A stretch of 28,714 nt of DNA from a virus (Duplodnaviria; Caudoviricetes). The DNA lies in IMG/VR virus record IMGVR_UViG_3300010376_000723, positions 1 to 28,714 of that record, one strand, 5' to 3'. Below, piece after piece: positions 1 to 28,714 of the stretch. Position 1 is the stretch's first letter, and the number at the start of each line of letters is the position of its first letter. Both the position numbers and the translations under genes were made by a program. The notes under the pieces are model-generated. The model worked only from the letters and a program-made list of their open reading frames with translations. It was not told where the DNA came from and searched no databases.

Positions 1-1
1 G

Positions 2-499
2 AACTGGCAGAACCAGCAATTGCAGCGCCAACTGCAAGCGTTGCAGGGTGCCGGCGGTGCGCTGCAAACCGGAGGCGGCTTGATCGGTCAGGGCGTCAAC
101 ATGCAGGCCGCCGCGCCGACGCAGTACCTCGCCGGGTCGATGATGCCCTATAACACTTACAACACCATCGGCACCGGGCAGATGGGCGCGCTTACCGGCC
201 TCGGTCAGTTCGGCATGGGCGCGTCGCAACTGCCGCAGCAACAGATTGCCGACTATCTGCAATACATCCAGGCCGGCAATCAAGCGAACCAAGTCGCCAA
301 TCAGAATGCGCAGCTACAAGCGCAGATTCAAAACATGTATCAAGGGCAGATTGGTCAAGGACTCTCCGGCCTCGGCAACGCGTTTAGCAAAATGCCGGGG
401 ACCGGCGGAGCTACTTTGCCGAACGCCGTAAATCCGGGTTTCAACTACGCGCCCGCGCAATTCTCCGGCGGCTTCCCCTCGTATGGTCCGGGGTACTAG
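2..499 (+). CDS. DNA ejection/pilot-like virion protein (5' partial)
   Basis: Frame open from the window edge; Q/G/A/N-rich low-complexity sequence typical of podovirus internal virion proteins; directly upstream of two similar long genes. Confidence 0.6.
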   Translation, partial: NWQNQQLQRQLQALQGAGGALQTGGGLIGQGVNMQAAAPTQYLAGSMMPYNTYNTIGTGQMGALTGLGQFGMGASQLPQQQIADYLQYIQAGNQANQVANQNAQLQAQIQNMYQGQIGQGLSGLGNAFSKMPGTGGATLPNAVNPGFNYAPAQFSGGFPSYGPGY

Positions 500-502
500 C
501 CG

Positions 503-2824
503 ATGGCGGGGGACCTTACCGGGCTTGGTGTCGGCGGCTTCTATGGACCGTACCTCGCGGCAGAGGACGCCTACGCCGACATCGAACACAAGCGGCTTAT
601 GAACGAGGCGCAGATTGCCCGCGGCAACGCCATGCCCGATATTCTGTCGGCGCTTGGCCCTATCGGTGGGTTGCCCGCGCTCGGTCAACAGCAGCCGTTT
701 CAGGTCCAGCCGGGCATGCAACCGGGCGCTCCGGGCGGCCCGCTGCCAATGCCGGCGAGTGCCGTAGGTGGCGGTCCGCAACAGCCGCCAATGCCCGGCG
801 ACCCGACGACGTTTCAGCCGACACCTCCGCCGGGGCCGCAGCCGGGCCAACTCGCCAGCAACGGCCCGATGCCGCAACTCGGCGGCGCCGGTCCGCCGAT
901 GTTTGGCAACACCAACTTTCCGCCCGTTCCTGGCGGCGGCCCGCCCGGTAGCATGCCGGGCGCCGGTAGCCCGCCGCCGAATCCCGTCGCGTTGCAACGC
1001 TTCATCCTGCCGCCGCAACAGCAGCCGCCGCCTCCGATGGCCGGCGGGGCCGGCGCTGGTCCGAGTGGTGCCGGCCCCGCCGGCCCGCCGCAACCGGGCG
1101 CACAGGGCGGGCCGCAGCCGGTGCCAACGCAACGAGTGCAGCAACCGGTTCAGCCGCCGCAGATGCAGCCGCAGGGCGGGCCGGGCCTCGATTGGCGCAC
1201 CATCATGCAAAAGACCCTACAAGCCAACCCTGGCATCAAGCCGGCGGTGCTGGCCTATGCGGTCGATGCGTGGTTGCCGCTGATGAATCAGCAATCGCAG
1301 GAGCAATGGAAAGAGCAGAGCAACTACATCAAAGGGCTGCAAACGGAGAACCAGCTACAGCGCACCGAAAATCAATTGCTCATTGCGCAAGCCAATCTCG
1401 GCGGGCGGGCGGAAGATCGCGCGTCGCGGGAGCGCATTGCCGCAGGCCACGACGAAACGCGGATCAAAGTTGCGGATATGAGCATCACGGCGAAAAACGA
1501 ATGGAACAGGGTCAACAACGCCGTCAAAGTCGAATTGCAGGACTTAAAGGACGAAAACCGCCTGACGGCGCTTAACATGTCCATCGAGGCTCGGCGGGCG
1601 CTGGCACAAATGAGTGACGCGACTAAGCGCGAGTTGTTCGGTGACAAGATCGCGGCCGACTTGACGCGAACAAAGATTATGGATGCGACGCGGCGCTTTG
1701 GCATCGCCGCGACCGGCGAGCGGCAGGACAAGGCCCTTGCCGCCGCGGATGACCGACTCAAAGAGCAGATTGCGGACCGCCAGCTTCGCGCCGACAAGGC
1801 GCAGCAAATCAAGCAGGACATCGCCCACCTTAGCGCGGAGACGCGGATTGAGATTTCTCGCGCGGCGCAAGCCGGCGCCAATTGGCGCGCTAATCTCAGT
1901 GACCGCGCCCGTCGAGAGATTGAGCAACAGAGGGAGGACGCTAAACAGCGACTAGAGGAATACCTTGAAGGCGGACGCATGGAGCGCACCGCCATGCAGA
2001 TTACAAGCCGCGAGAAAATCGCCGGCACCAATTTTCAGCTTAATCTGCAAAAGGCCAATGCGACGCGGGCGCAAGCCGGCTTACCGGAGCTTACGACCGA
2101 CGAAAACGGCAACGTTATCCAGTCGGCTACGCAAGGACTCAACCGCGTTGATAAGATGGCGGACGATGTTTACAGCGGCATGCGCCCGCCAATTGTCGGC
2201 GGTTTCGGCGGCATCGGCATCCCGCAAAAAGACGCGCAAGCGTTCAACGCGGCGATGACGCGTCGGCACCCGGATTTTAATTGGTCAACGGCAATCCAGC
2301 AGTGGCAACAGCAGCAGCGACTTGCGTTGCAGATGGTTGGGCCGCAGCAATTGCGGTTCCGGCAACTCGAATACAGCATTTCGCCGTTCCTGGCGGAGTT
2401 GGATAGCCTGTCGCGCGAGCGTGGAATGGGCGGCCTGTTGGCGCTCAATCAACTGGACTTGGCGAAGGAACGGCAGAAGGGTAATCCGCTGGTCGCGCGC
2501 TACGACACGGCCTTTGGCGGCATCATGGGCGAACTGGCGCAAGTGGAGAACGGCGGCTATGCGCCTACCGACTCGTCGTGGAAGGCGGCCTATGAGCAGA
2601 TCAACTCGGCGCGCGGCATGCAGGCGCAGCTAGCCGCGTTGCAGGAGATTAGAAAAATTATCGGCTTCCGCGTCGCCGGCATGAACGCCGTAGCGCCGGG
2701 CTTGGTGCCGGGCGCCGGCAATCCCTATTCGCCAAACGTCGTGCCGCCGATGGGCCGCAGTGCGGCACCGCCTAGCGGCGCGGCGGAGCCTATTGACACG
2801 TCGGGTTGGAGAATTGGTCACTAA
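503..2824 (+). CDS. Large DNA ejection/internal virion-like protein (773 aa) with Pro/Gly/Gln-rich N-region and long helical middle
   Basis: Long ORF 3 nt after the previous stop; TAATG coupling to the next gene; function inferred from composition and synteny. Confidence 0.65.
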   Translation: MAGDLTGLGVGGFYGPYLAAEDAYADIEHKRLMNEAQIARGNAMPDILSALGPIGGLPALGQQQPFQVQPGMQPGAPGGPLPMPASAVGGGPQQPPMPGDPTTFQPTPPPGPQPGQLASNGPMPQLGGAGPPMFGNTNFPPVPGGGPPGSMPGAGSPPPNPVALQRFILPPQQQPPPPMAGGAGAGPSGAGPAGPPQPGAQGGPQPVPTQRVQQPVQPPQMQPQGGPGLDWRTIMQKTLQANPGIKPAVLAYAVDAWLPLMNQQSQEQWKEQSNYIKGLQTENQLQRTENQLLIAQANLGGRAEDRASRERIAAGHDETRIKVADMSITAKNEWNRVNNAVKVELQDLKDENRLTALNMSIEARRALAQMSDATKRELFGDKIAADLTRTKIMDATRRFGIAATGERQDKALAAADDRLKEQIADRQLRADKAQQIKQDIAHLSAETRIEISRAAQAGANWRANLSDRARREIEQQREDAKQRLEEYLEGGRMERTAMQITSREKIAGTNFQLNLQKANATRAQAGLPELTTDENGNVIQSATQGLNRVDKMADDVYSGMRPPIVGGFGGIGIPQKDAQAFNAAMTRRHPDFNWSTAIQQWQQQQRLALQMVGPQQLRFRQLEYSISPFLAELDSLSRERGMGGLLALNQLDLAKERQKGNPLVARYDTAFGGIMGELAQVENGGYAPTDSSWKAAYEQINSARGMQAQLAALQEIRKIIGFRVAGMNAVAPGLVPGAGNPYSPNVVPPMGRSAAPPSGAAEPIDTSGWRIGH

Positions 2825-4668
2825 TGGCTAATGGCGACGATGTACCCGAAGGCATGCAACGCTATCCGGTGACAAGCCCGGATGGCGTTCGCTTGTATGT
2901 CACGGCGCCGAAGGGCACACCGAACGATCAAATTTTGCAATACGCTGCAAAGCAGGCGCAAACCAATCCCGGCAAGATCAAGCCCGACGCGGACCTGACC
3001 GTACCGGAGGCGTTCGTTACCGGCATGACGGACCCGGCGGTCGGCGGCCATCAGCTTTACTCGCACCTCATGGAGTCGCCGGAGGAAGCGCACAAGGTCG
3101 ATACGCAAGTCCAGGCGCGCGAGGCGGATATTCGCGCCAGAGGTGGCGGCGGCATTTCTCGCCAAGTCGGCCGCGCGGCCATACAAGCGCCGCTGGCGCT
3201 GGCGACCGGCGCGCTCGGTCCGGCCGGCGCGGTTGGTGGCGGCGCCATATCCGGCTTAACAGAACCGGTTGCCAGCGGTGGCGATTACTGGACGCAAAAG
3301 AGTCTCGATACTCTCTTTGGTGGCGCCTTTGGTTTTGCCTTTGGCGGCGGCCTTGCCGGGACCATGGCTAAACGGCTCACGCCAGAGGCCCGCACCATGA
3401 TTCAGTCCGGCGTGAACCTTACGCCCGGTCAGATAATGGGCGGCCCGTTCCGGCGGATCGAGGAAGCCGCCTCTAGCCTGCCAATCCTCGGCAACTTCAT
3501 CCGCGGCGCCGAAGGCCGCGGCGTTGGCGCGTTCAACCGCTCTATCGCTAATCAGGCGCTGGCTCCAATCGGCGGTGCCTTGCCGAAAGGCGTCGAAGGT
3601 CGCGCCGCAGTCGGTGCTGTCGAAAGCCAACTTAGCGACGCTTACGATCAATTGTTGCCTCGCGTTCAAGTCAAGCTGGATGATGAATTTCAGAATAAGC
3701 TTCACGTTATCCGCGACAACGCGCGGGAGCTACCGACTCCGATACGCGAGCAATTTGAGAACATTTTGCAAAACCGGTTGGGCCGATACTTTGACCAGCC
3801 GCAGACGGCGCATGGTCCGATCCCGGCGACCGGCTATCAGCCGCCCGGCGGGCCGATGCCGCCGCCCGGCATGGGCCACAATCTAGGTCCGCAGCTACCG
3901 CCAGCCGGCGGGGTAGGTCCGCAGCTACCGTCGCAAAATCCGGCCGGCGGGCAGATGGGTCCGCAGATGGTCGGGCCGCGCCCGGTCAATGGCGAAACCT
4001 TCAAAGAAGGCGAGCGGGCGCTTCGCGACCTCGCTAACAAATATCGCCAGTCAAGTGACGTTGACCAACAGCGACTCGGTTGGTTTTTGGACGACGTGCG
4101 CGCCGCATTGCGTGACGCGTTGATCCGGCAAAACCCGAACGAGGCGGACCAGCTACGGAATATTGATCTTGGTTGGGCGATGCTTACCCGATTGCAGGAT
4201 GCGTCGAACCGGAGCGTTGCCAAGCTCGGCCGCTTCACGGCGGTTGATTTGCTGAACGCCGTCAAAAATCAGGACAAGACAATTCGCCATTCCGCTTTTG
4301 CCAAGGGCGATGCCTTGATGCAGACATACGCCGAGGCGGCGCAAAAGGTCCTGCCGCACACCTTGCCCGACTCCGGTACGACGGAACGCTACCTGACCAT
4401 CGAGGGCGCCAAGCTTGCCGGTAGCGCCGCGGCCGGCGGCGCCGCGGTCGAAGCCGGCGCCGTCTCTCCCGCTACTGTGTTGGCGGCCGGTGCCGGCCTG
4501 ACGGCCGCGGGCCTGCCGTACACCCGCGCCGGTCTTGCCGCCCTTAACTCGGTCCTGCGCAATCCGGCGCTCGGTCAATCGACGCTTGGCCGCGCGGCGC
4601 CTTACCTTGCGGTCGGCGCCGAACCGCTGGCATCGGGGCCGCCGCCCTATGGTGGGCCGCAACAGTGA
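2824..4668 (+). CDS. DNA transfer/ejection-like protein (614 aa)
   Basis: ATG 2824 overlaps the upstream TAA; Gly/Ala-rich hydrophobic stretches plus LTPGQ and PDSGT motifs seen in podovirus injection proteins. Confidence 0.65.
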   Translation: MANGDDVPEGMQRYPVTSPDGVRLYVTAPKGTPNDQILQYAAKQAQTNPGKIKPDADLTVPEAFVTGMTDPAVGGHQLYSHLMESPEEAHKVDTQVQAREADIRARGGGGISRQVGRAAIQAPLALATGALGPAGAVGGGAISGLTEPVASGGDYWTQKSLDTLFGGAFGFAFGGGLAGTMAKRLTPEARTMIQSGVNLTPGQIMGGPFRRIEEAASSLPILGNFIRGAEGRGVGAFNRSIANQALAPIGGALPKGVEGRAAVGAVESQLSDAYDQLLPRVQVKLDDEFQNKLHVIRDNARELPTPIREQFENILQNRLGRYFDQPQTAHGPIPATGYQPPGGPMPPPGMGHNLGPQLPPAGGVGPQLPSQNPAGGQMGPQMVGPRPVNGETFKEGERALRDLANKYRQSSDVDQQRLGWFLDDVRAALRDALIRQNPNEADQLRNIDLGWAMLTRLQDASNRSVAKLGRFTAVDLLNAVKNQDKTIRHSAFAKGDALMQTYAEAAQKVLPHTLPDSGTTERYLTIEGAKLAGSAAAGGAAVEAGAVSPATVLAAGAGLTAAGLPYTRAGLAALNSVLRNPALGQSTLGRAAPYLAVGAEPLASGPPPYGGPQQ

Positions 4669-5999
4669 GATTGCTTGTTATCGACGTGCAAGGCAACGCG
4701 TTGGATTTCTGCTTGCGGGAACAGGCCGTCGGCCACGAGGTAAAATGGTTCATTCGGCAAACGCCTAAGACGGAGCATGTCGGCCGCGGCCTAATCGACA
4801 TCGTGCCGGAATATCAGAAATGGTTGCTATGGTCGGATTGCATCTTTTGCGGCGACAACACCTATTACCTTCGCGACCTCGATGCGTTCCGTAAGGATAA
4901 CCCTACCGCGGCGGTGATCGCGCCGTCACAGGAAGCCGCGGCGTGGGAGCTAGACCGCAAAGTCGGGCAGGAGGTGTTTAAGAAGCACGGCATTGATACG
5001 ATACCGGGCAAGGAATTTTCCGACTACGACTCGGCCATCGCCTACGTCAAAAAGCACGACCAACGCTTTGTGTCGAAACCATCCGGCAACGTCGAGGACA
5101 AGGCCCTAAGCTACGTCAGCAAGTCGCCGTCCGACATGGTGTATATGCTGCAACGCTGGCAAAAGCTCGGCAAGCTGAAAACCTCGTTTATCTTGCAAGA
5201 GTTTGTCCCCGGAACGGAAATGGCAGTCGGCGGCTGGTTCGGTCCGGCCGGCTTCAATGGCGGATGGTGTGAGAACTTTGAATTTAAGAAGCTGATGAAT
5301 GGCGACCTCGGCGTGGCGACCGGCGAACAGGGTACGGTGTTGCGCGTGGTCAAGGCATCGAAGCTCGCCCGCAAGGTCCTGGCGCCGCTGGCCGACACGC
5401 TGCACGACATGAGCTATTGCGGCTATATTGATGTAAATTGCATCATTGACGACAACGGTACGCCCTGGCCGCTCGAATTTACCATGCGTCCCGGCTGGCC
5501 GACGTTCAACATTCAGCAGCCATTGTATGAAGGGAGCCTAGCCGAATGCCTCGCAGACTTAGCGAAGGGGATGGACCGGAGGAATTGGATCATGGACCGG
5601 ATAGCGGTCGGCGTGGTCCTGTCGATACCGGACTATCCGTATTCCCACCTGACGCGCCGGGAGGTGGTGGGGATTCCGCTGTACGGCCTGACGCCGGCAC
5701 TGTGGAAGCACTGGCATCCGGGCGAAATGAAGATGGGCGACGACGTGCCGGTAGTCCGGGCCGGGACGCACGCCAAGGTGCCTATGCCGGTGACGGCGGG
5801 GGATTACGTGGGCGTGATGACGGCGGTTTCGGACAACGTAAAGGACGCGGCTCTAACTTGCTACCGGCGCCTGGAAAAACTGACGATACCGAACTCGCCA
5901 ATGTACCGGACCGACATCGGCAAGCGGCTAGCGAAACAGCTACCGAAGATTCAGACACATGGCTACGCGGAGAAAATGGCTTACTCGCGGGAAAGCTAA
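4665..5999 (+). CDS. PurD-like (phosphoribosylamine-glycine ligase-like) ATP-grasp ligase, 444 aa
   Basis: GTGA coupling; ATP-grasp motifs FVSKP, ILQEFVPGTE, GDLGVATGEQG (cf. PurD GDTGPNTGGMG) and LEFTMRPGWP (cf. IEFNVRFGDP); lacks the PurD N-terminal GSGGREH motif. Confidence 0.8.
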   Translation: MRLLVIDVQGNALDFCLREQAVGHEVKWFIRQTPKTEHVGRGLIDIVPEYQKWLLWSDCIFCGDNTYYLRDLDAFRKDNPTAAVIAPSQEAAAWELDRKVGQEVFKKHGIDTIPGKEFSDYDSAIAYVKKHDQRFVSKPSGNVEDKALSYVSKSPSDMVYMLQRWQKLGKLKTSFILQEFVPGTEMAVGGWFGPAGFNGGWCENFEFKKLMNGDLGVATGEQGTVLRVVKASKLARKVLAPLADTLHDMSYCGYIDVNCIIDDNGTPWPLEFTMRPGWPTFNIQQPLYEGSLAECLADLAKGMDRRNWIMDRIAVGVVLSIPDYPYSHLTRREVVGIPLYGLTPALWKHWHPGEMKMGDDVPVVRAGTHAKVPMPVTAGDYVGVMTAVSDNVKDAALTCYRRLEKLTIPNSPMYRTDIGKRLAKQLPKIQTHGYAEKMAYSRES

Positions 6000-6235
6000 T
6001 CGAGGGCGCGGAGCTATCGCTTGATTGGTGCAACGAGATTTTGCGCCGGCCCCTGCCGCGGTCCGGTAACGATCCATCGTTTGCCGGCATCATGCGCGCC
6101 AAAAGCGCGGCCTCGCAAACGGTGCTTACCCTCGTTGGCCGGGTCAACGACCAAGAGCTACGCAAGCGCGCTCTTGATCGTCTGCCGGACTTGTTGAAGA
6201 TCATTCAGGATGAGGAACTAAAGGCGCTTAATTAA
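5546..6235 (+). CDS. Overprinted hypothetical protein (229 aa; disordered N-term, helical C-term)
   Basis: AGGGAG SD at 5531-5536, 9 nt before ATG 5546; the amphipathic helical C-terminal ~80 aa fill 5999-6235 and have no convincing SD-backed start of their own. Confidence 0.55.
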   Translation: MPRRLSEGDGPEELDHGPDSGRRGPVDTGLSVFPPDAPGGGGDSAVRPDAGTVEALASGRNEDGRRRAGSPGRDARQGAYAGDGGGLRGRDDGGFGQRKGRGSNLLPAPGKTDDTELANVPDRHRQAASETATEDSDTWLRGENGLLAGKLIEGAELSLDWCNEILRRPLPRSGNDPSFAGIMRAKSAASQTVLTLVGRVNDQELRKRALDRLPDLLKIIQDEELKALN

Positions 6236-6483
6236 ATATCGGCAAGCGTGTCGCCAAAGTTTTGATCTCTGATCTTGTGCCACTCCTTACCGGTCAGCTT
6301 GATTTTTGCCCCTTCCTCACGGGTCAGCTTGCGCGGTTTGAGTAGCGTCTTGCGCCGCGCCCGTAGCTTGTCGATTGCTGTGACGGCGCGGCTTAACTTG
6401 GCGTGCCACCTGTCCAGGGCGGCGGCGATTTGGAATAGCTCGACTTGCTTGCGCTCAAGCTGTTTGCTGGTCCTGTCTTGCAT
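6232..6483 (-). CDS. Hypothetical basic coiled-coil protein (83 aa)
   Basis: AAAGGA SD upstream; heptad-like sequence; converges with the late operon. Confidence 0.7.
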   Translation of the reverse strand: MQDRTSKQLERKQVELFQIAAALDRWHAKLSRAVTAIDKLRARRKTLLKPRKLTREEGAKIKLTGKEWHKIRDQNFGDTLADI

Positions 6484-6640
6484 GGCAACTTCCTTTGCTC
6501 CGGTCCGGCATTGGACCGTGGCAAGAGTCTACCACGCAAAAAATGGCGACCCCTCCAAACGCGGTTGAGTCGCCAAGTCAGCCACTGATTCAACAAACAA
6601 ACAAAAATCGAAAACGATGAATCACGCGGTTGTACACAAC

Positions 6641-6826
6641 CTACTTTTTTGCGAGGTGCCCGCCAAATTCTTGATCGTTGAATCCAAGCGGATAGAAATA
6701 ATCGACCCATCGCGCGGGTCCGCCCCCGAAGATCAAAAGCGGGGCGAACAGCAACAAAACGAGGATGATCGGCAGTAGCCAGAATTTTTTGCGCACCCGC
6801 AGGAAGCGCCAGAGTTCGAAAATCAT
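6641..6826 (-). CDS. DUF5989-like small membrane protein (61 aa)
   Basis: ELWRFLRVRKKFWLLPIILVLLL matches the remembered DUF5989 signature (ELWxFLxxRKKxWLLPI); start 1 nt after the upstream stop. Confidence 0.7.
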   Translation of the reverse strand: MIFELWRFLRVRKKFWLLPIILVLLLFAPLLIFGGGPARWVDYFYPLGFNDQEFGGHLAKK

Positions 6827-6827
6827 G

Positions 6828-6932
6828 TCACCACCATCCGCTGCCGTAGATTGCCGGGAACCAACCAAGCTCGATGATCGCGGCAAACAGTATGATCCAC
6901 AACGCGACTATCAGGGTGAGGTCGCGGGTCAT
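6828..6932 (-). CDS. Small single-TM peptide (34 aa)
   Basis: MTRDLTLIVALWIILFAAIIELGWF...; ATGA coupling with the upstream gene. Confidence 0.55.
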   Translation of the reverse strand: MTRDLTLIVALWIILFAAIIELGWFPAIYGSGWW

Positions 6933-7327
6933 GTTTTGTGTCCGTTCGTCTGCTTTTTCTTTTTCTCGGCTTCCTTCTGCGCCGCGCGGCGGTCGGCGGT
7001 TTTCAATATCCAATCGGCTTGCTTCTCGGCTTCCTCTTTCCAATCGAGGTCACGGACTTTTTTGTAGCCAGGAATTACAGTACCGTCCGGTAACAGTTCG
7101 TCGCGCCGGGCATAACCAAGCGCAGCGGCGAAGTTTGTTGACGACGCATTCTGCGGCCTTCGCGTTTTGCCGTTAATCCAATTGTCTATGGTTTGAGTTG
7201 CGAGTCCCGTTACCTCATGGGCCTGTGAACTTTTTAGGTGTTCGTCGCGAAGGATGGTTCTAAGCGCCGGGACTAACGGGTCCTGCTCGGTGAAGTGATA
7301 GTTACGATAGAATGAGACGCGTCGCAT
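6929..7327 (-). CDS. XRE-like HTH DNA-binding protein (132 aa)
   Basis: SQAHEVTGLATQTIDNWINGKTRRPQ HTH pattern; GGAG SD. Confidence 0.75.
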   Translation of the reverse strand: MRRVSFYRNYHFTEQDPLVPALRTILRDEHLKSSQAHEVTGLATQTIDNWINGKTRRPQNASSTNFAAALGYARRDELLPDGTVIPGYKKVRDLDWKEEAEKQADWILKTADRRAAQKEAEKKKKQTNGHKT

Positions 7328-7330
7328 GGG

Positions 7331-7789
7331 TTACTCCGTTGTTGGGGTTGCAAATGTTGAATTGCGCATACGGTCGAGAAGCTTTTTGGTGCGGTAGTAG
7401 CCCTTACCCTCAACGAGCGTTACAAGCCCCTCGTTTTTCATGCGGTGAATAGTAGAAGCAATGGACTTGCCGGAACGGCCATCGGCAACAAAGGCGGCAA
7501 CGAGGTCCGCTGTCGTAAGGTGCTTGTCGGAATTTCCAATGAGGCGCGCCATGAGCTTGAAGCCGGTCATGCCGCCGTGCGCAGTTTTCTTTTTTTCTCT
7601 GCGGGCCGGCGGCGGCAGCAAAAGCTGTTCCGGCTTATTGCGTTTCGTGCGGTTGCCCTGCCCGTTGGGAAGCAGTTGGCGAAAATCGGCGTCGAGGTCT
7701 TTTACCCACGGCATGCGATGCAGGACCCGCAAAGCCGAGATTACGTCGTCGTCCGCGACTTTGAGTTTGATTTCAAAAAGCTTCGCCAT
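7331..7789 (-). CDS. Winged-helix DNA-binding protein (152 aa)
   Basis: LTTADLVAAF...SIASTIHRMKNEGLV...GKGYY wHTH pattern; GAGG SD. Confidence 0.7.
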   Translation of the reverse strand: MAKLFEIKLKVADDDVISALRVLHRMPWVKDLDADFRQLLPNGQGNRTKRNKPEQLLLPPPARREKKKTAHGGMTGFKLMARLIGNSDKHLTTADLVAAFVADGRSGKSIASTIHRMKNEGLVTLVEGKGYYRTKKLLDRMRNSTFATPTTE

Positions 7790-7911
7790 GGCTACCTCTC
7801 TTGGCCGGGATGTATATTCTCAAGAGAAGCTTAACAGACCCTACCGCCGCAATTCAAACGGGAATTCAGGTTCCCGGCCAATGTCGGAAAGCCGACACGG
7901 CCGGGGACTTG

Positions 7912-9066
7912 TTAGCTCCGGCCGTTGCCGGGGTATTCCACGTCCTCAAAATCATCCTCGGCGGGTGCTTCCTCGGCAAAGCGCCGCGGCCCTTCCTCGG
8001 CTAGCTTCTCGCGGCGGTTCACAAGTCGGTTGGCGCTCCGGCCTTTATTGAGGTGGTCGCGAAGCAGCGAATACAGCACCGATTGTTTGCCACCGCCGGC
8101 CCCGCCGGAAGTGTGAATCAATTGGATCACGGTCGGATCGTGCATCGGGAAGCGGCCGAAAGCCTTGCGCCAATCGGCGTCGATATAGAGCACGGTTTCG
8201 CGCTCGCCGCGCCAGAAATTGCAATGGTCGGACAGCAGCAACGTCAGTTGGACAAGGAAGCCGGCGCGGCACTGTAGCGCCAAGTCGCGGAACGTCACGT
8301 CACGGACGCCCCACGCTTCATCGAGGAAGTCGAAAAAGTATTTGACGTTCTCGCGCCATTGATTGAGCCGGACAAAGGCGGCCTGCCGGTCCAGCGCCGG
8401 CACAAGCTCGCCAAGCGAATTACGGAACGCCGCGGTGCGGTGGGCGTGCAGCGCCGCAACGGTGCTGGCCAGGGTGCGGGCCGTAATCAGGTCCTGTGCC
8501 CGGCTCGCCTGCCGCCAGCACACGCGCTCAAACAGCGCGAAGGTCGGGTCGTTATGACACAGGCCGTAGAGGGTCAGCACGGCGGCGCTTTGGTGCCGCA
8601 TGTTGCGCAACAGCACGTTGGGCGACACTTTGGCGCGGTCGAGATTGAGGATTTTGAACCGCTCACGCTCCCACTCGCGCGTTGTGCCAAAGTGCACCAT
8701 GCAGCCTAGCCGCACGTCGAGGTCGGGCATGATGGTGAGGATGTGCAGGGCGGCGTTGCGGCGCTGCTGGCCGTCTATGATGTACACGTCGCCTTTAAGC
8801 CAAAACTCGCTTTCGTTGCGGCCTTCCACGTCGAAGTCGGTGCCGCGCATGCCTAGCTCGATGTCGGGCAAGCTCTCACGGTTTTTAAGCGCCTCCCACA
8901 AGCGGGTCAGCGCCGACAACGGCAACGCCTCGCGCTGGTATTCGTCCACTTTGAGGTGCTCCAGGGATGCCTTGTCGAGTACGCCGCGAAGCACGATTTG
9001 ATTGCCGCGCTCGGTCGCGACTTCATCCAGTGCGGCTTTGACAAGGTGGATTCGTTGCTCTGCCAT
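7912..9066 (-). CDS. DGQHR/ParB-Srx-fold (DndB-like) protein (384 aa)
   Basis: YQRE...YIIDGQQR...ERERFKILN motifs typical of ParB-like/DGQHR domains. Confidence 0.7.
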   Translation of the reverse strand: MAEQRIHLVKAALDEVATERGNQIVLRGVLDKASLEHLKVDEYQREALPLSALTRLWEALKNRESLPDIELGMRGTDFDVEGRNESEFWLKGDVYIIDGQQRRNAALHILTIMPDLDVRLGCMVHFGTTREWERERFKILNLDRAKVSPNVLLRNMRHQSAAVLTLYGLCHNDPTFALFERVCWRQASRAQDLITARTLASTVAALHAHRTAAFRNSLGELVPALDRQAAFVRLNQWRENVKYFFDFLDEAWGVRDVTFRDLALQCRAGFLVQLTLLLSDHCNFWRGERETVLYIDADWRKAFGRFPMHDPTVIQLIHTSGGAGGGKQSVLYSLLRDHLNKGRSANRLVNRREKLAEEGPRRFAEEAPAEDDFEDVEYPGNGRS

Positions 9067-9075
9067 TTCTTGTTA

Positions 9076-9384
9076 CTACTTACTGGCGTCGCCCCTCAGA
9101 CGGTCGCGGGCCGCCTCGACGGCCCGGTCAAAGACAAGCTGTGCGATTTCGTTGATGTCGGTCGGCAGACCGCCCGGCTTGACCGGCGGAGGCACGTAGC
9201 GCGCCTGCTCGTATCCGGTAGCCCGAAGTGCCGCCTTGAAGGCTAGCGGCTCCCTGATGCGGTCCAGGCCGGTTAGGCGGCCATCCTGGCGGACGGCGAG
9301 CGTGGCGAAGGCTAGCGCGGTAGCGAACCTGTCGCCGTCTTTCTTGATGTGCGCTTTCTCGGCGGAGGTCGGTGTATAGTGCAT
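9076..9384 (-). CDS. Hypothetical protein (102 aa)
   Basis: AAGGGA SD; fits the leftward operon. Confidence 0.65.
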   Translation of the reverse strand: MHYTPTSAEKAHIKKDGDRFATALAFATLAVRQDGRLTGLDRIREPLAFKAALRATGYEQARYVPPPVKPGGLPTDINEIAQLVFDRAVEAARDRLRGDASK

Positions 9385-9419
9385 TTGGTTCCCTTACCGT
9401 TCAGTGCCGAACGGTGCGG

Positions 9420-9544
9420 GCGGATGACTGGCAACAGCATTGAAAAGCCTTGGCTTTTCGGTTGTATGTCGAAACAAGGACGGCGATTTTGCCGTTGTTT
9501 TTATTGATCTTTTCCGCCTTGCAAGTCATTTGCCAGTCATCCGC
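9420..9544. other. Probable attP with integrase arm-type repeats
   Basis: Immediately downstream of int; perfect 15-bp inverted repeat GCGGATGACTGGCAA (9420-9434)/TTGCCAGTCATCCGC (9530-9544), tandem TTGCAAGTCAT (9519-9529), AT-rich centre. Confidence 0.6.
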
Positions 9545-9563
9545 GTTCTTGCAACGTTTTGGC

Positions 9564-10868
9564 CTATTTCGTCTCGGTTTTGTTCAGGGCGGCGAGTACT
9601 TCATCAATCGCGGCGTTGCTGCCCTTCCAGTAGTGCTTGTGCAACACGTTTTCGCTGCCGTGGGTCGAAAACGCTTGGACCTTTTTGGTCGCGACGTTGG
9701 CGTTGATCGCGGCAGTGATTGCGCCGTGGCGGTTGTGGCGGTTCTTGACATTATCCGGCACGCCGGCCGCCAACTTGATGCGGCGCCACAGTTTGCGGAA
9801 ACTGCTTTCCTCAAACGGCAGGCCGGTCGCCGGATTGACGATAACCGGGCCGGCACCCGGCAACGGTTGCGGCAACCGGGAAAGCTCGGCCGTGATCGCG
9901 TGCGATAGCCGGACGTTGCCCACCCACCGCTCGCCGGTCTTGGAGGTGGTCACATCCAAGATCAGCTTTTCGGCGTCCTCGCGAAACTTATTCCAGCGCA
10001 GGCCGCGCATCCACTTTTGTTCGCCGCGAACAATGTCACTGACGCCGGGGTCGGTTTTCGGCACCCACTCGCCAATAATGTCCTTCTGACGAAAGCCGGT
10101 TTGGAACTGAATCGCTTGCGCCAGTGCCACGACCGGATGACCCATTTCGTGAGCCTTGCGGCGGATAGCGTCAGACTGTGCCGGCGTCATAATATTTTCG
10201 TCGTTGCCGATTTTGGTATCGTCCTCGACGGTCGCGATTTTTTGCTTTGGCATCTTTTTGAGTTTCAGCAGCGCAACCGCGCAGCCGTCATCTTCAAGAT
10301 AGCTTGCACCAAAGCCAAGCAGAATATTGACCATCGCCAGCAAGTGACCCACCAGGGCGTCGCCGGTTACGCCGGGACGGCTGGCGCGCTCGCCGGTACG
10401 CACCTCGACAAGCCACGTTTCGCGCCAAGCGTCCAGCACGCTCGGCTTAATATCCGCCGCGCGATAGCTGCCGTGATCGTCAACAAGTTGCTTATTGCGA
10501 GCGGCATAGTTTCGCCGGGTCGAGTGACGGCGGTCTTTATAGGCGCGGCTTGCCTCGTACAAAATGACAAGGCTTTTAATTGTGCCGTCAAAGCCGTTAC
10601 CGGCGCCGGTCGGTTGTGCCGGCGGGCCGCCGTTGGCGAACGTCAACATGTTCTGTTGGTTGAACTTGCAACGGCCTTTTATCAGGTCGCGTTCCGCCTC
10701 GGTCGGCGGTTCGCGACACTCGATTATCTTCTCACTGACCGGCTTGAACTTTTTGCGCGCGATGTCGCTACGACACTGCCACGTCGCGGTGCGGCCGTTT
10801 TTGCTCGGCCGCCAAATCAAGCCATGTGCGTCAGCAATTTTCCAGGGGTCTTGTATGCTACTGTTCAT
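9564..10868 (-). CDS. int: Tyrosine integrase (434 aa)
   Basis: Catalytic set: QTGFRQKD (R), TSKT (K), RHNRH (HxxR-like), STHGS (H), KHY (Y); GGAG SD. Confidence 0.9.
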   Translation of the reverse strand: MNSSIQDPWKIADAHGLIWRPSKNGRTATWQCRSDIARKKFKPVSEKIIECREPPTEAERDLIKGRCKFNQQNMLTFANGGPPAQPTGAGNGFDGTIKSLVILYEASRAYKDRRHSTRRNYAARNKQLVDDHGSYRAADIKPSVLDAWRETWLVEVRTGERASRPGVTGDALVGHLLAMVNILLGFGASYLEDDGCAVALLKLKKMPKQKIATVEDDTKIGNDENIMTPAQSDAIRRKAHEMGHPVVALAQAIQFQTGFRQKDIIGEWVPKTDPGVSDIVRGEQKWMRGLRWNKFREDAEKLILDVTTSKTGERWVGNVRLSHAITAELSRLPQPLPGAGPVIVNPATGLPFEESSFRKLWRRIKLAAGVPDNVKNRHNRHGAITAAINANVATKKVQAFSTHGSENVLHKHYWKGSNAAIDEVLAALNKTETK

Positions 10869-10891
10869 AGTATTGCTCCATTGGTTCGCAC

Positions 10892-11140
10892 CTAGCGAGA
10901 ATACCCGGAACGGTAGTTTTTATCAAGGTAATCCTCTATCGCCGGCCAGTAGCGGCGACCGCCAAAAAACGGCTGTTTTTGCGGAAAACCAAGCCGCGGG
11001 TTTTCGTCGTAAGCGTGCAGGACCCGCCGGCCAACCTTTTCGGGCAGGCCGAGTCGTTCAATCAATTCGGAGTCCGTGACCCACGGCCCATCGCGCCGCT
11101 TGCGCCCGGTCCATACCGGCTCCGGCAGTTCGTCAATCAT
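10892..11140 (-). CDS. xis: Excisionase/AlpA-like wHTH protein (82 aa)
   Basis: Directly upstream of int; GFPQKQPFFGGRRYWPAIEDYLD; GAGGT SD. Confidence 0.7.
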   Translation of the reverse strand: MIDELPEPVWTGRKRRDGPWVTDSELIERLGLPEKVGRRVLHAYDENPRLGFPQKQPFFGGRRYWPAIEDYLDKNYRSGYSR

Positions 11141-11942
11141 CCGTAACCTCGCCGGTTTCGGCGTCGTGCTCGGTGTAGTCGTCAAAGCCCTTCATTTGCT
11201 GTTCAAGGTCGAGGCGCTTTTCGTTGAACCGTTCGCGCAAAATGTTTTGCCAATCGCGCGGCAGCGTCTTTAGCCGCTCGTTGTTGTTGGTGCCCCACGT
11301 GTCGAGTTCGGTGATGCTGGTCGCGCCGTCGATTTCGGTTTGCATCTTGTCGTAAATGTCGCGCGAATTTTTCTTCGGCAACGAGTGTCGATCTTCCGGG
11401 TCCATGTCCTCGATGATGATTTTGAACTGCTTAACGCAAAACATTTTCTCGGCTTGCGTCGCACACTTGGTCGCCGCCTTGTCGTCGGTGACGCCTTTTT
11501 GATCCCGTAGCCGGGCAATGCCGGTCCACGGCACTGCCGGCCATTGCTCGCCAGTGTCGGCGTTCATCCAAATCATGTCGTACACGATAGCGAGAACGCT
11601 GCCCTTGTCGTTTTCCTCCAACAAGCTCCGCGACTGCTCCGATTGGATCAGCACAAGATTGTTTTGAACGAGTAGCGGCGAAAGCTTTTCGTTGATGTCC
11701 TCCCACTTGGCATAGCTGTAATTCTGAAACGTGTTTTTGCCTTCCTTCTGAATCCGGCCAACCTCTTTCGACACGGCAAGGATAGCCTTGCCGATGCTGG
11801 CGCAGAAAACCGGCGCGCGAGGTGCGGCCGGCGTGCGAGGTCGGCGGGTTTGCGTCGCCGGCAGTTGCGGGGCCGGCGCTTCCTTGGCGATGTCGGCTTC
11901 GGCTTCGGTGGCGATGCGTTCGGCGGTGCTGGTGTCGGTCAT
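11133..11942 (-). CDS. erf: ERF-family ssDNA annealing recombinase (269 aa)
   Basis: IQKEGKNTFQNYSYAKWEDI...DDKAATKCATQAEK ERF motifs; GAGGA SD before ATG 11942. Confidence 0.85.
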   Translation of the reverse strand: MTDTSTAERIATEAEADIAKEAPAPQLPATQTRRPRTPAAPRAPVFCASIGKAILAVSKEVGRIQKEGKNTFQNYSYAKWEDINEKLSPLLVQNNLVLIQSEQSRSLLEENDKGSVLAIVYDMIWMNADTGEQWPAVPWTGIARLRDQKGVTDDKAATKCATQAEKMFCVKQFKIIIEDMDPEDRHSLPKKNSRDIYDKMQTEIDGATSITELDTWGTNNNERLKTLPRDWQNILRERFNEKRLDLEQQMKGFDDYTEHDAETGEVTDD

Positions 11943-12184
11943 GCTGTTTTTCCTCGGGTCCAATCCGCATAGTCGCGCTCGGTCATGCCGAGTTCCTCGC
12001 GATAGGCGTCGTGATCGAATTGGTGATCGTCGCCGGCTCCGGCGTCGGGGCCAAAGCCGGGTGCGAACGCGGCGCCGGTCAGGTCGGTCGCGTCGATGTA
12101 ATGGTCCGGGTGTTCCGTAACGTAAACGGCGCGCTCCGCGGCCGTCATTTTGAGCCATAGGCCCAACGGTGTGCGGGTCCGCAT
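11939..12184 (-). CDS. Hypothetical acidic protein (81 aa), first gene of the PL operon
   Basis: GGGAG SD; ATGA coupling with erf. Confidence 0.65.
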   Translation of the reverse strand: MRTRTPLGLWLKMTAAERAVYVTEHPDHYIDATDLTGAAFAPGFGPDAGAGDDHQFDHDAYREELGMTERDYADWTRGKTA

Positions 12185-12216
12185 TGGACAACTCTCCCGC
12201 TGTTCTTGAGCGGGAG

Positions 12217-12257
12217 GATTAAGCGGTACTTGAGTCCCTATGTCAACGGGTGCTTAA
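12217..12257 (-). promoter_or_regulatory. PL-like promoter with operators
   Basis: TTGACA at 12246-12241 (minus); AAGCGGTACTT at 12221-12231 identical to the site at 12655-12665; degenerate copy at 12244-12257; the -10 is non-canonical. Confidence 0.7.
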
Positions 12258-12595
12258 CGCGCGGCGAGCGCGCCGCTCGAAGTCTTGCGCGGCGCGGGTG
12301 CCTTTCGCCGGGCTTGGCGACGCCGTACAGCGCCGAGTCCGTCAATCGCGTCGTCGGCTAAAACACAGGCGTCCAGCGGCTTAGGACACTCGCCAAAGCC
12401 GGTATGGAGCCACGCAAAGCTAACTCGTAAAGCGCGGCGCAATGCCGCGATTTTTTCGAGGCTTGGTTGCGCGGCGCCAGTCTCCCACTGGCAAATGGCC
12501 TGTGGGCTAACGTCTAGCTGTTCGGCAAGCCACCTTTGCGTGGCCTTGTCGCCTAGCTGGTTTCGCGCAAGGCGTATGCGTTCACCTATTCCCAT
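12254..12595 (-). CDS. cI: CI-like XRE repressor (113 aa, no S24 peptidase domain)
   Basis: GERIRLAR...TQRWLAEQLDVSPQAICQWETG...PSLEKI...WLHTG; divergent from cro. Confidence 0.85.
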   Translation of the reverse strand: MGIGERIRLARNQLGDKATQRWLAEQLDVSPQAICQWETGAAQPSLEKIAALRRALRVSFAWLHTGFGECPKPLDACVLADDAIDGLGAVRRRQARRKAPAPRKTSSGALAAR

Positions 12596-12677
12596 CAGGG
12601 TAGTATAAACCCCGGCTTGAGTTCCGCAAGGGGTATCGCCTTGACAAGTGTGTAAAGCGGTACTTAACCTCGGCGGC
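12596..12677. promoter_or_regulatory. OR region: divergent PRM-like and PR-like promoters with operators
   Basis: Plus TTGACA(12641)-N18-TAACCT; minus TTGCGG-N16-TATACT; operator AAGCGGTACTT 12655-12665 and AAACCCCGGCTTGA 12607-12620. Confidence 0.75.
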
Positions 12678-12905
12678 ATGAAGCTTTCCCGAGACGCCCG
12701 CAAACGGTCCTTGCATCGCGCAATCGAGGCGGCCGGCGGCTTGGCTAAGATCGCGGCGGCGCTCGATGTCACGGTGCAAGCCGTTTCGCAATGGAACGAG
12801 GTCCCGCCTTTGCGGGTGCTTGAAGTCGAACGCATTTCCGGCGTGTCACGGTCAGAATTGCGACCGGACTTGTACCCGCCGGAGTCGGCGGAAGTTTCAG
12901 CATAG
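12678..12905 (+). CDS. cro: Cro/YdaS-family HTH protein (75 aa)
   Basis: AIEAAGGLAKIAAALDVTVQAVSQW...VERISGVSRSELRPDLY. Confidence 0.88.
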   Translation: MKLSRDARKRSLHRAIEAAGGLAKIAAALDVTVQAVSQWNEVPPLRVLEVERISGVSRSELRPDLYPPESAEVSA

Positions 12906-13072
12906 GTGGCTAAGTCGATGACTTCGCCCATTCCAATTTATCTCCTTGTCTAGTGGGCTGTGTTCGGTAAGCGACATTTAAACCGCGCATTGAATGTTTG
13001 TGAACCGGCATTGCGTCACATGCTTGTGATTTGCGGAACAGTTTCATGTGAAACGCGTGAGGGAACCGAGTC

Positions 13073-13462
13073 GTGTCAGAACGTCCGTTTGCACTGCCGG
13101 CCAACAGCACCGAAACGGTTCTCGACATACCGGTGCCGCCGAGCGTCAACCGCACGCGCAAAGTCAATTGGCCGGGCCATCGTGACTATGTGAAGTGGAA
13201 GCGGCATGCCGGCTTTCACCTCGTCGCCAACGGTCAGCGGCGCAAAGCGGCGCGCGGCCTGAGTCGCTACGAGCTAACGATTACGCTTGACCGGGCGAAA
13301 TGTGGCCTGGACCCGGACAATCCGATCAAGGCGGCGATTGATCTACTGCGTGGGCTAGGCGTCATCATTGACGATAGCCCGCAATACGCCGAACGCATTG
13401 TGATCCAGTGGGGCGAGGCGCCGGACGGGTGCCGGCTCACGGTGCGGAGCGTGCATTCGTGA
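13073..13462 (+). CDS. rusA: RusA-like Holliday junction resolvase
   Basis: PVPPSVN, DPDNPIKAAIDLL and IIDDS catalytic motifs. Confidence 0.85.
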   Translation: MSERPFALPANSTETVLDIPVPPSVNRTRKVNWPGHRDYVKWKRHAGFHLVANGQRRKAARGLSRYELTITLDRAKCGLDPDNPIKAAIDLLRGLGVIIDDSPQYAERIVIQWGEAPDGCRLTVRSVHS

Positions 13463-13854
13463 GCAGCCGTTCAACCCTGTGCCCGCACTGCGGTCAGCCG
13501 ATGACGACGCGGCACGGCGTGCGACTGACGCGGATGCAATGCGAAATTTTCGACATGATCGAGCGGACCGGCGGAGTCGGTGTGCAGCCGGCGCGCTTGG
13601 CCGCGGCGATTTATCCCGGCGTGTCAAATGACGTGGCGTTGCAGCGGGTGCGGGTCACGGTCAGCCACATCAACGACCGGCTAGAGGAAACCGACGTTCG
13701 TATCCGGTTCGGCGGCTGGCAAGCGCCTTACCGCGTGGTGCGGATCAAACCATACGACGCAACCGCGGACGCGTGGGAGTCGGTCAACGACGCCTACCGC
13801 CATGTCCGCCAACGCGTCGCCAACGGCGGCCGGAAGGGATTTATGGAGCCATGA
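13459..13854 (+). CDS. CPHC + OmpR-like winged-helix regulator (131 aa)
   Basis: GTGA coupling; CPHCGQ, LTRMQCEIF, VRVTVSHINDRL. Confidence 0.7.
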   Translation: MSSRSTLCPHCGQPMTTRHGVRLTRMQCEIFDMIERTGGVGVQPARLAAAIYPGVSNDVALQRVRVTVSHINDRLEETDVRIRFGGWQAPYRVVRIKPYDATADAWESVNDAYRHVRQRVANGGRKGFMEP

Positions 13855-14393
13855 CTCCGATCACTGCCGCGCTGCGTGAGCTTATGGCGGCCGGCGTGAC
13901 CGGTGAGAAACTTGTTGCCGCTATCGAGCGGATCGAGCTAGCGGCGTTCCCGACGCGGACCAAGCACGCCATGCGGCAAGAGCGTTACCGCGAGCGTCAC
14001 AAAGCGTCACAAAGCGTCACAAGTGACGCACCGCAACCGCCAGCGACCAAGCGCGAACGGCGGCGGTCGATGCCATTGGAACTGGCGCCGGAGTTCATGC
14101 CCGACCTGAGCTATGCGACCGGACTCGGTTGGCCGATGGAACGCGCGCAAGCGGAAGCGCAAAGGTTCCTCGACTCCGCGGAAGCGCACGGCAGGAAGTA
14201 TTGCGGCGAACGCGGGTGGCGGGCCGCGTGGCGCAATTGGTGCACCTCGCCCTACCAGGGCAAAGCAAACGGAAGCGGCCATGGACGCACTCAAACCCTT
14301 GGCGACCGCGCTAGGGAACTTGCGCAACAAGCCCGCGACGCCGAGCGTGCAGCGGGTATTAGCGGAGCGGATGACGATTTCGGAAGCCACTGA
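13851..14393 (+). CDS. Replication initiator-like protein (180 aa) with internal iterons
   Basis: RQERYRER motif, C-terminal AQRFLD...WRAAWRNW (DnaT/O-like), internal 10-bp repeats. Confidence 0.7.
   Translation: MTPITAALRELMAAGVTGEKLVAAIERIELAAFPTRTKHAMRQERYRERHKASQSVTSDAPQPPATKRERRRSMPLELAPEFMPDLSYATGLGWPMERAQAEAQRFLDSAEAHGRKYCGERGWRAAWRNWCTSPYQGKANGSGHGRTQTLGDRARELAQQARDAERAAGISGADDDFGSH
13993..14029. repeat. Iterons: 3x AGCGTCACAA plus inverted GTGACGC
   Basis: Direct reading; lambdoid origins lie inside the initiator gene. Confidence 0.75.
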
Positions 14394-14844
14394 GGCCGCC
14401 GGAGCCATCATCGACCGCTATCCAAACGGCGGGCGCGGCGCTGGCGACCGCTACATAGGCGCGCTCGCCTCGGTGCTGTTGTCATTCCCCCGGCGCGTCG
14501 CGCTGCGCTGCGCCGATTTTCCCGTGAAGCCGGGGGCACGGTTGGGCGGCGTATGCGCGGCGGCCAAATTCCTACCGGCGCCCGCCGAGCTTGTCGAATG
14601 GTGCGACCGTGAGTCCGAAACGTTGCGGCGCGAAGCCGAGTATCAGCAGCGAGTCGAGGCGCAGCGCGCCGAGCGGCAAACGCCATACCGCCGCGGCCGT
14701 CTGAGCTACGGCGAACTAAAAAACAAATACGGCGATTGGCGTTCCGAATTGGACGAACGTGCGTCCGTCCAATCCGCGCCGAGCGACGACGAATTGCGCG
14801 CGATTTACGGCACGCGCCGCGAGTTGACGGATGAAAAACGTTGA
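14281..14844 (+). CDS. Replication partner/helicase-loader-like protein (187 aa)
   Basis: Follows the initiator; YIGALASVL...KFLPAPAELVEWC motif of alphaproteobacterial phage P-like proteins. Confidence 0.6.
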   Translation: MDALKPLATALGNLRNKPATPSVQRVLAERMTISEATEAAGAIIDRYPNGGRGAGDRYIGALASVLLSFPRRVALRCADFPVKPGARLGGVCAAAKFLPAPAELVEWCDRESETLRREAEYQQRVEAQRAERQTPYRRGRLSYGELKNKYGDWRSELDERASVQSAPSDDELRAIYGTRRELTDEKR

Positions 14845-14888
14845 CGCCTTCACCCGCCGCCAGTTGCGGCCGAACGAGGAACTATTCC

Positions 14889-15095
14889 ATGCCGAGAACA
14901 AAACCAAAGACCAAGGCGGCCAAGCGCGAGGTGGTGCGCGAGGACATGCACCGCTTCAAACACGGCACCCTGAAAAGCGGATCGGGCGACAAGGTGACAA
15001 ACCGCAAGCAGGCCGTCGCCATCGCCCTTAACCAAGCCGGCGAAGGCCGCAAACGCAAGGCACGCGACAAGCGCCTGGAAAGTGCCAAGCTATGA
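14889..15095 (+). CDS. DUF6496-like basic protein (68 aa)
   Basis: MHRFKHGTLKSGSGDKVTNRKQAVAIAL signature; GAGG SD. Confidence 0.8.
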   Translation: MPRTKPKTKAAKREVVREDMHRFKHGTLKSGSGDKVTNRKQAVAIALNQAGEGRKRKARDKRLESAKL

Positions 15096-15415
15096 ACGAT
15101 GAAGCCGAACGCGCGGCCATGCCGCCGATGCGCGCGGCGCGGCCGAAAGGTACGGGGCCACATGAGGCGCCCGGAGCGCCGGCAACGCCGCAGGCACAAC
15201 CGGAGCATTTCGTTGCTCGCAATGCCGACGAACTACGCGAACAGTTGCGCGCCTCCGTGGTGGCGAACGGCGGCACTCCGCCGGAGCCGGAGCCTGCACA
15301 GCCGCCGCCGGAGCGCACTGCACTCGACGCCCTGGTGGTCATCGCGAAGGAATTGGAGCCGTTCGACCGCCGCACCCGACGCAAGATCATGCAAACCATC
15401 ATGGACCTAACGTAA
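15092..15415 (+). CDS. Hypothetical protein (107 aa)
   Basis: ATGA coupling; Pro-rich linker and helical C-term. Confidence 0.65.
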   Translation: MNDEAERAAMPPMRAARPKGTGPHEAPGAPATPQAQPEHFVARNADELREQLRASVVANGGTPPEPEPAQPPPERTALDALVVIAKELEPFDRRTRRKIMQTIMDLT

Positions 15416-15428
15416 GTCAGTCGGTGTA

Positions 15429-15920
15429 ATGAGCGTGCTACTGGCGGCCGGCAACGAACCGTTGCCGCGCCGAACCTACAAAACGGCCGAACATGAGGAA
15501 GATGAAACGCGCATTGCCGAGGTCTTTGCGCGGTGGGCCAAAGCTGGTCAGCTTAAAATCGGCATTGACTTCCCGGACCGGCAGAAGTCGCGCATTGACC
15601 GCTTGCTGTACCGCAATCAAGCGGTCGTCGCTTTCTTTGAGGTCAAGACAACCGGCTACACGTTCGGTTACTTCGATGGCGGTTGGTGCACCGGCTTAAA
15701 GAAGGTCGAAGCCTGCCGGGAGCTACGCGGCCTCGTTTGTGTTCCCGTGTTGCTTGTTGTCGAGTTCCTTTGTGGTCGCATTGCCTATGTCGATACCGCG
15801 GCGGAGGTCCGCATACGCGACGGCTTCGGCCGCAAAGATCGAGACGACGCGGCCGACATTGTGCGCGCCGCCTGCTTCGACTGGAAACAATTTCGAACCA
15901 TAAGGGAGTCGACTCGATGA
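15429..15920 (+). CDS. PD-(D/E)XK nuclease-like protein (163 aa)
   Basis: E...IDRLLY...AFFEVKT motif. Confidence 0.65.
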   Translation: MSVLLAAGNEPLPRRTYKTAEHEEDETRIAEVFARWAKAGQLKIGIDFPDRQKSRIDRLLYRNQAVVAFFEVKTTGYTFGYFDGGWCTGLKKVEACRELRGLVCVPVLLVVEFLCGRIAYVDTAAEVRIRDGFGRKDRDDAADIVRAACFDWKQFRTIRESTR

Positions 15921-16135
15921 AGCTTGCTCGCCTGTTCTACTCGGTTGCGCCGGAGAAGTGGTTTGACTTCCCGATACAGGAAGGCAACACGTTTGCCAAT
16001 TTCATGTTGCATGTGCGCAGCCAAGGCTTTTGCCTCGACGCAACGCTTAACGCCTACGTGGCGGCCGGCGACATCAAAGCTGCGTTTCAGATTGAAACCG
16101 ATACGCTGCCAACCGCAGGGATGACCAAGCAATGA
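15917..16135 (+). CDS. Hypothetical protein (72 aa)
   Basis: AGGGAG SD; ATGA coupling at both ends. Confidence 0.65.
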   Translation: MKLARLFYSVAPEKWFDFPIQEGNTFANFMLHVRSQGFCLDATLNAYVAAGDIKAAFQIETDTLPTAGMTKQ

Positions 16136-16378
16136 TAAAAGGCGACATCCACGACAAGCTCTTTACCGCCATCGGCGGGCGATCAGACGGCAACGGCGTT
16201 TATTGACTTGGACCCCGCCGAGCTAACGGCGGCGGGCAATGCGTTGCTGATTGTGGTTGCTACACTCATGATCGCGGTCAATGAGGATAGCTTTGACGCA
16301 TGGATAGCGGCGCTGCGCCGGCAGCGCGACGAATTGCGCGACATGATTGTGCCGCTAGACGAAACGCCGCTGCAATGA
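16132..16378 (+). pseudogene. Frameshifted small gene (~81 aa if repaired)
   Basis: Coupled ATG 16132 frame stops at 16206; the +1 frame continues as ...AFIDLDPAELTAAGNALLIVV...ETPLQ to TGA 16378, coupled to the next ATG. Confidence 0.55.
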
Positions 16379-16617
16379 CACACAAGACTCTCGACGCGTT
16401 AAGCTACGTCTATCTGGCGGAAATAACCGCCCGGGCATTCCGCTCTAATGAGCCGATTTACCGCACCCTGTGCGATGAAGGCTTGTTGGAGCGCGCGGCC
16501 GACAAAACAATAACGGGCGGGTGTTTCCCGCCCGTCACCGTCAGAGGCTTTAAGCTTACGCGCGCCGGCCAGCTTATGCTTTCTGAGTCCGGCCGGGCGG
16601 CTCCATTGCCTCGATGA
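16375..16617 (+). CDS. Small wHTH-like protein (80 aa)
   Basis: LCDEGLLE...GFKLTRAG pattern; ATGA coupling. Confidence 0.6.
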   Translation: MTHKTLDALSYVYLAEITARAFRSNEPIYRTLCDEGLLERAADKTITGGCFPPVTVRGFKLTRAGQLMLSESGRAAPLPR

Positions 16618-16816
16618 TTTGATCCAGCGGGTAGCCCTGCCGCTTGCACCACGCAATCAGCCGCAACAGCTTGGCCGCGGTGACCGATGGCGGCCGGTCG
16701 CCGCCGGAGTGCAGGAAGGTCGAGCGCCGGCAGATACCAAGCAGTTCGGCCGGCACAATGCCGCGCGGCGGCATATCCAGCGCGTCGAAAAGTTCGTTGT
16801 ATTCCTTGCGTCGCAT
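16574..16816 (-). CDS. Small HTH regulator (80 aa)
   Basis: AELLGICRRST...GDRPPSVTAAKLLRL XRE-like pattern; GAGGTG SD. Confidence 0.7.
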   Translation of the reverse strand: MRRKEYNELFDALDMPPRGIVPAELLGICRRSTFLHSGGDRPPSVTAAKLLRLIAWCKRQGYPLDQIIEAMEPPGRTQKA

Positions 16817-16910
16817 AGTGCACCTCTGCGGTTGATAGGTTATAAGCCCGTTGGGCCGCCGCGGAATGCCGGCTTACGTCCTTTGCGGGCCGGCGGCCCG
16901 TCGCGGCTTA

Positions 16911-16940
16911 GGGGCCGGCGGGAGGCAACCCGCCGGCCCC
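16911..16940. repeat. Perfect 12-bp-stem hairpin
   Basis: GGGGCCGGCGGG-aggcaa-CCCGCCGGCCCC, intergenic, no U-tract. Confidence 0.7.
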
Positions 16941-16946
16941 GCCTTG

Positions 16947-17144
16947 TTAAGATGCCGCCGCGGCTTTGATCTTCTCGCCGGCCGCATCCTCTCGTTCATT
17001 GTAGTAAGCACGCCAATCGCCGTCAGTGCACTCCATGGCGGCACGATACCAACACTCTTTAGCGCGGTGCCAATCGCCGGTAAGCTCCGCGGTTTGTGCC
17101 GCGTCGGACCATAGGACAAAATTAAAACCTTTAGCTTTTGCCAT
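16947..17144 (-). CDS. Hypothetical helical protein (65 aa)
   Basis: GGAG SD; same strand as the early cluster. Confidence 0.65.
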   Translation of the reverse strand: MAKAKGFNFVLWSDAAQTAELTGDWHRAKECWYRAAMECTDGDWRAYYNEREDAAGEKIKAAAAS

Positions 17145-17310
17145 TGTCGGCACTCCGGTTTGTCAGGTCGATCAAGTCGAGTTGTGCCGCGTCATCGCCA
17201 AAGAGTCCGATGTCGCACGGCTGTTGCGGTTGGCGCGGCTTAATGCGGCCTTCAATAAGCCGCTGCGCGTAGCTCTTGGCTTGCGCCGGGTCGGTAAAGA
17301 GTGGGTCCAT
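17131..17310 (-). CDS. Small protein (59 aa, not in the ORF track) with QLDL motif
   Basis: Manual translation MDPLFTDPAQAKSYAQRLIEGRIKPRQPQQPCDIGLFGDDAAQLDLIDLTNRSADNGKS; preceded by CAGCAAAGGA leader. Confidence 0.65.
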   Translation of the reverse strand: MDPLFTDPAQAKSYAQRLIEGRIKPRQPQQPCDIGLFGDDAAQLDLIDLTNRSADNGKS

Positions 17311-17352
17311 CGTGTTCGGTCCTTTGCTGTTAAACCCGCGGCATGCGGGGCC

Positions 17353-17414
17353 TGTCAGGCAATCTAATCTAGTGCACAGAATGCACTAAGAGTCAAACGT
17401 GTCAGGCAATCTAA
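17353..17414 (-). promoter_or_regulatory. Early promoter with TGCAC-N3-GTGCA-type operator, flanked by 15-bp direct repeats
   Basis: TTGACT at 17396-17391 (minus); operator 17373-17385 (1 mismatch); TGTCAGGCAATCTAA at 17353 and 17400. Confidence 0.6.
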
Positions 17415-17497
17415 GCTTTGGATTTGTCGGGCGATTTAAGATTCGGCGCGATGCTTTGAATCGGCAAAACGGAATTAGCTTAGAGGTCGTGCGGCCG

Positions 17498-17534
17498 AAA
17501 AGAAAAGCCCCGCGGCATTGCTACCGCGGGGCTT
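17498..17534 (-). terminator. Rho-independent terminator
   Basis: AAGCCCCGCGG-8nt-CCGCGGGGCTT followed by TTCTTTT on the minus strand, 25 nt after a stop. Confidence 0.85.
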
Positions 17535-17558
17535 AACCGGCTTAGGCGCTAGGGCGGC

Positions 17559-17975
17559 TTACAAGCTTTCCCACCGCGCGTCACCGAACGCGGCGCCATA
17601 CACAAGCCGGCCGCGGCGCGCGACCATAGGCGGCTTTCTAATCGGGTCCGCGGGGCCGATAAAACCATAGCGGTCCGGGGCCGAGTCCAGCGTCGCGATG
17701 TGGCGGTTATGCTCCGCCAGTCGCCACGCGTTGAACGCCGCAACCGTTTCCGCCGGAATGGCGAAAGAGGTATCGGCTAACGAGGCGCAATGTTCGCGGT
17801 GAAGTATGCCAATCTCTTGTAAGCATTGCTGGCGGTAGGCGTCGCCATTCAAGATTGACCACTCGTAGGAGTCGAGTCGCTGGCGAAGTTCGGCGGTATA
17901 GCTACCCGTCGAGTCGGTAACATCGAACCAAACGCTACCAAGATAGGCGGAGCGCCGCTTAAATGTCGGTTGCAT
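17559..17975 (-). CDS. Hypothetical protein (138 aa)
   Basis: GGAGG SD; 1 nt after the upstream stop. Confidence 0.75.
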   Translation of the reverse strand: MQPTFKRRSAYLGSVWFDVTDSTGSYTAELRQRLDSYEWSILNGDAYRQQCLQEIGILHREHCASLADTSFAIPAETVAAFNAWRLAEHNRHIATLDSAPDRYGFIGPADPIRKPPMVARRGRLVYGAAFGDARWESL

Positions 17976-17976
17976 G

Positions 17977-18180
17977 TTAGGCGCCTCCGTTCATGAACGA
18001 CTCGTCATTAGCCGCCGCGGCGAAGTCGCGCGCCGCTTGTTCGGCCGCGTCGCCAGTCAACATTGCCTTGGTCGCGGGATAGTAGAACACGCGCGTTCCT
18101 TTCGGAATGAAATTGCCGGCACCATCCTTAGCGGGCCAACGCGTGATAAGCCAACGCGGGTCACGGGCATAACGGGACAT
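17977..18180 (-). CDS. Hypothetical protein (67 aa)
   Basis: AAAGGAG SD before MSRYARDPRW. Confidence 0.75.
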   Translation of the reverse strand: MSRYARDPRWLITRWPAKDGAGNFIPKGTRVFYYPATKAMLTGDAAEQAARDFAAAANDESFMNGGA

Positions 18181-18281
18181 AGAAAGACTCCTTTGCGTTT
18201 GCTGCGATAGCCGCGGCATGCGGCGGACTCGTCAGTGGCGGCACAACCGCCATACGCGCGCCGCTGGCGCGCGTTTCGTCC

Positions 18282-18626
18282 TTAGTAGCCCATTGCCTCC
18301 GCGGCGAAGTCGCGTTGATAGGCGGGGCCTAATTCAAGCCAACGCGGGTAAACAACGGCCGAGTCGTCAGGGTCCGCATTGCCCGCGCGGAGGTCGCGGA
18401 CGCGACAAAAAACAACACCGCCACGAGTCAGGCGGCCATCGCAATCGCAACCGTCAGATTGCCATTCCTCCGTCAGGGTCACGCCGTCGAATGACCAGCA
18501 ATAAGAGTCGCGATGCCAACCTTCGTCGGTTGGCCCACCTTGTGAATAATGCAACGACTCGTCGCGGTGAATCGTAATCAGGACCGGTGAGGTTCCGTAA
18601 TGCCAAAAGCGGATTTTATCGCGCAT
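18282..18626 (-). CDS. Hypothetical protein (114 aa; PTDEGW...DCDGR)
   Basis: CAGCAAAGGA leader before MRDKIRFW. Confidence 0.75.
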   Translation of the reverse strand: MRDKIRFWHYGTSPVLITIHRDESLHYSQGGPTDEGWHRDSYCWSFDGVTLTEEWQSDGCDCDGRLTRGGVVFCRVRDLRAGNADPDDSAVVYPRWLELGPAYQRDFAAEAMGY

Positions 18627-18699
18627 GATCGTTAGTCCTTTGCTGTTAGTTGACTTGGCAAATTGCCTAACGCCGCGGCATTGGCGCCGCGGCAATGAG

Positions 18700-18954
18700 T
18701 CAGAACGGAATATCGTCGCAGTGCAAATCAACGCCGCTTAACCGCAACGCGGCTAACCGGTTATCTGACTCCCGCACAAACGCGCGAAAGTCCGCGAATA
18801 CTTGGCAAACATAATCGGCCGCAACGTCGATAGAGTCGCGGCCGTTATCTCGCGCGTTCAAGTCTGCCGGATTGACCAGCGTTGCCTTGCCGCCTAACGC
18901 GCGCCGCGTCGAATTGCGGCGCGCGTTCAAATAGTCGATTGACGGCCGAGTCAT
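18700..18954 (-). CDS. Hypothetical protein (84 aa, C-terminal DDIPF)
   Basis: Abuts the ardC stop; AGG SD. Confidence 0.7.
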   Translation of the reverse strand: MTRPSIDYLNARRNSTRRALGGKATLVNPADLNARDNGRDSIDVAADYVCQVFADFRAFVRESDNRLAALRLSGVDLHCDDIPF

Positions 18955-19878
18955 TTAGGCCGCCTTGCGATTGTTGTAAGCCGCGGCTTCCTTTTCAGCG
19001 TCGGTTAGCTCCGGTTCCGGCATATCGGCAATTGCCTTGCCGCGGAGATAGTCCGCCGCGGTTTGCGCACGATTGGCCGCGGTGAAGATTGCGCGCGGAT
19101 CATGCTTCAAAAGCTTTAGCCATGACGCCAGATAGGCGGCATGGTTTTCTGTTGACGCGCTGTTGTCAAAACCGAATTCCGCACAGAGGAACGCGGCGCC
19201 AAGTTCGGCAATTAATTCCTCGGCAGCATATTGCTGTTCACCGAACCGGCCGGAGAGGTCGCGATTGAGTCGCGACTTGTGACCAGTCCAGTGCACAAGC
19301 TCATGAAACACCGTGCCGTAAAATTCCGGTTGCGAGTGAAAGTCGGCAAAGCCGGGAGTCGTGATAAAGTCGCGCGAAGGAATGTAGCAGGGTTTACCCT
19401 TGCCTTCGCGAAAGTCCGCGCCAGTGGCGGCAATGAACGCGTCGGCTAATTCTTCGCGCGAGTCGGGATTTGCCTTACGATCTTTGGCCGGACCGAACCT
19501 AACCTCCGCCGGCAAATTTTCGCATTGGTCAACGTTGAAAACGCAAAATTCACGGATGAAAGGAATCCGCTTTGTTTCGTCGGTTTGTTTGTCCTTAATC
19601 GCGAGTTGTTTGAAAAAATACAACCGCGTCGATTCTTCGCCTTGCTTCACATAGCCGCCGGCTTTGGCCGCCGCGTCATAGGTAAGATAGCGCGGCGCTG
19701 CATAGCCTTTGTCGGCGGACAGCCAATAAAGCAAAACGTTGATGCCGCTATACGGCCGATTGGTCACCGCCGACATTGGAATTGCGGTGCCGGGATTCCA
19801 TCCGCGAACCCATGGCAGGGTTCCAGACTCAAGCTTTGCAACGATTTTGTCGGTTACTTTGCGATAGAGGTCGCGCAT
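18955..19878 (-). CDS. ardC: ArdC-like antirestriction protein (ssDNA-binding N-domain + zincin metalloprotease-like domain), 307 aa
   Basis: LESGTLPWVRGW, RPYSGINV, VFNVDQC, FHELVHWTGH, YAAEELIAELGA, HAAYLASW; AGGAG SD before ATG 19878. Confidence 0.93.
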   Translation of the reverse strand: MRDLYRKVTDKIVAKLESGTLPWVRGWNPGTAIPMSAVTNRPYSGINVLLYWLSADKGYAAPRYLTYDAAAKAGGYVKQGEESTRLYFFKQLAIKDKQTDETKRIPFIREFCVFNVDQCENLPAEVRFGPAKDRKANPDSREELADAFIAATGADFREGKGKPCYIPSRDFITTPGFADFHSQPEFYGTVFHELVHWTGHKSRLNRDLSGRFGEQQYAAEELIAELGAAFLCAEFGFDNSASTENHAAYLASWLKLLKHDPRAIFTAANRAQTAADYLRGKAIADMPEPELTDAEKEAAAYNNRKAA

Positions 19879-19920
19879 TAGTGGACTCCTTTGCTGGCCG
19901 CCGGCATGGCGGCTTCGCGC

Positions 19921-19950
19921 ATAGTGCACCTAGTGCACTCCAGAAGTCAA
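19921..19950 (-). promoter_or_regulatory. ardC promoter with palindromic operator in the spacer
   Basis: TTGACT-N18-CACTAT; AGTGCAC-CTA-GTGCACT at 19923-19939. Confidence 0.7.
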
Positions 19951-20026
19951 CGGCGCTTTACATTAGCTAATGGCAGCGTCACGACGTGACGGTAGTAAGT
20001 ATATGATATTGCTGATATATTTGCCG

Positions 20027-20064
20027 AAAGCGTCACATGTGACGTTATGTGACGTTATGTGACG
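20027..20064. repeat. Second iteron-like array (AAAGCGTCACA + 3x TGTGACG at 10-bp period)
   Basis: Same CGTCACA core as 13993-14029; adjacent AT-rich 19993-20022. Confidence 0.7.
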
Positions 20065-20444
20065 GTTAAGCGCCACTTTTGTCGAAAAACAGTGACTCGC
20101 CAGAATCGAGTCAAGTGCAAAACAGCACACTTGGCGAAATATTTTTTGCCAACAAAACCAGCACAAGAGTCGTTCGGATAAATTCACGCTTTAGAACTGC
20201 CGGCGCCGAACTAAAAAACCGTGCTAGCATGACTCTTCACTCACTTGGCGTTAGCCGTGAGTCACTTGCTTAAGCTCTCCGCCTCACTTGCTTTGCACTC
20301 TGTGCACAAAGCCGCAAATCAGTAACCTTGCACATCGCCGCCGAGCAAAGGCGAGGCGGGTGCAAAGCGTTGACGCAACCACAAGCGGTTAGCCGTCTCG
20401 CGATGTGTCGCGGACTCTGCCCGCGGCAAGCCGCTTTAGCGCGA

Positions 20445-20747
20445 TTAGGTGGAACGAGGCGGCCAGCGTCTAGACCTTACCCGCGCTAGATTGATTGCAC
20501 TCTGTGCACGCCCCTCTGCGGTCTTAGGCCCCGTCGATAGGCCGCCATGGTATCGGCAACGGTTCCGGCCGGGAACGCATGGCATGCGGCAATAGGACCG
20601 TTTTAGATACCTTTCGACGGCCGATTGACCGAACCGCGCCGCGCGGGCAAGGCGCCCGGGAGTCTTTGCAAGTCGCGCGCCGCATAACCGTTTGATCGGA
20701 CTAGCGTCGCCAGTCATGTCGGATAACCGGGCAGACTTTCGGGACAT
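20445..20747 (-). CDS. HGGxSTG-domain protein
   Basis: LCGAR...CRMPCVPGRNRCRYHGGLSTGPKTAEGR. Confidence 0.85.
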   Translation of the reverse strand: MSRKSARLSDMTGDASPIKRLCGARLAKTPGRLARAARFGQSAVERYLKRSYCRMPCVPGRNRCRYHGGLSTGPKTAEGRAQSAINLARVRSRRWPPRST

Positions 20748-21051
20748 GGTTCCATCCGGTTATGGTTCGGCCGGGACCTCCGCCGGCAAGGCGAACTCAG
20801 GAACGGGCCGGGGCCGGGGCCAGGAGTGTAAATTTTTATCGCCCCTCCCCGCAACCGCACGCCATTTCAAGTCTTGTGCCTATAGTGCATCAAGCGTAGC
20901 TTAACTCCGCGGCGGCAGAGCATCCGTGAACCTGTCAGCAGTGGCGATGCCGTCGTGGGCGGCGGATAGGGTTGCCTGAGCCCGACAAGGCCAGGGTTGA
21001 ATGAGTCTCCAAGCCTCCGGCTTTCCGCCGCACTGATGTGCAGGAGCCGCA

Positions 21052-21228
21052 ATGAGTAAGCAGCACTGTCCTGACGGCGAGTGTCGGCAAGCCGACTTAC
21101 GCGCGGCAGTGCTGTTCGCGGCCGGTAAGTTTCATGAGGCGGCGGCGCACTTGCGCGAACTGGACATGCCGTACAGCGCCGAGGTGATGGAGAAGTTCGA
21201 ACGCGAGACAATGGCGAAGGTAAAATGA
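21052..21228 (+). CDS. Hypothetical protein (58 aa, not in the track)
   Basis: AGGAG SD; MSKQHCPDGECRQADL...MAKVK; ATGA coupling. Confidence 0.65.
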   Translation: MSKQHCPDGECRQADLRAAVLFAAGKFHEAAAHLRELDMPYSAEVMEKFERETMAKVK

Positions 21229-21503
21229 TGGCAGCAACTGAGGAACGGCGGCGTACACTGTCGCAGGCGCAGAAGGAGCGTTGGGCGCGGGTCCGGCGCG
21301 AGCGGCAGAAACAAAATTTGCCGCCCGATACGTTGCCGCCGCCGGAGCTACCGCCACACCGCATGGTCGATGAAGGCCCGACCGGCGGCAAGTACGGCTG
21401 GACCGCGCGCTGTGTGTGCGGCTGGTATTCGTCCGGGCATATTTCGGAACTGGCGGCCAAGCTGTCGTTGTTCCGGCACCAAGAGGAACCGGAGAAGCCG
21501 TGA
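21225..21503 (+). CDS. Small protein with CxC...H...H putative Zn site (92 aa)
   Basis: WTARCVCGW...HISE...FRH; coupled start. Confidence 0.6.
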   Translation: MMAATEERRRTLSQAQKERWARVRRERQKQNLPPDTLPPPELPPHRMVDEGPTGGKYGWTARCVCGWYSSGHISELAAKLSLFRHQEEPEKP

Positions 21504-21582
21504 GGGTCGCGTTGCAGTACACGACGGCGGCGACCGGGACGTGGTCCGTTTCGGTGGAGTCGTCGCACCCTGAACCGGCGGT

Positions 21583-21807
21583 ATGAGGTTGACGATGCCG
21601 CGCAACCTGACCCGCGAACCGGACGACAAGGCGCGCAAGGTGCCGAAGATCACGGTCAACTATCGGCGCGGCAGCAAGGCCGAACACTGCGGCAATTGTT
21701 CGATGTATCGGCAAGCCGAACCGCAGCGGCAAGCCGGCACCTGCACCCACGTTGCCGGCCTGATCTACGCGGAGGACACCTGCGACGATTGGGAGGCGAA
21801 GAAATGA
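21583..21807 (+). CDS. HiPIP-like 4-Cys protein (74 aa)
   Basis: VNY...HCGNCSMY...GTCTHVAGLI...TCDDW matches HiPIP spacing and aromatics. Confidence 0.7.
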   Translation: MRLTMPRNLTREPDDKARKVPKITVNYRRGSKAEHCGNCSMYRQAEPQRQAGTCTHVAGLIYAEDTCDDWEAKK

Positions 21808-21971
21808 GTACGCCTGAGCTTGAATTTAGGTCATTGGTCTTGCGCGGCATTTGGATTTTGATAGTGCTGGTTTTGCGCGCCGCGATCCGCCGCCCTGGTT
21901 CTATCGAATATCAGTGGCGGCAGGATGCGATGAAATTTCTCAATGCCGATGCAGAGGGGTTTCCCGAATGA
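21804..21971 (+). CDS. Small single-TM protein (55 aa)
   Basis: GGAGG SD; ATGA coupling. Confidence 0.6.
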   Translation: MSTPELEFRSLVLRGIWILIVLVLRAAIRRPGSIEYQWRQDAMKFLNADAEGFPE

Positions 21972-22294
21972 TGAAATATCTGAAACGCGTGTACGAACAC
22001 CGCTACTTTACCTTTGGTTTTTGCGTCATCACCGCCGCGTTGACGGCACTCAACGGCTTCGATGCGTTCCGCGACGGTCGCGCTGCCGTGGCATGTTTCA
22101 GCTTCTTTGCGTCCGGCGTCAATGTCGGCGTCGCGTTGTTTCTGTTCGTGGTCGCCCAGCCACGCTTCAATGCCCGCCAGCGCGCCGAAGTCGAGGCCGA
22201 GTTGCGCAACATCTTCAACGACGTGTTTGCCGACGCCAAGCGGCGCGGCTTGGTGCCGCCCGACGCCGAAGTGGAAAACTTCACGCTGCAATGA
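21968..22294 (+). CDS. Two-TM membrane protein (108 aa)
   Basis: Two hydrophobic helices; coupled start. Confidence 0.65.
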   Translation: MMKYLKRVYEHRYFTFGFCVITAALTALNGFDAFRDGRAAVACFSFFASGVNVGVALFLFVVAQPRFNARQRAEVEAELRNIFNDVFADAKRRGLVPPDAEVENFTLQ

Positions 22295-22301
22295 GGTCAC
22301 C

Positions 22302-22643
22302 GTGCCGTTCGTCATCCGACTATTCCGGTTGCACGGCAAGCCAACGGCCCCGATGCCGCACGCCAAGACGGCGGCTTTGGCCGATGCGGCCATCAAGGCC
22401 GCAGGCGGCAACATCAACAGCCTGTTGGGCGAATATCTACAAAGCTTCGATGTCGAGGCCCACGACGGACGCGGCGAGGCGAATTTCACGGCCGACATTG
22501 CCAAGGCGATGCGGTTCGAGGATCACACCGCCGCCATCGAGGCATACCGCACACAATCAAAGACCCGCCCGCTGCGACGGGACGGCAAGCCGAACCGACC
22601 GCTGACCGGGTTCAACGTCGCGTTTGAGAAGGTGCCGGACTGA
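22302..22643 (+). CDS. Phage hypothetical protein (113 aa; RPLRRDGKPNRPLT)
   Basis: GAGGT SD before GTG; TGATG coupling to the next gene. Confidence 0.65.
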   Translation: MPFVIRLFRLHGKPTAPMPHAKTAALADAAIKAAGGNINSLLGEYLQSFDVEAHDGRGEANFTADIAKAMRFEDHTAAIEAYRTQSKTRPLRRDGKPNRPLTGFNVAFEKVPD

Positions 22644-22894
22644 TGCCTCGCCGCCGCGAAGTGCCGACCGCCCGCGTTTCGCAACTGTGGAAGATGGGCC
22701 TTAACACCCAACAGATTGCGATAGCTCTCGGTCGAGTCGACGGCCAAAGATTCACCCGGCACGCCATCGAGTCGGTGATTTGGCGCGAGCGCCGCTATGG
22801 CGACGCCGACCTGTTTCCGATGCGCTCGCCGGGGCCGTCGCGTTGGCACGATGAAGGCATACCGGAATGGATGCAACGAGCATTGGGGTTGTGA
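22643..22894 (+). CDS. GcrA N-terminal-like HTH protein (83 aa)
   Basis: LWKMGLNTQQIAIALG...TRHAIESVIWR resembles GcrA LWxxGxSASQIAxxLGxxTRNAVIGKVHR. Confidence 0.65.
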   Translation: MPRRREVPTARVSQLWKMGLNTQQIAIALGRVDGQRFTRHAIESVIWRERRYGDADLFPMRSPGPSRWHDEGIPEWMQRALGL

Positions 22895-22895
22895 C

Positions 22896-23111
22896 ATGAC
22901 CACGACTGTTATTTGTTTAGGTCACTTGCCTGACGAACTTGTCGAGAAGTGGTTACAGCATTTGCGCAACTTCGATAACGCACATTCCGGCGTGCATTTC
23001 TCTGTGGCGATGGGCGGCGGCGACATCACCATGGAGGACATGGCGAAGATGTTGCAGCACAACCTTGACCCGCCGTTTGCTCACGTTGATGTAAAAAAGA
23101 AGGAGGCGTGA
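22896..23111 (+). CDS. Hypothetical protein (71 aa)
   Basis: 1 nt after the previous stop; tight packing. Confidence 0.65.
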   Translation: MTTTVICLGHLPDELVEKWLQHLRNFDNAHSGVHFSVAMGGGDITMEDMAKMLQHNLDPPFAHVDVKKKEA

Positions 23112-23112
23112 C

Positions 23113-23373
23113 ATGGCAGGACTTGGCGACGCACCGATTGAAGATAAATACCGCGAGCAAATGCAGAGACTGGCGCAGACGCTGGACGAAATCTTGAACC
23201 CGGACCAAACAAAAAACAAAGAAACCGGCTTTTGTTTGATGATGTTCGACTTTGGCGACGGCCCCGGCCACTGCAACTATATCAGCAACGCCAACCGTGC
23301 CGACGTGGTGACGCTGTTGAAGGAACAGCTTGCCCGCTTTGAGGGTCAACCGGAGGTGACGGGCCGTGACTAA
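23113..23373 (+). CDS. Phage hypothetical protein (86 aa; GFCLMMF...NYISNANRAD)
   Basis: AGGAGG SD. Confidence 0.75.
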   Translation: MAGLGDAPIEDKYREQMQRLAQTLDEILNPDQTKNKETGFCLMMFDFGDGPGHCNYISNANRADVVTLLKEQLARFEGQPEVTGRD

Positions 23374-23638
23374 CGAGGTTAGGACGCTGATTTGCACGCG
23401 TGTCGAGGATGGCGAACCTCATACGCAATCGGTTGTCGGTGTTTGTGCCGAGTGCGGCAAGGGCGTTTGGATTTCCAATTCGTCGCCGCCGCATGATCAG
23501 CAACTGTGTATGCAGTGTGCCCGGGATGAAATTGATGAAATTGAGGAAAAGGGTTTTGCGGAGAATCTTATCATTGAGCCGCTAACGCCGGAGCAGATAA
23601 CCGACATTAAGCGGGCGCTTGACCGCGAGGATGACTGA
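23366..23638 (+). CDS. Zn-finger protein (CxxC...CxxC, 90 aa)
   Basis: CAEC...CMQC; GGAGG SD. Confidence 0.7.
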   Translation: MTNEVRTLICTRVEDGEPHTQSVVGVCAECGKGVWISNSSPPHDQQLCMQCARDEIDEIEEKGFAENLIIEPLTPEQITDIKRALDREDD

Positions 23639-23639
23639 C

Positions 23640-23789
23640 ATGGCGACGATGAAGAAGGGCATAACGGTGCCAGCGCCGGAGTGGTGGAAACACTTGCGGC
23701 CGTGGTGCAAGCGGCAGTTTTGGAAGCGCCAGCGGCAGGACAACAAACGGTTGGCAAAACATGATGACCGAAACGCTGGCGGTAATTGA
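23640..23789 (+). CDS. Small basic Trp-rich protein (49 aa, not in the track)
   Basis: GAGGA SD; MATMKKGITVPAPEWWKHLRPWCKRQFWKRQRQ... Confidence 0.65.
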   Translation: MATMKKGITVPAPEWWKHLRPWCKRQFWKRQRQDNKRLAKHDDRNAGGN

Positions 23790-23997
23790 CGCGCCATACT
23801 TCTATGCCGGTATCGTGCTGTGGGACGATAAGGTGGTCGAGGCGGCCGACATCGTAAAATACATGCGGCGTTGGTCGCGCGACCGGGTGCGCGATTACTG
23901 CAAAATGCGCGGCTGGAAAGTTTCGGTTGTAACCGTACATGAGCGGCATATCGGCGCAACACCGCCGGAGGCGGATTGGAAAGCAAGGCGTCGTTGA
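23761..23997 (+). CDS. Phage hypothetical protein (78 aa; IDAPYFYAG)
   Basis: Protein-like composition, in operon. Confidence 0.65.
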   Translation: MMTETLAVIDAPYFYAGIVLWDDKVVEAADIVKYMRRWSRDRVRDYCKMRGWKVSVVTVHERHIGATPPEADWKARRR

Positions 23998-24283
23998 TGT
24001 AAGCTCTGCTTGTCGCGGCGGTGCCAACGTCCAAAAATCGACCGATGACTGGACGCGCTGTGTACGCCGCACACGCCGCCGCGACACTTGCCCATGTGTG
24101 TGAAAGCCTGGATCATCGCAACGCTGCTGGCGCTGGCGTTTTATGGCGCAATCTACGTCATGTGGCTGGCGGCACAGTAATCCGTAGGAGCTAACGTCGC
24201 AGGGACCCGCCGTTAAGGTGTTTGGCACCTACAAGCATGACGGCAAGGGATTGTGGGTGTGGTACGGGCCGACAATCCAGCCG

Positions 24284-24580
24284 CTAGCGCCCCAACATAA
24301 GGTTTATTTGTTGTAGCTCGATTTGCTGACGGTTCAATTCGCCGGCCAACACCGCGCGTTCGTTGACGTTCCACGTCCGGCGCAAGATGCGCTGTAGTTG
24401 CTCGATCTGTCGGATGATTTGTGCGCGGCGGATTTCAAGCGTCTCAGCGTCACCGATGCTCAGTTGTTGTTCGGGTGCCGGCGCCGGCTCCGTCTCTAAC
24501 CGCACCGGCTCGATGTCGCGCAACAGTCCGCAGCCGCCGAGTGTCAGCGCCAATAGGACAACACTGTTGACCTTTGACAT
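24284..24580 (-). CDS. Lipoprotein (98 aa) antisense to the operon
   Basis: MSK + hydrophobic core + lipobox LGGC; coiled-coil body. Confidence 0.7.
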   Translation of the reverse strand: MSKVNSVVLLALTLGGCGLLRDIEPVRLETEPAPAPEQQLSIGDAETLEIRRAQIIRQIEQLQRILRRTWNVNERAVLAGELNRQQIELQQINLMLGR

Positions 24581-24635
24581 TGCCTGTGATCCGGCCTGAG
24601 TCGCACGCGCCTGTTCCGGCTCCGTTCATACCACG

Positions 24636-24669
24636 AAAAAAGCCCCGCCGGGTGGGTCCAGGCGGGGCT
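24636..24669 (-). terminator. Rho-independent terminator
   Basis: AGCCCCGCC-11nt-GGCGGGGCT plus U-run on the minus strand. Confidence 0.8.
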
Positions 24670-24710
24670 AAGGTGAGGTTTGTCGAACCCTTCCAGAGAG
24701 CAAGTACCGC
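24636..24710 (-). ncRNA. Candidate ~75-nt sRNA (or attenuated leader)
   Basis: Promoter TTGTAG(24744-24739)-N17-TACTAT(24721-24716); terminator at 24636-24669; no start codon in between. Confidence 0.5.
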
Positions 24711-24743
24711 TAGGGATAGTATCTGAGTCGGTCATGGCCTACA

Positions 24744-24929
24744 ATGACTAGCATGCCTAGCGAGTGGCCTGACCCGCAATATGACGAAAAGACTCAGAGC
24801 TTGCTGGTGACGTTCCCGAACGGCCGATCCTATGTCTATGAGGGCGTCCCGCCGGACATCGCCAAGAAGTACGCCGAGTCCGACGATAGGGGCGTATTCT
24901 TCAATGTCTTTATCCGCGGCCAATACTGA
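24744..24929 (+). CDS. KTSC-domain protein (61 aa)
   Basis: YDEKTQSLLVTFPNGRSYVYEGVP...GVFFNVFIRGQY. Confidence 0.88.
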   Translation: MTSMPSEWPDPQYDEKTQSLLVTFPNGRSYVYEGVPPDIAKKYAESDDRGVFFNVFIRGQY

Positions 24930-24931
24930 CC

Positions 24932-25096
24932 ATGACCGACCGGCTGGTCCTGACAACGGTGAAGTCGCCGCGCTGGCGCGTATGGCTGCGCCGGCTCCTG
25001 GCCGGCTCGATGATCGTACCGGAGTACGATCAAGTGACCATTCTCTACCGATGGGGCAAGCGCCCGAAAGTAATCTCGCGCCGGCCGGCGTGGTGA
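24932..25096 (+). CDS. Small basic protein (54 aa, not in the track)
   Basis: MTDRLVLTTVKSPRWRVWLRR...; 2 nt after the KTSC stop. Confidence 0.5.
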   Translation: MTDRLVLTTVKSPRWRVWLRRLLAGSMIVPEYDQVTILYRWGKRPKVISRRPAW

Positions 25097-25130
25097 ACTT
25101 CGCCCGACAATTTGCCGCGGACATCTAACA

Positions 25131-25346
25131 ATGGGCGAGGTGTTGAAGTTTCCCGAACCGGATGTAATCGAACTGCGCAAAGCGCCCGGCGCTACGTTCC
25201 GCAAGCCCGACTTACTGCTGTGTGTGCGGCAGTATTTCGACCATGACCTAGGCAAACACTTCAACGAACACTTGCCGGCCGGCGACCGCTTCCTCGCCTA
25301 TCTGTCGCTGCTCGGCTTCAAGGTGGTGCCACGCGATGACGCCTGA
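25131..25346 (+). CDS. Hypothetical protein (71 aa)
   Basis: Overlaps the terL start. Confidence 0.65.
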   Translation: MGEVLKFPEPDVIELRKAPGATFRKPDLLLCVRQYFDHDLGKHFNEHLPAGDRFLAYLSLLGFKVVPRDDA

Positions 25347-27366
25347 AACCGAACAAGCCATCCTCAAGCTCGGGCGCGACCGCTACTTGGCGCACCAAGC
25401 GTTGTTTCGCCATCGCCACGGCGACACGACGCCGCCGTTTCACCGTGATCTGATCGACATGTGGCACAGCCGCGACCCCTATGGCCTGGCTATGGTGTTT
25501 CGCGAGGGCGGCAAGTCCACGATTGCCGAGGAGTCGTTCGTCATTGGCTCCGGCTATCAGCTATTCCACAATGCCATGATAATCGGCTCGACGGAGAAGC
25601 GAGCGTTTGAGCGGTTGCGAGCAATCAAACATGAAATCGAACACAACGAACTTGTCGAAGCCCTGTTCGGTCGTCTTGTTGGGGCCACGTGGAACGAGGG
25701 CGAAATCATACTCGCCAACGGAGTTCGCATTATTGCCCTTGGCCGAGGTCAGAGTCTACGTGGCACGAAGCATCTACATTTCCGGCCCGACTTCTGCTTC
25801 TGTGACGACATTGAGGAAGAAGAAAACGTCAATACGCCAGAGGCGCGTGAGGAAACACTTTCTTGGTTCATGCGCGTCGTTATCCCCGCCATGGACAAGT
25901 GGGGCCGCATTCGCGTCAACGCTACGCCGCTTGACCGCGAGGCATTGCCCTACGCGTTGCAGCGCCGGCTTGGCTGGAAAACTCTTGTTGTCCCGATTGA
26001 GTACGTTGATGAACACGGCGAGCGGCAAGCCGCGTGGCCGTCGCGCTATCCGCTAGACTGGATCGACGCCAAGAAACGCGCGTTCGAGTCTGTCGGCAAG
26101 CTTGACGACTACATGCGCGAATACATGTGCGTTGCCGAGGACCCGAAACGCAAATCCTTCACCGCCGACATGTTCAAGATCGAACCGCGCGTTCGCACGT
26201 GGCACCCCACCTATGCGTTCCTTGACCCGGCGCGGACCACAAAAGTCACATCCGCCTCGACCGGTTGGGCGGTGTGGTCGTGGGTTGGCAATCGGTTGAT
26301 TGTGTGGGACGGCGGCGGCGGCTTTTGGAAGCCGGACGAAATTGTCGGCAAGCTGTTTACCCTCGACCAAGAGTACAAATGTCTCACCATTGGCGTCGAA
26401 GAAACCGGCTTGAACGAGTTCCTTATGCAGCCGATTCGGCAGGAAATGTTGCGCCGCGGCGTGCTGCTGCCGGTCCGGGCGATGAACGCGCCGCGCGACA
26501 AAAACCGCTTCATCGAGGCATTGCAGCCGTTTTTTGTGGCCGGCGAAATCACTTTTGCCAAAGACCTGCCGGAGCTACGCGCGCAATTCCTGAACTTTCC
26601 CTCCGGCAAGATCGACGGCCCGAACGCGCTGGCCTACGCGCTGTTGATGCGCGGCGGTCAAGCGGTGTATGGCGAGTTCTGCGGCGATCATGTTGCTATC
26701 GACGTGCACTTGCGCGCCAACGAACTTGCCTTCCTGTGCCTCGGCGCCCGCAACGGCGTGACCACGGCGGCGCTGTGCCAGTACTCACACGGTAGCTTGC
26801 GCATTGCCCGCGATTGGCTGCGCGAGGGCGAACCGACCGCAACCGTTGACTCCATCGTAAAGGAGGCTCGCCTTGTCCATCAAAACCTCCGCCTCCTGGC
26901 GACCGGCGATCATTGGAGCGGTTATAATCACCTTGGCTTGCGTGGCGCTGTGGCAAAAATACCGGACGAACTGCACCGCGGCGGAACGCCCGAAATGGGG
27001 CGAAACGAACTTCGGGAGTTGTTTCGTTCGCGCGCCGGGGATGTCGGACGCGTTCAAGTGAGCGTTGATGCGCGTTGGGTGTTGAACGGCTTCGCCGCCG
27101 GTTACTGCTACGGCGTTGGCCGCAACGGCACCCTGACGGCGCAACCGATTGACGACTATTACCGCACCCTCATGGAGCCAATCGAAAGCTTTGCCGCATT
27201 ACTGCAATCGGGTATTACGGACACCCGCAACTATCAGCGCACGGCGAGCGGCCAACTCTATGTGTCGGCGCTGCCGGGCCAAAGGGGAGTCGCCAATGCA
27301 AAGGATAGTTTCTTCGATCCTGGCGCTGTTTCTGATTTTGGCCCTGTATCTGCTCGTCGTCACTAA
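25336..27366 (+). CDS. terL: Terminase large subunit with C-terminal extension (676 aa)
   Basis: Walker A FREGGKST, GQSLRG...RPD, Walker B FCFCDDIEE, ATPL, REYMC; nuclease YAFLDPA, GVEE, FPSGKIDGPNAL. Confidence 0.92.
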   Translation: MTPETEQAILKLGRDRYLAHQALFRHRHGDTTPPFHRDLIDMWHSRDPYGLAMVFREGGKSTIAEESFVIGSGYQLFHNAMIIGSTEKRAFERLRAIKHEIEHNELVEALFGRLVGATWNEGEIILANGVRIIALGRGQSLRGTKHLHFRPDFCFCDDIEEEENVNTPEAREETLSWFMRVVIPAMDKWGRIRVNATPLDREALPYALQRRLGWKTLVVPIEYVDEHGERQAAWPSRYPLDWIDAKKRAFESVGKLDDYMREYMCVAEDPKRKSFTADMFKIEPRVRTWHPTYAFLDPARTTKVTSASTGWAVWSWVGNRLIVWDGGGGFWKPDEIVGKLFTLDQEYKCLTIGVEETGLNEFLMQPIRQEMLRRGVLLPVRAMNAPRDKNRFIEALQPFFVAGEITFAKDLPELRAQFLNFPSGKIDGPNALAYALLMRGGQAVYGEFCGDHVAIDVHLRANELAFLCLGARNGVTTAALCQYSHGSLRIARDWLREGEPTATVDSIVKEARLVHQNLRLLATGDHWSGYNHLGLRGAVAKIPDELHRGGTPEMGRNELRELFRSRAGDVGRVQVSVDARWVLNGFAAGYCYGVGRNGTLTAQPIDDYYRTLMEPIESFAALLQSGITDTRNYQRTASGQLYVSALPGQRGVANAKDSFFDPGAVSDFGPVSARRH

Positions 27367-27487
27367 GCCGGAGGCGCAGGGCGGCGGCGCCCGCGTCATC
27401 GCCGCTTGCGGCACCCCGCCGGCCACCTTGCCGGTTGGTTCGCTGCAAATCGTGTTCCAGAACATCCACGGTCAGGTGTGCCAATGA
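27296..27487 (+). CDS. Small signal-peptide/TM protein (63 aa)
   Basis: GGGGAG SD; hydrophobic N-term; AACGTPP...GQVC. Confidence 0.65.
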   Translation: MQRIVSSILALFLILALYLLVVTKPEAQGGGARVIAACGTPPATLPVGSLQIVFQNIHGQVCQ

Positions 27488-28101
27488 AACGCTTTCTGTA
27501 TGCTCTCGCTTGTTTGCTGGCCGGCACCGCTGGCGCGCATGCGCAAGCGCAGGCGCAAGTGGTCGCCGCTTGCGGATCGCCGCCGCCGCCTTATGCCACG
27601 GTTGGCGCGCTGTTGCCGCTGACCATGGATGTCACCGGCAAGCTCTGTAACATTACCGGCACGCCCGGCCAGATTCCCGGCACCGCCACCAACGATAACG
27701 CCAACGCCGGCAACGTTGGCGAGTTTATTTTCTCGACGGTTTCCGGCGGTTCGGCGGTGCCGCTGACCACCAATACCGGCGCCAACATGACCAGCGTGAG
27801 CCTGACGGCGGGCGATTGGGATTGTCAGGCCAACGTGGTGCGGACGTTCGGTGCAACAACGTCGATCACCACGGCGTCATCGGGCATTTCCACGACATCA
27901 GCGACGCTCGGTTCGGCCGCCAACGCCACCACGCAATACGTCACCGGGGCCTTTGTGCCGAATGCGCAAATGTCGTGGTTGACGCCCATCGTGCGCGAAA
28001 GCTTGGCCGCGCCCACGACGATCTTCGCCGTGGCGCTCGACAACTTTACGGTATCGACCGATAGCGTGTTTGGAACGCTGCGCTGCCGCCGGGTGCGTTA
28101 G
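27484..28101 (+). CDS. Signal-peptide protein with tail-fibre-like Thr/Ser-rich beta domain (205 aa)
   Basis: MKRFLYALACLLAGTAGAHA (AxA); TNDNANAGNVGE, SLTAGDWD, C-terminal RRVR. Confidence 0.7.
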   Translation: MKRFLYALACLLAGTAGAHAQAQAQVVAACGSPPPPYATVGALLPLTMDVTGKLCNITGTPGQIPGTATNDNANAGNVGEFIFSTVSGGSAVPLTTNTGANMTSVSLTAGDWDCQANVVRTFGATTSITTASSGISTTSATLGSAANATTQYVTGAFVPNAQMSWLTPIVRESLAAPTTIFAVALDNFTVSTDSVFGTLRCRRVR

Positions 28102-28346
28102 GATTTCAGCTTGTCGCTGATCCGCACGTCGGTTTGCGGCCCGATCATGTCTTTGAACGCTTCGGCGATGGCGGCTTCGGTTTCGGCCGATGTTATCAGC
28201 ACATCGCAGTCAATGCCGAGTTCATGACCTTGGACCTTGATGAAACCATTGAGGCCATCGGCCCGTAGTTTGTCGAGATTGCGATAGCTCAAGCCGAGAA
28301 CCACCACCATGCGGCCGTCCTTGCCCTTGGCGCTTATTTTCACCAC
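28098..28346 (-). CDS. Hypothetical protein (82 aa)
   Basis: GGAGG SD before GTG; VVLGLSYRNLDKL. Confidence 0.65.
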   Translation of the reverse strand: MVKISAKGKDGRMVVVLGLSYRNLDKLRADGLNGFIKVQGHELGIDCDVLITSAETEAAIAEAFKDMIGPQTDVRISDKLKS

Positions 28347-28567
28347 GCACTGCCTCCTTCGCTTTGCTTCGGGATGCGTTCGGCCATGACGACGTGATGC
28401 GAGAACGAGAACCGCGCCACGTTGAAGCGTGACCGGCATTCAAGATTGCCGCACTCGATATTTTGCGACGATGCCCCGCCCGGTCCGAACACAAAGCCGC
28501 GGTAATCGCAGTCCGGGCAGCGCCCGCTGTTGATGATTTCGACCGCGGCCTTATTTAGCCACGTCAT
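28340..28567 (-). CDS. Zn-ribbon protein (75 aa)
   Basis: CPDC...GP.G...NIECGNLECRSRFN; GGGGAG SD. Confidence 0.7.
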   Translation of the reverse strand: MTWLNKAAVEIINSGRCPDCDYRGFVFGPGGASSQNIECGNLECRSRFNVARFSFSHHVVMAERIPKQSEGGSAW

Positions 28568-28713
28568 TTCTGACGCTCTCCCCACTCGCAGAGGTCAACA
28601 ATAAGGGTGCGAAGCGACTCCGACTTGATGCCGGCGAACGCCGTGCACAAGCGAATGCCCTGCTTGGTCGATAGCAGGTCGCCCCACGGCGCCTCTCTGT
28701 GCTTGCCGGCCGC
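28564..28713 (-). CDS. Hypothetical protein (5' partial)
   Basis: ...DLLSTKQGIRLCTAFAGIKSESLRTLIVDLCE...; ATGA coupling. Confidence 0.6.
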   Translation of the reverse strand, partial: AAGKHREAPWGDLLSTKQGIRLCTAFAGIKSESLRTLIVDLCEWGERQK

Positions 28714-28714
28714 A

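Follow-up and report, generated by a model that had tools for sequence, protein, structure and literature searches.

An open reading frame (ORF) that starts inside the gene for a PurD-like ATP-grasp ligase, in its −1 frame, and runs past the end of that gene is very probably a real, separately initiated gene, judging from its conservation across an uncultured group of phages. It is probably also undescribed. The window, i.e., the whole stretch of DNA analysed (28,714 nt), is a 28.7-kb phage fragment whose relatives measure 38–46 kb (~43 kb). It contains a virion operon ending in the ligase gene, an integrase, a block with ERF and a repressor, and the gene for the terminase large subunit (TerL) at 25336. 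The features referred to below are:

4665..5999 (+): PurD/GARS-like ATP-grasp ligase (444 aa), which closes the virion operon and provides the host frame
5531..5536 (+): Shine-Dalgarno sequence AGGGAG of the nested gene, formed on ligase codons Glu289-Gly290-Ser291
5546..5548 (+): start codon ATG of the nested gene, spanning ligase codons 294–295
5546..5999 (+): overprinted N-terminal arm, ~150 aa, Gly/Asp/Arg-rich; stop-free in all 60 overlap loci
5984..6235 (+): helical hairpin of ~83 aa, conserved, with 119 homologues; a candidate core for small-terminase oligomerisation
20445..20747 (−): HGGxSTG-domain gene (NF041373, E 1.2e-12), separate from the nested gene
25336..27366 (+): TerL, 676 aa (phrog_38, E 3e-55)

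The nested frame and its host gene

The sequence-only reading had described a 229-codon ORF overlapping the ligase by 454 nt and preceded by its own Shine-Dalgarno sequence. Indeed, the ORF at 5546–6235 (+) encodes 229 aa in the −1 (equivalently +2) frame of the 444-aa ORF at 4665–5999, the overlap spans 5546–5999, and AGGGAG lies 9 nt ahead of the ATG. An in-frame TGA is found upstream at 5528–5530. Residues 1–150 contain 30 G, 18 R and 17 D, in agreement with the composition noted earlier, and this arm is probably disordered. Overprinting is limited to the arm of ~150 aa; the helical domain is situated outside the ligase, and elsewhere it is found as a separate gene. The observation that the domain lacks a good start of its own was also borne out, as the in-frame TTG at 6041 and ATG at 6092, near the end of the ligase, would cut helix 1. 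Gene callers choose the short form, and database entries of 64–71 aa begin inside helix 1. A contig from sequencing run X1, possibly the source sample, spans 5339–6300 with no difference and no indel. No promoter-like site was seen in 5200–6700.

The ligase matches the Pfam families GARS_A (E 1.3e-9) and GARS_C (E 3.8e-6, below the GARS_C cut-off). Solved structures of PurD, the glycinamide ribonucleotide synthetase (TIGR00877, PF01071/PF02843), align with its residues 82–425, with E 7e-16 for the PDB entry 2xcl. Unlike members of the PurD equivalog, the phage ligase scores far under the TIGR00877 cut-off (81.4 bits, cut-off 288) and is located in a virion operon; it may modify virion or host molecules instead of making purines. 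In frame 0 it aligns with cellular PurD across the entire overlap and the −1-frame arm matched no family in Pfam, PHROG and NCBIfam scans; the host frame is therefore the older one. The ligase gene (4665–5999) closes the virion operon after ejection-type genes, and a GNAT gene is found a few genes upstream in MW202796 and in one near relative (G001). MW202796 is the only record of the cultured collection with a close ligase, which is unannotated there and has no overlap, and a search of GTDB genomes returned one 2.8-kb contig only. A viral phosphoribosylamine-glycine ligase (K11787-type) is reported as an auxiliary metabolic gene in the portion of PMC11360552 used here, where overlaps are not a topic. 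We note as a caution that phage “purD” auxiliary-gene calls may represent a virion-operon ligase with a hidden gene.

Absence of stops and reduced synonymous change

For the window alone, the probability of a stop-free frame was ~0.03 by synonymous resampling, which is modestly unusual, and the test therefore needed to be comparative. A search with the ligase gave 75 viral loci with 51–85% identity, to which four more and MW202796 were added, and two truncated loci (L057 and L058) were dropped before all counts. The 79 coding sequences left represent 47 lineages below 90% identity, of which 39 have the helical domain following in the −1 frame and eight, used as controls, do not.

Stops in homologous loci would have spoken against the gene. 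After residue 300 the frame is open in 60 of 60 loci with the domain and in 0 of 19 without it. Between ligase residues 300 and 440, the 39 domain lineages contain no stops, where 155.9 are expected from synonymous resampling. For residues 300–345 only, the numbers are 0 and 51.7, which excludes the later in-frame GTG and ATG at 346 and 352 as the start. The controls contained 50 stops vs. 50.5 expected, and the same frame upstream of the overlap contained 187 vs. 211.6. One alternative is that GC-rich codon use alone keeps the long frame open and that only a short gene near 6041–6092 is real. The window-only probability and the short form chosen by gene callers would both fit with this; the complete lack of stops in the domain lineages, set against control and upstream counts near expectation, makes it extremely improbable.

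Synonymous variation is reduced as well. Fourfold-degenerate sites differ at 511 of 1572 positions (32.5%) inside the overlap vs. 1232 of 2501 (49.3%) outside, with less change inside in 23 of 27 disjoint pairs, which are not fully independent because several come from one clade. In the controls the corresponding values were 160/353 (45.3%) and 342/674 (50.7%; p 0.10). The composition of the encoded protein points in the same direction: Asp and Glu account for 17.5% of residues in the overlapping −1 frame vs. 7.2% upstream, being higher in 38 of 38 lineages, compared to 9.2% in the corresponding region and 7.6% upstream in the controls. Relative to what this frame would encode by default, the arm is thus shifted towards acidic and not towards basic residues (net charge −5 in the window), and it keeps its composition more than its sequence. 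From these alignments we consider it confirmed that the second frame is open far beyond chance and under selection.

Translation start

Stops in the −1 frame occur up to ligase residue 296 and then cease. The triplet at position 294 is ATG in 32 of the 39 lineages, GTG in four, CTG in two and TTG in one; as background for the ATG, A is the last base of only 34% of upstream E/Q/K codons. In L010, L014, and L073, which have lost this ATG, a replacement ATG is found at 296 or 299, 2–5 codons downstream. Of 37 overlap lineages, 25 encode Gly290 by GGA or GGG, vs. 30% elsewhere in the gene. The median pairing energy was −6.4 kcal/mol vs. a background of −2.5 kcal/mol, calculated for pairing with the anti-Shine-Dalgarno core. 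As a counterpoint, the ATG is also present in four of the eight control lineages, and the Shine-Dalgarno sequence is weak in ~10 of the 39 overlap lineages. The proposal of a nested gene with its own start is backed by the conserved ATG and Shine-Dalgarno sequence, the turnover of start codons and the lowered synonymous change.

A programmed −1 frameshift near ligase residue 295, producing a fusion of the ligase and the domain, had been offered as an alternative. Such frameshifts are found in tailed phages, e.g., in lambda G/GT and T7 10A/10B, and there, too, a −1-frame product runs past the stop of the first gene. The −1 frame is the usual recoding frame, and the weakness of the Shine-Dalgarno-like motif in a quarter or so of the lineages would also be compatible with recoding. 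However, in line with the earlier failure to find a canonical slippery heptamer in the window, no heptamer position is common to more than two of the 39 lineages, and single-tRNA A/U runs occur in at most six at any site. The nested gene further differs from the tailed-phage examples by its conserved Shine-Dalgarno sequence and start codon and by a frame that is already open 150 codons before the stop. The downstream replacement of lost ATG codons also argues against a frameshift, as does a copy that has separated from the ligase (L064, see below) and has retained the Shine-Dalgarno sequence, the start codon and the first residues. Finally, the fusion product would be without the C domain of the ligase. 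We find a frameshift very improbable.

The helical domain

The non-overlapping part had been read as helical. AlphaFold2 (residues 142–229, 38 sequences) predicts two helices, H3–26 and H36–87, with a mean pLDDT of 86.8. This layout is a helical hairpin with an extension helix, a fold that is not specific to terminase small subunits (TerS). A profile search with the domain found 119 proteins, many of 92–110 aa with their own N-terminus; the forms of ~100 aa have only 10–25 residues ahead of helix 1. Pfam and PHROG scans of 38 domain sequences gave scattered chance matches only and no family. Profile searches of the PDB found nothing, Foldseek found nothing in BFVD and PDB at E ≤ 0.001, cultured phages contained no match, and a search of NCBIfam gave no TerS match. 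Neither Pfam nor PHROG detected a helix-turn-helix, and the arm is G/D/R-rich. Prediction of a four-copy complex of the domain gave scores of 0.40, 0.39, and 0.46 relative to a mark of 0.42 (controls 0.00), and we do not count this as evidence.

In the ESM Atlas, terminase small subunits are two of the four nearest named clusters of a 102-aa form (0.88), which is a lead only. The top match of the window domain is DnaB_bind (0.91, 153 shared features), and lambda P scores 0.90 with a short form; according to the text of the Atlas, scores of this kind are often due to chance.

In the arm, the motif RGRP[PR]K, which we take to be the core of an AT-hook, occurs in four of 39 lineages, at two positions and over different ligase residues, vs. 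0.002 expected from shuffling; the motif was chosen after being seen, and it is absent from the window and the 35 other lineages.

Occurrence of the domain apart from the ligase

Most lineages (39 of 47) have the overlap. A quick ligase tree, from which the partial loci L069 and L075 were left out, needs seven changes of state, at least five of them forced by well-supported branches (with the root taken as given), and these changes fit an old overlap that was lost repeatedly. In a domain tree, likewise a quick search and with few columns, the ~100-aa forms nest among the overlap forms. To judge from the ligase tree, the overlap is probably ancestral.

The routes out of the overlap differ. In L064 (genome G006), what is presumably an HNH/endonuclease VII-like gene, labelled from its motifs (L064:5225–5860, −), is inserted immediately past the stop codon of the ligase and separates the ligase from an unstacked copy of the domain gene. 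The −1 frame of this ligase has four stops, and the domain gene is a separate ORF of 155 aa with AGGGAG and TTG. Its first eight residues all equal those at the ligase-internal start; six of these eight codons carry synonymous changes in the −1 frame, and what they encode in the ligase frame has diverged. Of the arm, the final ~45 residues are also retained and the rest is mostly deleted. As the retained 3′ piece can still be read as ligase in frame 0, the unstacked copy may be a recent recombinant. In G004 (95% complete), a 103-aa form follows the last ejection-type gene with ATGA coupling, and no ligase was found in this genome. In L077, a ~100-aa form begins at the ligase end with an overlap of a few bases.

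Relocated copies were found in G005, G007, and G017 (E ~1e-6; G007 5.5e-4), G016 (E 3e-15), G009 (E 8e-4), and G010. In the G005/G007/G017 lineage and in G009 the copy is directly upstream of a primase-helicase gene. The G016 copy is divergent and 1.7 kb upstream of TerL, with an HGGxSTG gene directly after it. The G010 copy, also divergent, is ~0.8 kb upstream of TerL and fused behind an HGGxSTG domain, which was unmatched in cultured phages. It is weak by profile (E 0.36; hhalign probability 20.7, E 0.001), but pairwise comparison with L061 gave E 4e-7, and the ligases of the two belong to the same supported clade. A single-sequence fold of the G010 fusion (pLDDT 49) was not usable. The arm is thus partly dispensable, being absent in the ~100-aa forms and mostly deleted in L064, and it appears exchangeable, with HGGxSTG in its place in G010.

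Of the 20 near-complete genomes examined, 19 yielded a copy of the domain (weak matches in G009 and G010), in a census that is biased because most genomes were reached via the ligase or the domain. A fairer count is five of eight non-overlap lineages, the misses being G008, a 31% fragment and the distant MW202796. G008 is complete but rearranged, and no copy was detectable; just upstream of its TerL is what we take from motifs to be a transposase-like gene (L135:9507–10301). Five incomplete TerL records (19–66% complete) gave no domain match and are too incomplete to inform.

Five proteins (P0003, P0009, P0035, P0072, and P0086) have new N-termini and keep an overlap-derived segment resembling LPDVP.GYW before the helical domain; P0072-type loci were not found in viral contigs. 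In G009 (L137:4860–6875), four tandem paralogous genes with Ala/Tyr/Arg-rich repeats are situated directly upstream of the relocated domain gene.

Comparison with known gene overlaps

Same-strand overlaps in phages have long been known, such as E in D and B in A of phiX174, Rz1 in Rz of lambda, and 18.7 in 18.5 of T7. Like these, the nested gene has its own start inside an older gene, both frames are under purifying selection, and the composition in the new frame is biased. Unlike in these, overprinting affects just the N-terminal arm of a gene that is otherwise independent, the host gene encodes a PurD-like enzyme, and the overlap has been undone at least five times by different routes. According to the part of PMC8903798 used here, the median length of overlaps in annotated DNA viruses is 15.6 nt, with those of the +2 type nearly all measuring 1 or 4 nt; PMC8227390, as far as the part used extends, covers small eukaryotic viruses and has phiX174 in its references. 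We found no description of the present overlap among the open-access papers listed by our searches.

DNA phages rarely have long overlaps on the same strand, and the nested gene is shortened by gene callers. Whatever its function, the gene provides a rare comparative series comprising 39 overlap lineages, a single domain swap, one unstacking based on duplication, and losses on at least five independent occasions. With this series it can be tested whether an overprinted arm acquires a function or serves only as the source of a start codon.

Possible function of the nested gene

The sequence-only reading suggested that the nested gene encodes a ligase substrate, a ligase partner or the missing terminase small subunit. 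The last is the best of the three, and the evidence for it is still circumstantial. No conserved small-subunit gene was found upstream of TerL in the 22 loci inspected, and none of the 143 small ORFs of G001, G004, and G008 matched a TerS PHROG, although TerS genes are often unrecognisable. The lack of a recognised TerS near TerL, the hairpin core and the TerL-proximal relocations lead us to a TerS-like core with an exchangeable N-terminal module. The presence of the domain in nearly all near-complete genomes and in most of the non-overlap lineages also supports a TerS role. Lesser leads in the same direction are the two TerS clusters in the Atlas and the RGRP[PR]K motif. Against it stand the lack of any sequence match to a TerS in Pfam, PHROG, NCBIfam or PDB and of a Foldseek match in BFVD or PDB, the missing profile similarity to DUF1804, the acidic character of the arm and its lack of the RGRP motif in 35 of 39 lineages, the lack of a detected helix-turn-helix, the two relocations upstream of primase-helicase genes together with the DnaB_bind match in the Atlas, and the complete genome G008 without a detectable copy as well as the weak copies of G009 and G010. 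On balance, we give about an even chance to the nested protein being a TerS-like core with an overprinted, acidic, disordered arm. We do not file it as a member of TerS; it is likely only to work like one.

The TerS of P22, Sf6, SF6, PaP3, E217, and HK97 are reviewed in PMC9611059, the consulted part of which describes a helix-turn-helix common to all TerS, sizes of 15–21 kDa, and genes that may be remote from TerL (~58 kb in E217). Within what that part covers, the nested protein resembles TerS in its helical-hairpin core with extension helix and short tail, its variable N-terminal module, its low sequence conservation and a gene possibly far from TerL. It differs in having no helix-turn-helix, in an N-terminal arm that is overprinted, acidic and dispensable, in short forms of ~100 aa that fall under 15–21 kDa, and in that neither its sequence nor its fold could be matched. 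Assembly into a ring (8–12 subunits) and binding to TerL are features of the known system and are only predicted for the nested protein. The closest cultured TerL matches are D3112-like and N4-like (≤28% identity). In D3112-like phages such as H70, a helix-turn-helix gene of the DUF1804 family (PF08822) lies upstream of TerL. DUF1804 shares with the nested gene a helical C-terminal half and a TerL from among the closest cultured ones (28% identity). However, only DUF1804 has the helix-turn-helix, and its profile shows no similarity to the domain (E 0.85–0.93, no better than a reversed control).

Ribosomes probably start at ATG 5546 on the late mRNA, using the gene's own ribosome-binding site, and produce a 229-aa protein. 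If the TerS-like reading holds, the hairpins would assemble into a ring that recognises the packaging site and recruits TerL, with the arm occupying the place that the helix-turn-helix has in other TerS. A more elaborate scenario, which we regard as possible but doubtful, is that an essential packaging protein swapped its helix-turn-helix for an arm arising de novo in an alternative frame of a captured PurD-like gene, and that this arm independently gained AT-hook-like motifs, is interchangeable with HGGxSTG and partly survives unstacking; the loci would then trace how an overprinted domain on a core phage gene was born, retained and undone. With a TerS-like function, the nested gene would fill the place of a core gene missing throughout an uncultured phage group and define a type of TerS without helix-turn-helix.

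Three other functions were weighed against a TerS-like one. If the nested protein were a ligase partner or substrate, the overlap would couple the expression of the two, and the acidic arm would act as a chaperone of the enzyme or as a source of carboxylates to be ligated. ATP-grasp enzymes activate carboxylates, the Asp/Glu enrichment is seen in every lineage compared, and the overlap is both the majority and the probable ancestral state. This tie to the ligase is weakened by the presence of the domain in G004, where no ligase was found, and by its repeated departure from the ligase: it stands apart in five lineages, the ~100-aa forms have no arm, and the ligase persists after arm loss. We therefore judge such a partnership unlikely. 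A replication accessory, i.e., a helicase- or primase-binding hairpin instead of a packaging protein, would account for the copies next to primase-helicase genes and for the DnaB_bind and lambda P scores, which the Atlas itself calls often chance. It is improbable in view of the domain's usual place at the end of the virion operon and of the different replication modules of its carriers (replisome-organiser type in the window, primase-helicase in G005 and G009, DnaB-like in G016).

Some other late function, as a virion or ejection part or in host takeover, with the arm being mostly a frozen spacer that gives the start codon and is selected only for solubility, is rather unlikely but draws on several observations. 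The gene comes after ejection-protein genes and shows ATGA coupling in G004, and the arm is often deleted or replaced and conserves composition more than sequence. On the other hand, at least four lineages have relocated the domain into a leftward non-virion operon, which is unusual for a virion part; the N-terminal residues kept in L064 and the repeated RGRP motif suggest that the arm has some role; and the missing TerS would be left unexplained.

Some further observations concern the HGGxSTG genes and the surroundings of TerL. HGGxSTG domains occur in TerS-like proteins. A literature search found no association of HGGxSTG with TerS, and comparison of the domain with a PHROG TerS family gave E 0.25 only. 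Upstream of the HGGxSTG gene of the window, positions 20750–20900 contain G/C runs and an A/T tract, and similar G/C-run stretches adjoin the HGGxSTG/domain genes of G010 (L141:5500–5620) and G016 (L153:1930–2050); the stretch is a possible packaging-initiation region. MW202796, a phage without the nested gene, has a 205-aa gene ~440 nt upstream of TerL (L076:18921–19538) that by eye looks like a TerS with helix-turn-helix plus helical part; it had no Pfam or PHROG match and no profile similarity to the domain. TerL of the window has a C-terminal extension of ~230 aa past the part matching cultured phages. A 61-aa gene at 24744–24929 (+), presumably KTSC-like (phrog_8113 and phrog_3292), recurs in most of the 22 loci at a distance of ≤900 nt upstream of TerL. 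The window also carries an ArdC-family anti-restriction gene at 18955–19929 (−), with the Pfam domains ArdcN and MPTase-PolyVal.
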